A DNA stretch of 64,000 nt. It comes from Candidatus Binatia bacterium. Lineage in GTDB: Bacteria; Desulfobacterota; Binatia; UBA9968; CAXXLF01. Shown one piece after another: positions 1 to 64,000 of the stretch. The notes beneath the pieces are model-generated. The model had not been told where the DNA came from. It saw nothing but the letters and a program-made list of their open reading frames with translations, and searched no databases. The position numbers and the translations under genes are program-made. The stretch lies in contig CAXXLF010000001.1 of assembly GCA_963664015.2 (NCBI GenBank), positions 1,024,001-1,088,000 of the forward strand. The letters are read 5' to 3'. How positions within the stretch are numbered: the stretch's first letter is position 1; each line of letters starts with the position of its first letter.

Positions 1-224
1 TGAGTTTTGGATCCCTTCAAGAGACCCTCCAGTTGTAGAGCCTGCTCTTTGTCAGCGATACTCACCCATTCGGGTGCGAACTCCAGGGCCTGTTGAGCCA
101 AGACCTCCAGTTTTCGGCCGGCGGCCAGTCCACTTACCTTGAATAGGTCGGGAAAGCTCCGCACTAACTTGAGTGTGCTGACTCCGATGGAACCGGTAGA
201 ACCTAGAATTGAGATTGATTTCAT
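1..224 (-). CDS. dxr: 1-deoxy-D-xylulose-5-phosphate reductoisomerase, 5' part (runs off window)
   Basis: Manual translation from ATG at 224 gives MKSISILGSTGSIGVSTL..., the Dxr NADPH-binding N-terminus. ATGA overlap with the cdsA stop; conserved uppS-cdsA-dxr synteny. Confidence 0.93.
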   Translation of the reverse strand, partial: MKSISILGSTGSIGVSTLKLVRSFPDLFKVSGLAAGRKLEVLAQQALEFAPEWVSIADKEQALQLEGLLKGSKT

Positions 225-1018
225 GGATGGAGCACCTTTACGTAATAAGCTATAAACGCAGCTGGGAAAATGATGCTATCGATACGGTCCAACAATCCTC
301 CGTGGCCGGGCAATAATCTACCCGAATCCTTCACACCGAAAACCCGCTTGATCCACGACTCAAATAGGTCTCCAATTTGAGCCAAGAAACCCACTACACC
401 CGCAAGAAGGACCACCTCCAACCAGCTTAAAGCCGGAAGTAAAAACATTGCACCGAAAAACCCGGCGATCATGCTGGCCACCCCACCGCCTATCGCCCCC
501 TCCACGGTTTTTCCCGGACTGACCTCAGGATACAATTTTCTTTTGCCTAGCGCCATCCCTGTGAAATAAGCTGCCGTATCTCCCGATGCCGCAACCAGCA
601 GAATAAAAAAGACCCATTCGGTACCCTGAGAAGTTCCATATGTCACAACAATGTGCGGGAAAAGATATCCCAGATAAAAAACCCCCAATAGTGTCCAACC
701 CAAATGGCAATATCGTTGCTCCAACTCCCCGGCGGAGAAAAGGTAGCCGCAGAAACCGACAAGGACCACCGGTACCACGAATAACCCGGGTTCAGCCAAT
801 CCCGGCACGAGGATTGACATGGAAAGAACAACGCCCATAAAGATCCCCAACAACCGTTCCTTACGGTTTTTGGGAAAGGCCATACGAAAATACTCAGCTA
901 GAGCAACCGCAGTGGTTAAAAAAACGAGGACGGAGAAGAGATACCAGACGTGCCCAAAGGTGATGATGGCGACGAGGAGGGGAATCGCAACGAGAGCCGT
1001 GGCCACCCTAGCCCGCAT
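221..1018 (-). CDS. cdsA: Phosphatidate cytidylyltransferase
   Basis: Hydrophobic protein with SPGKTVEG and DLFESWIKRVFGVKDSGRLLPGHGGLLDRIDS motifs. Confidence 0.96.
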   Translation of the reverse strand: MRARVATALVAIPLLVAIITFGHVWYLFSVLVFLTTAVALAEYFRMAFPKNRKERLLGIFMGVVLSMSILVPGLAEPGLFVVPVVLVGFCGYLFSAGELEQRYCHLGWTLLGVFYLGYLFPHIVVTYGTSQGTEWVFFILLVAASGDTAAYFTGMALGKRKLYPEVSPGKTVEGAIGGGVASMIAGFFGAMFLLPALSWLEVVLLAGVVGFLAQIGDLFESWIKRVFGVKDSGRLLPGHGGLLDRIDSIIFPAAFIAYYVKVLHP

Positions 1019-1053
1019 GCAGTTTCCTCGCAGTGTAGGTGAGAGAGGGTCCC

Positions 1054-1791
1054 TCAGATTTCCTGCTCATCGGTCCTCCCAAATCTCCTCTTACGCCGTT
1101 GGAACTCGACCAATGCCTGGACATACTGGGCTTCTCGAAAGTCAGGCCAAAGAACTGGTGTCACATAAAGCTCTGTGTATGGGATCTGCCAGAGAAAAAA
1201 ATTACTGATCCGCATTTCTCCGCTGGTGCGAATAAGGAGATCGGGATTCGGAATAGATGCAGTCTCCGTATACGATGTGATCATGGCTTCGTCAATCTCC
1301 TCCGGATCGCAGTTCCCGTCTTTAACATTTCTAGCGATCTGGCGAACCATTTTGACAATATCGTGACGGCCACTATAGCTTAAGGCCAAATTCACCGTAA
1401 TTCGCTTATTGTCCTTGGTAACGTCAATGATGGTTTCCAAAACCGATCGAACGGATGACGGCAGTCGGTCTCTCTCCCCGATAGCCATAAGCCGTACCCC
1501 TTTACGCATCATCCTGGCCTTTTCGTCCCACAGGTAACGTTCCAACAACCCCATTAGTGCTCCCACTTCCTCTTTGGGGCGGTGCCAATTATCAGTTGAA
1601 AATGCGTACAAGGAAAGATAGGGGATACCGAGCTTACGGCTCATTTCAACGACGGATTTTACTGACGATCGGCCTCTCCGGTGACCTTCAATACGGCTTT
1701 TTCCCCTTAACCTAGCCCACCGCCCGTTGCCATCCATGATGATCGCGACGTGTTTGGGCAATCTACTTTTGTCTAGGCCCTGAAGATTCAT
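1054..1791 (-). CDS. uppS: Undecaprenyl diphosphate synthase
   Basis: HVAIIMDGNGRWA, YAFSTDNW, PDLLIRTSGEMRISNFFLWQ. Start placed at MNLQG (1791). Confidence 0.96.
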   Translation of the reverse strand: MNLQGLDKSRLPKHVAIIMDGNGRWARLRGKSRIEGHRRGRSSVKSVVEMSRKLGIPYLSLYAFSTDNWHRPKEEVGALMGLLERYLWDEKARMMRKGVRLMAIGERDRLPSSVRSVLETIIDVTKDNKRITVNLALSYSGRHDIVKMVRQIARNVKDGNCDPEEIDEAMITSYTETASIPNPDLLIRTSGEMRISNFFLWQIPYTELYVTPVLWPDFREAQYVQALVEFQRRKRRFGRTDEQEI

Positions 1792-1829
1792 GCTATGCAG
1801 GAATTGATGGAGAGGATTATGGAGAGAGA

Positions 1830-2387
1830 TCAAACCTCCATGATCTCGTCTGCTTTAGTCTTAAGCACTTTCTCGACCTGCCCGATAAACTCATCGGTCA
1901 ACTTTTGGATTCGATCTTGAGACTGCTTGACCTCATCTTCAGTAATTTCCTTGTTCTTTTGCAATTCTTTCAGCTTTTCAATGGCCACACGCCTGTGATT
2001 GCGCCCGGAGACGCGGAACTCTTCGGCCAGCTTCTTTACATGTTTGGCTAGCTCCCTGCGTCGTTCTTCGCTCAACTCGGGGATGGGTATCCGGATTACT
2101 TTACCATCATTGGAAGGTGTCAGGCCCAGGTCCGCTTTAAGGATGGCCTTTTCGATCTGGGCCATGGCTCCCTGATCGTACACTTGGATGACCAGCAAGC
2201 GCGCTTCGGGCACCGAAAGACTCCCCAGTTGATTCAGGGGGGTTTGGCTCCCGTAATAATCGACCATGATACCTTCCAAGAGACCTGTCGAAGCCCGGCT
2301 GGTTCGCACCGTAGCCAGGTCCTTTCGGAAAGCTAACAACGTCCGATCCATTTCGCTTTTTAATTCCGAGAAAAAGGACTCGTTCAT
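1830..2387 (-). CDS. frr: Ribosome recycling factor
   Basis: [41 protein letters not shown]. Start at 2387 overlaps the pyrH stop. Confidence 0.96.
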
Positions 2388-3115
2388 TTGTCCCCCATAG
2401 TAACAAGGGTGCCAATTTTTTCTCCGCAAATCACCTTTCGGATATTGCCCTTTTCCAGAATATTAAACACGACGATGGGAAGACGGTTGTCCATACAGAG
2501 GGAAACCGCTGTCGAATCCATTATCTTGAGTTCTTTGCTCAGCAGCTCCATATGAGACAGCTGACCGTACATTTTGGCTTCGCTGCTTTTCAGGGGATCG
2601 GCGTCATAGACGCCGTGAACCTTTGTGGCCTTGAGAATAACCTCCGCTCCCAATTCCATAGCACGAAGACTTGCGGTGGTATCGGTAGTGAAATAAGGAT
2701 TGCCCGTACCAGCCGCAAGGATCACTACCCGTCGTTTCTCCAAGTGGCGAACTGCTCTGCGGCGAATATAGGGTTCAGCAACTTGACGCATCTCGATGGC
2801 CGTCATAACGCGGGTGGATACGTCAGCTTTTTCTAAAGCATCCTGCAATGCAAGACTGTTGATTACGGTTGCCAGCATACCCATGTAGTCGGCGCTGGCA
2901 CGATCCATACCGCCCTCGCTGGCCTTGGATCCGCGCAGGATATTGCCCCCGCCCATAACCAGGGCCACCTCACAACCCAGTTCATGGACTTCCTTAACCT
3001 CTTCGCCGAAATCCTTGACCGTTTTACCGTCTATGCCGTGCTTCTGTGCCCCAGAGAGAACCTCACCCGTAACCTTTAAGATCACTCGCTTATACTTCAG
3101 GTTCCCACTGGCCAT
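2384..3115 (-). CDS. pyrH: Uridylate kinase
   Basis: [41 protein letters not shown]. Confidence 0.97.
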
Positions 3116-3132
3116 CCGAACTCCATTCGTCT

Positions 3133-3744
3133 CTAAGATTGCTTTGAGGCCCCTTCCCCAACATGGAATCGCACGAAGCGGCGCACCTGTATATTCTCGC
3201 CAATACGGCTGACGGCTTCTTTAATGAGGCCTCCCACATTGACATCCGAGTCTTTGATGAACTCCTGCTCCAAGAGGCAGACCTCTGAGTAAAAACGCTC
3301 CATCTTCCCGTCAACGATTTTCGCGAGCACTTTTTCCGGTTTTCCCGACTCGAGAGCCTGCTGGTGATAGATCTCTCGTTCTCTAGTCAACTCATCCTCA
3401 GGGACATCTTCTTTCCGGATATAACGCGGATTAGCCGCAGCGATTTGCATGGCAATATCCTTCAACAGGGCTTGGAATTCAGGAGTGCGTGCCACAAAAT
3501 CAGTCTCGCAATTGAGCTCTACCAGAACTCCGATCTTCCCTCCGCCATGGAGATAGGAACCCACCAGCCCTTCAGCCGCATCTCTCCCCTCTTTTTTGGC
3601 GGCCGAGGCCAACCCCTTTTGACGAAGATAATCAACGGCTTTCTCAAGGTCTCCTGCAGACTCCTGCAACGCCCTTTTGCAATCCATGATACCGGCGCCG
3701 GTCTTTACCCGTAGATCTCTCACATTTTCCGCTGTGATTTCCAT
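3133..3744 (-). CDS. tsf: Elongation factor Ts (short form)
   Basis: [27 protein letters not shown]. Confidence 0.97.
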
Positions 3745-3829
3745 CCCACTTAACCCCGTTGGAAAAATTTATTCGCTTCTACGCCTGTCCCACTAAGTCC
3801 TGAAAATAATTTTTCGAATCTATTCGAAG

Positions 3830-3851
3830 CCAACCTGAAGGCCCAGGTTGG
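3830..3851 (-). terminator. rpsB-tsf intercistronic hairpin (possible attenuator)
   Basis: CCAACCTG-aaggcc-CAGGTTGG 8-bp stem just downstream of the rpsB stop. Confidence 0.45.
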
Positions 3852-3876
3852 TTCTCCATCTCTTGCTGAAGAGGGT

Positions 3877-4674
3877 TTAATTTTCCCCGGGAGCAGCGTT
3901 TTCCGCAGCTACGAGCTCCATCGGGGGTTCCACGGTCGCTTCCGCAGCCTCGGCCTTTTCCTGAGCCTGTGCGGCCAATGTCTGTTCGTAAACGGCCTTC
4001 CCTTCAATTACCGCGTTCGCCACGGCCGAGCAGAAGAGTCGAATGGCCCGTATCGCATCGTCGTTACCAGGTACCTTATAATCAACAAGATCCGGATCGC
4101 AGTCTGTGTCAATAACGGCAACGACTGGGATTCCCAGTTTTCTAGCCTCACGAACGGCAATAGCTTCCTGTTTGGGATCGATGACAAATATTGCATCGGG
4201 CAATTTTTTGATATTTTTGATCCCGCCCAAGAAGCGTTCCAGTTTTTCCCTTTCCCGGCTCAAACCCAGCAACTCCTTCTTGGTAAGGGCCTCGGCAATC
4301 TTGGGGTCGGTTCCCATTTCGGTGATCTTTTTAAGGCGCTCGATACTTTTGCGCACCGTCTGAAAATTCGTCAGGGTGCCGCCCAACCATCGATGATAGA
4401 CGTAGTACATTCCACAGCGCCCAGCTTCTTCTTTGATGGTGTCCTGAGCTTGTTTTTTGGTTCCGACGAATAGGATTTGCCCTCCAGCGGCAACCAGATC
4501 CCGGACAAAGTCAACAACATCGGTGATCATCCTTACGGTCTGCTGAAGGTCCACGATATGGATGCCATTGCGGGCGCCGAAGATATAGGGTTTCATTTTC
4601 GGGTTCCAACGACTGGTCTGATGCCCGAAATGCACCCCTGCCTCAAGAAGCTGTTTCATAGAAATTTCTGTCAT
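3877..4674 (-). CDS. rpsB: 30S ribosomal protein S2
   Basis: [47 protein letters not shown]. Start placed at 4674. Confidence 0.97.
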
Positions 4675-4920
4675 AATAGTCCCTTTTATATACTCTTCAT
4701 CATCGAACTGGATGTTCTTTCCCTTCCCCACCGACGTCCCACTGGGCGGGATGGACAGTATTCAACACCCTATGCAAACAAAACACCTTTCCAAATCTAT
4801 CATTGGCCTACCGGATTCCGGCCAGAGCCGAAAAACCCTAGAGATGTTGCGCTTTTAGCAAATATTCAATGCTGCTGCAAGAGGCAAGGAGAGCTGAAAG
4901 GCTTGGGTGGTCGGAAATCG

Positions 4921-6246
4921 TCACTGACTCATAGAATCGAGGAACTCCTTGTTATCCTTGGTCCCACGCATCTTATCCAACAAAAACTCCATGGCCTCTA
5001 CCACGCTTAACTGAGACAACACCTTACGAAGTATCCAGATCCGATTGAGATCCTCCTGAGGAATGAGCAACTCTTCCTTCCTTGTGCCTGACTTATTAAT
5101 ATCGACGGCCGGGAACACGCGCTTGTCCATAAGGCGCCGATCCAAGAGGATCTCCATATTTCCCGTCCCTTTGAACTCTTCAAAGATAACCTCATCCATT
5201 CGGCTACCAGTGTCGATTAGAGCTGTGGCAATGATCGTGAGGCTTCCGCCATCTTCGATATTGCGTGCGGCACCGAAAAACTTCTTTGGTTTGTGCAGCG
5301 CATTGGAATCCACGCCGCCGGACAGTATCTTTCCGCTTGGCGGGACTACTGTGTTGTATGCCCGTGCCAGACGCGTAATACTGTCGAGCAAAATCACCAC
5401 ATCCTTTCCATGCTCCACCAACCGTTTGGCTTTCTCGATAACCATTTCTGCTACTTGGACATGTCGCGTTGCCGGCTCATCGAACGTGGAGCTGACGACC
5501 TCGCCTTCCACGGAGCGCTGCATATCGGTCACTTCCTCCGGCCGCTCATCAATCAGCAGCACGATCAAGACCACCTCTTCGTGATTGTGGGCGATAGCCT
5601 TGGCCACATTCTGCAGCATCATGGTTTTACCAGTCCGTGGGGCAGCTACGATCAGCCCTCTCTGCCCTTTCCCGATTGGGGTAAAGAGGTCAACAATTCG
5701 GGTAGTGAATCCATCCGGTTCGCATTCGAGTTTGAGGCGATCGTCAGGATAGAGGGGAAGCAGGTTGTCGAAGAGGATCTTATCCCGGGCCTTGTCAGGG
5801 TCCTCATAATTGATGGTTTCGACCTTGAGAAGGGCAAAGTACCGTTCGCCTTCCTTGGGGGGACGAATCTGTCCGGCAATAATGTCCCCCGTTCCCAGGC
5901 CAAAGCGTCTAATCTGGCTCGGTGAAACGTAGATGTCATCGGGACCAGGCAGGTAATTATAATCGGGAGCCCGGAGAAATCCGAAACCGTCCGGCAGGGT
6001 TTCCAGCACCCCTTCGCCACAGATAAATCCGTTCTTCTCGGTCTGGGCCTGAAGGATTGCAAAGATAAGCTCCTGGCGCCGCATACTGCCGGCCCCTTCT
6101 ACATTCAGGTTCTTGCCAAGCAGGGCCAGCTCACCGATCTTTTTCCCCTTCATTGTGGACAGATTCAGACCGTTCTGATCGGGCGTCTCCAGCTCAGATT
6201 GATTCTTTGCAGTTGCGATAGAAGCACCTCTCTTTGCAGTGCTCAA
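4921..6246 (-). CDS. rho: Transcription termination factor Rho
   Basis: [48 protein letters not shown]. Confidence 0.98.
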
Positions 6247-6585
6247 GGTAGACCTCCTAATTCGTTCGACTCAATTTTAGTATTGTTGATCTTATAAACC
6301 ACGGAATGCCGCGAACCCAACGAGGCACCCTTACAATCAAACTAGATATTGATTTACCTGACACCCTTATTCATCGAGCAGGAAGACACTGGCATGATCA
6401 GTCGACTTCAGTCGACTCAGGAATAGACTCCAGACGTGAGTTCTTGTTGTGAATTCCGAATCAAGTTTTTTACCGGGGTCTACGATGATTACTTCAGGTG
6501 AATGAGGGATTGTTTCCAGGGAATGATTAACAAATTTCATTTTAAGAAATATCCAACTCTTTGTCAACCCCTCCCCCATTTAACA

Positions 6586-7686
6586 TCACCGATTAAGATC
6601 GCAGCGGTTTCCATTCATGGCATGCTGTCGTAATCCTTCTAGGAGCCGAACCATGTCCGGGAACCATGGGGCTTTCACGTCGAGCGGCTCTCCCGATCTC
6701 GGATGGGTGAATCGAAGCCTATCCGCATGGAGCGCTTGGCGGGAAAAATCAACGAGCCCTGAGACCCCCAACAGCCCTTTCCGTTCGGGGCCCACGCTTT
6801 TTCCGCCATATACCTTATCCTGAAGCACCGGGTAACCCTCATCCGCTAGATGAACTCTGATCTGATGGGTTCGCCCCGTGTGGGGCCTGACGCGCAACAA
6901 ACTGACCCAACCCTGCGGACCCAGCAGAGGGTCCAAGCAAAAAACTTGCTCCATTTCCCATTTGGTAATTGCGGGTCTTTTTCGTGCAAGGGAATAGAGG
7001 CTGGACATTTTCTTGCGGTCCGTCCGATGGCGCCCTATGGGGCGGTCAATAGTCCCCTTTTTCGGTTGCACCTTGCCCCACACAAACGCCACGTATTCTT
7101 TGGCAACGGACCGGTCCTTGAACTGGCCGGCGATCCGTTGAAAGGCCGTTTCGTTTTTTGCCACAACCATCACCCCCGACGTCTCTTTATCCAAACGATG
7201 CACAATCCCGGGCCTTCGCTCTCCCCCGATACCTTGTAGGTCCGGGCAATGATGGAGCAGCGCATTGACCAGCGTCCCGCGAGGGTTCCCCGCAGCTGGA
7301 TGAACCACCATACCGGGGGGTTTATTGACCAACAGCAGGTCCTCATCTTCAAAAAGGATGGGTAGAAAAAGGGGCTCGGCTACCAATCGTGTCTCTTGAG
7401 GAGAGACCCATTGGACCTCGATACAATCGCTCGATTTCAGCTTTACGCTCGATTTTACTAGCTGTCCATTGACCTTCACACATCCCCGGGTGATCAACTT
7501 TTGAACGGCCGATCGGCTCAGATCTACGGAGCCCGATTTCACATCTGCTTCCAACGGTGCCGCCGAGGATTCCTTGGATCTGTGAGTCGAAACCCCTTCC
7601 CCAAGGGAATCGAATAAGCGATGGGCTAAGAAAGCATCCAGACGCATGCCAGTGTGCTCATCTCCGACTGTGACACGATGGATCAT
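6586..7686 (-). CDS. rluD: RluA-family 23S rRNA pseudouridine synthase
   Basis: S4 domain, VNKPPGMVVHP, HRLDKETSG, TGRTHQIRVH, RQALHA. Confidence 0.9.
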   Translation of the reverse strand: MIHRVTVGDEHTGMRLDAFLAHRLFDSLGEGVSTHRSKESSAAPLEADVKSGSVDLSRSAVQKLITRGCVKVNGQLVKSSVKLKSSDCIEVQWVSPQETRLVAEPLFLPILFEDEDLLLVNKPPGMVVHPAAGNPRGTLVNALLHHCPDLQGIGGERRPGIVHRLDKETSGVMVVAKNETAFQRIAGQFKDRSVAKEYVAFVWGKVQPKKGTIDRPIGRHRTDRKKMSSLYSLARKRPAITKWEMEQVFCLDPLLGPQGWVSLLRVRPHTGRTHQIRVHLADEGYPVLQDKVYGGKSVGPERKGLLGVSGLVDFSRQALHADRLRFTHPRSGEPLDVKAPWFPDMVRLLEGLRQHAMNGNRCDLNR

Positions 7687-8642
7687 CAGTTGTTGAATTC
7701 GACGGTCTCGGCGACGGGGAGGTTCCGTAACACCGTTTGCGCCTCTTGGACATCATGATGCATCTGGTCGACCAGCAGATCGGTCGACGAAAACTTCTTT
7801 TGTTCCCGGATTCGCTTCACGAACGATAACCGCACAGGTTGATCGTACAAGTCTCCGTCGAAATCAAACAGAAAAGTCTCCAGGGTCCGCGGGCCCTCGC
7901 CAAAGGTCGGATTGTTCCCAAGGCTGGTTACGCTCGACCACCACTGCCCCTGGACCCGGAGAAAGGTTGCATAAATTCCGTCTGAGGGCACAACCTCGGC
8001 ACGTGTGGAAATATTGGCCGTCGGAAATCCGAGGGTTCTTCCCCGCTGATGGCCACCGACGACGCGACCGGAAACAAAATGATAACGTCCCAGGTAACGT
8101 TTCACCGAATGAACCTCCCCCTGCTCGATGAGCGCCCGAATGCGGGTGCTGCTGATACGTTGGCCCTGATCTAGGACAGGCTCCATAATCTTGACGTCAA
8201 ATCCACTCTGCGGCCCCCATCGGATCAGACTTTCCACATTCCCTCTTCGCCCACCCCCAAAACGGAACTCCTTCCCCACCCATATCCTGTGAATCTTAAG
8301 CCCTTCAACCAAGTACCGCTGGACAAAATCCTGAGCCTCGACTGCCGCAAACACCCTATTGAACTCCTGAATAACCACCGCATCCACGCCCATCGACTGA
8401 AGTAGCAGCATCTTGTCTTTGTGCCTCAAGATCAACTTGGGTGCCCGCTGGGGAGCCAACAGCTTGAGTGGATGCGGTTCAAAGGTCAGCACCACGGCAT
8501 CCCCGCCAACCTCTTTGGCGTCTCGGACCAGCCGCTTTAGCAGCGCTTGATGCCCCAAATGGATACCATCAAAGTTGCCCATAGTCAGGACCGGCTTTGA
8601 GACTGAGAGTCGTCGATCCAAAATATGACGAAAAATCTCCAT
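7686..8642 (-). CDS. ribF: Bifunctional riboflavin kinase/FAD synthetase
   Basis: GNFDGIHLGHQ, TFEPHP, ISSTRIR, GRTLGFPTAN. Confidence 0.96.
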   Translation of the reverse strand: MEIFRHILDRRLSVSKPVLTMGNFDGIHLGHQALLKRLVRDAKEVGGDAVVLTFEPHPLKLLAPQRAPKLILRHKDKMLLLQSMGVDAVVIQEFNRVFAAVEAQDFVQRYLVEGLKIHRIWVGKEFRFGGGRRGNVESLIRWGPQSGFDVKIMEPVLDQGQRISSTRIRALIEQGEVHSVKRYLGRYHFVSGRVVGGHQRGRTLGFPTANISTRAEVVPSDGIYATFLRVQGQWWSSVTSLGNNPTFGEGPRTLETFLFDFDGDLYDQPVRLSFVKRIREQKKFSSTDLLVDQMHHDVQEAQTVLRNLPVAETVEFNN

Positions 8643-8764
8643 GACAAATCACAGGAACTTGCAGCCATCAAGCAACAACCATTTTCCTCTGTTTCAATAC
8701 TGGCAGCTGTTGGCGAGAGGCTAAACAGGGAACGGACGGATAGGCCCCGACAATGTGAGAGGGG

Positions 8765-9625
8765 CTAGGACTCCAGGGTTTTGACTTTTTGCTGCGCGAG
8801 CACCGCCTCTTGGGATTGCGGGTAAAGGGCAATGAGTTCCTGGAGAATCAGACGGGCATCACCCTTGTCTCCCAGTTCTGCAAAGGCAAAGCCCTGCTTA
8901 AGCAAAGCTGCCGGGACTTTGTCTCCGCTAGAATACTTTCGCCGCACTGCATCAAATTCCAGAATCGCCTGGTCAAATTGCTTCAAGGCGTAATGACTTT
9001 CCCCGATCCAATATTGGGCATTGTCGGCGTAATCGCTCTTTGGATGCTTCACAATAAACTCTTTGAACCGGATAATCGCATTCCGGTAATCTTTGTTATC
9101 AAGCGTCTTTCTGGCTTGTTCATAATCCACACGCGCCGGATCCGCCCGTTCCGGGGTCGGCATCGAACGTGACTCGGTCGGGTTACGGCGCGTCAACGTG
9201 GCCAACTCAGATCCCACTCCCGTGGCTCTTAGGACAGCCTTCCTGAGGACCTGCAATTCCTGTTCCCGTGCCTTGAGCAGAGTCCCTTGGGCTCTGAGCT
9301 CATCATCAATTCGTACGATCCGGTCTTCCAGATCCACTACCTTTTGCTCTCGCTGTTGGGAGGATTCGCCCAATTGACGGTCTATTTGGTGGCGCATCTC
9401 ATCGGACCATCCCCTCAAGGCATTCAATTGGCTTTGCATCTCCTGGATGGAAGCGCGGGAATCGGCCAGTTGAGCCCGAACCCCATCAAGGTCCTTACGG
9501 AGTTGTGAGTTCTCAGTTCTGAGACTGCGTTGTTCCCTTTCAACTAGTGTCATTTCTTGAGGCCCAACACAGGCGCTCAAAAGGAGGCTTACCGTCAAAG
9601 CGGGAATAGAAGTCATCCACTTCAT
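8765..9625 (-). CDS. cpoB: Tol-Pal system protein YbgF/CpoB (lipoprotein, coiled coil + TPR)
   Basis: Lipobox LLLSAC, coiled coil, TPR YADNAQYWIGE; directly follows pal. Confidence 0.88.
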   Translation of the reverse strand: MKWMTSIPALTVSLLLSACVGPQEMTLVEREQRSLRTENSQLRKDLDGVRAQLADSRASIQEMQSQLNALRGWSDEMRHQIDRQLGESSQQREQKVVDLEDRIVRIDDELRAQGTLLKAREQELQVLRKAVLRATGVGSELATLTRRNPTESRSMPTPERADPARVDYEQARKTLDNKDYRNAIIRFKEFIVKHPKSDYADNAQYWIGESHYALKQFDQAILEFDAVRRKYSSGDKVPAALLKQGFAFAELGDKGDARLILQELIALYPQSQEAVLAQQKVKTLES

Positions 9626-9672
9626 AGCAGTACCCCCGTATGATTCAGAAGATGGAGATTCACTTAATGAGA

Positions 9673-10260
9673 TTAGGAAGCAGGCCCGAAACCGATAATC
9701 ACAAAATGGATTCGCCGGTTTTTCTGCCAGCATGTTTCACTCTTCGTCTTGCAAACCGGCAATTCTTCACCATAACTGATAGTCGATAATCGATTGGAAC
9801 CAATCCCCAATGTTACCAGGTAGTCCTTCACGGCCTGAGCCCTTCTGGCACCGAGGGCGAGATTGTATTCGTTGCCCCCCTTCTCATCCGCATGCCCCTC
9901 AATTTCAATCCGCCCGCGGGGATTGTTCTGAAGCCAGCGGGCATTAGCATTAAGGGTTTCCCGCGCTTCCGGACGAAGAGTAAAACGATTGAATTCAAAA
10001 TAGATGTCCTGAAGTGAGCTGGACTTGCTAGAGGAAGAGGTGGAGGGAATTTCCGAACCCCGTTGAAAAGCCTCCAAACTTCGGGCCTGGGCCGATGGCG
10101 GGACCTCACTGGAACTGATCCCCCGCTCCCCACCACCCGTCGCTCCTGATTGATCAGAGGAAGAGGAAGAACTGCCCATCATCCCTGGGACACAGCCCAC
10201 GAGAGAAACCGAACTCGCCAGGACAAAAACACTCAGTGGAAAATTCCACCGATAAATCAT
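9673..10260 (-). CDS. pal: Peptidoglycan-associated lipoprotein
   Basis: Lipobox LVGC; OmpA domain IEGHADEKG..YNLALGARRA, ISYGEELP, NRR. Confidence 0.95.
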   Translation of the reverse strand: MIYRWNFPLSVFVLASSVSLVGCVPGMMGSSSSSSDQSGATGGGERGISSSEVPPSAQARSLEAFQRGSEIPSTSSSSKSSSLQDIYFEFNRFTLRPEARETLNANARWLQNNPRGRIEIEGHADEKGGNEYNLALGARRAQAVKDYLVTLGIGSNRLSTISYGEELPVCKTKSETCWQKNRRIHFVIIGFGPAS

Positions 10261-10286
10261 GGGAACCTCCTTCTCCACAGGACCTC

Positions 10287-11597
10287 CTACTGCAAACGAG
10301 GAGACCACGATGGGTTTGTATCATCTCCGGAGGAGCCTGTCAATATTCGTTGGTTATCACCGTTGGCACGCATAACGTAAACTTGGTACCGGCCAGTGCG
10401 GTTGGAGCTAAAAACGATATACCTTCCATCGGGAGACCAAGATGGATCCTCGTTATCGCCTGCATTGGCGGTAAGTTGTCGAGGATCACCGCCCTGTGAG
10501 GGGATGGAGAATATGTTAAACCGACCATCGGACATACCCGCATAGGTAATCTTATCCACTTTCGCTGACCATTCCGGCGATGTGTTGTACTTTCCTGAAT
10601 AGGTCAGTCGCCTGGTTTTCAACGTCGAAATGTCAATGATATAAATTTGCGGCCGGCCGCTTCGATTAGAGACAAATGCCACCTGGTCCCCCTTCAGCGA
10701 CCAGGTGGGAGAGACATCGATTCCGGTACTACGGGTCAATCGTTTGACGATCTTTCCTTTGGAATCGAGCAGATAAATATCCACGTTGCCCTTGTTTTCC
10801 AAAGACAAGGCGATTCGCTTGCCATCGGCAGACCAACTCCCGCTTAGGTTAAGCCCCTTTCGCCCGGAAAACTCGATATCACTACCTGAAGTAAAATCAT
10901 AACGATAGACCTTAGGCTTGCCGTCCTTATAGGAAGTATAGAGAACGCTGCGCCCGTTGGGAGACCAGGAAGGCGACAGATTAATGGAGCGGTTGTTGGT
11001 TACCTGTTCCCTATCGGTACCATCCAGGTGTGCTACGTAAATTTCCTTGAAACGTCCAGCTCCCGTGGACACGTAGGTGATGCGTGTATCGAAGGCGCCT
11101 CTGACACCGGTGAATTGAAATATAATCTCATCGACAAACTTATGCGCCATACGCCGATAGTCTTGGATCTGCCCCGTGTATCTCTTTCCGCCCCTCTGTC
11201 TTCTCTGAAATACGTCGAATAGTCGGAACTCGGTGATGAGCACACCATCTTTGAGCTCAAATCCTCCCTTCACGAGCGCCTCTGCTCCGAGGGTAGACCA
11301 GTCACGAAAATCGAAGCGCCCCAATCTGATCCCGCTGGTCTTGGGATCTTCAAGATACGTTGCCCGATCGATAATACGAAACCAACCGGAGAGATCCAGG
11401 TCGCGGGCGATGATATCCGCAATCCCCTCGGAAAACTTTGGATCGTCCATTGCGGGACCTAGATTTTTGAGCAGTGACACGGCAATGGGGTATCGCTGGG
11501 CGCCCGGACCCACGATCAAACCCTTGACCTGAGCCTCGACCCGCATGGCAGCGGACACTACCAAAAGCATTACAAGTGCAAAAATAATCCTTCGCAT
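10287..11597 (-). CDS. tolB: Tol-Pal beta-propeller protein TolB
   Basis: Signal peptide, repeated PD40 motifs (SPSWSPNG, DPSWSPDG); synteny. Confidence 0.95.
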   Translation of the reverse strand: MRRIIFALVMLLVVSAAMRVEAQVKGLIVGPGAQRYPIAVSLLKNLGPAMDDPKFSEGIADIIARDLDLSGWFRIIDRATYLEDPKTSGIRLGRFDFRDWSTLGAEALVKGGFELKDGVLITEFRLFDVFQRRQRGGKRYTGQIQDYRRMAHKFVDEIIFQFTGVRGAFDTRITYVSTGAGRFKEIYVAHLDGTDREQVTNNRSINLSPSWSPNGRSVLYTSYKDGKPKVYRYDFTSGSDIEFSGRKGLNLSGSWSADGKRIALSLENKGNVDIYLLDSKGKIVKRLTRSTGIDVSPTWSLKGDQVAFVSNRSGRPQIYIIDISTLKTRRLTYSGKYNTSPEWSAKVDKITYAGMSDGRFNIFSIPSQGGDPRQLTANAGDNEDPSWSPDGRYIVFSSNRTGRYQVYVMRANGDNQRILTGSSGDDTNPSWSPRLQ

Positions 11598-11604
11598 TGC
11601 GGGA

Positions 11605-12591
11605 TTACCCCCTCAAGTCCTTAGGCCGAAAAGTCAGCTCCACATTCAGAAAATCACTGCGATAATTATTCGGCGGCGACGGTAAAGGTGCGGCCTTTCT
11701 CATGGCCCGCAGCACCGAATCATCGTAGGATGGGTCTCCAGACTTTTCAAGAATCTTGAGTCCGACGATGTCACCGGTTTCCAGTACACCAAAACGCACA
11801 GTCACCTGCAGCTCTGGGTTTTTCCCTGCCCACGCCCACCGTTCCTTGATCAAGTTGAGCATCTGGTTCCTATAAACGAGGAACTCGATACCTTTCAGAA
11901 CGCCCCCACCACGCCCCCCCTTGCCAGGGGTGGCCGCACCGTCGCCCTCATTGGCCCCAGCGTTTACCCCATTGTTACTGGATTCGCCTCGACTCTTTTG
12001 CGTCCGCTGTTTTACCCGATCCAGGGCCGCTTGAATCAGTTGTTCGCGCACCTGCCCAGGTTGGGGCTGTGCCTCTTTTGTTGCCTCTGCTTTCAAGCTC
12101 CCTTGAATGCTCCCATGCTGCTGGGGGGGGGCCTTATAAACCTTTTTCGACACCTTTTTTGACCGCCTCTCGACGGGCGCTGCCGGCTTCTTGGCCAGGG
12201 CCACCCGGGGTGGCCTGATCCGCTTGAGCCTCTTTACCCTCTGAATCTGGTTAGGTCGTAAAGGTCGCTTCTTTTCAATCTTTTTTGTAGCAGCGACCTT
12301 TTTCTGTCTTGCCTGAACCGGCTTTTTCTTCGATACGGGCGGTGACTTTACAGAGACCACCGTGCCAGATCCACCCAGTTTCTCCCCGCCTACCAACTCT
12401 ACCGAGTAAACCGGATAGGTGATGGTGCGCGAAAAAGGTGAATTGGGAACGAGCAAAAACACAATGAGGATGAAGCTATGAACAATACCGGAAATCCCAA
12501 CCCAGTGCCAAAGCCCGATCCTCCCCTCATTCGGCGGCGAATCGTCTCCGCTTCCCTCGCCATTCCCCTGAAGAAAGGAACGGAATTCCAC
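11605..12591 (-). CDS. tolA: TolA/TonB-family protein
   Basis: N-terminal TM, Lys/Pro-rich linker, C-terminal KSGDPSYDDSVLRAM; between tolR and tolB. Confidence 0.85.
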   Translation of the reverse strand: MEFRSFLQGNGEGSGDDSPPNEGRIGLWHWVGISGIVHSFILIVFLLVPNSPFSRTITYPVYSVELVGGEKLGGSGTVVSVKSPPVSKKKPVQARQKKVAATKKIEKKRPLRPNQIQRVKRLKRIRPPRVALAKKPAAPVERRSKKVSKKVYKAPPQQHGSIQGSLKAEATKEAQPQPGQVREQLIQAALDRVKQRTQKSRGESSNNGVNAGANEGDGAATPGKGGRGGGVLKGIEFLVYRNQMLNLIKERWAWAGKNPELQVTVRFGVLETGDIVGLKILEKSGDPSYDDSVLRAMRKAAPLPSPPNNYRSDFLNVELTFRPKDLRG

Positions 12592-12594
12592 AGG

Positions 12595-13017
12595 TTAGCC
12601 TCGATCCGTCGGGGGTTGGGTAATCATTCCCAACCGAACGATTCCCGCCTCTTTGATTGTAGCGATAGCACTCATGACCGCCCCGTAGTTAACATCCCGG
12701 TCCGCCCTGAGAAAAACCTCTTTACCCGATTGGATCTTCGTTATGGCTTGTAGTTTCTTCTTCAACTCGCTAAGCCTCATCCTATTATCATTTAGGTAAA
12801 CCCGACCATCTTTAGTAACGGAAACCACCAACGGTTCCTCGTTGCCTGTTACGGCCCCCGCCTTGGCCTCTGGCAGGTTCACCTGCACCCCTTGTTGAAG
12901 GATGGGAGCGGTCACCATGAATATCACCAGGAGCACGAGCATGACGTCCACGAAAGGAGTCACATTGATCTGTGAAATGGTCGTTCCATTTCGCTGGGAG
13001 GATAGATTGCCAGCCAT
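12595..13017 (-). CDS. tolR: TolR
   Basis: INVTPFVDVMLVLLVIFMVTAP; LRADRDVNYG. Confidence 0.95.
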   Translation of the reverse strand: MAGNLSSQRNGTTISQINVTPFVDVMLVLLVIFMVTAPILQQGVQVNLPEAKAGAVTGNEEPLVVSVTKDGRVYLNDNRMRLSELKKKLQAITKIQSGKEVFLRADRDVNYGAVMSAIATIKEAGIVRLGMITQPPTDRG

Positions 13018-13060
13018 AGTTCAATCCCCCTTTAGCCTATTGCATTGGATCCCAACTATT

Positions 13061-13801
13061 TTACGTAAGGAAATGACGCTCTGCAATGTTTAGAAACTCG
13101 TCTGAAAAGTTGTCCATATCGGCGGCCAAGAGCTTAATCTTATTGGTAAAATGATTGTAGGCCATCAAGGCAGGAATTGCCGCTGCCAGACCCGCTGCCG
13201 TGGCAATCAATGCCTCCGCAATACCGGGGGCAACGGCTTGAATACTAGATGAGTGCGTCACGCTCAGTCCACGGAAGGCGTTCATGATGCCCCATACGGT
13301 ACCGAACAGTCCTATGAACGGCGTTGCACTGGACGTTGTGGCCAGAAACGTCAACGCCTTTTCCAGCTTGGTGATCTCGACGTTGGCCGCCCGCTTCATG
13401 GCCCGCGCCACGTTCTCAGCCCCGCCTAACTCGGTAGAGAGTTCGTCCCCCGTTTGATTTTCTTTTCTCGTCTGGGAAACCCGGATCATCTCTTCGTAAC
13501 TCGCACGGAAAACCTGTGCCACCGGACTGAGCATCAGCTCCTTACTCGTTTCGTGGATGGATTCTAGGTCCTGGCTATCCCAAAAGTTGTGAATGAACTG
13601 CTCCGACTGTATCCTAGCCAAGCGTACCTGGCGGAATTTTTGAAATATAATTCCCCAACTGACGATCGAGAATAACACCAGCAAATACAGGATAAACTGG
13701 ACGACCGGCCCCGCTCCACGGACCAAGTCCAGGATGTCTTGTTTTTGCGGAGTCAACAGCTCGGTTTGGGCAAGTAGTTCAATAAACCAAAGAAAAGGCA
13801 T
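13061..13801 (-). CDS. tolQ: TolQ
   Basis: TPFIGLFGTVWGIMNAF, VAPGIAEALIATAAGLAAAIPA. Start uncertain (13801 chosen). Confidence 0.93.
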   Translation of the reverse strand: MPFLWFIELLAQTELLTPQKQDILDLVRGAGPVVQFILYLLVLFSIVSWGIIFQKFRQVRLARIQSEQFIHNFWDSQDLESIHETSKELMLSPVAQVFRASYEEMIRVSQTRKENQTGDELSTELGGAENVARAMKRAANVEITKLEKALTFLATTSSATPFIGLFGTVWGIMNAFRGLSVTHSSSIQAVAPGIAEALIATAAGLAAAIPALMAYNHFTNKIKLLAADMDNFSDEFLNIAERHFLT

Positions 13802-13902
13802 GGAAAATTTCAACAATTCATTTGAAAAATTATTACAATCGCTGTACTTAGTCAAACAATTCCAAAACATTTCCGAAAAAAAGATTTAGCGAAGTTTTGC
13901 AA

Positions 13903-15084
13903 ATGATCCCTACACTAAAAGATTTAGACCTAAAAGGTAAAAGAATTTTCGTGCGTGTTGATTTCAATGTCCCGTTGAGCGACGGTAGGATAACCGAGAC
14001 GCACAGGATTGACGCCACCCTCCCGACACTGAGAACGCTGCAATCGCAAGCGGCAAAGATCGTCCTGGCGTCGCACCTTGGGCGCCCCGGGGGGAAGAGG
14101 GAAGCCAAATGGAGCCTTGCACCGGTGCGCGCATATCTGGAGCAAGCGCTCTCTATGCCTGTTGCCATGGCTCCCGATTGCACGGGTCCCGAGGTCGAGG
14201 CCCTGGTCAAAGACAACAGCCAACCGACCGTCATCCTCTTGGAGAACCTGCGTTTTAACCCAGGAGAAGAGGCCAATGACACCGATTTTTCCCACGCCCT
14301 TGCCGCACTGGCGGAAGTTTACGTGAACGACGCCTTCGGAACCGCGCACAGGGCCCATGCCTCAACCGCAGGGATGGTCCCCTACGTCCCACGCAAAGGG
14401 ATGGGCCTTCTCTTTCAAAAGGAGATGGAATGCCTAGGTCGGGCTCTCTCATCGCCTGAACGACCCTTTGTCGCGATACTCGGAGGAGCAAAGGTTTCCG
14501 ACAAGATGGGAGTTATCCGAAACCTCATGGACAAGGTCAACACCCTAATAATTGGGGGCGGCATGGCCTATACCTTTCTCAAGGCCCGCGGCCGAACCGT
14601 TGGAAAGTCCCTTTTGGAGGAGGATCGATTGCACCTGGCAATGGAACTTATCAACCTTGCCAACGATCACAATGTCCGACTGCACCTCCCTACGGACCAC
14701 GTGGCAGCACAGACCGCTGAGAGTATGAGCGGGACAGTCATCTCGGATGAAAACATACCCTCCCAGTTGATGGGACTGGACATCGGCCCCAGGTCCACGG
14801 ATACCTTCGCCCAAGAGATCCGCAACGCTGGGACAGTTATCTGGAATGGCCCCGTGGGATTGTTCGAGAAAGAGCCCTTCAGCCACGGGACCTGCGCTTT
14901 GGCCAAAGCCCTAGCTGAGAGCAACGCCATCAGCATCATCGGCGGCGGCGACACCGTCGCCGCCGTTGGACAAGCCGGTGTCGCCGAGAAGATGACCCAT
15001 CTATCCACAGGCGGTGGAGCCACTCTGGAATTTCTCGAGGGCAAGAAGCTACCCGGAGTTGTCGCACTGGAGAACAATCAATGA
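13903..15084 (+). CDS. pgk: Phosphoglycerate kinase
   Basis: RVDFNVP, SHLGRP, LLENLRF, NDAFGTAHRAHAS, STGGGATLEFLEGK. Confidence 0.97.
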   Translation: MIPTLKDLDLKGKRIFVRVDFNVPLSDGRITETHRIDATLPTLRTLQSQAAKIVLASHLGRPGGKREAKWSLAPVRAYLEQALSMPVAMAPDCTGPEVEALVKDNSQPTVILLENLRFNPGEEANDTDFSHALAALAEVYVNDAFGTAHRAHASTAGMVPYVPRKGMGLLFQKEMECLGRALSSPERPFVAILGGAKVSDKMGVIRNLMDKVNTLIIGGGMAYTFLKARGRTVGKSLLEEDRLHLAMELINLANDHNVRLHLPTDHVAAQTAESMSGTVISDENIPSQLMGLDIGPRSTDTFAQEIRNAGTVIWNGPVGLFEKEPFSHGTCALAKALAESNAISIIGGGDTVAAVGQAGVAEKMTHLSTGGGATLEFLEGKKLPGVVALENNQ

Positions 15085-15866
15085 AACGCCCTCTGATTGT
15101 AGGCAATTGGAAGATGAATGGGACAAGCGCTGAAGCCGTAAAGCTCACCCGTCATGTCCGCGATGGGGTGAAGGCACTCAGGTCCGTAGAAATCGCCCTG
15201 GCTCCCCCCTTCACTGCCCTGAATGCGGTGGCGTCGATAACCGGTGGCCGTCGCATTCACTTGGTTGCACAGAACGTCCATTGGGAAGACAAGGGGGCTT
15301 TCACCGGGGAGATCAGTGCCCGGATGCTCAAAGAGATCGGTTGCCAACTTGTCATTGTCGGCCATTCGGAACGACGGCACCTGTTCCATGAAACCGATCG
15401 GTGGGTGGCTTGGAAGATACGCGCCACGCTCAATTCGGGCCTCCTTCCCATCTTGTGCGTGGGCGAAACCCTTGCGGAGCGCCAGCGCGGCCGCGCCCGG
15501 CAAGTGATCACACGCCAGCTACGCGCCGCGTTGAAGGGGATACGGGAAAGTGCTATAGACAAACTCACGGTCGCTTACGAACCGGTCTGGGCCATTGGCA
15601 CGGGCCAACATGCCACGCCAGTACAGGTCGCACAGGCCCACCGATGGATTCGCGACGCCCTAAAAGAGCTATTGGGCAGGTTCAAAACTGGAGAGATTCG
15701 AATTCTTTACGGAGGAAGCGTTCGGCCGGATAATTCCTCGGAGATCGCCGGCGTAGCGGAAGTAGATGGGTTGTTAATAGGGGGAGCCAGTCTCAAGGCC
15801 GACGACTTTTTAAGGATCATCGGCGATTTCGAACAGTCTAAATCAAGGCAACGGCGGAGAAAATAA
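15081..15866 (+). CDS. tpiA: Triosephosphate isomerase
   Basis: GNWKMN, GHSERR, AYEPVWAIGTG, YGGSV, GGASL. Confidence 0.97.
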   Translation: MKRPLIVGNWKMNGTSAEAVKLTRHVRDGVKALRSVEIALAPPFTALNAVASITGGRRIHLVAQNVHWEDKGAFTGEISARMLKEIGCQLVIVGHSERRHLFHETDRWVAWKIRATLNSGLLPILCVGETLAERQRGRARQVITRQLRAALKGIRESAIDKLTVAYEPVWAIGTGQHATPVQVAQAHRWIRDALKELLGRFKTGEIRILYGGSVRPDNSSEIAGVAEVDGLLIGGASLKADDFLRIIGDFEQSKSRQRRRK

Positions 15867-15869
15867 CGC

Positions 15870-16196
15870 GTGATTACTTTTGTTGTCATCCTCCATATTA
15901 TCGTGAGTCTGGGACTCATTCTGGTCGTTCTGCTACAAACCGGAAAAGGAGCCGAGATGGGAGCCGTATTCGGAGGTTCCAGCTCGACCATTTTTGGGAG
16001 TGGTGGAGCGGGAAATTTTCTGACTCGGCTAACCACCGGCATGGCCATCGTATTTATGGTGACCTCGCTCACGCTGGGGTATTTTTCCGGGAAGCAGGGA
16101 TCCTCCACCGTCTTCGATTCGGTAACTCCTCCAGCGGCTCGCTCGACTCCCCCTGCCGCCGAATCAGACCAACCGTCAAGACCTCCCGGATCCTAG
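15870..16196 (+). CDS. secG: Preprotein translocase subunit SecG
   Basis: VLLQTGKGAEMGAVFGG..NFLTRLT; tpiA-secG-tRNA-Leu synteny. Confidence 0.95.
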   Translation: MITFVVILHIIVSLGLILVVLLQTGKGAEMGAVFGGSSSTIFGSGGAGNFLTRLTTGMAIVFMVTSLTLGYFSGKQGSSTVFDSVTPPAARSTPPAAESDQPSRPPGS

Positions 16197-16234
16197 AAAG
16201 AATAGGGTCAACACCGTTCCAGTGGCTCAGGCAT

Positions 16235-16321
16235 GCGAGGATGGCGGAACCGGCAGACGCGCTAGCTTGAGGGGCTAGTGCTCGAAAGGGCGTGGGGGTT
16301 CAAATCCCCCTCCTCGCACCA
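16235..16321 (+). tRNA. tRNA-Leu(GAG)
   Basis: Acceptor stem GCGAGGA/TCCTCGC plus ACCA; D arm TGGCGGAACCGGCAGACGC; anticodon arm CTAGC-TTGAGGG-GCTAG; long variable arm; GGTTCAAATCC T arm. Confidence 0.97.
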
Positions 16322-16763
16322 GACCAACCGCCTGTTTTCTCAAGGGTTCCCGATTTGAGACCTGGATAGGTTTCGGTAAAGGTTTCGGTTTAGCCCTATT
16401 TAGGGCCGCTTTTCCAAACGTATCTTGCCCTCCAAGCCATCTTCCATATCTGCTGAAAATCATCCCTGCTGACGTTCCGACTTACTCTGCTATCTGCTTC
16501 GGATTTTCCCCATACGATAGCTGCACAGATATGAAACTGTGCCGTGTGAGGTAGAAATCCCGGTGACGGATATTCAACACCGTGAGTGCCCCTTGGAAGT
16601 AGCGATCACCAAAGCTCAAGTGGTTAATGGGGTTCCCATCCCGTTGAGTAAATAGATGGGCCTCTGGCCGTACTCTCAGGGGCTTTATCTGCTTTAGGTA
16701 GGCGAGTACGTTCTCGTTTAAGGTAATTGTCCGATTGCTCCCCAGCGTCTTGGTTTCGCTTTC
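16275..16763 (-). pseudogene. Tyrosine integrase C-terminal remnant
   Basis: Manual translation ESETKTLGSNRTITL...RDFYLTRHSFISVQLSYGENPKQIAE*VGTSAGMIFSRYGRW shows box II and the catalytic Tyr region. In-frame TAA at 16482-16484; 5' part deleted. Confidence 0.85.
16368..16389. repeat. Tandem AGGTTTCGGT repeat, likely integrase arm-type sites
   Basis: AGGTTTCGGT at 16368-16377 and 16380-16389, ~50 bp from the tRNA end. Confidence 0.55.
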
Positions 16764-16989
16764 TGCATACTCGGTACGCGATCCGAAAGTGATCCAAAGA
16801 ATTTACAAGGAGATCTTTCCACTGGTGAAGAAGGGCGGATGCTTTCTCAATTTCGACCGGCTAGGTTCTCCATTAAAAGATCAAATGTCGTGGCTCGGAC
16901 AGGCCGGATTTATCGACGTAAAATGTTTTTGGCAAGACGAAAGACGCAGCCTCTTCGGCGGATTTAAAAGGGAGCAGCCACATTCCTGA
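16764..16989 (+). pseudogene. C-terminal fragment of a class I SAM methyltransferase-like gene
   Basis: VRDPKVIQRIYKEIFPLVKKGGCFLNFD...WLGQAGFIDVKCFW resembles the methyltransferase L.PGG region. No N-terminus; joined abruptly to the integrase remnant. Confidence 0.55.
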
Positions 16990-17321
16990 ATGCCGACCAT
17001 GCACGCCCACAGTGTTGCATATTCTTCTTGACTGAAAACTGATTACTGGCGACGGTTTTGTCTGCTCCCTGCCTCTGCCTGCTTTTCTTACTCCTTCCGG
17101 GTAGTCCTGTTGTCCGTAGTCAGTGGTCTGCACCAGGCGCATTGGGTTATGCCCTTTGTAATCTTCTGCATTTAGCGATTCTCTAGCCTCAATCTTCCAT
17201 CCCCGTCTTACCTTTTTCCTTTCCCAGCCCTTTGCCCTACTCCCATTCCGAGACCGTCCTTGACAATATGGAAGAGGGTCGAGTATAGATGCAGGCATTC
17301 GGCCGGAAGGTAGCATGCCCC

Positions 17322-18626
17322 ATGGATACCAAGTCGTTAAATAATCTAATAAAACCAAAAGACGGGCTGGTGAGCTCGCGGATTTTTACCGATCCTGAGA
17401 TTTATCGTCTCGAGCGGGAACGCATCTTTACCAGGACCTGGTTGTATGTGGCGCATGAATCGGAAATCCGCCAGCCCGGTGATTTTGTAAGTCGCTCCAT
17501 GGGAGAGGATTCGGTTATCGTATCGAGGGGGAGGGATGGTAACACTCGGGTTTTTCTGAATGTGTGCCGGCACCGTGGGCGAAAGATTTGCAGCGAAGAT
17601 CTCGGTAACACCTCAAAGTTTATTTGTGGTTACCATGGCTGGACCTACAACGAATTAGGGGAACTCACTGCGGTCCCTTTCTTCGATGCCTATCAGGGCA
17701 GATTGGACAAGAACAAGAACGGGCTTCACCAAGCCCGCGTCGATATCTATCACGGATTAATATTCGCGACCTGGGACACCGGGTTGGAGTCGTTGAGCGA
17801 TTATCTGGGTCCCATGAAGTGGATTCTGGATTTAGCCTTCGGTCGGACCGAGGGTACGGAAGTGGTTGGACCACCGATTCGATGGGTTGCGGATACCAAT
17901 TGGAAACTAGGCGCGGCCAATTTCACGGGAGACGGAGTTCATGTTCTGACGACTCATGGGTTTTCAACCCAACTCGGTCTGCATCAGTTGAAGGCTAGCG
18001 GCGGTCGTCCCGGGGGGTACGCCGTCGATCCAGGAAACGGGCACGGGGCCTCTCTCGTGTCACCGGCCTCAAAGGGTGAATACTACCTGGGTCTCCCTAA
18101 AGAGCTTTGGCCCGAACTGGAGCGAACTCTTACCAAGGAGCAGATTGGGATCATCAAACCCCTGATCATTCTGGCTGGCAATGTTTTCCCTAACCTGAGC
18201 TTCCTGCAAACCGCCGGTCATTCCCCCAAGGAGTGGGGCGGACCGGAAGGGATGCCGATCTCATTTTTAACGCTTCGTCAGTGGCAGCCCCTGGGGCCGG
18301 AATCGATGGAAGGTTTAACGTGGCTTTTTATGGATAAGAATACTCCTTCACAGTGGCGGGAGTATTCCAGGCAGTGCTATCAGCGGGTCTTTGGGGTTGC
18401 CGGAACATTTGAGCAGGACGACCTGGAGAACTGGGGGCAGATTACTCAGGGGCTCCGCGGTCCCATGGCCGGGAGACTCTGGCTTCACTACGAGCTTGGC
18501 CTCGATTTAAAACCCTCTAAAGAATGGCCCGGTCCGGGGACGGCTTATAGTGGTCAGCCGCCTTGGTTCGACCAGCTCGAGAGCCTGTTTTATGGGCACT
18601 GCGTGAAGCTTCTGATGCAGGAGTAA
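17322..18626 (+). CDS. Rieske aromatic ring-hydroxylating dioxygenase alpha subunit
   Basis: Rieske motifs CRHRG and CGYHGW; mononuclear Fe site NFTGDGVHVLTTH and EQDDLENW. Confidence 0.93.
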   Translation: MDTKSLNNLIKPKDGLVSSRIFTDPEIYRLERERIFTRTWLYVAHESEIRQPGDFVSRSMGEDSVIVSRGRDGNTRVFLNVCRHRGRKICSEDLGNTSKFICGYHGWTYNELGELTAVPFFDAYQGRLDKNKNGLHQARVDIYHGLIFATWDTGLESLSDYLGPMKWILDLAFGRTEGTEVVGPPIRWVADTNWKLGAANFTGDGVHVLTTHGFSTQLGLHQLKASGGRPGGYAVDPGNGHGASLVSPASKGEYYLGLPKELWPELERTLTKEQIGIIKPLIILAGNVFPNLSFLQTAGHSPKEWGGPEGMPISFLTLRQWQPLGPESMEGLTWLFMDKNTPSQWREYSRQCYQRVFGVAGTFEQDDLENWGQITQGLRGPMAGRLWLHYELGLDLKPSKEWPGPGTAYSGQPPWFDQLESLFYGHCVKLLMQE

Positions 18627-18633
18627 TTTGGTG

Positions 18634-19152
18634 ATGGAGACCTCCGACTTAATTTTCCCCAGTGACGAGCGGTATTCGGAGGTCCTCTACTTTCTTTACC
18701 GCGAGGCGGAGCTTCTGGATAACCGTTGTTTTACCGAGTGGTTGGACCTGCTAGCGGAAGATATTCATTACCGGATGCCTGTGCCTATTACCAGAGGGCG
18801 TAATTTAGAGTACTCAGACGAGATGGATATTTTCTCGGACAATTTGGCTTCCCTCAAAGTTCGGGTGGATAAGCTCAGGACGGATTTTGCCTGGGCGGAT
18901 ACGCCTCCGTCACGGACCCGTCATATGATCAGCAACCTCCGCCTGAAAGTTACGGACAAACCCGACGAGCTTCAATCGATTAGCTCCGTTCTCGTCTACA
19001 GCAACCGGTTTTCCCAGCCGGATGCGGATCTCTTCTCCGCAGAGCGATTTGACCTGCTTAGGAGAGTCAACGGACAATGGCTTCTCGCACAGCGGACGGT
19101 TCATCTGGACCAGTCTGTCGTAGGAGCCAGGCACATAACGGTCTTCTTTTGA
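18634..19152 (+). CDS. Aromatic ring-hydroxylating dioxygenase beta subunit
   Basis: FLYREAELLD..WLDLL..Y.MP, WADTPPSRTRHMISN, R.DLLRR; follows the alpha subunit. Confidence 0.93.
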   Translation: METSDLIFPSDERYSEVLYFLYREAELLDNRCFTEWLDLLAEDIHYRMPVPITRGRNLEYSDEMDIFSDNLASLKVRVDKLRTDFAWADTPPSRTRHMISNLRLKVTDKPDELQSISSVLVYSNRFSQPDADLFSAERFDLLRRVNGQWLLAQRTVHLDQSVVGARHITVFF

Positions 19153-19203
19153 CATCAATAACTTTGGCTATCAACGGTTTTAACTGAGTGCATATGCAGA
19201 AAA

Positions 19204-20376
19204 ATGGAGGAAACAGAAATGAAAAACACACTTGGTGATCAGGCGAGTCAGTGGGGTAAGGTCTTGTGGCGGAGTGTCTTTGTCATAATGTTAGGCGGGC
19301 TCTTGGCCGGCTCCCCCGGGGTGGCCCAGTCAAATTCAAAAACCGAATGGGCCAAGACCCTGAAAGCGGCCCAAAAGGAAGGCCACTTTGCTCTTATCCA
19401 TGGCGGTGGCGCTTCGAGCTCCATGCAGCGTTTATTCAAAGAGGAATTTCCCAAGCAGTTCCCCAAGATCAAAATAGAGTTGATCGTCGCCGGCGGTAGG
19501 AGCGTCGCGCCGCGGGTCCTGGCGGAACGAAGGGCGGGCAGATTCGGTTGGGATGTGTATATCGGGGGCACGACGACAGCGCTTCGGTTGCTGATGCCGG
19601 CCGGGGCATTTGATCCTGTGCGAAATGGGCTCATCCTCCCGGAGGTCATAGACCCCAGCAAGTGGTTCGGGGGTAAAATTGATTTTGCCGACGATGCAGA
19701 AACCTACAACCTGGCCTTCGGCGGTTATGTCATTCCGCCGTTCGCCTATAATACGAATACAGTCAAGGGAGACGAAATCCGGTCCTTTTGGGATATCCTC
19801 GATCCCAGGTGGCGCGGCAAGATCATCATGTTCGATCCCCGCCAGCCCGGCGCGGGTCTGGCGTCGGCCACATTTTCCTATATCCAACCGGCCCTGGGCA
19901 AGGAATTCCTGCGCCGGTTGTTCACCGAGCAGAAAGTTACCCTGGTGAGAAACTACCGCCAGCTCATTGAGGAAGTAGCTCGGGGAAACTTCCAGCTTGG
20001 GATTGGTGTCCACCAGGCTATCTTCAACGAACTCAAGTCCAAGGGACTGCCGCTGGGGAGATTTGCCGCCGACGACCTCAAGGAGGGCAGTTATCTTACC
20101 ACGGCAACAGCAAGCTTGGGGTTGATGAACCGTGCACCGCATCCCAACGCGGCGAGGGTATTTATAAACTGGTTTTTGAGCAAAGATGCCCAGCACAAGT
20201 ATAGTATAGCCTCCGGGTATTGGAGCCGTCGTGTAGATGTTCCGCAGGATCATCTTGACAAGGGTATTATCCCAAAGGCGGAAAAGTACGATTCCTACCA
20301 GGCCAACTACAAGGAAAAATACGTCAAGCGGCGCGACGAGATCGTTAAGTTTTTGCGGACGTTGATCAAGAGGTAA
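19204..20376 (+). CDS. ABC transporter substrate-binding protein (FbpA/thiamine-like class)
   Basis: Signal peptide; AYNTN, WDILDPRWRGKI, APHPNAARVFINWFLSKDAQ. Confidence 0.88.
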   Translation: MEETEMKNTLGDQASQWGKVLWRSVFVIMLGGLLAGSPGVAQSNSKTEWAKTLKAAQKEGHFALIHGGGASSSMQRLFKEEFPKQFPKIKIELIVAGGRSVAPRVLAERRAGRFGWDVYIGGTTTALRLLMPAGAFDPVRNGLILPEVIDPSKWFGGKIDFADDAETYNLAFGGYVIPPFAYNTNTVKGDEIRSFWDILDPRWRGKIIMFDPRQPGAGLASATFSYIQPALGKEFLRRLFTEQKVTLVRNYRQLIEEVARGNFQLGIGVHQAIFNELKSKGLPLGRFAADDLKEGSYLTTATASLGLMNRAPHPNAARVFINWFLSKDAQHKYSIASGYWSRRVDVPQDHLDKGIIPKAEKYDSYQANYKEKYVKRRDEIVKFLRTLIKR

Positions 20377-20409
20377 GCGATGTCGTTCCTAAGATGATCG
20401 AGAAAACGC

Positions 20410-20442
20410 CCGAGGCACTGGGGCTTGTTCCCAGTGCCTCGG
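20410..20442. repeat. Perfect 13-bp intercistronic hairpin
   Basis: CCGAGGCACTGGG-gcttgtt-CCCAGTGCCTCGG between SBP and permease; no U-tract. Confidence 0.75.
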
Positions 20443-20537
20443 TTCCGTAACAACAATCATAAAAATGGCATTCAACCATCGAGAGGATCTCGTCGGGGCA
20501 GGTCCTTCCCTCCCATCCGGCGGGCAGAGCTATTTTC

Positions 20538-22277
20538 ATGCCGTTCTCTGATCTTTCGGTAGGAAAGGCTACCTACAGACCGCTGCACCTGAATATTCGA
20601 GTTCTGCTCCTGAGCCTGACTTTGGGGGTAGTCTGTTTTCTGGTGCTCGCGCCTCTGATTTGGACCATCGTGAGCAGTGTTATCGTTTCCAAACCCTGGG
20701 AGCCTATAGTCTACGGCCTTGAAGGATGGCAGACCGCGTTCACGAGTCCGGGGATCGTTAATTCCATCTACAACACCTTTACCCTAGCTATCACACGCCA
20801 GTTCATTGCCCTTATCCTGGGCATAGTCCTGGCATGGCTCCTGGCGCGAACCGACATTCCCTTGAAGGGCTCGATGGAGTTCATGTTCTGGTTGTCTTTT
20901 TTCATGCCGGCGTTGCCGATTACCATGGGCTGGATTCTGGCCTTCGATCCAAAAGTCGGCCTCGTGAACAACTGGCTGGCCAGGCTCCCCTTCATCGATG
21001 GCCCCGTGTTTAATATCTATTCGTTCTGGGGCATCATTTGGGCTCATTTGACCGCGTCAACTCTCGGTGTCAAGGTCATGCTACTGACGCCCGCGTTCCG
21101 AAACATGGATTCGGCACTGGAGGAGGCCTCTCGCACGGCGGGAGGAAGCACGTGGACCACCTTTAGGCGCATCATTATCCCCGTCATGACCCCCGCTATT
21201 CTGGTCACCTCCATCCTCGGTTTGATCCGGGCTCTGGAGGCCTTCGAGATCGAACTGATCCTGGGATTTCGAGTCGGTATAGACGTGTACTCGACGAGAA
21301 TTCACAGCATGCTTGAATACGATCCCATGGGAGGCGTTGCCCCCGCCTCTGCCCTTAGCACCTTCTTCCTTTGTATCTTGCTTTTAATGGTGATTTTTAA
21401 CCGTACCTACATCAAGAGGAGGCAGTACACAACGGTTACCGGGCGTTATTCCAACCATCCTACACAGCTGGGCCGATGGAGGTATCCGATCTTCGCAGTG
21501 GTGCTCTTGATTGTATCGCTGATCACCTTCGTCCCGATTTTATTTCTGATCTTGGGGACTTTTATGACGGTTTTTGGCTTTTTTAACATTCCCCAGGTAT
21601 GGACACTGAGCCATTGGACCATGGTTTTGCAGGACGCCAGTTTCTTAAACGCGCTCATGAACACTTTTTTTATCGGGCTGGGAGCGGCGCTGGTGGGCGT
21701 TATTTTTTATTCGTTGATCGCTTACGTTATCGTCAAGAGCGATTTCAAGGGGAAACCGGTGCTGGATTTCATTTCCTGGTTGCCCTGGTCGATCCCTGGA
21801 ATCTTGTTGGGTTTTGGCTTGTTGTGGACGTTTCTCAATACGCCGGTCCTCAAGACGCTCCACGGGACAACGTATCTCATGATTATTGCGATTGTCATCA
21901 AGAGCATGCCCTTCGGGGTCCAGTTTATAAAAACTGCGATGCTTCAACTGAGCAGCGAATTGGAAGAGGCATCCAGAGTATGTGGGGGGTCATGGTTTGC
22001 GACCTATCTCCGTATCCTGTTTCCCCTGATGCTGCCCATGATTCTCGTCGTCGGGTTGTTGGTCTTCAACTCGGCGGCGCGAGATATCAGCACTTTGGTC
22101 CTCTTGGGGACGTCCAATGCGAGAACCCTATCTCTTCTGATGCTGGACTGGATAACCGGCGAGGCCTCCCCTGAAAAAGCCATGGCGGTAGGCGTGGTGA
22201 TCGTGGTGGTTGTAGTGTTTACTTCCCTAATGGCGCTGTTGCTCGGTGGGCGATGGATGGTTAAAGGTGGAGAGTAG
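20538..22277 (+). CDS. ABC transporter fused double permease (FbpB-like)
   Basis: Two EAA loops (LEEASRTAGG, LEEASRVCGG); about 12 TM segments. Confidence 0.9.
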   Translation: MPFSDLSVGKATYRPLHLNIRVLLLSLTLGVVCFLVLAPLIWTIVSSVIVSKPWEPIVYGLEGWQTAFTSPGIVNSIYNTFTLAITRQFIALILGIVLAWLLARTDIPLKGSMEFMFWLSFFMPALPITMGWILAFDPKVGLVNNWLARLPFIDGPVFNIYSFWGIIWAHLTASTLGVKVMLLTPAFRNMDSALEEASRTAGGSTWTTFRRIIIPVMTPAILVTSILGLIRALEAFEIELILGFRVGIDVYSTRIHSMLEYDPMGGVAPASALSTFFLCILLLMVIFNRTYIKRRQYTTVTGRYSNHPTQLGRWRYPIFAVVLLIVSLITFVPILFLILGTFMTVFGFFNIPQVWTLSHWTMVLQDASFLNALMNTFFIGLGAALVGVIFYSLIAYVIVKSDFKGKPVLDFISWLPWSIPGILLGFGLLWTFLNTPVLKTLHGTTYLMIIAIVIKSMPFGVQFIKTAMLQLSSELEEASRVCGGSWFATYLRILFPLMLPMILVVGLLVFNSAARDISTLVLLGTSNARTLSLLMLDWITGEASPEKAMAVGVVIVVVVVFTSLMALLLGGRWMVKGGE

Positions 22278-22354
22278 GCGCTGATAACTGACAGCTCTTC
22301 AATTTTGCTGAATTTCCCGCAATAGGCTTTCCCTAGTTTGAGGGGCTAGTGCCA

Positions 22355-23380
22355 GAGAAGGGGTCAAGTCTTTTGTTAACAGTTAGTGGATTGGCTTATG
22401 CCGTGGAATTCAATGGCACGGCCATCACGCATCGAATATCCCGAGGCAGTGTATCATATAATGAACCGCGGATCAGGTCGCCAGAAGGTGTTCTTGAGCA
22501 GGAGCGACTATCGGGGATTTCTGAAAACAGTATCGGAGGCACACGATCTGTGGGGGATAGAGGTATTGCATATTGTTTAATGCCAAATCATTACCACCTG
22601 GGTGTTAGGACTCCGCGAGGCAATCTATCCCGAGTGATGAGGCATGTAGACGGACTGTATACTCAGCGATTTAAGCCGGAGCCATAAGCGCGATGGATCC
22701 TTATTTCGTGGTCGATATAAAGCGATAGTGGTGGATGCGAATGAGTATTTGATGGCGGTGGTTCGGCATATCCACTTAAACCCGGTGGATGGACAATTGG
22801 CGAGGCAACCAGAAGAGTACCTGTGGAGTAGCCACAAGGATTACCTGGGAGGTTCGAGAGGTGAGCGGTGGCTAAAGAGGAGTGAGGTGTTGGATCATTT
22901 TGAGGGCCCATCGGACTTTCATGGCTTTGTACAATCGGGCAATGAGGAGGAGATTGAGAAGTTTTATGGTGGGAAAAAACGGAGCCCAGTGCTTGGGGGC
23001 GAAGGATTCCGGGGAAGAGTGATGAGGCGAATGCAGCCCATAGGGGCAGAGCATCCCCGCTATGAGCGGGTTTCGGTAAGGCCGTCAGCAGAGCGGGTGC
23101 TCAAGGTGGTAGCTCAGCAATACGGGAAGGCTGTCCAAGACCTGAAGAGTAGCCGAAGGGGAAAGGAAAATGAGGGAGGAGAGTGGCGATGTACCGAATG
23201 AAGCGGCTGTGTGACTTGACGTTGGGAGAAGTAGCTAGAGAGTTTGGAGTGAAGAGCTACGGAGCTGTGGGGTGGGCCTGCAATGGGATAAGCTCGAAGC
23301 GTCAGGCCAGCAATCAATTTCGCCGGCAAATTGAGTATATGGAGGCTACTATTTGTCAACAAAAGACTTAACCCCTTCTC
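22355..23380 (+). mobile_element. TIR-flanked HUH (Y1/RAYT-type) transposase element, degenerate
   Basis: 27-bp imperfect terminal inverted repeats at 22355-22381 (GAGAAGGGGTCAAGTCTTTTGTTAACA) and 23354-23380 (2 mismatches) enclose a frameshifted RAYT gene. Confidence 0.85.
22413..23371 (+). pseudogene. REP-associated tyrosine transposase with C-terminal DnaA-C-like HTH, frameshifted
   Basis: Pieces in successive frames: MARPSRIEYPEAVYHIMNRG / AYCLMPNHYHL (HUH) / GSLFRGRYKAIVVD..HIHLNPV..YLWSSH / AMYRMKRLCDLTLGEVAREFG. About 3 frameshifts. Confidence 0.88.
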
Positions 23381-23422
23381 CTCTCTTCCCGACCTCTTCT
23401 TTCTCCTCCTGTCTCTGTCTCT

Positions 23423-23722
23423 TCACCCAATCGATCGAGCCAGGTCATAGAGCGACTGGACCAGGAAGCGCTCGAGAAAGGTGATAGCGACAAAGACAAC
23501 GATTGGGGAGATGTCGATCCCCCCGGGGTAAAAAGGAATGGCTCGGCGCACCCGCTCGAGCACTGGCTCCGTCGCGTTGTATAGGAAACGAACGATGGGA
23601 TTGTATGGATCGGCATTGACCCAGGAAATAACCGCCCGAGCGATAATCACCCACATATAGAGTGTGAGCAAGAGGTTCAATACTGCAGCCACAGCCTCTA
23701 ATAGATTGGCAAATAGAACCAT
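23423..23722 (-). CDS. yggT: YggT family membrane protein
   Basis: ISWVNADPYNPIVRFLYNATEPVL, GIDISPIV; follows yggS. Confidence 0.92.
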   Translation of the reverse strand: MVLFANLLEAVAAVLNLLLTLYMWVIIARAVISWVNADPYNPIVRFLYNATEPVLERVRRAIPFYPGGIDISPIVVFVAITFLERFLVQSLYDLARSIG

Positions 23723-23730
23723 CTCCCTCC

Positions 23731-24483
23731 CTACCCTTTCCTTGCTTCGAATATGGCCGTACCGACTCGTACGATCGTTGCCCCCTCTTCCACGGCCACC
23801 AGGTAGTCGTGAGTCATCCCCATAGAAAGCTCTTTGAGTTCTACATTGGGGATCCCTAGTTCCCCGAGCGACGCCTGTAACTCGCGCAGGCGCCGGAAGT
23901 AAGGACGGACCTCCTCCGGGTCCTGCCGCATTGGTGGGATGATCATGAGTCCCTCCACCCGTAGGTGCGACAATTCACCGACCTGTTGCAGCAAAAGCGG
24001 AACGTCCTGTTCGTCCACACCGCCCTTGCTCTCCTCTTTGGCCAAATTGACCTCGACAAAGACACGGACCGGGGATCCCTGCTTTTCCCCCTCGCGATCG
24101 AGCTCTACCGCTAACTCCAGGCGATCCAGCGACTCGATCAAGGAAAAGAGACGCGCCGCCTGCCTGGCCTTGTTCTTTTGCAGGTGGCCAATCATATGCC
24201 ACTCGACCGGCTCCTCAACGGCCTCGATCTTGGCCTTGGCTTCCTGCACGTAGTTCTCACCGAACAGGTGGATGCCGGCCGCAATTGCGGCCCGGATTTT
24301 TTGCTCGTCCTGCAACTTGGAGGCCGCAAGGAGCCGAACTTTAGAGGGGTCCCGCCCTTTCCCTTCTGCGGCCCGGCGAATGTTATCCAGGACCGTCCGG
24401 TAATTGGAGGCGATGGAATTTCGGATCTCCTGTTGATCAGTGCTCACAACCGATTCCATAGCATATTTCTTCAACCAATTCAT
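23731..24483 (-). CDS. yggS: PLP homeostasis protein YggS
   Basis: LLAASK, FGENYVQE, WHMIGHLQKNK, LSMGMTHDY, VRVGTAIF. True start may be 24459. Confidence 0.95.
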   Translation of the reverse strand: MNWLKKYAMESVVSTDQQEIRNSIASNYRTVLDNIRRAAEGKGRDPSKVRLLAASKLQDEQKIRAAIAAGIHLFGENYVQEAKAKIEAVEEPVEWHMIGHLQKNKARQAARLFSLIESLDRLELAVELDREGEKQGSPVRVFVEVNLAKEESKGGVDEQDVPLLLQQVGELSHLRVEGLMIIPPMRQDPEEVRPYFRRLRELQASLGELGIPNVELKELSMGMTHDYLVAVEEGATIVRVGTAIFEARKG

Positions 24484-24537
24484 TGCATCTGGTTGAATTC
24501 ATGGGGGACCTTCGCTAAAATCTCAACAAAGATTACG

Positions 24538-26574
24538 ATGAAACTTCTGGTTGCTCTAGCATTGAGCCTTTTCTGGCTCACAGACCCGGCCTCTCTCCAC
24601 TCGCAGGCAGCGCAGCCTCACGGGAACTACGCGAAAGCCTACGACCTCTTCACTCAGGGTAAACTGCAAGAGGCAGAGGAGCTGTTTCGCAATTTCCTGG
24701 ACAAGGATCCGGTTCTTCAAGACTACACACTCTATTTTCTCGGAGCCATCGCCGCCTCCCAAGAGGACCAGGACAAGGCGCAGGTCTATTTCGCCCAGTT
24801 AAAAAGAGACTTTCCCCGTAGCGTCTGGCTAAACAACACTAACCTGTACCTGGCCAAGGCAGCTCTGAAACAGGACGAAAGCGAGCAGGCAATCGAGTTA
24901 CTCACGGCCCTGGGTTCGAGAGGCGTCAAAGAAGAGATCTACAAGGAAGCCCACTATCTGCTCGGCCGGGCCCAGAGTCTGGACAGGGATTTCAAACTAG
25001 CGCACTCCACTTTTCAGAAGCTGAGGAACACCTTTCCGTTCTCCTCCTGGGCCGTCAAGGCAAAGGTGGAGGTCCTTCGGATCAGAAAACTGTTCACCGA
25101 GCCTCTAGGCTTAAACCAACCCAAGGCCCTGTTGGAAGAGGGGAATATCCTGTTAAAGGAGGGGGACTCCAGGGAAGCGGAGAAGGTCTTTCGCCAGTTG
25201 ATCCACTCCCGCAAGGGCAAGAGCCTTTATCTCCCCTCGCTCAAGGGTCTAGCGCAAGTCTATCGAAGCACACGCCGGCGAAACCAAGAAATCAAGACCT
25301 TACGTAAGCTCGTGGCAGAATTTCCCGATCAAGCGGAGGCGTCGGACGCCGCCTACCGCATTGCCGAACTGTGCTGGAACCAGGGAAACAACACCAAGGC
25401 CCTCGAGGAATTCAAACGCTTTGAAAAACGCTATCCGCAGAGCAAGCTCCAGGACAAGGCGGCTATCGCTATGGGGCGCATTTACGAATCCCTGGGTGTC
25501 CCCAAGGAAGCGATGCGAGTCTTCCGAATGGTCCCCCAACGCTTCCCGGAAAGCCAGCTGCGCTGGGAGGCAACCTGGCGATTGGCCTGGATGCACTATC
25601 TCCGTACCGACTTCAAAGAGTCCTTCACCACCTTCGAAAGCATCGCAACTAGGCAGGCCCCGGATCACTTTAGAGCCGGCTCCCTTTATTGGCAGGCCCG
25701 CTCCACCGAACAACTGGGCAACTCGGAAGACGCCAAAGGCTTATACCGTCAGGTTCGTTCCACTTTCTCCGAAAGCTATTACAGGGGACCATCCGCCGAT
25801 GCATTGAAGCGACTGGGCGAGCCCCTCGATCAAGAAAAACCCCAGGAGAATCAGGACCTACCCGATCCAGAGGTAACGACTAATCCGGACCTTGTCTTTC
25901 ACCTCTCCCGCGCCCAAAAACTCGCCGATCTGTCCCTGCACCGGCTCGCGGTTGTGGAACTGGATGAAGTCCGAGACCAGGTCGGCAGGGATCGCACCTG
26001 GCACTTGATGCTGATGAGACAGTATGCACAGAATCGGGGTTTCGACCGCAGCATCAGGCTGGCCCTGCAGCTCAGCCATTCGTCACAGGAGCTAAGGCGG
26101 TTCCGTTACCCCCTGGCCTATTGGGAAACCATCCGCAGGGAAGCAATCAAACGGGGTGTGGATCCCTATTTAATCTTGGCCATGATTCGACAGGAGAGCC
26201 TTTTCGACTCGGAGGCGATCTCTCCAGCATCCGCCTTGGGCCTCATGCAGCTCCTGCCTTCCACGGCGAAAAAGGAAGCAGACCGCATGGGGCTCTCGGT
26301 AACGGAAGTCGAAAAGCTATTCGACCCGGATCTGAACCTGACATTGGGCATCCAACATCTCAAGGTGCTTTTTGATACGTATCCCGAGAGCGTTTCCAAG
26401 GCACTAGCCGCCTACAACGCCGGCAGGCGACCGGTCAATCGCTGGGGGAAAAGATTCGCTTCAATGGACGAACAAGAGTTTATTGAAAGAATCCCCTACC
26501 GAGAGACCCGATTCTACGTGAAGCTGGTCTTGCGCAATTACCGCATATACAAAGAACTCTACAACGGTCACTGA
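24538..26574 (+). CDS. slt: Soluble lytic murein transglycosylase with TPR repeats
   Basis: Signal peptide from MKLLVAL; TPRs; SLT motifs IRQESLF, ALGLMQLLPSTA, AAYNAG, IPYRETRFYV. Confidence 0.9.
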   Translation: MKLLVALALSLFWLTDPASLHSQAAQPHGNYAKAYDLFTQGKLQEAEELFRNFLDKDPVLQDYTLYFLGAIAASQEDQDKAQVYFAQLKRDFPRSVWLNNTNLYLAKAALKQDESEQAIELLTALGSRGVKEEIYKEAHYLLGRAQSLDRDFKLAHSTFQKLRNTFPFSSWAVKAKVEVLRIRKLFTEPLGLNQPKALLEEGNILLKEGDSREAEKVFRQLIHSRKGKSLYLPSLKGLAQVYRSTRRRNQEIKTLRKLVAEFPDQAEASDAAYRIAELCWNQGNNTKALEEFKRFEKRYPQSKLQDKAAIAMGRIYESLGVPKEAMRVFRMVPQRFPESQLRWEATWRLAWMHYLRTDFKESFTTFESIATRQAPDHFRAGSLYWQARSTEQLGNSEDAKGLYRQVRSTFSESYYRGPSADALKRLGEPLDQEKPQENQDLPDPEVTTNPDLVFHLSRAQKLADLSLHRLAVVELDEVRDQVGRDRTWHLMLMRQYAQNRGFDRSIRLALQLSHSSQELRRFRYPLAYWETIRREAIKRGVDPYLILAMIRQESLFDSEAISPASALGLMQLLPSTAKKEADRMGLSVTEVEKLFDPDLNLTLGIQHLKVLFDTYPESVSKALAAYNAGRRPVNRWGKRFASMDEQEFIERIPYRETRFYVKLVLRNYRIYKELYNGH

Positions 26575-27332
26575 TGAAAAAAACGGCCAGCCGCCGCTCT
26601 CCGATCATCGGGATCACTCCCGACATTACATCGCCTGGGGAAACATCCAAGTTTACCGACTCAACCCTATTTGTATCTCAACGAATTAGCAGCGCGGTGT
26701 TAAATGCGGGCGGTATTCCCCTGATTCTACCGTTGATCTCCTCGCGTCGTGCCCTCAAGGAAGCACTAGCACAACTGGACGGCGTTCTGGTAACAGGTGG
26801 AAATTTTGATATTCACCCGCATTACTATGGGGAAACACCCCGGAAAGGACTGGGCAAGCCTAAAGAAACGCGCACCCGGTTCGAACTGGAGCTGATCTCG
26901 CTGGCCCTCGAACATACACTCCCCGTCCTTGGGATCTGCGGTGGAGAGCAGGCTATCAATGTGGCCTTTGACGGCTCTCTCTACCAGGATATCGCCACAC
27001 AGGTCCCCACAGCCATGGAACATGAGCAAAAGGGTCCCAAAGAACACTGTGCTCACCCGGTAAGAATTGTCCCTGGCACCAGGCTCCATCGGATCGTGGG
27101 GCAGGATGCCTTGGACGTCAATACCACCCATCATCAGGCCGTCAACCGGTTCGGTAAGGGCTTAACAAGCAACGCCACCGCGGACGACGGCATTATCGAG
27201 GGCATCGAGAGCCTCGAGCACCCGTTTGTTTTGGGGGTTCAATGGCACCCGGAGTATCTGACCGGGGGAAATGCCCCGCAGAGGAAGATCTTCGCCTCTC
27301 TAATCGTCGCCTGCAAAGAAGCTCGGCCCTAG
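26574..27332 (+). CDS. Gamma-glutamyl-GABA hydrolase family (peptidase C26, class I GATase)
   Basis: PIIGIT, LDGVLVTGG, PVLGICGG, VNTTHHQAV, GVQWHPE. Confidence 0.9.
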   Translation: MKKTASRRSPIIGITPDITSPGETSKFTDSTLFVSQRISSAVLNAGGIPLILPLISSRRALKEALAQLDGVLVTGGNFDIHPHYYGETPRKGLGKPKETRTRFELELISLALEHTLPVLGICGGEQAINVAFDGSLYQDIATQVPTAMEHEQKGPKEHCAHPVRIVPGTRLHRIVGQDALDVNTTHHQAVNRFGKGLTSNATADDGIIEGIESLEHPFVLGVQWHPEYLTGGNAPQRKIFASLIVACKEARP

Positions 27333-27334
27333 AA

Positions 27335-27740
27335 TCACCACCTGACGGAGCAAGCCCGACACCTGGCACATCCTCACCACCCTAAACTCTACCCTGTGAG
27401 CTCCTTGGCAAAGTACGCTGCGGCCTTTTTTAATATATCTCGCCCCTCCGTTACCCGATCTAACTCCCGCTTTAACCGCCCCACCTCATCGTTGCCTCTT
27501 CCCCGGCCTATTCCTGGAAACACTGCCGATCCGTTTTTTCTCACCTGCTCCTGCCACTTTTACAATCGATTACACGGCACTCCGAGTTCCCGGGCAATCT
27601 CCACTGCCGGCCGCCCGCCTCCAGCAGTCGAATAGCTTCTAACTTAAACTCCTTAGTAAATCGCCTTCGCTTACCCATCGAGCACCTCCTGCGGGGATCT
27701 TGTCCCCTTTTTGGGTGTCCGTCAAACCCGGGCCACCTCA
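27335..27740 (-). mobile_element. Truncated IS3-family element (left end, orfA, start of orfB)
   Basis: Left end TGAGGTGGCCCGGGTTTGACGGACAC at 27740. orfA MGKRRRFTKEFKLEAIRL (27678), frameshifted, ending ILKKAAAYFAKE. A6G slippery site at 27425-27431; orfB lost. Confidence 0.85.
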
Positions 27741-27829
27741 GGGTGGCCTTATTGCTATTTGCGCCGTAGGGCACCCATGAACTGTGAGATCACCGATCAA
27801 TCGCCGACACATTATAACCCTTCAGAAAA

Positions 27830-27870
27830 AATAGACACCGGAGGCACGATGCCTAGACCCGGTGTCTATT
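27830..27870 (-). terminator. Hairpin with T-tract on minus strand
   Basis: AATAGACACCGG...CCGGTGTCTATT 12-bp stem with inner AGGCA/TGCCT stem, followed on the minus strand by a T run. Confidence 0.5.
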
Positions 27871-28012
27871 CTCGTAGAAGTCACCTGCAAATAATTAAAA
27901 ATAGTTAGTAAGGTTGCGTTATCAATAACTGCGGAGGCACATGACGGCTTGACTTCAAAGGGCCGTAAGCGCTATGCCACTATCGTAAGACTAGACCGCG
28001 CAAGGAGACACC

Positions 28013-29152
28013 ATGGCAAACGAGCCCGATTTCAAACAGATGCAAAAGGACCGGGTCAAACAGCTTCAGGCGGTCATGAAGGACCAGGGATTCGGGGGGC
28101 TGTTCCTGGCGGAAGGTGCCAACGTACGCTACCTGACCAACGTCAAATTACCAGGCGGATCCGTATTTGTCCCCCGTGAAGGCGAGCCGATTCTATACTC
28201 CAGGTCCCGCGACATGGGCTACGTGAAGCGTGACTACGCCAATGTCCGCCCTGCCCTTCGTGCCAGCAACGCTACGGGCCCCGAACTGGCCGGGAAGGCA
28301 GCACGGTGGGCCAGGGATATCAAAGAAACGATAAAAGAATTCGGTATCGAGGGGGAAAGCCTGGGGGTGGATCCGCTGGACGTCGTCTCAATCGACGCCC
28401 TTGCGGAACTTGGGATGAACGTTGTCGATGGCCGCCATGCCATATCCACAGCCAAGCGGGTCAAAACCAACGACGAAGTGAAATGCTTCCGTATCATGGG
28501 GCACTGGTATCAGGACATCATGAACGGGTTTCGAAAAGCGATCAAACCGGGCGTTCGCGAGACCGAGCTGACCGCCGTGGTCCACTACGAAGCGGTTCGC
28601 AAGGGGGCTGAGGAAATCTTCCAGCTCAACGTCTGCTCGGGGGAGAATATGAACCCATGGCGCCGCTGGCCAACCGAACGGGAGGTCAAGCCGGAGGAGT
28701 TCGTCGGTATCGACCTGCACCTGGTCGGGCCAGGCGGCTGCTGGACCGACGTCTCACGGACCTATTACTGCGGCAATAATCCGACCAAGGAACAAAAGGA
28801 ACTCTATCGCATCGCCCACGACTACCTGCAGGGAATGATCGCGCTGCTTAAACCGGGGGAGAGAATCGACCACGTCATCGCCAATGCGCCCAAGATTCCG
28901 GAGAAATACCGCGAGCTTTTAGACAACTACTCCATCGCCCACTCGGACGCCATGCGCCCCCATGAATACCCGCGCATCGAGAGGGACAAACCGGTCACGG
29001 ATGTCCTGGAACCCAACATGGTCTTTTCCGTGGAAACCTATTTTAGTGAGCCGGGGCAAAAGGACACGGTCAAGCTAGAAGAACTCGTAGCGGTTACCGA
29101 GAAAGATCCCGAGGTCCTATCCAATGCGCCTTTCGATGAGCTGTTTGTCTAA
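28013..29152 (+). CDS. M24-family (Xaa-Pro peptidase/creatinase-like) hydrolase
   Basis: Creatinase-N region (NVRYLT); metal ligands GIDL..WTDVSRT, AH...HEYP, FSVE, VKLEE. Confidence 0.85.
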   Translation: MANEPDFKQMQKDRVKQLQAVMKDQGFGGLFLAEGANVRYLTNVKLPGGSVFVPREGEPILYSRSRDMGYVKRDYANVRPALRASNATGPELAGKAARWARDIKETIKEFGIEGESLGVDPLDVVSIDALAELGMNVVDGRHAISTAKRVKTNDEVKCFRIMGHWYQDIMNGFRKAIKPGVRETELTAVVHYEAVRKGAEEIFQLNVCSGENMNPWRRWPTEREVKPEEFVGIDLHLVGPGGCWTDVSRTYYCGNNPTKEQKELYRIAHDYLQGMIALLKPGERIDHVIANAPKIPEKYRELLDNYSIAHSDAMRPHEYPRIERDKPVTDVLEPNMVFSVETYFSEPGQKDTVKLEELVAVTEKDPEVLSNAPFDELFV

Positions 29153-29161
29153 GGATTTATC

Positions 29162-30205
29162 TTAATCACAGTAGGCTTCGCCTTGCTGCGTGACAACATG
29201 CCCCAGGTTCTCCATCGCCGGTCGCGACGTGTGAACCAAGAACCTGGCCGGTTCATCCCCTGTATTGAAGTGCTGGTGCCACCCAAACATGGGGATTGAA
29301 AATGCATCACCGGCCTTCCAATCGTAGCGCCGGTCTTCAATGATGCTGTAGCCTTTCCCGGACAGAACGAACTCGATTTCCTCATACAGGTGACGATGGG
29401 CCCCTGATTTTTCCCCGGGGAGGATCTCGGCCATCAGGGTAGACATCTGCTTGACATGAAATCCAAGGCGCGGATCCACGATATGCGAGACATGCCCCAT
29501 GCGTGTTTCGTTAAACTGGACATCCTTCGCTTTGACCATCACCTTGCCTTCACGGCGTTTCATTTCCTCATTGGCGGCAAAATAGAGCTGCTCTTCATAG
29601 AGCCGGGAATCCAATCCATCGCTGGTTTGTGTCCGCGGAGGAGGAGTCACGGGTGGCGGGACCTCGGAGCCCCCCGGGACCAGTCCCTTCATGGCCTCTT
29701 CGCTCTTCTGGGCAAAGACCCAGTACTCGGGATACTTCTCATCCTCATACACGGCCACACCAAGGGCACGAGACAAGTGTTGCGTGGTGCAGGCCATGTA
29801 GTGCATCTCCTGGTCGCTCTCGTTAACATGGCGGTGCCAGGCAAAATAGGGCACGCAGATAAAATCCCCGGGCGCCCAATCGTAGCGTTTGCCGTCAACG
29901 ATGCTGTACCCATGCCCTTGCTTGATATAGATAACCGCCTCGACGGTGTGGCGATGCCCCAGCGTCTTCCAACCCATCCCCTCCTGCTCTTCCGCGTTGA
30001 TCTTGTTGATCCACATGCGGATGATCCGATTGTTGAACCCCAGCTTGGGGTCCACGATGAGAGTGGCACGCCACTGTTCGGTGAATCGGGAAGCGATATC
30101 CTCGGCCGTCGTTTGTACGGGAGCGTTTTTTCTCTTCTCCAGTTCGTCTTTAGCGAAAAAAACATACTCCCTCTCGGGTTTACTTTCAGCCATACTTATC
30201 TCCAA
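29162..30205 (-). CDS. Bicupin protein (gentisate 1,2-dioxygenase-like), both metal sites intact
   Basis: GHRHTVEAVIY..WHRHVN and AHRHLYEEIEF..WHQHFN. Confidence 0.8.
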   Translation of the reverse strand: MEISMAESKPEREYVFFAKDELEKRKNAPVQTTAEDIASRFTEQWRATLIVDPKLGFNNRIIRMWINKINAEEQEGMGWKTLGHRHTVEAVIYIKQGHGYSIVDGKRYDWAPGDFICVPYFAWHRHVNESDQEMHYMACTTQHLSRALGVAVYEDEKYPEYWVFAQKSEEAMKGLVPGGSEVPPPVTPPPRTQTSDGLDSRLYEEQLYFAANEEMKRREGKVMVKAKDVQFNETRMGHVSHIVDPRLGFHVKQMSTLMAEILPGEKSGAHRHLYEEIEFVLSGKGYSIIEDRRYDWKAGDAFSIPMFGWHQHFNTGDEPARFLVHTSRPAMENLGHVVTQQGEAYCD

Positions 30206-30214
30206 TTCGGTTGA

Positions 30215-30919
30215 TTATTGCCTAACTCCGGCCCTTTTGACGGGTTGTCCGCCCTTGATGCTACCCATGGAAGTGCTTTTGCCCGATGAGACCGGTTTCA
30301 TCTCGCCCAGGTAAGACCGAACCTGTGCGGTCGGTCTTACGTCGGCGTATTTCTGAGCCAATACGGCAAGCGTCACATCGTGCCACAGGGGTTCCCGGTC
30401 GAAAACACACTCTTCCGGAATGACTACGTGATAGTTATGGGACGAAGCATCCGCCGCACTTGTACGAACGCACCCGCTGGTCGATGTTCCCGCGAGGATT
30501 AAAGTGTCAATCCGGTGAAAGACGAGAAAGCTCACCAGAGGGGTGCCGAAAAAGGCGCTGGCACGGTACTTATCGATGACAAGGTCGCCATCTTCGGGTG
30601 AAAGCTCCTCCACCACGGTACTCATCCGGGATGCATCCCCCGTCGCTTGCAGATCGGTATGTTTCCTTCCCAGCCCCTTCAACTCGTTTTTAATTCGTTT
30701 CAATGGCGCCGACCGTGTATAAATTACCGGGACACCGGCCTGCCGTGCTTCCGGTAGAAGATCCTTCAACTTGGACACGGCTTTCCATCCCGCTTCGGCC
30801 CCATACCCCAGGTGCGAAGAAGGGTCGAAATAGGCATAGGTCATGTCGATCACGAGGATGGCAGGGCTCACTCCAAAACCCATTTCGTTGTTCTTACTTT
30901 CGCCGTTGACCTTTGCCAT
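30215..30919 (-). CDS. Isochorismatase-family cysteine hydrolase (NicF/N-carbamoylsarcosine amidase-like)
   Basis: Asp-Lys-Cys triad: LVIDM, DKYRASAFFGT, GTSTSGCVRTSAAD; ECVFDR. Confidence 0.88.
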   Translation of the reverse strand: MAKVNGESKNNEMGFGVSPAILVIDMTYAYFDPSSHLGYGAEAGWKAVSKLKDLLPEARQAGVPVIYTRSAPLKRIKNELKGLGRKHTDLQATGDASRMSTVVEELSPEDGDLVIDKYRASAFFGTPLVSFLVFHRIDTLILAGTSTSGCVRTSAADASSHNYHVVIPEECVFDREPLWHDVTLAVLAQKYADVRPTAQVRSYLGEMKPVSSGKSTSMGSIKGGQPVKRAGVRQ

Positions 30920-30954
30920 AGACTACTCCCCTTTCAACCGATCCGAGCACTCCA

Positions 30955-33210
30955 TCAAGCAACCCGTTGAGACTGCATCGCCAAGCCGTTTAGTATTTTT
31001 TCCGCAGTAACGGGGAGTTCCGTGATTCGGACACCCGTTGCATCGTAGACCGCATTCGCAATGGCGGGAGCCACCAGACCGATTCCGCATTCCGCGACGG
31101 CCTTGGCTCCGAAAGGACCCGGCCCTTCATTAGCGGGCACACGAGAGGTCGTCATAACGGGTATGTCGCGAACCGTGGGAATCTTATAATCGCCAAAACT
31201 CGTCGTCATTACCCGACCCTCCTCAACGGCCAGGTGCTCTGACATAGTAAAGCCGAACCCCTGCATCACCGCGCCTTCGATCTGGCCCTGATAGATAACC
31301 GGGTTGATGATCTTGGTCACATCGTGAGCCAGGTTGAGCCGGCGAACCGTTACCTGGCCGGTTTCACTATCCACCTCCACCTCGGCCACCATAGCCTGGA
31401 AGGCATAGACATGAGGCTCCTCCGCCTTGCAATGACCGTAACTGTTGGGGAGATCACCTGCTGACTGGTGGGCGATTTCAGACAAACTCAGAGACTTTTT
31501 CTTGCCTCCGGTGAGTACCGCCTTTCCACGCTCCCACCCTACCCGGTTTTTTTCCACACCCCAGTGGCTAGCTGCCTTATCACGCAAAATATCGATGAGC
31601 GCCTCGGTGGTTCGCTGAACGGCTTGCCCTTCCACGTGGGTACCTCTCTGGCCTCTCACTCCTTCATCGTAGGGCCCTGTGTCCGTTCCGCCAACTGCCA
31701 CTTGCACCAAATCCGGATCTACTCCAAGAACCTCCGCAACCACCTGTCTGTGCATCGTGTAGGCACCAACCCCAACGTCCCGAACCGCAGTGGCCAACCG
31801 GAGGGACCCATCGGGCTCCAAGAACAACTTGGCACTGGACTCACCAGTCCCGATATGACGGTCCCCGAGACTGATCCCACGGCCCACAAGAACCCTGGGC
31901 CGCTCCATACCCAACTTGGCTTTGGGTTTTTTCCATCGGGAAACCTCGCCCGCCCGTTGCAATACTTGCAGGGCACAAGGATCGCGAAGAGGCTTCCCAT
32001 TGGGCTTGGTATCCCCCTCCCTTAACGCGTTGAGCTGGCGAAACTCGAGTGGGTCCATCCCCAACGCCTCGGCCATCATATCCATGTGACTCTCTGCCGC
32101 AAACAGGGCCTGGAGCTCACCCGGGGCGCGAAAGTAGCCCGAGGGGACCCGGTTGGTATATACGATATAACCCTCCATCCGAACATGTGGGGTCCGGTAG
32201 GAACCCGCCATGCAGAATGTCCCGTTCATCCCGTTGCGCGGTGTTCGAGCCCCATAGGCACCGCCGTTGTAGAAGATCTTACCGTCCCATGCCCACAGGC
32301 GGCCGTCTCGCTTGACACCGGTGCGTAGCGTAATCACCGCGGCGTGACGGGGCTGCCCGTCTTGAAGCTCCTCCGTATAGCTCTCGACGTATTTAATCGG
32401 CCGCCCGGCCGCCTTGGCCAGATAGTAGGTGCAGATAATATCCTCGCTCCCCTGCTTACCGCCAAAAGAGCCTCCAGTAGAAACCGGGTTAACCACGACC
32501 ATCTCCTCGGGAAGATCCGCGTGCGCCGCTAGCCACGTCCGAATCAGGTAAGGCGCCTGGTGACACTGCCATATGGCAACGCGCCCCTGAGCATCGATTT
32601 CCAAAAGTCCCGCGCGGGGCTCTACAAAGGCATGATGAACCGACTGGGTTTGAAAGGTATGTTCGAAAATTTGATCGGACTCGGCAATACCCTGCTCGAT
32701 GTCTCCTTTCGAGGAACGCTCCACAGACCGGACATTCGTCCAAGACTCGTCCTTGTTCATCCCTTTGTAACTCGCGTAGTCAGGATGAAGGACCGGAGCA
32801 TCGGACTTCATGGCTTCGATTGGATCGAAAACCGCAGGCAACTCTTCGTACTCAACATCGATTAGCCCCAGCGCCTCTTCCACATCCTCCATGGTTTCGG
32901 CTGCCACGGCAGCCACTTTCTCGCCAATGTAGCGAACACGGTCCTGGGCAAGGACCGTCTTGTCCCGAAGGCCGCAACCCTCCAGGCGCGACGAGACATC
33001 CTTACCCGTGATCACTGCCTTCACACCAGGGAGTCTCAGTGCCCTGCTTGTATCGACGCTGACGATTCGGGCATGGGGATAAGGGCTTCGCACATACCCA
33101 CTCCACAGGGCACCCGGCCGATTGACATCCGCCGAATAGACGGAAGCCCCTGTGACTTTACTCTCTCCTTCGATTCGGGGAATTCCCCGACCAATTACGC
33201 TTCTACTCAT
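30955..33210 (-). CDS. Xanthine dehydrogenase-family molybdopterin-binding large subunit
   Basis: KVTG..YSAD, RSPYPHARI, GGSFGGK, YFRAPG, GQIEGAVMQGFG, GAKAVAE. Confidence 0.92.
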   Translation of the reverse strand: MSRSVIGRGIPRIEGESKVTGASVYSADVNRPGALWSGYVRSPYPHARIVSVDTSRALRLPGVKAVITGKDVSSRLEGCGLRDKTVLAQDRVRYIGEKVAAVAAETMEDVEEALGLIDVEYEELPAVFDPIEAMKSDAPVLHPDYASYKGMNKDESWTNVRSVERSSKGDIEQGIAESDQIFEHTFQTQSVHHAFVEPRAGLLEIDAQGRVAIWQCHQAPYLIRTWLAAHADLPEEMVVVNPVSTGGSFGGKQGSEDIICTYYLAKAAGRPIKYVESYTEELQDGQPRHAAVITLRTGVKRDGRLWAWDGKIFYNGGAYGARTPRNGMNGTFCMAGSYRTPHVRMEGYIVYTNRVPSGYFRAPGELQALFAAESHMDMMAEALGMDPLEFRQLNALREGDTKPNGKPLRDPCALQVLQRAGEVSRWKKPKAKLGMERPRVLVGRGISLGDRHIGTGESSAKLFLEPDGSLRLATAVRDVGVGAYTMHRQVVAEVLGVDPDLVQVAVGGTDTGPYDEGVRGQRGTHVEGQAVQRTTEALIDILRDKAASHWGVEKNRVGWERGKAVLTGGKKKSLSLSEIAHQSAGDLPNSYGHCKAEEPHVYAFQAMVAEVEVDSETGQVTVRRLNLAHDVTKIINPVIYQGQIEGAVMQGFGFTMSEHLAVEEGRVMTTSFGDYKIPTVRDIPVMTTSRVPANEGPGPFGAKAVAECGIGLVAPAIANAVYDATGVRITELPVTAEKILNGLAMQSQRVA

Positions 33211-33330
33211 CAAATGTCCTTTCTCTAATCGTATTTCAACGATTCGTTATCCTAATTTTCCTATCCATTTTATTTATAAAAAGGTCACCTAACCCGGTTG
33301 CGGTCTAGCCTAGCACCGTAGTGCCTCCTG

Positions 33331-34290
33331 TCAATCAAGATAACCGCACTGGCGCCAGAATCGCTCCGCCGCCGGGTGCAGGGGAACATCCAGGGGCCCC
33401 TCGGCGCTGTCTCGACACATACGCTCCAAAGGCAGGATCCCCTCACCTTGCCAGGGAATGATTTCTTTTCGCGCCTCCAACGCCGCACAAAAGGAAGCGA
33501 TGGTGTCATCGGGAACATCCGCGTGCGTAAAGACCGGCCAACCGCTAAAATCCAAGGAAGCGACGTCCGCGTCAAGATTGGGATGCTCGGCCTTGGCGAT
33601 GGTGACAGGGCGAAACCCCATGGTTTGCAGCCGCTCCAGTATCGATTCGTCAATGGTCAAGATACGCATTCCCGATTCAAGCGCCCGATCCCCCCACGAG
33701 TCCAGGCTTTCATCGAAGATGCCGTCCACCTCCCCGCGCTCGGCCATTTCCATTCGGGCCCGACCCGGCATTCCGGAATCGTACGTCACCCGGCCGCCCC
33801 AGGAAACGATGTCGTCGAGTGAAAATCCGGCCTGCGAGAGCACTTCGTTAACAAACAGATGCAGCGAATGGTTGGCCTGCCCGCGTAGCGAAACCCGGAG
33901 CGGGAACCGCCGTTCCCGTATATCCGAAAGGGAGACCAAGCCCGTTGCCGCTTTGACGGCGAGCACGAACGTGTCTGATGAAGGGATCACCGTGATAGCC
34001 CTCACGGGGATGGGCGCTTTATAGGGGCCCGTTCCTTTAAAGGCCAGGGTCAGCGGAGCCGAGGGGTTGATAATCGCAACATCCACCTCCCTGCGGGCGA
34101 CCTGGTCGATCCCATCGGGAGTGTCGCTGCCGACAAAGTTCAATTTCCAGGGACCGGGGCCCTGTTCCCGAAGACTGATCTGAGCCTGGGGGTAGGGAAA
34201 GGACCGATGGGCGACCAACTCGGATGTCACTTCCAGCATCAGCCGGGAACGGATAACCGAGGGTGACACACGATCGCTTTTCTTTTCCAT
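33331..34290 (-). CDS. TAXI/NMT1-like solute-binding-fold protein, no signal peptide (paralog 1)
   Basis: TAXI-like C-terminus PLDVPLHPAAERFWRQCGY; TGLVSLSDI; GEVDGIFD. Confidence 0.7.
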   Translation of the reverse strand: MEKKSDRVSPSVIRSRLMLEVTSELVAHRSFPYPQAQISLREQGPGPWKLNFVGSDTPDGIDQVARREVDVAIINPSAPLTLAFKGTGPYKAPIPVRAITVIPSSDTFVLAVKAATGLVSLSDIRERRFPLRVSLRGQANHSLHLFVNEVLSQAGFSLDDIVSWGGRVTYDSGMPGRARMEMAERGEVDGIFDESLDSWGDRALESGMRILTIDESILERLQTMGFRPVTIAKAEHPNLDADVASLDFSGWPVFTHADVPDDTIASFCAALEARKEIIPWQGEGILPLERMCRDSAEGPLDVPLHPAAERFWRQCGYLD

Positions 34291-34367
34291 AAATGCTGCC
34301 TCTCTGGTTGATGGATGCTACGAGCGCATGTCCCAACCCGCTGTATCGGTGGAATTCAATTAACCGA

Positions 34368-35327
34368 TCAAGAGAGATAGCCGCGCCCGCGCCAAAAGCG
34401 CTCTGCCGCCGGATGCAGGGGAATGTCCAGGGGGGAATCCAAGCTGTCTCGACACATCCGCTCCAACGGTAGGGGCCCCTCTCCCTGCCACGGGACCGCT
34501 CCCTTGCGTGCTTCGAGGGCGGCGCAAAAGCAAGTGATGATATCATCCGGTACATCCGCACGGGTAAAGACCGGCCAACCGCTAAAATCCAGTGTCCAGA
34601 CATCCTCCGGAAGCTTGGGGTAGTCGGCCTTTTTAACCACTGCCCGACGAAAGCCCATGGCCTCCAGGCGCTTGAGAAGAGGCTCCTCCAAAGGCAGCAA
34701 ACGCATTCCCAGATCCAAAGCCTTGGGGGCCCAGGAATTCACGGCTTCGTCGAAAATGGCATCCGCCTCTCCGCGCTCCACGATACCGATACGCGTAGCT
34801 CCTGGAATTCCAGGATCATACCGCACTTTGCCGCCCCACGAGTTGATATCGTCCAGTGAGAAACCAAGGAGTGAGAACACATGATTGATGTGAAAATGGT
34901 CCGAATGGTTACGCTGGTCACGGAGCGAAACCCTGAGTGGGAAACGGCGTTCTTTCAAGTCCGATAACGATTTCAAGCCGGTGCTCTCGTGGACGGCAAA
35001 AACAAACTGGTCCAGCGACGGGATCACGGTAATGATCCGCAAGGGGATGGGTTCCTTATATCGACCGGTTCCCTTGAAAGCCAGCGACAGGGGGCCCGCC
35101 GGATTGATGATGGCGATATCCGACTTGCCCTGCGCTACCTCATCGATGGCGTCAGGCGTATCGCTCCCGAACAGATTCAACTTCCAGCTATCCGGCCCTT
35201 GCTCGCGCAGGCTCAAACGTGCCTGTCGATAAGGGAACTCCATCTTACCGACCATCTCGGAGGCCACCTCCAGTACGAGCCGAGAGCGGGTTATTGATGG
35301 AGGGAAATGAGGTATCTTGAAATCCAT
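34368..35327 (-). CDS. TAXI/NMT1-like solute-binding-fold protein, no signal peptide (paralog 2)
   Basis: Strong similarity to 33331-34290; start MDFKIP with GGAAAG RBS. Confidence 0.7.
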   Translation of the reverse strand: MDFKIPHFPPSITRSRLVLEVASEMVGKMEFPYRQARLSLREQGPDSWKLNLFGSDTPDAIDEVAQGKSDIAIINPAGPLSLAFKGTGRYKEPIPLRIITVIPSLDQFVFAVHESTGLKSLSDLKERRFPLRVSLRDQRNHSDHFHINHVFSLLGFSLDDINSWGGKVRYDPGIPGATRIGIVERGEADAIFDEAVNSWAPKALDLGMRLLPLEEPLLKRLEAMGFRRAVVKKADYPKLPEDVWTLDFSGWPVFTRADVPDDIITCFCAALEARKGAVPWQGEGPLPLERMCRDSLDSPLDIPLHPAAERFWRGRGYLS

Positions 35328-35404
35328 GTTGCTTTCCTTTCCTGGAGCCCAGGTTTTGCCGGTTGGCTGTGAGGGGGATGGGGCAATGATATTGCTTAAC
35401 GAGA

Positions 35405-36823
35405 CTAAAAGAGATCCTTCCACTTATCCAAAACACGGCTCCGAAGCTCGGGACTTGCAATATTGGTCTTGGGGAAATCCTTGATCCACTCGTAGGGCTT
35501 GCAGGCGTTGATAATGGCCCGGGAACTGGTGAGGTCTCCCTGTTTCTTTCGTTCAGGCGTCACCCGTGGATCCAGAGGGCTGGAAGGGCAGTCCTTGAGA
35601 ATGGATATGGTGGTCTCCGGGTCGCAGCGGGTTCCGATGGCCCAGAGAACATCTTCCGGGTCGCGGGGATTGATATCCTCATCCACGATCACGACAAACC
35701 GACCCATGTAATCGCCCGACGCCGCCAGACCAGCCTTCATGGCATGGCCGGGATATTGCTGGCGGATCTGAACCACGGTGAACCCCGGAACCCCCAAGGG
35801 CCAGACGTCAAGAACGTCGGTGATACCCGCCTTCAGGAGCTTTTCTTTATGGTTGGGTGCGTTGGTCGGGATGGCAAAGTGACTCCCTGTATGCCGATGA
35901 CGTACGGGAGGCATGCCCAGGATGATGGGATTGTTACGGTGATACAGCGCCTTGATTCGAATCACGGGTTCCGGCCTGGTCCCTGATGCGTAATACCCCG
36001 TCCACTCTCCAAATGGTCCTTCGTCTCTCGATTCCACCTCTGGTGGCGGGACCTCGCCCGCGATGACAATCTCCGAGGTAGCCGGGATAGGAACCCCTGT
36101 TACCGGTTCACGGACCACCTCGACGGGGGCTCCTCGAACATGTCCTACCAGCTCGTACTTAAACAATCCCCGCTTTTGGCCCAACATCGGCGCGGCAGCT
36201 AGAAATACGACAGGCTCCTGGCCGAAGGAAACCACCACCGGACAACTCTCACCCCTCTCCCAATACCTCTTTCGAATTATCGCTCCGGTCTTGGAGGGAG
36301 TGATATAAAGGCCGGCGGTCAGTTTGTCCTGGATCATCACCCGGTAGCAGCCGAAATTCACTTTACCGCTGTCAGGGTCTCTCATGTATACGACACAACC
36401 GGTCCCCAGATAACGTCCCCCATCGTCTTCGTGCCACCTCGGGGTGGGGAACTTCCAGAGGTCGATTCCATCTCCCGTCAGCACGTTTTCAAAGATCGGT
36501 CCCGTCTCAACTTCAACGGGAGGTACGGGCTGGTAGCAGGCTATCTTTTTTGCATAGGCATCCAGCGCGCCGTTCAGGTCGAGATCGAGGGGTAGGTCCA
36601 GCGCAAGGAGCGAACGGCGCAGGTTATCCATCGCATTGGTCAAAATACGATAGCCTTTCGGATAGCCTTTAATGGAGTCAAAGAGGAGGGCCGGACCCAG
36701 TCGTTCGTAGTTGAGTTCGGTAATGGTCCCGATCTCCAGGTCCCAATCGGCATCCTGGACAGACCGTAGCTCCTGGTTTTTATCCAGGGCCGCTACGAAC
36801 TCCCTTAAATCTCTGTATGGCAC
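35405..36823 (-). CDS. UbiD-family prFMN-dependent (de)carboxylase
   Basis: YRDLREFV, GRYLGTG, EGPFGEWTGYY, VVIVDEDI..DVLWAIGTRCDP. Confidence 0.92.
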   Translation of the reverse strand: MPYRDLREFVAALDKNQELRSVQDADWDLEIGTITELNYERLGPALLFDSIKGYPKGYRILTNAMDNLRRSLLALDLPLDLDLNGALDAYAKKIACYQPVPPVEVETGPIFENVLTGDGIDLWKFPTPRWHEDDGGRYLGTGCVVYMRDPDSGKVNFGCYRVMIQDKLTAGLYITPSKTGAIIRKRYWERGESCPVVVSFGQEPVVFLAAAPMLGQKRGLFKYELVGHVRGAPVEVVREPVTGVPIPATSEIVIAGEVPPPEVESRDEGPFGEWTGYYASGTRPEPVIRIKALYHRNNPIILGMPPVRHRHTGSHFAIPTNAPNHKEKLLKAGITDVLDVWPLGVPGFTVVQIRQQYPGHAMKAGLAASGDYMGRFVVIVDEDINPRDPEDVLWAIGTRCDPETTISILKDCPSSPLDPRVTPERKKQGDLTSSRAIINACKPYEWIKDFPKTNIASPELRSRVLDKWKDLF

Positions 36824-37316
36824 TTTGCTTTCCCCTTGGGATTATTAAACGTGGGACCAATCTCATTGTCGACTAAAGACTCGGTTCAATCGCCAGAGAT
36901 TTCCGCCCTATGCGTGTGATTGCCCCACCCACCGTAAACTTCCGCCAAGTACAGACAGTACCGTTTTACCTCAACCCTAGGTTCTACTCATTGCAGCGGG
37001 ATAAGGACAGATGCCAAGAACAGAAAGAGCAGCACCAGACCTAGCTGTCTAATTTCCATCATAAATTATTCGATCTTTCGTTGGAGCTACAAGGCGTTTA
37101 CACCACCCTGTAACTAGGCGCCATATACCAATATAGGCGATGAGCTGTCAAGCAAAGCCGATCCCGAGTTCAGCAGAGAGATTCCCAATCTCTACTCCCA
37201 AAAAAAGGGGAGCCCCCTAGAATTATCATTCCGAGGAAAGCTCGCCCCAATTCCAAATACTCACCAAGCCGGCCCGGTGGATTGCACTGGACCCCAAGAG
37301 CTTGGCCTATCAGTAC

Positions 37317-37724
37317 TTACTCGCTTTTCTTTTTCTTCTTTTTCCCCCTGACTATGATCTCCCTCTTTTCCCCAGTGGCGATCACATAGGGGACCGGATC
37401 GTATTTACCCTTGCTATTATACTTGATCAAAACGACGTCGCCCTTTTTCAGGTCCTTAAGGGATATCTCTTCTTCTGCTAATTTCTTGAACTTGGTCTCC
37501 CCGGGGTCCACGGCAATAATTTCAGCAGCCACCCTACCACGGCGTCTCTTTCCCGTATCGATTTGGATCGTCCTTCTCCCCACTTCATAGACGACTCCCT
37601 CGATGATCTGAGGCGCCTTGCTTCGGCTCCTCTTCTTCTTGCTTTGTTGAGACCATCCGTCCAACGCCATCCCTAGAACAAATGCAGTTGTTAGGAAAAT
37701 AGCTATAAACGTTCGAACCCTCAT
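37317..37724 (-). CDS. Secreted Lys-rich hypothetical protein (OB/DUF5666-like)
   Basis: Signal peptide, AGGAGG RBS, ISLKDLKKGDVVLIKY motif, poly-Lys tail. Confidence 0.65.
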   Translation of the reverse strand: MRVRTFIAIFLTTAFVLGMALDGWSQQSKKKRSRSKAPQIIEGVVYEVGRRTIQIDTGKRRRGRVAAEIIAVDPGETKFKKLAEEEISLKDLKKGDVVLIKYNSKGKYDPVPYVIATGEKREIIVRGKKKKKKSE

Positions 37725-37845
37725 TCTCTAATACCTCCTTTGGCTCAAACTAACCTGTTCTGGATGGGCTTAGACCATATTTTCATAGACCTTGTCAAGA
37801 GGGCTAATGCATCGTGACGCCCAAATCCCCATAGGATTCAGTTCC

Positions 37846-37880
37846 TTGACAGAAACATAGGGATGTCGTAAACACCGTAC
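37846..37880 (+). promoter_or_regulatory. Conserved upstream element of ubiD paralog (copy 1)
   Basis: TTGACAG-N-GGGATGTCGTAAAC.CCGTAC, shared with 40693-40727. Confidence 0.65.
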
Positions 37881-38060
37881 GAACTCACGCACGAGGATCC
37901 GGAACGCTCCCCCCTGTGGAGTCCTAATGCACAACCTGAGGCTGCGAATCAGCAGAGGAAGAAATCGGGAATGTTCCAAAACACCACCATGGGAACCGGC
38001 GCAACACTACTCCACCGTTGTGCTGCGGGGCTCCCAATTAACCAGTAGCGAGGTAAACCG

Positions 38061-39464
38061 ATGAAAGGGTTACAGGAGTTTATTTCTGAATATGAGGCGG
38101 CCTTTCCGGACCTGGTCATCCATGTGGATAAGGAAGTGGACGCCCGTTGGGAAGCCTCGGCCATCGCGCTGAAGGCACAGAAAGAATTACGTGAGCCGCC
38201 GGTGCTTATTTTCAATCGGATTCGCACTACCACGGGGACCCTCTCCAAGTTTCCGGTGGTTTTGAATCTCTTCGCCTCACGCCAACGGGCCGCCTATGCC
38301 GTCGGTTCAGACTTTCAGCAAATTGGTCGAGATCTCTTCCAACGACGGGAGCAGCGAATCAAACCGGTTGTTGTCGACCGCCGCGACGCCTGTGTAAAAC
38401 AAGTAATCAAGACGGGAAATTCTGCCAATTTGCAGGAGATTCCGGCCCTTGTCCACGCCGCATGGGATCCGGGACCCTACGTGTCAGCGGGTTATATAAC
38501 CACTTACGATCCGGACTCGGGCGTCGACAATTGCGCCCTCCAACGGGGTTGGTTTTACGGCGAGAAGGAGATCCGTATTTTTCCCAACCGTGCCAGCCAT
38601 AATCGCTGGAACATCAATAAGCAAGAAAAACTCGGTCAAGACGCTAGGGTCGCCATCTGGATAGGTCATCACCCCGCTGTCTGCATGGGAGCTGAGGCAA
38701 AGATGGGGTATCCGTTGAGCCATTGGGATACCGCCGGCGGATGTCTGGGGGAACCTCTGAGGCTCGTGCCATCAGAGACCCTGGGAGACGACTTCCTGGT
38801 CCCCGCAGATGCCGAATTCGTCATCGAAGGCACTGTCCCCCAAGGCAAACTCAAACCGGAAGGGCCCTTTGGAGAATATACGAGGTATTTTGGCGCCCAA
38901 CGGCTTAACCCTTACATGGAAGTTACCTGCATCAGCCACCGGGAGAATGCCCTTTGGACGTCCATCATCACCGGGTACGCCGACGATCAAATTGGGGCCC
39001 TGCGCCGTGAAGGACTTGTCTTCGAAGCCGTGCAACGGGTAGTCCCACAGCTCCAGGCGGTCTATCGGCCCATGGCCGCTCCCCATCACATGTATTTACA
39101 AATTCGCAAAAACCACGATGCCCAACCCAGAGCCGCCATCATGGCAGCCTTGTCCGTACCCGACGCCATCAAGCATGTTTTCGTGTTCGATCAGGACGTG
39201 GATATCTTTGACGAGCAAGAGGTGCAATGGGCCATCGATACCCGGTCCGACTGGGCCAAAGACCTGATCGTCGTACCCAATCTGGAAGCATCCCACCTGG
39301 AGCCCACCACCAAGGGCGATGGGTTGGGAACTCGCGCAGGGATCGACTGCACCATACCTTCGCCGCCGGCGGTTTACGAGCAGCGCTCTTTCATTCCCCA
39401 GGATGTCATGGACCGTATCAAGCTTGACGACTATCTCCCCAAAGGGAAAGGAACATACCGGTAG
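38061..39464 (+). CDS. UbiD-family decarboxylase (paralog A)
   Basis: DPGPYVSAG, EGPFGEYTRYF, VFVFDQDVDIFD..VQWAIDTR. Confidence 0.9.
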   Translation: MKGLQEFISEYEAAFPDLVIHVDKEVDARWEASAIALKAQKELREPPVLIFNRIRTTTGTLSKFPVVLNLFASRQRAAYAVGSDFQQIGRDLFQRREQRIKPVVVDRRDACVKQVIKTGNSANLQEIPALVHAAWDPGPYVSAGYITTYDPDSGVDNCALQRGWFYGEKEIRIFPNRASHNRWNINKQEKLGQDARVAIWIGHHPAVCMGAEAKMGYPLSHWDTAGGCLGEPLRLVPSETLGDDFLVPADAEFVIEGTVPQGKLKPEGPFGEYTRYFGAQRLNPYMEVTCISHRENALWTSIITGYADDQIGALRREGLVFEAVQRVVPQLQAVYRPMAAPHHMYLQIRKNHDAQPRAAIMAALSVPDAIKHVFVFDQDVDIFDEQEVQWAIDTRSDWAKDLIVVPNLEASHLEPTTKGDGLGTRAGIDCTIPSPPAVYEQRSFIPQDVMDRIKLDDYLPKGKGTYR

Positions 39465-39509
39465 GATTCCACATCCCCAATTCACTGAAATCACGAAGGA
39501 AGGTATCTT

Positions 39510-40625
39510 ATGACAAATCAAGCTTCAAATCCGATAGGTGGCGCTTATGATGGCTGGGTCGCATCACAGGGGATACCGGTCCATGAAGGCTACTTCATTG
39601 AGGACATCAGGACCCTGGAGTTAGGTTGGTGGGAGGCGCGACAGTGCCACAGTGCCTTTATAAAACTGGCAGGCCAGGAAGGCGTCAGCGAAACCCGAGT
39701 CACGGAAATTCCTGCGGGCAAAACCCTTCCACCATCCAGGTTTTTGCTCGACGAAATTGTGTACGTGGGGGACGGACGGGGTATAGCCACGGTTTGGGGC
39801 AACGAAGACAGCCCAAAGCAGACCTTCGAGTGGCAGTCGAACAGCCTGTTTTTGATCCCGCGCAATTACGCGTGCCAGTTAAGCAATATGCAGGGGAATA
39901 AACCCGCCAGACTGCTCCATTACAACTACCTCCCGCTGGCCATGACCATTACGCCGGACCCGAAGTTTTTCTTTAACAACACGCACGTAGATCTAGAACT
40001 CTTGTACGGCAATGGTGGGGAATTTTATTCGGAGGCGAAGGCGGTGAGTGATACCGGGAGTTGGGCCGGGAGAGCGAGTGGCCGAAACATCTGGTTCGGC
40101 AATTTTTTCCCCGACATGAAGAACTGGGACAGGCTGGACACCCACGAGCACAGGGGGGCCGGGGGCAACGTCGTCCTGGTAAAATTTCCGAACTCGGCCA
40201 TGAAGGGACATATGTCGGTCTTCCCTTCCAATACTTACAAGAAAGCCCATCGTCATGGCCCGGGAGTGGTCATCGTGATCCCGTCGGGAGAGGGTTACTC
40301 CATCATGTGGCAAGAGGGGAAGGAAAAGATCGTCATCCCCTGGCATGAGGGCAGTGTGATGGTCCCTCCCGACCACTGGTTTCACCAGCACTTCAATATC
40401 GGGGGTAATCCAGCCCGGTACCTGGCCTTCCACTCGCCGGAAGGACTCGTCGGGTACAGTGAAAAGGTGGAAGAATTAGCAAAGGATCAGATCGAATATC
40501 CCGATGAAGACCGCCAGGTACGGGATACGTTCGAGGCGGAGCTTGGCAAGAGGGGAATCAAGTCTCTGATGCCTGTAGCGGCCTATCAGGATCGGAACTA
40601 TGCGTGGAGCTACCCATCGAGCTAA
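39510..40625 (+). CDS. Bicupin protein, C-terminal metal site only
   Basis: KAHRHGPG..WFHQHFN in the C-terminal domain; the N-terminal cupin lacks His ligands (PPSRFLLDE). Confidence 0.8.
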   Translation: MTNQASNPIGGAYDGWVASQGIPVHEGYFIEDIRTLELGWWEARQCHSAFIKLAGQEGVSETRVTEIPAGKTLPPSRFLLDEIVYVGDGRGIATVWGNEDSPKQTFEWQSNSLFLIPRNYACQLSNMQGNKPARLLHYNYLPLAMTITPDPKFFFNNTHVDLELLYGNGGEFYSEAKAVSDTGSWAGRASGRNIWFGNFFPDMKNWDRLDTHEHRGAGGNVVLVKFPNSAMKGHMSVFPSNTYKKAHRHGPGVVIVIPSGEGYSIMWQEGKEKIVIPWHEGSVMVPPDHWFHQHFNIGGNPARYLAFHSPEGLVGYSEKVEELAKDQIEYPDEDRQVRDTFEAELGKRGIKSLMPVAAYQDRNYAWSYPSS

Positions 40626-40692
40626 AGAACGGTGTTTTCTATGTCGATTCTGATCAGGACTAATCCCGGGACCGGGCCATCGGGGAACCTTA

Positions 40693-40727
40693 TTGACAGC
40701 CACCGGGGGATGTCGTAAACCCCGTAC
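40693..40727 (+). promoter_or_regulatory. Conserved upstream element of ubiD paralog (copy 2)
   Basis: TTGACAGCCACCGGGGGATGTCGTAAACCCCGTAC; same length and layout as 37846-37880. Confidence 0.65.
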
Positions 40728-40934
40728 CATAGGAAGTGGATGTTGTTATTCCGGCAGGGCGAACGTTGGCCCATGGGCAAGATTTAGAACAGGGCTCGTT
40801 CCGCTGGATGGGGTGTGGATTTAAGAGCCCAACGCCCTAATGCCAATTAGGATAACGGAAAATGAAGAGAACTTGCAGTTGGTCAATAATCCATAAACCA
40901 GGACATCAATTTAATAGGCAATAGGGGAGTTGAT

Positions 40935-42353
40935 ATGAAGGGTGCAAAGGTTCAAGGTTTACAGGAATTTTTAACGACGTACGAAGAGGCGTATCCAAAC
41001 ATGGTGGTGCATGTGCACCAGGAAGTGGATGCCCGTTACGACGCAGCGGCCATCGCCCTCAAAGCACAGAAGGAGCTTCGCGAAGCCCCCGTCTTTATCT
41101 TGCACAAACTTCGCACCATTACCGGGAAGATCTCACCCTTTCCGGTCGTTTTGAACCTCTTTGCATCCAGACAGCGTTCCGCCTTCGCCGTCGGATCGAC
41201 CTTTGAAACACTGGGCTGTGACCTGTACGAGATGCGCTCGAAACGAATCAAGCCGGTGGTGGTAAACCGCAGCGAGGCGTCGGTAAAACAAGTGGTCAAG
41301 ACCGGCGATTCCGCAAATCTGGAAGAGATCCCGGGCCTCGTCCATGCCGCTTGGGATCCGGGACCCTACGTGTCAGCGGGTTATTTAACCACTTACGACC
41401 CGGATACGGGTATCGACAACTGCGCATTGCAGCGGGGATGGCTTTACGACAAGAAGGAGCTCCGAATTTTTCCCAATCGTGCCAGCCATAACCGATGGAA
41501 CATTAACAAGTGGGAGGAACGGGGCGAAAACGCAAAGGTCGCCTATTGGGCCGGGCACCACCCTGCCGTATGCATGGGGGCGGAGGCTAAGATGGGATAC
41601 CCGCTGAGTCATTGGGATGCGGCTGGTGGCTGTATCGATGAACCGTTGCGGCTGGTGCCATCGGAGACGTTGGGAGACGACTTCCTCGTCCCCGCCGATG
41701 CCGAGTTCGTGATTGAGGGAGTCGTCCCCAAGGGAAAACTCAAGCCTGAAGGACCCTTTGGAGAATACACCCGGTACTTCGGCGCCCAACGGCTGAATCC
41801 CTATATGGAGGTGACCTGCATCAGCCATCGGAAGAATGCCCACTGGGTATCGATTCTCACAGGTTACGCAGACGATCAGATTGGCGCGTTACGCAGGGAA
41901 GGAAGCGTTTTCTCTGCGGTCCAAAGAGTGGTGCCGCAGATCAAACATGTTTACCGCCCGATGCCCGCGCCGCATCATATGTACATTCAGATCCGAAAGA
42001 CCCACGACTCCCAGCCGCGCATGGCGATCATGGCGGCGCTATCATTGCCCGATGGAGTGAAACACGTCTTCGTTTTTGACGAGGATGTGGATATCTTCGA
42101 TGAGCAGGAAGTCCAGTGGGCCATCGATACCCGGTCCGACTGGGCCAAGGACCTGATCGTTGTCCCCAACCTCCATGCCAGCAACCTGGATCCGTCCACG
42201 ACCGGCGGTGGCCTGGGAACAAGGGCGGGGATTGACTGCACCATACCGTGTCCACCGGCAGTGTACGAGCAGCGCTCGTTTATTCCGCAGGAGGTCATGG
42301 ACAGGATCAAACTTGCGGATTATCTACCTAATGGAAAAGGAAACAATCGTTGA
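40935..42353 (+). CDS. UbiD-family decarboxylase (paralog B)
   Basis: Long identical peptide blocks with 38061-39464; EGPFGEYTRYF. Confidence 0.9.
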   Translation: MKGAKVQGLQEFLTTYEEAYPNMVVHVHQEVDARYDAAAIALKAQKELREAPVFILHKLRTITGKISPFPVVLNLFASRQRSAFAVGSTFETLGCDLYEMRSKRIKPVVVNRSEASVKQVVKTGDSANLEEIPGLVHAAWDPGPYVSAGYLTTYDPDTGIDNCALQRGWLYDKKELRIFPNRASHNRWNINKWEERGENAKVAYWAGHHPAVCMGAEAKMGYPLSHWDAAGGCIDEPLRLVPSETLGDDFLVPADAEFVIEGVVPKGKLKPEGPFGEYTRYFGAQRLNPYMEVTCISHRKNAHWVSILTGYADDQIGALRREGSVFSAVQRVVPQIKHVYRPMPAPHHMYIQIRKTHDSQPRMAIMAALSLPDGVKHVFVFDEDVDIFDEQEVQWAIDTRSDWAKDLIVVPNLHASNLDPSTTGGGLGTRAGIDCTIPCPPAVYEQRSFIPQEVMDRIKLADYLPNGKGNNR

Positions 42354-42362
42354 GGATTAACC

Positions 42363-42530
42363 ATGGATAAAGTCAGTTATGTGACATGCCCGGGCTGCAG
42401 TCGTGATTTTTATGTGGAGCGTTCCGAGTATGCAGGGCATCCGGAAGCGCCCTGCCAGTGCCCCTTTTGCCTCCGTGAGTTCACGGCGGGAGAAGGCAAC
42501 CCGCGACCACCCCTTACAGTCAATCAATAG
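42363..42530 (+). CDS. 55-aa Zn-ribbon protein (CxxC...CxCxxC), not in ORF track
   Basis: MDKVSYVTCPGCSRDFYVERSEYAGHPEAPCQCPFCLREFTAGEGNPRPPLTVNQ*; GAGGA RBS; 9 nt after the ubiD-B stop. Confidence 0.8.
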   Translation: MDKVSYVTCPGCSRDFYVERSEYAGHPEAPCQCPFCLREFTAGEGNPRPPLTVNQ

Positions 42531-42544
42531 CCGTCGGCTTGGAC

Positions 42545-42601
42545 CGGTCCCTTCCGCTTGAAGGGGCCGAGTCTTTAGCTCGGGTAGCCGGTGCTACCCG
42601 A
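42545..42601. terminator. Twin hairpins between convergent genes
   Basis: CGGTCCCTTC-cgctt-GAAGGGGCCG and TCGGGTAGC-cggt-GCTACCCGA. Confidence 0.55.
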
Positions 42602-42607
42602 TAAGAG

Positions 42608-43723
42608 TTAGCTTGCCTGGTAATTCCACTCGTAATCGACGTTTTGGTATGCCTCTTGGGGCATCAGGGACTTGAGTCCCTTGCGTGCGAGTTCTTCGTC
42701 GAATTTTTCACGGATCCAGGGGTCTTCGTTAGGGTACTCGATTTGATCGTTTCTCCGGTCCTCTACCCTCTCGCTGTAGCCGCTTAGACCCTTGGGGGTG
42801 CGAAGCGCCAGGTACCTCGCCACTGCCGAGGTGACGTTGAAGTGCTGGTGCAACCACCGATTGGGTGGCACGAAGACACTTCCCTCATGCCAGGGAATAA
42901 CGATCTTTTCCTTCCCCTCTTGCCACATGATGGAGTACCCTTCGCCCGACGGAATAACGATGACCACTCCCGGGCCATGGCGATGCGCTTTTTTATAACT
43001 TTGAGCGGGAAAAACCGACATGTGTGAACAAATCGTCGCGTTGGGGAATCGGATATGGACAACCTTGCTTCCCCCTCCCCGTCCGGTTTGATTGTTGAGC
43101 TTGTCCCAACTACGCATGTCGGGAAAGAAATTCCCATACCAGATATCCCGATTTGTTAACCCCCCTATCCCGCCCTGGATCCTTTTGGCCTGGGAGTAAA
43201 AATCTTCATCATGCCCGTTGGTCTTACCAAAGTCTGCCGCAAAGGAATTCTGAAAAAAGAAATTAGGATCCGGTGTAACGGACATGGCCACAGGTAGGTA
43301 GTTGTAATGGAGGAGCCTTGCGGGACTGTTACCTTGCATATTGCTTAGCTGTCGAAAGGTGTTACGAGGGATCAGGAACATGCTGTGCTTCTGCCACTCG
43401 AAGGACTTTTTGGCTTCTCCCTCAGTGCCCCACACAGTAGTAACCCCACGCCCTTCGGCGACGTATACAACCTCATCCAGAGCGAAACGTAATGGGGGAA
43501 GAGTTTTGCCTGCCGGGATTTCCGTCACCCGGGCCTCACTGATCCCCTCCTGCCCGGTCAGCCTTAAAAAAGCGGCCTGGCACTGACGCTCCTCCCACCA
43601 GCCCAGCTCCAAGGTCCTGATATCCTCGACATAGTAGCCTGCGTGAATCGGGACGCCCTGCGATTGGACCCAATGCTCATAAGGATCCATCAGGTTTGTT
43701 AAATCTAACCTATCGTTGGCCAT
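42608..43723 (-). CDS. Bicupin protein, paralog of 39510-40625
   Basis: YEHWVQSQGVPIH..EDIRTLELGWW; KAHRHGPG..WLHQHFN. Start MANDRL (43723); the longer ORF extension overlaps the divergent SBP gene. Confidence 0.8.
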   Translation of the reverse strand: MANDRLDLTNLMDPYEHWVQSQGVPIHAGYYVEDIRTLELGWWEERQCQAAFLRLTGQEGISEARVTEIPAGKTLPPLRFALDEVVYVAEGRGVTTVWGTEGEAKKSFEWQKHSMFLIPRNTFRQLSNMQGNSPARLLHYNYLPVAMSVTPDPNFFFQNSFAADFGKTNGHDEDFYSQAKRIQGGIGGLTNRDIWYGNFFPDMRSWDKLNNQTGRGGGSKVVHIRFPNATICSHMSVFPAQSYKKAHRHGPGVVIVIPSGEGYSIMWQEGKEKIVIPWHEGSVFVPPNRWLHQHFNVTSAVARYLALRTPKGLSGYSERVEDRRNDQIEYPNEDPWIREKFDEELARKGLKSLMPQEAYQNVDYEWNYQAS

Positions 43724-43986
43724 ACATTTCCCCCCTATGTTTCTTTTAATTAGCGATATTGAAATGGATTTGTCAACTTGGCCTTCCTTTCGATACCCAG
43801 ACACCATGGCAGAGTGATTCGTTTTGAAAACCCAAGATCCCTGCAAGTTGACTACAGCCGCGCTTTTATCTGCTTGACTTTGCACTCGTCCATATAATAA
43901 GAAAGACAAAATAATAAGAGAGAGAAACCTAGTTTTTCCAATGAAATCGACAATTTCCATATATCCATGAGAGCATAAATCCACCG

Positions 43987-45084
43987 ATGAGCAAAACAAA
44001 AGCATTGATGGGGTTTATCTTGATACTCTTTTTTACCGGCACAGCTTTTTCTGCCTCGCTGCCAAAATCGACACAGGACCTGTTGAAGCAATTTGATCTC
44101 GACCCCGCCTTGCTGGCAGACATCGACCAGGAGCTGGCGGTCCCCAAGAAATGGATTGAGGAGGCAAAAAAGGAAGGTAAGTTAAGAATTCGGTCTACGC
44201 CGGCCCGACCGGACGACCTGAGAACCCTCCTGGGTCCATTCAAAGCGCGCTATCCGTTCATTGACGTCGAGTTTTCCGGGACCAACCAGCAAACTCGTTC
44301 TGTCCGGACGCTGATGGCCTACAAGAGTGGACGCATCCTCGCAGATTTTATGAACAGTATTGGTGGCTTCATGCATGAATACAAAGCGGCCAACGCTCTC
44401 GAAAATCTTAATGACATCCCGGGCGTCCAACGTATCGCCGAAAAGGCCAAAGACCCCACTGGTGAGTGGTCGGGAATCAACCAGAACTACTGGTGTATAT
44501 CGTACAATACGAGGCTGCTAAAATCCGAAGACCTTCCGAAAAAATGGGAAGATCTTTTGACCAACTCCAAGTTCCACAATGGGAACCTGGCCCTGGGCAA
44601 TCGACCCCAGCTTATCTTTGTGGCTTTATGGGCAGCGAAAGGTGAAAAGTGGACCAAAGACTTTATCTATAGGCTGTTTACTGAAGTCAAACCTCAGTTA
44701 CGCAAGGAAGGCATGAACCTGCTTCCCCAGTTGGTGGCAGCCGGCGAATTCAACGCAGCCATGCCATCCAATAACAAGCGTCCCTACCAGCTCAAGCTTA
44801 ATGGAGCGCCCGTCGGTTTCACCTGTCCTGAACCCGTCCCCACATCTACGGAAGATTCCATAATTTTGAAAGGCGGCAATACGGCCACGGCCAAGATCTT
44901 TCTAAATTGGCTTTTAAGCAAGGAGGGTCAGATCGCCCAATATGCTTTTGAATACGCAACCCCGCTGAACGATCAACTCCGCGCCAAGCTCCTTCCCTTT
45001 TCCGACCAGATTCTGGGCAGGGAGAATAGCTTTCGAGACCGCGACTTTGAGATGAAGATCATGCCGGACCTCTCAAAGTTCTGA
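43987..45084 (+). CDS. ABC transporter substrate-binding protein (FbpA-like)
   Basis: Signal peptide; EEAKKEGKL, ISYNT, PKKWEDLL, AKIFLNWLLSKEGQ. Confidence 0.85.
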   Translation: MSKTKALMGFILILFFTGTAFSASLPKSTQDLLKQFDLDPALLADIDQELAVPKKWIEEAKKEGKLRIRSTPARPDDLRTLLGPFKARYPFIDVEFSGTNQQTRSVRTLMAYKSGRILADFMNSIGGFMHEYKAANALENLNDIPGVQRIAEKAKDPTGEWSGINQNYWCISYNTRLLKSEDLPKKWEDLLTNSKFHNGNLALGNRPQLIFVALWAAKGEKWTKDFIYRLFTEVKPQLRKEGMNLLPQLVAAGEFNAAMPSNNKRPYQLKLNGAPVGFTCPEPVPTSTEDSIILKGGNTATAKIFLNWLLSKEGQIAQYAFEYATPLNDQLRAKLLPFSDQILGRENSFRDRDFEMKIMPDLSKF

Positions 45085-45295
45085 AGTAAACTGTGGCTTA
45101 GCGGGGGTGGCGCCGCCAGACGATGACGATCAGTCGGATCGGAACCACAATAGCAACTGAACTGGGAATGGGATCTAGCGCGGCGGCACTGCTGCTACCG
45201 TGACGCCCCCTCTGGGCCACTAGCATGACGACCTTGACGGTTGTCGATGGGAGCACTTGGCTTCCACCGACATTTGGGTTAAGGGAAAGAGTACT

Positions 45296-46396
45296 ATGAT
45301 AAGTATCGAAAATCTTCACATGCGCTACCGGTCAGAGATGGGGGAGGTCCATGCCGTCCGCGGGATCAATATCAATGTGAAACCGGGGCAGTTCTATACC
45401 ATGCTGGGACCCAGTGGATGCGGCAAGACCTCTACCTTGAGATCGGTAGCGGGCCTGGAGACCCCCGACGAAGGGGAAATCACCATTGGGGATGCATTGG
45501 TCTTTTCATCTTCCAAGGGTATCAACGTTCCTCCTTACAAACGGGATATCGGTATGGTGTTCCAATCCTACGCCATCTGGCCTCACATGACCGTGTACAG
45601 CAACGTCGCATTTCCTCTCGAGGAGATGGGTCGTAAATTCAACTCGGCAGAAATACGGGAGAAGGTCCTAACGGCACTGTCTCTTGTTCAATTGGACGGT
45701 TTGGAAGACCGTCCTGCACCCTTTTTAAGTGGCGGCCAGCAACAGAGGCTGGCCCTGGCACGGGCGCTGGTCAAAGAGCCACGGGTCTTACTGCTGGATG
45801 AGCCCTTGAGTAACTTGGATGCAAAGCTCCGGGAAGAAACACGCCTGGAGGTGAGGGAGTTGGTCAACCGACTCGGCATTACGACGCTCTATGTGACCCA
45901 TGATCAGCTCGAGGCGTTGACCATGTCCGATGTTGTAGCCGTAATGAACCAAGGGGAGATCATCCAGGAAGCCCCACCCAACGAAATCTATCAAGCACCG
46001 ACAGAACGCTTTGTTGCTAATTTCATCGGTCTGGCAAATTTTCTGGAGGGCGAGGTCAATGCGCTTCCCAGTAACGGGCAAGGCTTCGGCGAGGTCAAAA
46101 CCTCTGGCGGCATCATGAGATGCACGCTCCCAGATGGAGTTGGGATCGGAGAAAAGGTCGTCATCCTCGTACGTCCGGAGGACGCCAATCTAGTAGACAG
46201 CTCCTCTACAATCCAGGGCAACGTACTCAATGCCAGCGTCGATGCGGTTATATACATGGGGGACACCCTGGAGTGCCGGGTCATCACGGGGGGACAGACG
46301 ATAAAGATCAAACTTCACCCCTCCTCCACGCTGGCCCGGGGCGACACCGTGCGCTTGGAACTTCCACCGAGCCGCTGTCGCGCAATCAAAGCTTGA
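45296..46396 (+). CDS. ABC transporter ATP-binding protein (FbpC/PotA-like, TOBE domain)
   Basis: GPSGCGKT, LSGGQQQR, LLLDEPLSNLD, VTHDQ. Confidence 0.93.
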   Translation: MISIENLHMRYRSEMGEVHAVRGININVKPGQFYTMLGPSGCGKTSTLRSVAGLETPDEGEITIGDALVFSSSKGINVPPYKRDIGMVFQSYAIWPHMTVYSNVAFPLEEMGRKFNSAEIREKVLTALSLVQLDGLEDRPAPFLSGGQQQRLALARALVKEPRVLLLDEPLSNLDAKLREETRLEVRELVNRLGITTLYVTHDQLEALTMSDVVAVMNQGEIIQEAPPNEIYQAPTERFVANFIGLANFLEGEVNALPSNGQGFGEVKTSGGIMRCTLPDGVGIGEKVVILVRPEDANLVDSSSTIQGNVLNASVDAVIYMGDTLECRVITGGQTIKIKLHPSSTLARGDTVRLELPPSRCRAIKA

Positions 46397-46441
46397 GGTC
46401 CCCCATCCCAAAGGGGATATACCAACCCCATTGCACTGACG

Positions 46442-46576
46442 ATGTTGACTCACCAGGAAAATGAGCTACTCACTCGCGTCGGGCCCGGCACACCCGGGGG
46501 CCGGATGCTCCGCTGCTACTGACAATCTGCACTTCTGTCCGAAGACCTTCCTAAGAAAGGAAACCCCAAAGCCGTG
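46442..46576 (+). pseudogene. N-terminal remnant of a phthalate-dioxygenase/LigX-type Rieske oxygenase
   Basis: MLTHQENELLTRVGPGTPGGRMLRCY*QSALLSEDLP..PKAV matches the family N-terminus (LRRYWQP). TGA at 46520-46522 replaces Trp; remainder missing. Confidence 0.75.
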
Positions 46577-46626
46577 TGGAGGTGGACTAGCGAATCTCCG
46601 GTAGAGACTTTCCCCGCGGCACATCC

Positions 46627-47727
46627 TCATCCCCCGCTTTGGTTCAGAGGCATGAGTCTGGTGGTGATGCCGTTTTTTTCCAGCTCCCGATAGTATTCTT
46701 CGCGGATTGTCGGATCTTCCATCTCATAGGTGATGTTGAAAGCCCACGCTTGACGGTCTTTACTCTGGGCACTACTCGAAACGATCTCGTAATCTCGGCC
46801 CCACCCATAGCGGCTGCCAAAGCCTCGGAATGCCAGCATTCGGAACGGCCCCTTGCCCGTATTCAGGTGCTGGTGAAATTCATTGTGCACAGGCGCCACG
46901 ACGGAATAAGGTTTGAGGGGTATCTTGCGTCGATTCTTCTCCTCCTCGGTCATAAAGAGCAGTTCGTAGCCCTCTCCCTGGATCACGATCACATGGGCAT
47001 TGGGACCATGGCGGTGCGCCGTCATATAGGTCCCTTCAACAATCTCGTTGACATGCATGCCCATGGAAGTCGCGGCCATGGAAAGCTGGATCACTGTGTG
47101 GCGTATTCCACGGATCGGGTTATCATCCAAGGGCAGGGTTCTAATATCCGGAATAAAGTTCGTCTCTAGTATTCGATGCTCCCAATGAATTCCTTCATCA
47201 CCAAAGACACTGTGCATGGCATGGGAATAACGGTCTTTGAACGAAAAAGGGTTATTAAATATGAAGTCCAGGTTGTGATAAAAGTTGATCGCATAGGCCA
47301 TGTTGGTCCCAAAGAGAAACCGGCACGGCTCATCGGCGGAACTGTTGAACTCCTGATGCCACGCGTTGAGGGGGATGGCGAGGAGGGCCCCTTCTTCCCA
47401 TTCAACGGTTTGTTTTGGTTCCCCTTCCTGCCATATCGTGGTAGCGCCCCTCCCCTTCATGACATACATGATCGCATCATAGACATGATGCTCCGGCTTG
47501 AGCTGTCCCTTGGGAGGGATCTCTACTATCTGAAGATTGTAGTTCTCTTGATCTCCCAAACGGGTGTATGCGGCCTTTCCGCCCCGTCTCTCCCAGTCCG
47601 CGACGGGCAGCGTGGCAAGGTCCTCGAGGGCACTGCCTTCGTATAGTGGGACCCCTTCACTTTTGACAAAGTCCTGATAGGAACTCTTGACATACCAGTC
47701 TTTAAAACCCTGAAGCGCCTTAGACAT
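46627..47727 (-). CDS. Bicupin protein (same family as 39510 and 42608), both sites His-containing
   Basis: PEHHVYD..WHQEFN and TAHRHGP..FHQHLN. Confidence 0.8.
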   Translation of the reverse strand: MSKALQGFKDWYVKSSYQDFVKSEGVPLYEGSALEDLATLPVADWERRGGKAAYTRLGDQENYNLQIVEIPPKGQLKPEHHVYDAIMYVMKGRGATTIWQEGEPKQTVEWEEGALLAIPLNAWHQEFNSSADEPCRFLFGTNMAYAINFYHNLDFIFNNPFSFKDRYSHAMHSVFGDEGIHWEHRILETNFIPDIRTLPLDDNPIRGIRHTVIQLSMAATSMGMHVNEIVEGTYMTAHRHGPNAHVIVIQGEGYELLFMTEEEKNRRKIPLKPYSVVAPVHNEFHQHLNTGKGPFRMLAFRGFGSRYGWGRDYEIVSSSAQSKDRQAWAFNITYEMEDPTIREEYYRELEKNGITTRLMPLNQSGG

Positions 47728-47831
47728 CCGATCGTTCCTCTATGCTTTTTTTGTCACGGTGGCAATGCAATCCCAAATCAACCCGCCTATCTGCCTTCGC
47801 CGAAAAGCTGGGACTAAGGGTTGTAAAATCT

Positions 47832-48338
47832 TCATTTGTTCATCTGGCCATCGTAGTCCGGGCGACATTTTTTCATGATTGCACGCAAATCCTGCCTTAG
47901 CTCTTCAACCGTTGCCCGTCCCACAGACCAATGGCCGTTGTATAGATTGTGGATGGTTAGGTCCGGCATTAGAGAAAAGGTATAAGGGATGGCTTCCGCG
48001 TTGCCGTGTTTCGAGACATGCCGAATATCGAGCTGCTTGATCGCCGTCTCGCCCTGATCGCTCAAGAAAGGGAAGGTTGCTCCCAGACCTGTTTTAAAAG
48101 CAGCACTCACTTCTGGCTTATCACAGCTGATAACCGCCAGCTTGCAATAGCCTACGCGTAATTCTTCTTGGATCTCTGTCAGGTACCGTAACTGCACCTG
48201 GCATTTAGGTCACCAATAGGCCCGATAAAACGCTACGATTAGCGGGAACCCCCCTGATAATTCGGACAATTTGACATTTTTCCCCTCTTCGTCCGGTAAT
48301 TCCAAATCCGGGAAACGTTTTCCGATTTCTTGGTTCAT
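47832..48338 (-). CDS. Selenocysteine-containing AhpC/TSA (peroxiredoxin-like) redoxin, 168 aa, UxxC
   Basis: MNQEIGKRFPDLELPDEEGKNVKLSEL..VAFYRAYW-TGA-PKCQVQL continues in frame into ORF 47832-48197. GGAGG RBS; TGA (48210-48212) sits at the active-site Cys position. Confidence 0.88.
48180..48200 (-). promoter_or_regulatory. Putative bacterial SECIS element
   Basis: mRNA CAGGUGC-AGUUACG-GUACCUG hairpin starts 9 nt after UGA; the loop begins 16 nt after UGA and has G at loop position 2. Confidence 0.75.
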
Positions 48339-48519
48339 GAAACAACCTCCTGGGCTCTAAGACTTCTGCTGGGTGCTACTCCGGTTAGCCCGCAATCAAT
48401 GACCGGCACGGGTTGACTGGAAAGCCTCACTGACCGGCTATCCAGCATCCAAACCATCCGGTGGTGATTGCCGAATCCGGTCTGACGGTCACCGTTGACT
48501 AAAAATACGTGAGACGTTC

Positions 48520-48903
48520 CTAGAGAACGGCAACCACTTCGATCTGGAAGTAATTATTTCCCCGTAGATCAATTTTTATAGCGTGGCGGGCCGGCCGATC
48601 ATCCTCATTGGGGAACATCTTGATCCATTCCTTGTTGACGTGGTCGCGATACTTTTCGTCTTTCATAAACACGGTCATATGGACAATGTGATCAGGGGTA
48701 CCTCCTGCTTTCTCCATAAAGGTTTTAAGATTCCGGAACATAGCGGCTGCCTGTTCATCCGGATCCTCAGGCGTTAGTTTTTTCTCGATATCTCGACCCG
48801 AAATCCCAGAGGAGAAAACCATATTACCGATCTTCGACCCGTTGGGAATGGGAGCACCGTGAGGCATCCCAGGTATTTCGATGGTCTGTCGTAATTTAGC
48901 CAT
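48520..48903 (-). CDS. RidA/YjgF family protein
   Basis: HGAPIPNG..GNMVFSSGISG, FP..RPARH, FQIEVVA. Confidence 0.88.
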   Translation of the reverse strand: MAKLRQTIEIPGMPHGAPIPNGSKIGNMVFSSGISGRDIEKKLTPEDPDEQAAAMFRNLKTFMEKAGGTPDHIVHMTVFMKDEKYRDHVNKEWIKMFPNEDDRPARHAIKIDLRGNNYFQIEVVAVL

Positions 48904-49513
48904 AATTAGAGTCCCCTTTCATCAATTGCAAAGTTCTCATAGGCACCGCTAGCGTGCATAGGCTCGGACGCAAATTAGCACTAGAAGGAGAACCCCGTCA
49001 ACCCCGATTCGACATCAATCTAGCCAACCGATCATCACTATCAACTCTCGTAGGATAAGAGGGGATGCCGGGTGTACCTCGATGAAGGCGAGGCCGCAGG
49101 GGACCGAGGTCAAAACCTCACCCCTATGGTGATCGGTTGTATGGGTCTCGTCCGAAGGGAATCTCCCAGCTGTGAGTCGGAACATCGAGCGGAGGTGACA
49201 AGTGGAATTTCAATGGTGAGAGTCGAAATCACTATGCCAAAACGATTTCAGAAGCCAATCCTGCTCTCCATTATATCCGCCTTCGCAAAAGACCATGGAT
49301 GGATGCGACGGCCGAAGCTCCAGGGGCACCCGGCCGTCGCATCCGAAACGGCTGCTTCGGCCGATTCCGCCGAAGAGAAAGATGGACCCACGGGCGAAAG
49401 CCCGTGGAGGCTTCACTTCAGGAAGGGCTTCTTGCCACTTGACAGGCCCCAAGGGATGAGGCAAGATACCGTCGCTTGGCAGGCGATTGGCGCAATTTTC
49501 CGCGGTGCCCGTT

Positions 49514-49702
49514 ATGAATCAACCGGACTTTCTGACGACCGAAGAAGTCGCTCAGTATTTAAAGGTGGACAAGGACACAATTAATCGACTGGTCGCGAAG
49601 GGGAAGCTGGCCGCATTCAAGGTCGGGAAGCAATGGCGCTTCAAGCGGTCTATCCTAACGCGGTGGTTAAACAGGAATAAAAGCAAACCCTCCGCTCATT
49701 AA
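49514..49702 (+). CDS. Excisionase-like HTH_17 DNA-binding protein
   Basis: FLTTEEVAQYLKV..TI.RLV..GKL.AFKVGKQWRF. Confidence 0.85.
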   Translation: MNQPDFLTTEEVAQYLKVDKDTINRLVAKGKLAAFKVGKQWRFKRSILTRWLNRNKSKPSAH

Positions 49703-49800
49703 GACCTGACCCCACACCCTTTCATTCAGGCCCGAAACTTGCAGCTTAATACTTGTGCTCTAGGCGAACCCAGCGTTTCGACTGCCCAAACTATTCGTCG

Positions 49801-51138
49801 CTAAAGTTCACCGCTGACTCCGGCTTCAACCCGGATCAATATGTTTTCCTGCACCCACCGGCCGTCCCACCATTCTAACGGCAAGACCGGCACCCCTTGA
49901 ATCAGGGTGCCGTAATGCAGGTGGTCACCTGTCGTGAGACCGGTCTCTCCAGTTCGTCCAATGATCTGTTTCCTTTCGACTTTCTCGCCTTTTTTTACAC
50001 TGATGAAACTCATGTGGCTGTAAAGGGTAAAAAGGCCCAAGCCGTGATCAATCATCACGGTGCTGCCGTAAATACCCAAGTCATCGGCAAATGCCACCAC
50101 CCCGCTGTTAGCTGCCTCAATGGGATAATTTCTTGTCACTGCCAGATCATAACCCAAGTGGAAGGCCCGGTCGATAGGTTCTCCTTTGTAATAATAAGTA
50201 CGTTCATCCCCAAAATTGGCTTCGACCTTAGAGTTTGAAAGCTGGTGAAAAGGCAGGGTCCAGAGCATCTCGTTCCGGGATACTTGACAGACCTCCCTGA
50301 TCTTGGCTTCGTTACGCGCCCGCATACCGTTGTTAACCGCGAAAAAGGCGTCTTTTAAACCTTCTTTGCCTACCCCTGTCTTTCCAAGCAGAGGGATGAC
50401 GCGGTTTTCGATCAACCGATCGGAGACCTGGATCTTCTTCTTCCTTTTTTTCACGTTCTGCACGTTATACCCCAGCGCTCGCTCCACTCTATTACCCGCT
50501 GCATCTTCCGCGATGAGGACTGCTTTACTATCACCCACATCGTGAGGATGGGCAAAAAAAGCCATAAATGTATCCGCTACTTTGAGCTTGCCTCTATATC
50601 CCTTGAAGAAATAAGAACCGAGCTTTACCCCACTGCGCACGGTATCGGAAGAAGCCTGGTAGAAGATAAGGCCTGTGCCACCAAAATTGATATAACGATC
50701 GTTGCTAATCAGGTGGAGTTTCGGCGGAGTTAAGTCGACAACTACATAGAGTTCCTGAGTGCTCTCATTGCCTTTAAAAACCCCCCAGAAAGATCGATCC
50801 CGGGCGGAGACTCTCAGAACCGCCGGTCCCTCTTGATCTTTCAACTGTTCCCGAGAAACCGAGATCGATAACTCCTTACTCATCACAGGCGCATCGTATT
50901 CCTCAATCATCAAGGGGTAATCGACTCCATTGGCCCGGAGTACCACCGAAATCTTTTTCAGCCCGCTGCCCTCCTCCACAACAGAGACGACAAAGGGTCG
51001 CGTCCCGATATATCCGTTGTCCAGTTTAATGCTGATGACTGGCGCCTGCCATTCAAACCGGGCACGGACCCAGAACCCCCCAGCGATAACAATGAGAATC
51101 ACCAATAGATAAAGGAGTGTTTTTTTCATGTTTAGCAT
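49801..51138 (-). CDS. M23 family metallopeptidase
   Basis: N-terminal TM; HLGYD (HxxxD), IDHG.GLFTLYSH, GDHLHY. Confidence 0.9.
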   Translation of the reverse strand: MLNMKKTLLYLLVILIVIAGGFWVRARFEWQAPVISIKLDNGYIGTRPFVVSVVEEGSGLKKISVVLRANGVDYPLMIEEYDAPVMSKELSISVSREQLKDQEGPAVLRVSARDRSFWGVFKGNESTQELYVVVDLTPPKLHLISNDRYINFGGTGLIFYQASSDTVRSGVKLGSYFFKGYRGKLKVADTFMAFFAHPHDVGDSKAVLIAEDAAGNRVERALGYNVQNVKKRKKKIQVSDRLIENRVIPLLGKTGVGKEGLKDAFFAVNNGMRARNEAKIREVCQVSRNEMLWTLPFHQLSNSKVEANFGDERTYYYKGEPIDRAFHLGYDLAVTRNYPIEAANSGVVAFADDLGIYGSTVMIDHGLGLFTLYSHMSFISVKKGEKVERKQIIGRTGETGLTTGDHLHYGTLIQGVPVLPLEWWDGRWVQENILIRVEAGVSGEL

Positions 51139-51454
51139 TTTGAATGCCTACCAATCCTATGATCCGGTGATCCGAAGATTCCTATGCCACCATGCGGAAG
51201 CTCCCGACAAGCGCAGACCATGACAGTGAAAGCTCAAATTTTACGTGAATTGTTTGGTTTGTACCACAAAGTATCGAGGAATTCCACGGGGTATCAGAAT
51301 GCACTAGTATTGAATCGGGACGATCCCGTTCACGGAATGTACGAAAACGGCAGGCCGATCCTCAATAACGAGCGACTTCGACCTGGACCTTAGCGGCGGG
51401 GCCGAAAGGCGGGCTGCAAAACGTCATTCGGAAAGCAGCGTCTGTCCACCGAAT

Positions 51455-51538
51455 CTATATCACCAGGTATAGAAAAACACTAACCAGGACAACTAAAAGT
51501 ATATACTTCTTTGGATCCTTCTCCGGCTCTAGCTTCAT
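51455..51538 (-). CDS. 27-aa single-TM small protein, not in ORF track
   Basis: MKLEPEKDPKKYILLVVLVSVFLYLVI*; strong AGGAGG RBS. Confidence 0.6.
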   Translation of the reverse strand: MKLEPEKDPKKYILLVVLVSVFLYLVI

Positions 51539-51573
51539 TGCTCCCTCCTAAGCGTTTGATGCCCTGATAAACG

Positions 51574-51589
51574 AGCAGAATACATGCCA
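51574..51589 (-). promoter_or_regulatory. Putative sigma54 promoter
   Basis: TGGCATGTATTCTGCT = GG-N10-GC (-24/-12), about 35 nt upstream of the 51538 start. Confidence 0.5.
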
Positions 51590-51830
51590 TACGGAACGAC
51601 CGCTGATGCCGTGGCGGACCATTGACCGGAGGTCTGAAGCCCAACACAATCTTTAAAAATCTACAGATTGTAATCGGTCAGGGGATATCCCTGCCATACC
51701 GAGTCAGAGCTTGGAAACGAGACGCACGCCCCTTCGGTGAGCCAAGGTGACCGAGTTGCGCATGGAACCTGGCTTGTGAACGATCACAAGAATTGACTCG
51801 GTCAAAAACTGATGGGTTGTGGAATCCTCT

Positions 51831-52241
51831 TCATGGGCAAGTTTTCACATCGGTCTTCACATAGGGCGGTGTGTTAATCTCAAAGTGGATGCCGGCTGGG
51901 CTAGTCACCTTGTTCTGTCGCCGATCCCGGGCGGGCTCCTCGACGTCGAACCCATGGGCGCGGAGCCGGGCGGTCAACTCATCGACTTCCGCATCCGTGG
52001 CAACGTCAAAGGCTAGATGGTTCAGGATGCATTGGCTCTGGCCGTAACCCGCAACCGGGCCGTCAACTGCATAAATAATAAACTCATGATCCCTCAGCGG
52101 GTCGGAGGTGAAAAAGGCGTTTCGATCTCCTTGCCTCACCAGTTTAAGCCCAACGATCTTTTCCCAGAAATCGCACTCCTGCTGAAAAAGCTCTCGGGGA
52201 ACATTAAACCCTGTATGACTCAACCTTGCCAACGTCGCCAT
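51831..52241 (-). CDS. VOC/glyoxalase family protein (paralog 1)
   Basis: RLSH.G, DHE, LNHLAFDV, SPAGIHFE. Confidence 0.85.
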   Translation of the reverse strand: MATLARLSHTGFNVPRELFQQECDFWEKIVGLKLVRQGDRNAFFTSDPLRDHEFIIYAVDGPVAGYGQSQCILNHLAFDVATDAEVDELTARLRAHGFDVEEPARDRRQNKVTSPAGIHFEINTPPYVKTDVKTCP

Positions 52242-52491
52242 TGAAAACGGCCCTCCTTTCCTCTCATGGTCAGGGGCTCGATCACGGAAACGGGTCTTGT
52301 GAGCCTTTGCGCCCTGTTTACCTCACGGGTCCGGCCAAGGCCAAGTGGGTCGCCGGCTATTGCAGTCCCAGCAATATTATCCAATCGCCCTATCAAGGCG
52401 GCAGCTCATCAGGGATCCCTACTCAGGAGCGTTCTTATGATTCAAGGCGCCGAGTTCAGAACGAAGGAACTCGAACGGCTCCGGGGAACTA

Positions 52492-52920
52492 CTATTTTTT
52501 ATCGAACCGGGCTTTGAGAGCGTCGGGAGTCGTGAATCGATGAGGCGGTGTATTGATTTCGAAATCAATTCCCGCCGGACTAGTCACTTTGTTTTGATTA
52601 CGGCCCATGGAGGTTTCGTCCACCTGAAATCCGTGAGCACGGAACCGTGCCGTCAATTCGTCAACTTCCGCATTTGTCGCCACATCAAATGCCAAGTGAT
52701 GTAAAATACATTCGTCCTGACCGTGCCCTGTAACGGGTCCATCCACTGCGAACAGAATAAACTCATGGTCTCGTAGTGGGTCAGCTGAAAAGAACGCTCC
52801 TCCATCGATCCTTCGGACCAGGGTGAGACCGACAAGGTTCTGCCAAAAATCGACCTCTTTCTCAAAGATTTCCTTCGGGACCTTGAATCCCACATGACTT
52901 AACCTTCCAAATGTCGCCAT
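52492..52920 (-). CDS. VOC/glyoxalase family protein (paralog 2)
   Basis: Tandem paralog of 51831-52241; GGAGG RBS before MATFGR. Confidence 0.85.
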   Translation of the reverse strand: MATFGRLSHVGFKVPKEIFEKEVDFWQNLVGLTLVRRIDGGAFFSADPLRDHEFILFAVDGPVTGHGQDECILHHLAFDVATNAEVDELTARFRAHGFQVDETSMGRNQNKVTSPAGIDFEINTPPHRFTTPDALKARFDKK

Positions 52921-53109
52921 GATACCTCCCTTGTCTGCCTCAAACACTCTCACGAAAAAGACAGGCCTTTTCTATCGTGTTGTAGCGAAGGTTGTCAATA
53001 GGGAAGGAAGTAGAACGCGGTTCAACGCCTGGGTGGATTGAAAAAGACGGCATCGAGATTATACTAAGCTTGCCTCCCCTCATCGGTCGTTCTCAAGCTC
53101 CTCTTTCTT

Positions 53110-54279
53110 TCAGTCAGTTGGATCGCTCATTCGTGCATCTTTCTCGAAATATTTACGCAGGTCAACGATTGAGCTGTCAGGCCTAAATAGCTGCTCTGGC
53201 GCCGAATAGTCCAAGTGTTCCACTATCCACTTGTCTTGTCCCTCGTTGAACCATTTGTGGAACACCCAACGATGCCAAAGCCAATATTGCAGTCGAAATG
53301 CCAGCGCTTTTAGTCCATGAAACCGTCCGGCCAACATCTGAAAGTTGCGAGTGTGTTTTGCATCGATAGGGACAGACCACCGGACATGGGTATAGTAAGT
53401 ATAGTGGTTCACGATAACGCATGGAAGGCGGAAGGCTTGAATCATAGGTTTGCCCTTAGGGCCGAAGTTTTTACGAGCTCTAGCCAGAGCTTTTCGTAAC
53501 CAAGTGTGACGCGGCCAGAGGCCGAAGCCCGGATAATTTGCCTCAAACCCGATAGGACCCCGCCGCCTCTGAACCAGATATTTACCTTGTACTTCACTTT
53601 CTACCTTCCCAGCCCAGGCCGGCGGGAGGTTAAACTGGGTTTGCCACCGGAAGCTGTACCTATGGACGTACGTGGCGTGGGACGCGTCGTACCCGTTTTC
53701 AACCGCAGCACGCCAATTACTCTTCCAGACGGAGGTGACGGACTCAAAAACGTATTCCGGTTGCAACACTTCTTCCGGAACATCTTCCTCGATTGCCGGC
53801 GGGTTGCCGTCTCCCATGTATACGTAGATGACTCGATTTCGCTCCTCCACCGGGTAGCTGCGGACCCCTTTTCCCTTCTTGCCCACAACCGTCGACTCAG
53901 GCCCGTCCGTTAGAGCCGCAATTAACTCGCCGTCGCGCAAGTTGTACGTCCACCCATGATACGGACACGTTATTATGCCTTCCGACCAGCACTTGCCTTC
54001 GGACAATGGCATGCCCCGGTGCGCACATCGATCAAAGAGCGCATAGGGCCGTTTGTTGACTCGCACAAATACCAGTTTCTCGCCAAGTAGCATGACAGAT
54101 TTTGGTTTCTTCCCAAGCTGCCTGGAAAGGAGCGCAGGATACCAATAGTGGCGGAACCCCAATTCGGCAGCTTCATAACGCGCTCCTTTTGTGCTTCGCA
54201 GCTGTTGGTCCTGCTTTGTCGCAGTATATTCTTCCTCCTTGGCGACTCCATCATGTAATTGACTCACTGCATTAGCCAT
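53110..54279 (-). CDS. Alpha3-type Rieske oxygenase (CarAa/OxoO-like)
   Basis: LGFRHYWYPAL, CAHRG..CPYHGWTY, GELIAALTDGP, NWRAAVENGYDASH..YVH. Confidence 0.85.
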   Translation of the reverse strand: MANAVSQLHDGVAKEEEYTATKQDQQLRSTKGARYEAAELGFRHYWYPALLSRQLGKKPKSVMLLGEKLVFVRVNKRPYALFDRCAHRGMPLSEGKCWSEGIITCPYHGWTYNLRDGELIAALTDGPESTVVGKKGKGVRSYPVEERNRVIYVYMGDGNPPAIEEDVPEEVLQPEYVFESVTSVWKSNWRAAVENGYDASHATYVHRYSFRWQTQFNLPPAWAGKVESEVQGKYLVQRRRGPIGFEANYPGFGLWPRHTWLRKALARARKNFGPKGKPMIQAFRLPCVIVNHYTYYTHVRWSVPIDAKHTRNFQMLAGRFHGLKALAFRLQYWLWHRWVFHKWFNEGQDKWIVEHLDYSAPEQLFRPDSSIVDLRKYFEKDARMSDPTD

Positions 54280-54526
54280 TATACGACCCCCCTTAGCGAC
54301 CTCGAAGATCACATCTTTAACCACACGCACTTGCCTTGCCTAGTCAGCTTAAGCCTTCCGTAATCCGATTACCCGGACCATGACGATCTCACTCCCTTGA
54401 AAACATTGCCCAATAGACGGCTGCAAATGACAGGGTGACAATGTTATCCCAGTAGTACCTAAATGACCCTTGTGTCAATCCGCTTATCCGAATCGAATTT
54501 CGCCGTATGTCTGACCCGGGTGACAC

Positions 54527-55489
54527 TCAGGCCAGATAACCGCGGTCGCGCCAAAACCGTTCGGCGGCAGGGTGAAACGGAATAACCAACGGGGTATCGG
54601 GTGTATTGCGGCACATGCGTTCCAGGGGAAGCGGGCCTTCGCCCTGCCAGGGGATCCGATCCCTGCGGGCCTCCAGGGCCCGGCAGAAAGCCGTGATGAA
54701 ATCGTCGGACATGTCCGCATGGGTGAATACGGCCCATCCGCTGAAGTCGAGGCTCACCACGTCGGCCGGTAATTTGGGGTAGTCCACATTGGGGATGACA
54801 CCGCGCCGGAAGCCCATCTCTTCCAGCCTGGCCAGGTGCGACCCACCAAGCGATAGTGGCCGAATGCCATAATCCAGCGCCTTGTAAACCCAGCGATTAA
54901 TCGCCTCGTCAAAGACGGCGTCGATTTCCCCCCGCTCTATGGCGCCCAGGCGCTCGGCGGACTGGGGAATGGTTGCGTCGTAACGGATCTCGCCGCCCCA
55001 GGATATTATGTCATCCAACGAAAAACCCGCGGCCTGAAGTACCTGCTTGATATAGAAGTGCGTGGAATGGCCATGCTGTTTTCTAAGCGATACGCGAAGC
55101 GGGACCCGCCGCTCGCGGATCTCTTCGAGCGACGTGAGACCCGTGCGCTCTGAGACGGCGAAGGCGATCTGATCTTCCGAGGGGATCACCGTGACGATTC
55201 TGAGGGGTAATGGCTCGTTATACGGTCCTGTCCCACGATAGGCCAGCGCCAGGGGATCCACCGGGTTCATGATTGCGACCTGGACCCTTCCCGACACCAC
55301 CTCGTCTATGACCTCCGGGTCATCGCTGGCAAAGAGGGTCAGGGGCCAGCCGGCGGCTCCCTGCCGCCGCAGGCTCACCGTAGCCTGCCGTTGCACCCAA
55401 TCCTCTCCCCCCACCAATTCCGACGCCACCTCAAGCATCAGCCGTGACCGCGTAGTGGCCGGCACGACGAATTGTCCATGATCGATCAT
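54527..55489 (-). CDS. TAXI/NMT1-like solute-binding-fold protein, no signal peptide (paralog 3)
   Basis: TRSRLMLEVASE, IPWQGEGPLPLERMCR, HPAAERFWR; AAGGAG RBS before 55489. Confidence 0.7.
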   Translation of the reverse strand: MIDHGQFVVPATTRSRLMLEVASELVGGEDWVQRQATVSLRRQGAAGWPLTLFASDDPEVIDEVVSGRVQVAIMNPVDPLALAYRGTGPYNEPLPLRIVTVIPSEDQIAFAVSERTGLTSLEEIRERRVPLRVSLRKQHGHSTHFYIKQVLQAAGFSLDDIISWGGEIRYDATIPQSAERLGAIERGEIDAVFDEAINRWVYKALDYGIRPLSLGGSHLARLEEMGFRRGVIPNVDYPKLPADVVSLDFSGWAVFTHADMSDDFITAFCRALEARRDRIPWQGEGPLPLERMCRNTPDTPLVIPFHPAAERFWRDRGYLA

Positions 55490-55723
55490 CCCGTGACTCC
55501 TTAGCAACTCGACTTCTAAGCGTAGACCAAAGTCACCCAATACACCCCATACTCATAGACTGTCAATTGGGATGTGTCTTATTGGAAAAGAGGTACGGAT
55601 TCTCCCTGGATAGGGTCAACCAAAGGCTGGCAAACACGCAGGACCCGGAAACCAAACCGTAGTCAAGCTTTCAGTCCCCGCCGTATTGGCCCTATAATGG
55701 GAGTGAACCAGTTTGCGGTACGG

Positions 55724-56572
55724 TCAGTGACTGAGAAAATCGATCACCAGGCGGGCAAACTCCTCAGCTTTTTCGTAAGCTACGAAATGCCCGGTCCCGC
55801 CGCCCCAGATGTGCAATCGAACGTTAGGAATGAGAACCAAGGCACGAAACGCACCTTCAACGGGCACCATCCTATCCTGATAGCCCCAAACCACCAGCAC
55901 CTCCGCTTTGAGGTTCCGCACCAGTTGGCTCAGGTCGCTGTTTTTGGAGGCCGAAAATTCCCGCCGGGCCTCAATATGCCCAGGAGTTAGAGCGGCGCGA
56001 AACCGGGCCTCAATGATCTCTTCGGTGCAAAGCTCGTCTTTGGGGATAAACAGATGCATCATCTTTTCCATATTCTCTCGGATCGGATTTTGAGCAAATA
56101 CGGCCAGGGCCTTGAGCCCTTCGGACGGCGAAGAAGAGAACATGAGTTGCCCCCCTCGTTCGGGAGAGCTCGACTGCATCACTATTTTCCCAACCCGGTC
56201 CGGGTAGTCGATACCCAACCGCAGCCCCATGGGCCCACTTTGGGATGAGGTATACAGGTGCGCTTTATCGATACCTAACTGGTCCATCACACTGACCACT
56301 AACCTGGCCAAAAAGACATCCAAGGGTTCACCGTTGAGCTTCGCATCTTTAGCCGAACCCCCGAAACCAGGTAGATCCATGAGGATACACTGGAAGTGCT
56401 GCGACAGCAGCGGGAGGCAATACCGCGAGTTGCCCCACGCACTGGCTCCCGGTCCACCCCCGTGGAAGCAGATGAGGGCCGGCCCACTGCCCGCCTCGTT
56501 GTAATGGATCTTTATCCCTTGGACCGTTATCTCACGATCCGTTGCTTCCTTCGTTAATTCTTGTACAACCAT
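55724..56572 (-). CDS. Alpha/beta hydrolase, meta-cleavage product hydrolase (BphD/MhpC)-like
   Basis: HGGGPGASAWGN, DLPGFGGS, WG.QDRMVP, GH..AYE. Confidence 0.85.
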   Translation of the reverse strand: MVVQELTKEATDREITVQGIKIHYNEAGSGPALICFHGGGPGASAWGNSRYCLPLLSQHFQCILMDLPGFGGSAKDAKLNGEPLDVFLARLVVSVMDQLGIDKAHLYTSSQSGPMGLRLGIDYPDRVGKIVMQSSSPERGGQLMFSSSPSEGLKALAVFAQNPIRENMEKMMHLFIPKDELCTEEIIEARFRAALTPGHIEARREFSASKNSDLSQLVRNLKAEVLVVWGYQDRMVPVEGAFRALVLIPNVRLHIWGGGTGHFVAYEKAEEFARLVIDFLSH

Positions 56573-56660
56573 GCCTTCCTCCTCGGTCAACGCGTGCGGA
56601 TGGTTACGGCACACATCCCTACCTTATCTTGAGCCCGCATTGGTGCCAAGAAGTTCCAAC

Positions 56661-57098
56661 TCATGACTGAGCGAGTTCCTCAAAGGACGGTTCCGGCAAA
56701 CCCTTCTCCCATGTGGGATCCCGAAGCTCGAGTCTGTTTCCACTGGGATCATAGAAGTAGAGTTCTCTTCCGGTAAAATATCCCTTGGCGCGGTAGACAA
56801 GCTCCACGACGGAGACTTTCTTTTCCTGAAAGACTTTACAAGCCTGCACCAGTGTTTCCGAACTCACCGTGAAGGAATGATGAACCAGATCATTTTTTTC
56901 GAGGGCCTTCCTACTGCGTTCCTTTTCGGCGCATAGCAGGATATTGTGATCCCCGACATTGAAGCACGCCATGCCCGAATCGCCTAACCGCCCCACAAGC
57001 TTGAGACCAAGCAGGTCGCCGTAAAACTCTATCGACTCTTCCAGATCGTTCACAGGAATGGACCAGTGAGTAACCCCTTCAATTTTCAACAATCCCAT
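56661..57098 (-). CDS. VOC/glyoxalase family protein
   Basis: THWSIPVNDLEES..FY..LLGL, HHSF, YFYDPSGNRLE. Confidence 0.87.
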   Translation of the reverse strand: MGLLKIEGVTHWSIPVNDLEESIEFYGDLLGLKLVGRLGDSGMACFNVGDHNILLCAEKERSRKALEKNDLVHHSFTVSSETLVQACKVFQEKKVSVVELVYRAKGYFTGRELYFYDPSGNRLELRDPTWEKGLPEPSFEELAQS

Positions 57099-57881
57099 AG
57101 TAGCCTCCCTTAAAACTTTCAAACCTTTTTTCCCAATCTTTACCGGCGGCACCACTGTCACGGAATCAATCAGACACGCTCTTAGTAGATTAGCAGGGAC
57201 GAGTCAAGGCACACAAATGCGGAGAGGATCGGTTTAATTGTTGCGCCCCACACGAGGCTGCCGCTTCTAGAATAATTCGTCGCGCGCCTTAACACAATTC
57301 AGCCCATTCCGTGCTCTACTATTTTAACTTTTCAAAGAGAAATCGCTGCCCTGCCCGGCGGAAGGGTCGAGAGTCAAGGGCATAGGAGGTTGGCGAGTCC
57401 GCATCCACGGGTTCGCCCCGACACCCCTGACTGTTCGAGCTTTGGCTGGAACTCAAGAATACTGCTGAACGCTATCCAACACGCGTAATGGCCCCCGCGC
57501 CATGGTGAAGCCTGGGCAGTATTGCTGATGCAAACCGCAGGACAAGACGCCATTCGGGTAATCGAATCCGAAATACTGAGGGAGAATAATCTGGACATTA
57601 ATCCCGGGGCTTCTTAGCCACAACGACGAGATCGACTGTCGAGGTGAGATGATTTCTGAGCCAACAGCTTATCGACCGAACACGTAGGCTTGAGATTTGC
57701 TTTCAATCCTTGTTGGCAGAGCATTGCCATGTCAACAGCTACAGAGGTGCTTCTCCGGGTAAACGTAGCACCCAGGAGGAATGGTGCACATCAGCCCATT
57801 CCCACTGGGATCTGGACTGTTATCGACTCCTTATCAGGAGGTCCCTTGACACGGCCCATCCCCAGCGATAAAGGAGCGGGT

Positions 57882-58274
57882 ATGACATCCAACAAAAACT
57901 CACCCGTTATAAACATAATAAATGGAGCTTCCATCGGTGGAATATTATTGGTCTTAATGAGTGCATATTCGATATGGCATATATATAGGTCGGGTCTTTC
58001 AGATATTGCTGACCTTACATATCCAATTGTCGTGGTCGTTGCTGTGGCTGGTTTAGTCGTTGGTCTATTTTTAAGAAACAGAGCAGCCGCTACAATGTTG
58101 CTCCTCTATTACGTAGGGACTAATATTTACAACCTAAGTGCTGGATTTTTACAGCCTCATCAGCTTGCAATTCCAGTGATATTCGCCGTCTGGATTTTCA
58201 GTGGCGTGGCAGCAACATATCGTTATCACAATACGATGCCACAGAACGATCTCAGCAATAAAGAGGCGTCATGA
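57882..58274 (+). CDS. Hypothetical 4-TM membrane protein
   Basis: AAGGAG RBS; four hydrophobic segments; AT-rich. Confidence 0.6.
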   Translation: MTSNKNSPVINIINGASIGGILLVLMSAYSIWHIYRSGLSDIADLTYPIVVVVAVAGLVVGLFLRNRAAATMLLLYYVGTNIYNLSAGFLQPHQLAIPVIFAVWIFSGVAATYRYHNTMPQNDLSNKEAS

Positions 58275-58508
58275 TTTCCAACCAACCAAAAACCCGTGGA
58301 TGCCCCCTCCGGCCAGGGGCACCCCATATCCGTGAATTTGATATCTCACAGCTATACAGAGAGAACGCCCTGGAACGATAAGGTGCTTCGCAAATCAGAT
58401 TCGCGCGTCGAAGCGTAGGGCTGAGAAGATAGAGAGTATGCTGCCAGAGAGGGAGGAACGGAATAGGAAGTTAAAAGATCAGATTAAGGCTGTCGATCAG
58501 CTTCAGCA
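58230..58508 (+). repeat. ~280-bp direct repeat, copy 1 (contains frameshifted copy of the ORF at 63655)
   Basis: AATACGATGCCACAGAACGATCTCAGC...GATCAGCTTCAGCA matches 63614-63893 with scattered substitutions and a 1-bp deletion. Confidence 0.92.
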
Positions 58509-58574
58509 TCAAAGGTTAGCACGGCGGTGAGAGGATCCGCTACACCCTCTTGAACAGCGGTATCTGTCAGCGGC

Positions 58575-58836
58575 ATTTGGGGGCAACTCCATTTCCATGC
58601 TCCCCTGTTGCCCCCAAATCTGCCCCTATATGGGGGCATCTTTAGTTGGACGACATGGGATCATGCCGGACACTACATCAGGTATTTCGACGGTATTACA
58701 ATGGCTTGTTGGACTTTAGCGGACGCTACTGGATAGATAAATGGTGGAGGCGGGGGGAACTACATTACGCTCCTAACTCATTGATATAAATGATACTGCT
58801 GCCGTGAAATTACGTTGTTGCCCCCAAAGCTGCCCC
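58575..58836. mobile_element. att junction: tmRNA/tRNA-Ala-type 3' end core with arm repeats and IHF site
   Basis: Core 58742-58759 is the reverse complement of TTCCCCCCGCCTCCACCA. TGTTGCCCCCAAA.CTGCCCC at 58606 and 58816; inverted copy at 58575-58587; TATCAATGAGTTA (IHF consensus) at 58774-58786. Confidence 0.8.
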
Positions 58837-59103
58837 CACAGTGTCGCTCCTGGTCATAATTTTTGGCTCCTTGATCCGCTCTGAACTGCCCACATCCCTC
58901 GCCCGTTCGTCCTCAAGGACTCCCCAGGAAAGATCCCCCTAAATGCGTAGGACTCAATTAAAGCGTCGTTTAATTGCGTTCTGGGATGAAATTATGGTCT
59001 GCTAAGTCGGGTTGGCAAATTTAATTCTGAAAAAGCAATGAATCTTAAATGAAGCTGTTATTGCCCAGGTATATTTTGTTTCCAAATCCGATAGAACTTT
59101 TTC

Positions 59104-59682
59104 TTATATAAACTCTTTTCCGCCAGTTTGTCCAATCGCCCCATTTAATAAACGCGTCAGAGTCTGATTCTCATAAGTTATGCCTTTGATTATCTCTTTC
59201 CCTCGTGAAGAAAGCCGCCGATACCCCCAAACACAACGGCGTTTCGTTTCATCCCAGCCCTCGCGTTGGTAATACAGAGGCATATTGACATCAAAATAGG
59301 AAATACTATCAGCGTCCTTGAGCAGGTCGGAACGAGGGTCGCCGCCCACTTCATGAAGCGTTACAAGACGGCAAGCTTCTTCAGCAATGGGTTTGGCCAC
59401 TTGGCAATCATCCAAAATTTCCCGCAGAATCTTCGCCCCGTTTTGGGCATGCGCGGCTTTGAAGACATCATAATCGTCAAAATCGGAGCGGCGCGCCTTT
59501 CGCGCTTCCACTGCTCTGTCAATATCATGAGCGAGCGCGGCAATCTGCATGGCTGGATCAGCTGTGGGATCGAACTTAAAAAGCCATTCAAGCGTGTTAT
59601 CAGCATGGACAGGATCTTCTGGAACCTTGGAAGCGGCAATGACTTCCCGGATTTTCCGTTTGGCGCATTCGATCCTATCCAT
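59104..59682 (-). CDS. HD-superfamily protein (DUF4202-like)
   Basis: H..(EDPVHA)..ALAHDIDR..AAHA..LHE..DADSISYF. Start MDRIE overlaps the IPCT/DIPPS stop. Confidence 0.78.
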   Translation of the reverse strand: MDRIECAKRKIREVIAASKVPEDPVHADNTLEWLFKFDPTADPAMQIAALAHDIDRAVEARKARRSDFDDYDVFKAAHAQNGAKILREILDDCQVAKPIAEEACRLVTLHEVGGDPRSDLLKDADSISYFDVNMPLYYQREGWDETKRRCVWGYRRLSSRGKEIIKGITYENQTLTRLLNGAIGQTGGKEFI

Positions 59683-60997
59683 GATCTCGGCAGACGATGA
59701 GACGGCGTATGGTTTCAAGGTTCATCATCACGGCGATCACCAGTAGCGTCCAAAAAGGTAGATGGAGCACAGCGCCGAGAAATATGATGAAGACACGAAT
59801 GTCCCGGCCCAGTCGGAGCCCTTTGCCTTGGCGAATCTGGCGGCCCATCAGATGGTCGTATTTGTCCGCCGTGTAACTCAACAAAAAAGACCCAATGATC
59901 GCCAGGAAACCGACAAACAGGACAAGGCCTTCTGTCCTATCCGCGTAAGCGTGCCAGGTGAGGCCAAAAAGAAGGAATGCGTCAGAATAGCGGTCCAGTA
60001 CGGCATCCAACCATTTCCCGTAGTCGCTGCTTTGGAACTTGAGTCGTGCCACTTCGCCATCGCAGCCGTCGATCACCGAGGCGAATTGCGCGAGAACCCC
60101 ACCCAGGAAAAGAGCCAAATAACTGCCAAGGGAGAGCAGAACGGCAGCCAGTATTGAAAACAGGACAGAAAATAGAGATATCTGATTTGGGGTGATGGAA
60201 TAATTTACCAGTCGGCGGGAAATTCTTATGGACAAAGGCCGGTTTAAAAAACGGGCAATCGGACCGTCGTGGGTCTTCCCCCGTAGGTTGGCCAAAAGGG
60301 CGTTTTCCGCGCGTCGGAAAGCTTCCGGATCATCCACATCGATCCAGAACTGACCGTTTATGTCGACCGCATTGACCAGCCCATGGGTGGCCAGCTCCCG
60401 CACGGCTCCAGAAAGGGAAGTATCGCTGGTTTCTTCCGCACACCGTTCCAAGGTCGTGAAAATGGCGGGAGTGCATACGAAAAGACCGGTATCAAATCCA
60501 TTATATTCCTTTATGTTTTTACCGATATCCCGGATCTTCCCCCCTTCGGTCTTTACCCGAGTGACATCCTCCAAGTCGACCAGGGGGTTGCTCCTGTTTC
60601 CATCCACGCCGAGGGCAATTCCCCCATCGGCTAATGAAAACTCGATCAACTTTCGGACAATAGACGGATCAAAGAGGTGATCCGCCATCAGCAACAAAAA
60701 GGGTTCGTACAGGCAGTCCCGCGCCTTGAGTACCGAAAGGCCGTTTTCTTTTTCCCAATCCTCGTTAACGATGGTGGTGATGCCAATACCGAGACGTTCA
60801 GCCAAGCGATCGAGAAAAACGCGAACGCCCTCTCCCTGGTAACCGATGACAACAAAAAAGTCATCCGCTCCAGCCTCAATGGCACAGCGGATGATTCGTT
60901 CGATTAAAGGGATGCCAAAAAGTGGAATGAGGGGCTTGCTATCGCCCCTACTCCGAAGACGATGGCCTTTGCCTGCGGCAATAATTAGACACTTCAT
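59675..60997 (-). CDS. Bifunctional inositol-1-phosphate cytidylyltransferase / CDP-alcohol phosphatidyltransferase (IPCT/DIPPS)
   Basis: N-terminal NTP-transferase (IIAAGKGHRL..SKPL, ENGLS, MADH, FDTGLF, WIDVD) fused to CDP-OH transferase (TPNQIS, DGCDGEVAR..YG.WLD.VLDR); adjacent to ino1. Confidence 0.88.
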   Translation of the reverse strand: MKCLIIAAGKGHRLRSRGDSKPLIPLFGIPLIERIIRCAIEAGADDFFVVIGYQGEGVRVFLDRLAERLGIGITTIVNEDWEKENGLSVLKARDCLYEPFLLLMADHLFDPSIVRKLIEFSLADGGIALGVDGNRSNPLVDLEDVTRVKTEGGKIRDIGKNIKEYNGFDTGLFVCTPAIFTTLERCAEETSDTSLSGAVRELATHGLVNAVDINGQFWIDVDDPEAFRRAENALLANLRGKTHDGPIARFLNRPLSIRISRRLVNYSITPNQISLFSVLFSILAAVLLSLGSYLALFLGGVLAQFASVIDGCDGEVARLKFQSSDYGKWLDAVLDRYSDAFLLFGLTWHAYADRTEGLVLFVGFLAIIGSFLLSYTADKYDHLMGRQIRQGKGLRLGRDIRVFIIFLGAVLHLPFWTLLVIAVMMNLETIRRLIVCRDHG

Positions 60998-61022
60998 ATA
61001 GGCTTCAACCTTGGTTTAGACT

Positions 61023-62192
61023 TTATGATACCAAATCTGGAGACGCCCCCAGCCCAAGTTCCTCCTTTATGCGCAGGACGCCCTTGACCTGAACAAGCTG
61101 GGTTCCTTGTATGAAACGCTCAACCATTTGAAATGCCTCATCATCAGCGACTTGGTGGAGGGGATGTTTACAGAAATAAGCTGAAGGGGCAAAAAGGACT
61201 CCGCCTTGTCCCCGGTTCAACGCCAGTTTTGTACAACGTATGGAGTCGATGACGACTCCGGCGGAATTAGGCGAATCCTCTACGGAAAGCCGAAGCTCGA
61301 TATTCATGGGTATATCGCCGAAGAGTTTACCTTCCATCCGAAGAAAACAGATTTTATTATCTTTTTGCCAAGGCACATAATCACTGGGGCCAATATGGAT
61401 ATTGTCGTCGGCCAGCCGCTTGGCGGTGACGGCCTGAACGGCTTCCGTTTTGGATTTTTTCTTCGAGGCCAGGCGATGTCGGTTGAGCATATTGAGAAAA
61501 TCGGTGTTACCGCCGGTATTGAGTTGGTAGGTCCGTTCCAGCTTGACACCACGCTTCTTAAACAAGTCGGTCAGTACGCGGTGGGTAATGGTCGCCCCAA
61601 CCTGTGACTTGATGTCATCACCGACAATGGGAACATTCTTTTCCTCAAAACGCTTGGCCCATACGGGGTCGCTGGCGATAAATACCGGTATATTGTTGAT
61701 AAATGCAACATTGGCTTCCAACGCGCAATCCACATAAAATCGGGTAGCTTCTTCTGAGCCTACCGGTAGATAATTGATGAGAATTTCCGCACCCGAATCT
61801 TTGAGAGCTTGGACGACTTCTTCTTTAGTAGGCTCCGGTTTGTCGGCAAGAACAAAAACGTTTTTATCATCATAATCGTTCATATGATCCGGAAAACCGT
61901 CCAGAACTTTACCCATCCTTACAAGGATTTCGGAGGGTGGAACGTCGGGATAGAAAACCGTAGTACAATTTGGTTTGGAAAAAATTGCTTGATGGACGTC
62001 GACCCCAACCTTTCGTTCATCGATATCAAAGGCTGCAACAACCTGGATATCCTCTGGTTTGTACCCCCCAATTTCATGATGCATCAGGCCGATTATATCT
62101 TGAGGATCTTTATCCCTGTAATAGTAGATTCCTTGAATCAGGGAACTGGAACAGTTTCCAACACCAATCAAGGCAATTTTTATTTTTTCCAT
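61023..62192 (-). CDS. ino1: Myo-inositol-1-phosphate synthase
   Basis: IGVGNCSSSLIQG, NYLPVGSE, GDDIKSQVGAT, YQLNTGGNTDFLNM, SKKKSKT, VEDSPNSAG. Confidence 0.95.
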   Translation of the reverse strand: MEKIKIALIGVGNCSSSLIQGIYYYRDKDPQDIIGLMHHEIGGYKPEDIQVVAAFDIDERKVGVDVHQAIFSKPNCTTVFYPDVPPSEILVRMGKVLDGFPDHMNDYDDKNVFVLADKPEPTKEEVVQALKDSGAEILINYLPVGSEEATRFYVDCALEANVAFINNIPVFIASDPVWAKRFEEKNVPIVGDDIKSQVGATITHRVLTDLFKKRGVKLERTYQLNTGGNTDFLNMLNRHRLASKKKSKTEAVQAVTAKRLADDNIHIGPSDYVPWQKDNKICFLRMEGKLFGDIPMNIELRLSVEDSPNSAGVVIDSIRCTKLALNRGQGGVLFAPSAYFCKHPLHQVADDEAFQMVERFIQGTQLVQVKGVLRIKEELGLGASPDLVS

Positions 62193-62445
62193 ATATTAAC
62201 TCCTTTAGGCAAAAATGCCTTTAAATTCCTCCAGATAATGAGAAAACAGGTGCCTTGTAAAGAGAATTATGAACCGACTGCAACATCAAAGACCACGGTT
62301 CATTAAACCTAATGTCCTAGGTATTTATGGAGAGGGAACAAAAGCCCTCACCTATGACGCATTTCTTGAAGGGGTTTTGAGTATAGCAAGTCCAATTGAA
62401 TTATGAAAGCTCTCTTTGACTGCCCCAAGGGCTCGATCCTAGTTG

Positions 62446-63557
62446 CTATTTCCGATTACCAAATTCGGTCTGAATCGATAACTTACGCACTACCGCATTG
62501 GCGATCTCCTCAACGTCCGGTCGCTCTGTCTGCCGCGGTTCGGCCAGGCCCTGGATGATCTCACCCTGCCGCCTGCTTCCGACCTCTCCGTAGCTGTAGA
62601 ACGTCGTCAAGACACCCTCGTGCCCAAGATTCTGGCTCCAAGCTTTGAATTGCTCTGGCGTCCGGCAGACCATCTCACCGAGTCGGACAAGCGTCCTCCG
62701 CAGGCTGTGCGGATTAAAGTACGGCAGCTTGGCAGCGTGGAATGCCTCGCGAAAGATCCTGCGGATGGATGCTGCACTGCTCCAATGCTCACGTTTTAGG
62801 CCAGCGGCCTCGAACTGCTTGGCCGCGTTTAGGACCATGTCTGTTGCCGGGAAAATCGGATCATCAGTCCCCCAAAGCTTGACTTCCCGCAGGTAGTTCA
62901 CCCAGTCCACGACTATCTTGCTAATTTCTTCCCCGACGGTAAAGAAGAAGGTGGTGAAGGTCTTGCTGAATTTGGTTTTCACTTCACGGGCGTCCTGGTA
63001 GACGATTCCGGCCACCAAATCAACGTGCTTCAACTTCATTGATGCGATGGCGCTGTCCCGTGCCCCAGTAAGGAGGGTGAAAGCGACAAGGGCACGATTT
63101 CGCTGCTGGATCTCAGAGTCGTTCGGCATCTTCGCAATGACGTGCTTAATCTGCTCCATGGTCGGGAAGTGTTTTTCGCTACGTGCCGTCGCAATCCGCG
63201 AGTCTTTGTCGGATAGGTTGAAATAGTCCGCGTCGGAATACCCGAAACGGGACCTGTAGCCCGGTTGGCCACCAGCCATTGAAAGAACCGTTTGAGGTGA
63301 GCGAGCGTGGCATGAAGCGTCGCTTTGCTGAGCTTCTCACCAGTCACCATGCTTTGTTGATCCGCCAAGCGCTTCTTGAAGGCAATGGCCTGCTCGAAGT
63401 GAAACGCTTTGAAATCGCGGTACCCGGCATCGGCCTCAAACCGCGAGAGCGCTTTGGCAACAGCATCTACCGTTGGTTCGCTGTGGCGCTTGGGTTCCTT
63501 CAGGTACGTGAAATATTGTCGCTTGACCCGTTCGTTACCGGCATTGTGCTCTGCCAT
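62446..63557 (-). pseudogene. Tyrosine recombinase/integrase, split by a single frameshift near 63270
   Basis: N-part MAEHNAGNERVKRQYF..RFFQWL joins C-part GQPGYRSR..TGARDSA..KTK..HSLRR..LGH..SYG, with R-K-H-R-H-Y all present. Confidence 0.85.
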
Positions 63558-63613
63558 GGCTTGCTGCCTCCTGTCTCAAGTCACTATTCACGGAGGGTTA
63601 AGTCCTCTCTCCT

Positions 63614-63893
63614 AATACGATGCCACAGAACGATCTCAGCAATAAAGAGGCGTCATGATTTCCAACCAACCAAAAACCCGTGGATGGCCCTACCGGCCAG
63701 GAGCACCCCATATCCGTGGATTCGACACCTCACAGCTATACAGAGAGGACGCCCTGGAACGGATAAGGTACCTCGCAAATCAGGTTCGCGCGTCGCAGCG
63801 TAGGGTTGAGAAGATAGAGAGTATGCTGCCTGAGAGGGAGAAACGGAATAGGAAGTTAAAAGAACAGATTAAGGCTGTCGATCAGCTTCAGCA
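63614..63893 (+). repeat. ~280-bp direct repeat, copy 2
   Basis: Matches 58230-58508. Confidence 0.92.
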
Positions 63894-63948
63894 ACAAACT
63901 GGGTCCATAAGAACGTCACCAAGAATTAACACTTCTTTCTTCCCGTGA
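63655..63948 (+). CDS. Hypothetical coiled-coil protein inside the repeat
   Basis: 97-aa ORF, GAGG RBS; heptad-like C-terminal half. Confidence 0.45.
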   Translation: MISNQPKTRGWPYRPGAPHIRGFDTSQLYREDALERIRYLANQVRASQRRVEKIESMLPEREKRNRKLKEQIKAVDQLQQQTGSIRTSPRINTSFFP

Positions 63949-64000
63949 CTCCAGTGCTTGAGTTGGCGTTCGCACTGGAGAGCGTCGATTTTGGACTGAT
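63888..64000 (-). CDS. GIY-YIG nuclease (YazA/YhbQ-like), 3' end only
   Basis: Manual translation QSKIDALQCERQLKHWSHGKKEVLILGD matches the A..RE.QLK.WS..KK..LI motif. Confidence 0.7.
   Translation of the reverse strand, partial: QSKIDALQCERQLKHWSHGKKEVLILGDVLMDPVCC

Follow-up and report, generated by a model that had tools for sequence, protein, structure and literature searches.

The locus described here raises the question of which enzyme would complete an inositol-solute pathway carried by a mobile cassette. The window, i.e. the whole 64,000-nucleotide stretch of DNA analysed, contains an ino1 gene, an IPCT/DIPPS-type fusion and a DUF4202 HD gene (Table 1). A sequence-only reading had described three co-oriented, tightly packed genes, and all of them were indeed located on the minus strand: ino1 and the fusion are separated by 25 nt, and the overlap claimed between the ATG of the HD gene (59682-59680, in ...cATGGATAGg...) and the TAG stop of the fusion (59677-59675) amounts to 8 nt. 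The longest HD ORF is 59104-59718; the gene was set to 59104-59682 (192 aa) because 17 of 18 aligned homologues begin at Met 59682-59680. In RNA-library contigs from four studies, all three genes were covered at 85-99% likeness and the HD/DIPPS junction was spanned in three of four runs. These contigs are weak support for the cassette, since DNA may occur in such libraries.

Table 1. Features of the island and its surroundings, in window coordinates unless indicated.
Feature	Coordinates	Strand	Evidence or remark
286-nt direct repeat, left copy	58230..58515	none	outside the island, left of the 18-nt att copy
Distal att repeat	58742..58759	none	exact 18-nt copy of tmRNA gene 3' end
Non-coding distal island end	58760..59103	none	downstream of the HD gene
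DUF4202 HD-domain protein, 192 aa	59104..59682	minus	PF13875, 68.3 bits (cut-off 35.1); PF01966, 23.9 bits
IPCT/DIPPS-type fusion, 440 aa	59675..60997	minus	NTP_transf_3 + CDP-OH_P_transf
ino1, myo-inositol-1-phosphate (inositol-3-phosphate) synthase, 389 aa	61023..62192	minus	PF01658, 125.6 bits
Tyrosine integrase, split	62446-63557	minus	N-terminal ORF 63036-63557, PF02899; catalytic ORF 62446-63279, PF00589
286-nt direct repeat, right copy	63614..63899	none	inside the island; 93-94% identical to 58230-58515
Small ORF, 97 aa	63655..63948	plus	tmRNA-proximal island end; ORF list
tmRNA gene	L084 2102-2452 (window-equivalent 64102-64452)	minus	208.9 bits

The assignment of Ino1 and the fusion to the pathway that makes di-myo-inositol-phosphate (DIP) was supported by homology. 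Both a gene for myo-inositol-1-phosphate synthase and an IPCT domain fused to a phosphotransferase with the DxxDGxxAR...GxxxDxxxD motif are present. Ino1 matched TIGR03450 at full length with 440.6 bits over residues 4-361, which is below the equivalog cut-off of 638, and ino1 was located upstream of the fusion in 39 of the 56 related loci with >3300 nt upstream (not adjacent in 17). The N-terminus of the fusion is CTP:inositol-1-phosphate cytidylyltransferase-like, and the C-terminus is a six-helix CDP-alcohol phosphotransferase domain. The score with NCBIfam NF041135 was 291.5 bits over 1-435 and missed the curated equivalog cut-off of 580, as is expected for a distant bacterial homologue, because the model was built for and named after Thermococcales. 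Solved IPCT domains were matched at full length, with 83.5 bits for the N-terminal domain against PDB 2xme (IPCT) and 187 bits over 1-426 for the fusion against PDB 4mnd. When the C-terminal domain was compared alone, AF2299 scored 170.9 bits and 4mnd, the A. fulgidus enzyme of proven DIPP synthase function, reached 94 bits, a difference that counts against the DIP reading.

The residues D310, D313, G314, A317, R318, G327, D331 and D335 of the CDP-AP signature were invariant in 40 sequences, as were S374, Y375, R398 and R401. By alignment, the counterparts of R398/R401 in M. tuberculosis PIP synthase are R152/R155, and those of S374/Y375 are S132/Y133; Clarke et al. assigned R155 and S132 to inositol-phosphate binding (available excerpt of PMC4634129). 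The same excerpt ties six helices in CDP-alcohol phosphotransferases to soluble acceptors, gives members with lipid acceptors three or four additional transmembrane helices at the C-terminus, states that neither AF2299 nor AfDIPPS acts on lipids, and names CDP-glycerol as the donor in the AF2299 crystal. The C-terminal domain of the fusion aligned end to end with the six-helix AF2299: the protein stops two residues past the region aligned to the sixth helix, and extra C-terminal transmembrane helices of the lipid-acceptor kind were not found in it. As judged by these alignments, the fusion transferase retains a soluble-acceptor layout and the Arg pair that binds inositol phosphate, the acceptor and the product being predicted.

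The HD protein had been called DUF4202-like, and its PF13875 match lies above the gathering threshold, covering model positions 20-178 of 183; the same model matched 82 of 82 aligned HD homologues. The proposed ligand pattern H, HD, H, HE, D proved to be real. H26, H52-D53, H78, H110-E111 and D125 were invariant in 19 close homologues, whereas in 82 diverse ones H26 and H52 were invariant and D53, H78, H110, E111 and D125 at least 90% conserved, the basic residues R56, K75 and R156 being conserved as well. The structure prediction suggested earlier as a check resulted in a confident HD phosphohydrolase fold (AlphaFold pLDDT 96.0, pTM 0.91). The best structural match listed was 2pq7 (Z 13.0, rmsd 3.5, 150 aligned), and a small alarmone hydrolase (Z 11.2) and YpgQ (Z 11.0) were among the further matches listed. 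A profile of 19 HD homologues had no significant match to PDB sequences (best E 0.3). The protein is confidently modelled with the all-helical fold of metal-dependent HD phosphohydrolases, and its H...HD...D ligands are conserved. The six-ligand H/HD/H/H/D pattern is common to hydrolases, HD phosphodiesterases and HD di-iron oxygenases (MIOX, PhnZ, TmpB). Full-text literature searches retrieved no paper that names DUF4202, nor one that connects IPCT with an HD domain.

The survey of HD homologues next to IPCT/DIPPS, also proposed as a check, gave a clear association. Of the 71 loci with >700 nt upstream, 69 had the HD gene directly downstream of a DIPPS domain and co-oriented with it, and the aligned ends of DIPPS and HD overlapped in 59 of these 69. 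By their record labels the loci span Nitrospinota, Desulfobacterota-type, Acidobacteriota, Gammaproteobacteria, Chloroflexota, Dadabacteria, Zetaproteobacteria, Binatia and Bacteroidetes. The identities of HD and DIPPS to the window copies co-varied (r = 0.94, 61 loci). Four of the 18 long hits scanned were DIPPS-DUF4202 fusions, three with NTP-transferase, CDP-OH transferase and DUF4202 (P0129, P0154, P0251) and one with CDP-OH transferase and DUF4202 (P0126). Fusions of DUF4202 to GT4, GT2, PfkB kinase, NUDIX, alpha/beta hydrolase and cyclase domains also exist, and distant members adjoin lgt; because of these partners and neighbours, the family is not confined to inositol. The GT-DUF4202 fusions resemble synthase-plus-phosphatase pairs of other compatible solutes.

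In a sample of 201 genomes of the host's phylum, 8 of the 11 with DUF4202 above the cut-off had the gene directly after IPCT/DIPPS. Among 13 fetched IPCT/DIPPS loci without HD, a fused HAD domain was detected in two (L086, L087) and an adjacent HAD gene in three (L093, L095, L097); L086 has an adjacent IMPase in addition. A close IPCT/DIPPS relative (G028, 62% identity) had neither HD nor HAD nearby. The synteny, the triple fusions, the HAD and IMPase genes in the same position and the phosphohydrolase fold support the view of the HD protein as a member of the pathway. Tblastn with the two IMPases of the genome detected no IMPase in the 80 HD loci. The absence of an IMPase gene, claimed earlier, was confirmed for the island but not for the host genome, where two IMPase-family genes lie elsewhere, so that an additional phosphatase is not strictly required. 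To call the phosphatase missing was an overstatement, as IMPase-type enzymes are already the accepted DIPP phosphatases and are labelled so in PMC8397731. The HD protein at the final step would be a case of non-orthologous displacement, and no recognised gap in the pathway would be filled by it.

The mobility attributed to the cassette was borne out by a 5.3-kb island (58760-64101) with the three genes as cargo. One end is the 3' end of the tmRNA gene, just beyond the window, and the other is marked by the distal att repeat; the plus strand of the tmRNA gene starts with the same 18 nt. This copy was the sole match within the window, with 0 mismatches, the number expected at ≤3 mismatches being 0.08, and the att site suspected earlier is thus real and better defined. 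Between the tmRNA and the repeat lies a tyrosine integrase, and ssrA (the tmRNA gene) is a common integration target. The integrase had been recognized correctly, but it is split into two reading frames overlapping at 63036-63279. No intact integrase was found in the island; a frameshift breaks the gene, which reflects either a pseudogene or an error of the assembly. The block is AT-richer as noted before, although modestly, with 49.6% GC in the cassette versus 53.5% in window positions 1-57000.

The 5' part of the small ORF together with 41 nt upstream of it constitutes the right copy of the 286-nt repeat. In the left copy a 1-nt deletion disrupts this ORF, and the copy is read as the end of an older, tandem element. 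The distal island end had no ORF of ≥60 aa in the ORF list and no Rfam match, and it contains one of three exact GTTGCCCCCAA motifs. The cassette DNA was 92.6% identical to a Nitrospinota contig, with the similarity stopping at 59018, and a host housekeeping protein pointed elsewhere than Nitrospinota, which together imply recent transfer. Recent acquisition of the cassette from a donor resembling Nitrospina is probable.

A DIP-type solute pathway with the HD protein as the terminal phosphatase is slightly favoured. Ino1 would convert glucose-6-phosphate to L-myo-inositol-1-phosphate, which the N-terminal domain of the fusion would combine with CTP to form CDP-inositol. The membrane-embedded C-terminal domain would pass phospho-inositol on to a second alcohol that is soluble and phosphorylated (inositol-1-phosphate being the most likely one), yielding DIPP, and the translationally coupled HD protein on the cytoplasmic side would strip the remaining phosphate in a metal-dependent reaction to release the final product, a putative stress solute. 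The HD protein would fill the place held by IMPase or HAD hydrolases in related clusters. The pairing of CDP-inositol with inositol-1-phosphate is the simplest one, because the IPCT match is of full length and ino1 is the usual neighbour.

It is unlikely, though worth some weight, that the HD protein is the pathway phosphatase of another chemistry, its substrate being e.g. a glycero-phospho-inositol-type phosphodiester phosphate, inositol-1-phosphate or a phosphatidylinositol phosphate from a separate synthase. The greater closeness of the C-terminal domain to AF2299 than to AfDIPPS, the CDP-glycerol bound in the AF2299 crystal and the several other fusion partners of DUF4202 agree with such a substrate, and the bacterial PIP phosphatase is described as long unidentified in the excerpt of PMC4634129. 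In five Nitrospinota loci a second CDP-alcohol transferase, weakly PIP-synthase-like (33.5 bits, cut-off 170), comes after the HD gene and may indicate a lipid link; however, this island and most loci lack it, and the N-terminal domain with its full-length IPCT match, next to ino1 as the usual neighbour, speaks for DIPP. It is quite improbable that the HD protein is not a phosphomonoesterase at all but a phosphodiesterase or nucleotidase in the turnover of DIP, CDP-inositol or CMP, or a MIOX/PhnZ-type di-iron oxygenase modifying inositol. The H/HD/H/H(E)/D set would fit the two-metal sites of phosphodiesterases and HD oxygenases, MIOX is an HD-fold enzyme acting on myo-inositol, and cyclic-nucleotide phosphodiesterases (Z 9-10) and PhnZ (Z 9.2) are among the structural matches listed for the model. 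The 50 matches listed do not include MIOX. In contrast, the top matches are phosphohydrolases at Z 11-13, and PhnZ aligned over only 113 of 192 residues. An enzyme of degradation would be futile if tightly coupled in translation, or fused, to the synthase, and the HAD and IMPase phosphatases occupying the same position in relatives imply a shared phosphatase role.

The production of an inositol lipid, with CDP-inositol donating to diacylglycerol or ceramide as in the Bacteroides vulgatus-type proposal and the HD protein having a lipid-related role or none, is very improbable. Heaver et al. proposed such a route for the cluster of MIPS, NTP-transferase, CDP-alcohol transferase and HAD in inositol-sphingolipid makers (PMC9246714, as far as available), and a distant relative in the phylum sample (L096) adjoins an LPG-synthase-like membrane protein. 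However, the transferase ends right after the sixth helix without the extra lipid-acceptor helices, its closest relatives of solved structure do not act on lipids according to the excerpt of PMC4634129, and the two Arg residues linked to the phosphate of inositol phosphate do not vary. A lipid acceptor, moreover, would leave no phosphate to remove, and the coupling or fusion to HD, HAD or IMPase would be unexplained.

More broadly, and tentatively, DUF4202 could be an unrecognised HD-fold class of phosphatases for polyol-phosphate products, which in this cassette would carry out the final step towards DIP, or towards a closely related compound, in cold, deep-marine bacteria. The three genes together would then move between phyla as a ready-made module for a pressure or salt solute, in this case from a Nitrospina-like donor to a Binatia-like host by means of a tmRNA-targeting integrase. 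If so, this would be the first function for an uncharacterised Pfam family, and the last step of inositol-phosphodiester synthesis would be filled at least three times by unrelated hydrolases, with IMPase, HAD and HD as three independent solutions. A solute thought typical of hot environments would extend to widespread non-thermophilic marine and sediment bacteria, which bears on how deep-sea microbes handle pressure and salt. A compact, portable three-gene route to DIP-type solutes could also be of biotechnological use. The parallel with the HD cassette suggests that the HAD hydrolase of the inositol cluster of gut Bacteroides/Prevotella, instead of being a lipid synthase, may act as a phosphatase.

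The DIP pathway of (hyper)thermophiles, of which Rodrigues and Rodionov are said to have given details in 2007, reportedly comprises IPS, a bifunctional IPCT/DIPPS and an IMPase-type DIPP phosphatase. The cassette shares with it (A. fulgidus AF0263, PDB 4mnd) ino1 and the fusion in the same domain order, alignable over 1-426, and the need for a final dephosphorylation. In contrast, the cluster encodes the DUF4202 HD protein and no IMPase, the transferase domain is only distantly like AfDIPPS, and the record labels of the carriers point to MAGs from marine, sediment and seep sources, not to known thermophiles. A merged IPCT/DIPPS gene on a small island regarded as horizontally acquired is also described for cold, high-pressure, non-thermophilic Thaumarchaeota of hadal and deep sediments (available parts of PMC7265257 and PMC8397731). 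In the hadal Thaumarchaeota the fusion has an extra IMPase copy alongside (PMC7265257, same part), whereas here the neighbour is the HD protein, the host is bacterial, and a defined tmRNA att site and an integrase are present.

The 'alternative' cluster of Bacteroides vulgatus/Prevotella groups the same four functions (MIPS, NTP-transferase, CDP-alcohol transferase and a hydrolase with a transferase-fused form), and within the phylum of the host, too, HAD is seen both as a coupled gene and as a fused domain. There, however, the hydrolase is HAD and not HD, the cytidylyltransferase and the transferase are separate genes, and the proposed product is a lipid, itself putative (PMC9246714, available part). 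The closest solved relative of the transferase domain is AF2299 of A. fulgidus (PDB 4o6m), aligned over 201 residues; the two share the six helices and the RDxR motif, and the cytidylyltransferase-like domain outside the membrane is shorter in AF2299 (excerpt of PMC4634129). HD-domain phosphohydrolases such as 2pq7, small alarmone hydrolases, YpgQ and YqeK share the fold and the H...HD...H...H...D pattern with the HD protein, but their identity to it is 13-19% and their substrates are nucleotides. Like other islands of tmRNA (ssrA)-targeted integrases, the element is integrase-bearing DNA at the ssrA 3' end with a short direct repeat on the far side, and it differs from them in its very small size, its frameshift-split integrase and its cargo of a single metabolic operon.

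Three packed ORFs were listed on the minus strand between positions 59104 and 62192, as the sequence-only reading had described (Table). The fusion matched the NCBIfam bifunctional IPCT/DIPPS model from end to end with 291.5 bits, below the cut-off of 580, and its residues 1-426 were aligned with the solved A. fulgidus IPCT/DIPPS (4mnd, 187 bits). The longest HD ORF begins with TTG at 59718; the Met of the downstream ATG was the start in 17 of the 18 aligned HD homologues. This ATG lies within ATGGATAG and overlaps the fusion stop by 8 nt, so the overlap claimed earlier was confirmed, and the proposed ligand pattern (H, HD, H, HE, D) was located at H26, H52-D53, H78, H110-E111 and D125.

Table. 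Coordinates of the features in the window and in related loci (L numbers are fetched genomic loci of relatives; L084 is host DNA continuing right of the window; other positions are those of the window).
Feature	Location	Strand	Description
ino1	61023-62192	-	389 aa; PF01658 125.6 bits; TIGR03450 440.6 bits over full length, cut-off 638 (equivalog)
IPCT/DIPPS-type fusion	59675-60997	-	440 aa; N-terminal nucleotidyltransferase and C-terminal CDP-alcohol phosphotransferase domains
HD protein, family DUF4202	from 59104, ATG at 59682	-	PF13875 68.3 bits (cut-off 35.1); PF01966 23.9 bits
Island	58760-64101		5.3 kb; bounds: tmRNA 3' end and its 18-nt copy
18-nt copy	58742-58759		exact, same orientation as tmRNA
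tmRNA gene	L084 2102-2452 (window-equivalent 64102-64452)	-	ARAGORN; Rfam 208.9 bits
Small ORF of island	63655-63948		97 aa
Integrase, first frame	63036-63557		N-terminal SAM-like domain
Integrase, second frame	62446-63279		catalytic domain
286-nt direct repeat	58230-58515; 63614-63899		93-94% identical, one 1-nt indel
GTTGCCCCCAA, exact copies	58577-58587; 58607-58617; 58817-58827	-; +; +	
tmRNA gene near cassette relative	L083 7353-7717	-	
217-aa CDP-alcohol phosphotransferase	L006 7479-8138; L008 3016-3660; L009 6702-7364; L010 6590-7243; L011 6590-7243		
lgt with the DUF4202 gene directly after it	L098 894-2368; L099 739-2261		
PfkB-family kinase	L031 5861-6727		
IPCT/DIPPS, MFS transporter gene next	L085 5001-7826		IPCT/DIPPS 62% identical
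HAD fusion	L086 3162-5231	-	689 aa
IMPase-family gene	L086 2326-3165	-	
GAF + HD_5 protein	L086 372-2318	-	
HAD fusion	L087 1-1764	-	
Tyrosine recombinase	L087 2136-3104	-	full-length

The search with the HD protein resulted in 1600 matches at E <= 0.001, the best 120 of which were 68-95% identical and carried names from several phyla. Out of 249 relatives, with one genome per species scanned, the best 80 loci were retained. A DIPPS domain was found directly upstream on the same strand in 69 of the 71 HD loci with more than 700 nt of upstream sequence, L044 and L056 being the two without it, and the aligned ends of DIPPS and HD overlapped in 59 of these 69. The neighbourhood association expected from the sequence-only reading was thus clearly present. 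Where more than 3300 nt of upstream sequence was available (56 loci), the ino1 gene was located further upstream in 39; those lacking it (17) were mostly Acidobacteriota and Dadabacteria by record title. When the ORFs of the 80 loci were clustered, the HD, fusion and ino1 families alone were widely shared (80, 75 and 44 loci, respectively). Relatives of the cassette were also present in RNA-library contigs from four studies, which span the gene junctions and are no proof of transcription or of a single transcript; the depth of these contigs provides no basis for ranking expression among the genes.

A survey of fusion partners among 1.84 billion representatives gave 745 matches at E <= 0.001, and 18 of the longer ones were scanned with Pfam. 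Among these 18, NTP-transferase, CDP-OH transferase and DUF4202 domains were joined in three proteins (P0129, P0154, P0251), and CDP-OH transferase and DUF4202 in one (P0126). With the cytidylyltransferase domain in the cytoplasm and six helices after it, an HD domain fused past helix six would likewise be cytoplasmic and so face the same side as the active site.

The transferase domain scored 170.9 bits with AF2299 compared to 94 bits with AfDIPPS and stops directly past helix six. According to Clarke et al. (PMC4634129), six helices go with soluble acceptors, AF2299 and AfDIPPS do not process lipids, and the phosphate of inositol-phosphate is bound by two Arg and one Ser. R398/R401 of the fusion align with R152/R155 of the M. 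tuberculosis enzyme and S374/Y375 with S132/Y133; all four were invariant in 40 sequences, the HAD-coupled ones included. The six-helix layout together with these invariant residues favours a soluble, phosphorylated acceptor, so that the product would still carry a phosphate. It could be di-myo-inositol-phosphate-phosphate (DIPP) or another inositol phosphodiester phosphate. In five loci with Nitrospinota, Nitrospina or Nitrospinales in their titles, the HD gene is followed by one for a 217-aa CDP-alcohol phosphotransferase. PIP synthase was the best NCBIfam match of this protein, with 33.5 bits, far below the cut-off, and the island in the window has no such gene.

The HD protein was modelled with pLDDT 96.0 and pTM 0.91. 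Comparison of PDB sequences with a profile of 19 HD homologues gave nothing significant (best E 0.3), Foldseek against the PDB gave weak HD-superfamily matches only (best E 0.017), and only DUF4202/HD clusters were obtained from the ESM Atlas. In the Pfam scan of 82 HD homologues at E <= 0.1, no specific HD subfamily was detected, HD_3 appearing in 2 of the 82. The two-metal ligand set is common also to phosphodiesterases and di-iron oxygenases, and either activity would be compatible with it; phosphodiesterases were matched in the structural comparison (VIA search) with Z of about 9-10, and PhnZ with 9.2 over 113 residues. The best structural matches were HD phosphohydrolases, headed by 2pq7 (Z 13.0, rmsd 3.5, 150 aligned residues); next came one of the small alarmone hydrolases with 11.2 and YpgQ with 11.0. 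In addition to the metal ligands, R56, K75 and R156 were at least 90% conserved in the HD homologues and would suit an anionic substrate. The predicted complex of the fusion and the HD protein scored 0.00 in both runs, which had no controls, and speaks neither for nor against an interaction.

Further DUF4202 contexts were observed. The other partners among the 18 scanned long matches were PfkB (P0121, P0125) and GT4, GT2, NUDIX, alpha/beta hydrolase and nucleotide-cyclase domains (P0136, P0269, P0177, P0229, P0175, P0245). A PfkB-family sugar kinase gene, which may encode an inositol kinase serving salvage, follows the HD gene in five loci whose titles name Desulfobacteraceae, Candidatus Desulfatibia or Deltaproteobacteria (L028, L031, L032, L035, L036). 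In L098 and L099, the lgt gene stands directly upstream of genes for distant DUF4202 members that share about 34% identity with the HD protein of the window, and in L098 the two ORFs overlap. Lgt (prolipoprotein diacylglyceryl transferase) releases glycerol-1-phosphate; a putative polyol-phosphate phosphatase role of the lgt-linked DUF4202 proteins would fit.

The tmRNA gene was found just past the right end of the window, with an SmpB gene, named from its sequence, coming next. The final 18 nt of the tmRNA gene have one exact copy in the window (0.08 expected at up to 3 mismatches). The earlier view, with an att site on one side of the genes and an integrase on the other, was thereby sharpened, as the tmRNA 3' end and its copy bound an island that carries, besides the small ORF and a tyrosine integrase, the three cassette genes (ino1, fusion, HD) and 344 nt of non-coding sequence. 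The AT-richness ascribed to the block was borne out modestly (cassette 49.6% GC vs 53.5%). The integrase is split in two overlapping frames, and the island may therefore have lost its ability to move, barring an assembly error. No Rfam match was obtained in 57000-64000, and in 58500-63700 neither promoter-like sites (6 vs 4.7 in shuffles) nor terminator-like sites (5 vs 6.1) were in excess.

The 286-nt direct repeat was dropped as the att site because its left copy sits outside the island, the tmRNA 3'-end copy having been found instead; we interpret it as an end of an older element, related to the island and arranged in tandem with it at the tmRNA site. The region of the left copy (58230-58741), just outside the 18-nt att copy, holds a frameshifted version of the island's small ORF. 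Further left, where GC is 55-63%, come a 194-aa membrane ORF and genes for a glyoxalase-fold protein, an alpha/beta hydrolase, an NMT1-like protein and a Rieske oxygenase. Around the att copy, GTTGCCCCCAA occurs exactly three times; when 1 mismatch is allowed, the window has 6 matches vs 1.89 expected, a number reached by 0 of 100 shuffles. The three copies may be binding sites for the recombinase or accessory proteins.

Relatives of the window's integrase were found beside the cassette in none of the other 80 loci, and a tRNA or tmRNA gene lay within about 6 kb of it in only 5 of the 33 loci scanned. The cassette is real and conserved, and its mobility is thus demonstrated for the host genome alone. 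In L083, from a MAG titled Bacteroidetes, a tmRNA gene lies about 800 nt from the cassette end, convergent with the HD gene.

Over 3296 nt, the cassette DNA (59018-62308) shared 92.6% identity with a contig titled Candidatus Nitromaritima; for contigs with Nitrospina or Nitrospinales in the title the identity was 83-88%, and the similarity to Nitrospinota contigs ended at the cassette edges. For the host side one marker was used, PanC, encoded right of the island: its best non-self match was 76%, the named matches of 64-69% were Binatia and "Deltaproteobacteria" MAGs, and no Nitrospinota name occurred among its 120 listed matches. This comparison points to a recent cross-phylum transfer of the cassette.

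The phosphatase had been regarded as missing. With two IMPase-family genes present elsewhere, the genome does not strictly lack it; tblastn with these two proteins found no IMPase at any of the 80 HD loci. In 201 sampled genomes of the host's phylum, 28 had an IPCT/DIPPS match (E <= 1e-20) and 11 had DUF4202 above the cut-off, adjoining IPCT/DIPPS in 8 of the 11. Thirteen IPCT/DIPPS loci without HD and three DUF4202 loci without IPCT/DIPPS were fetched. In L086, an NTP-transferase, CDP-OH transferase and HAD fusion is followed by an IMPase gene and then by the GAF + HD_5 gene; L087 holds a similar IPCT, transferase and HAD fusion, and in L093, L095 and L097 a HAD gene is adjacent to IPCT/DIPPS, with ino1 in two of them. 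A hydrolase was not seen in 8 of the 13 (L085, L088-L092, L094, L096), three of which (L088, L089, L094) are truncated at contig ends. By hhalign, the 184-aa ORF after IPCT/DIPPS in L092 was ruled out as an unrecognised HD homologue (probability 0.2). L085 has the closest IPCT/DIPPS of the phylum sample, with no HD, HAD or ino1 within 5 kb and an MFS transporter next (best family match L-lactate transporter, 182.6 bits, under the cut-off). The HAD fusion of L087 adjoins a tyrosine recombinase of island or housekeeping Xer type.

As three unrelated hydrolase folds (HD, HAD, IMPase) occupy one position, they most simply share a phosphatase role. We lean towards a DIP-type solute pathway of ino1, the fusion and the HD gene, in which the DUF4202 protein, as putative terminal phosphatase, would remove the last phosphate. 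In this best-supported mechanism, the HD protein would, on balance, represent a non-orthologous displacement of IMPase or HAD. No paper naming DUF4202 and none linking IPCT to an HD domain was found; subscription journals and supplements may hold one. Papers linking Nitrospina to di-myo-inositol, or Nitrospina-type names to inositol-1-phosphate and osmotic terms, were likewise not found. In published work, the merged gene of a hadal thaumarchaeal island has an additional IMPase copy in its vicinity (PMC7265257), IMP is labelled as the DIPP phosphatase (PMC8397731), and a Bacteroides/Prevotella cluster contains MIPS, NTP-transferase, CDP-alcohol transferase and HAD, with a HAD-transferase fusion in one species (PMC9246714). 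These IMPase- and HAD-bearing clusters match the displacement pattern seen in the host's phylum.
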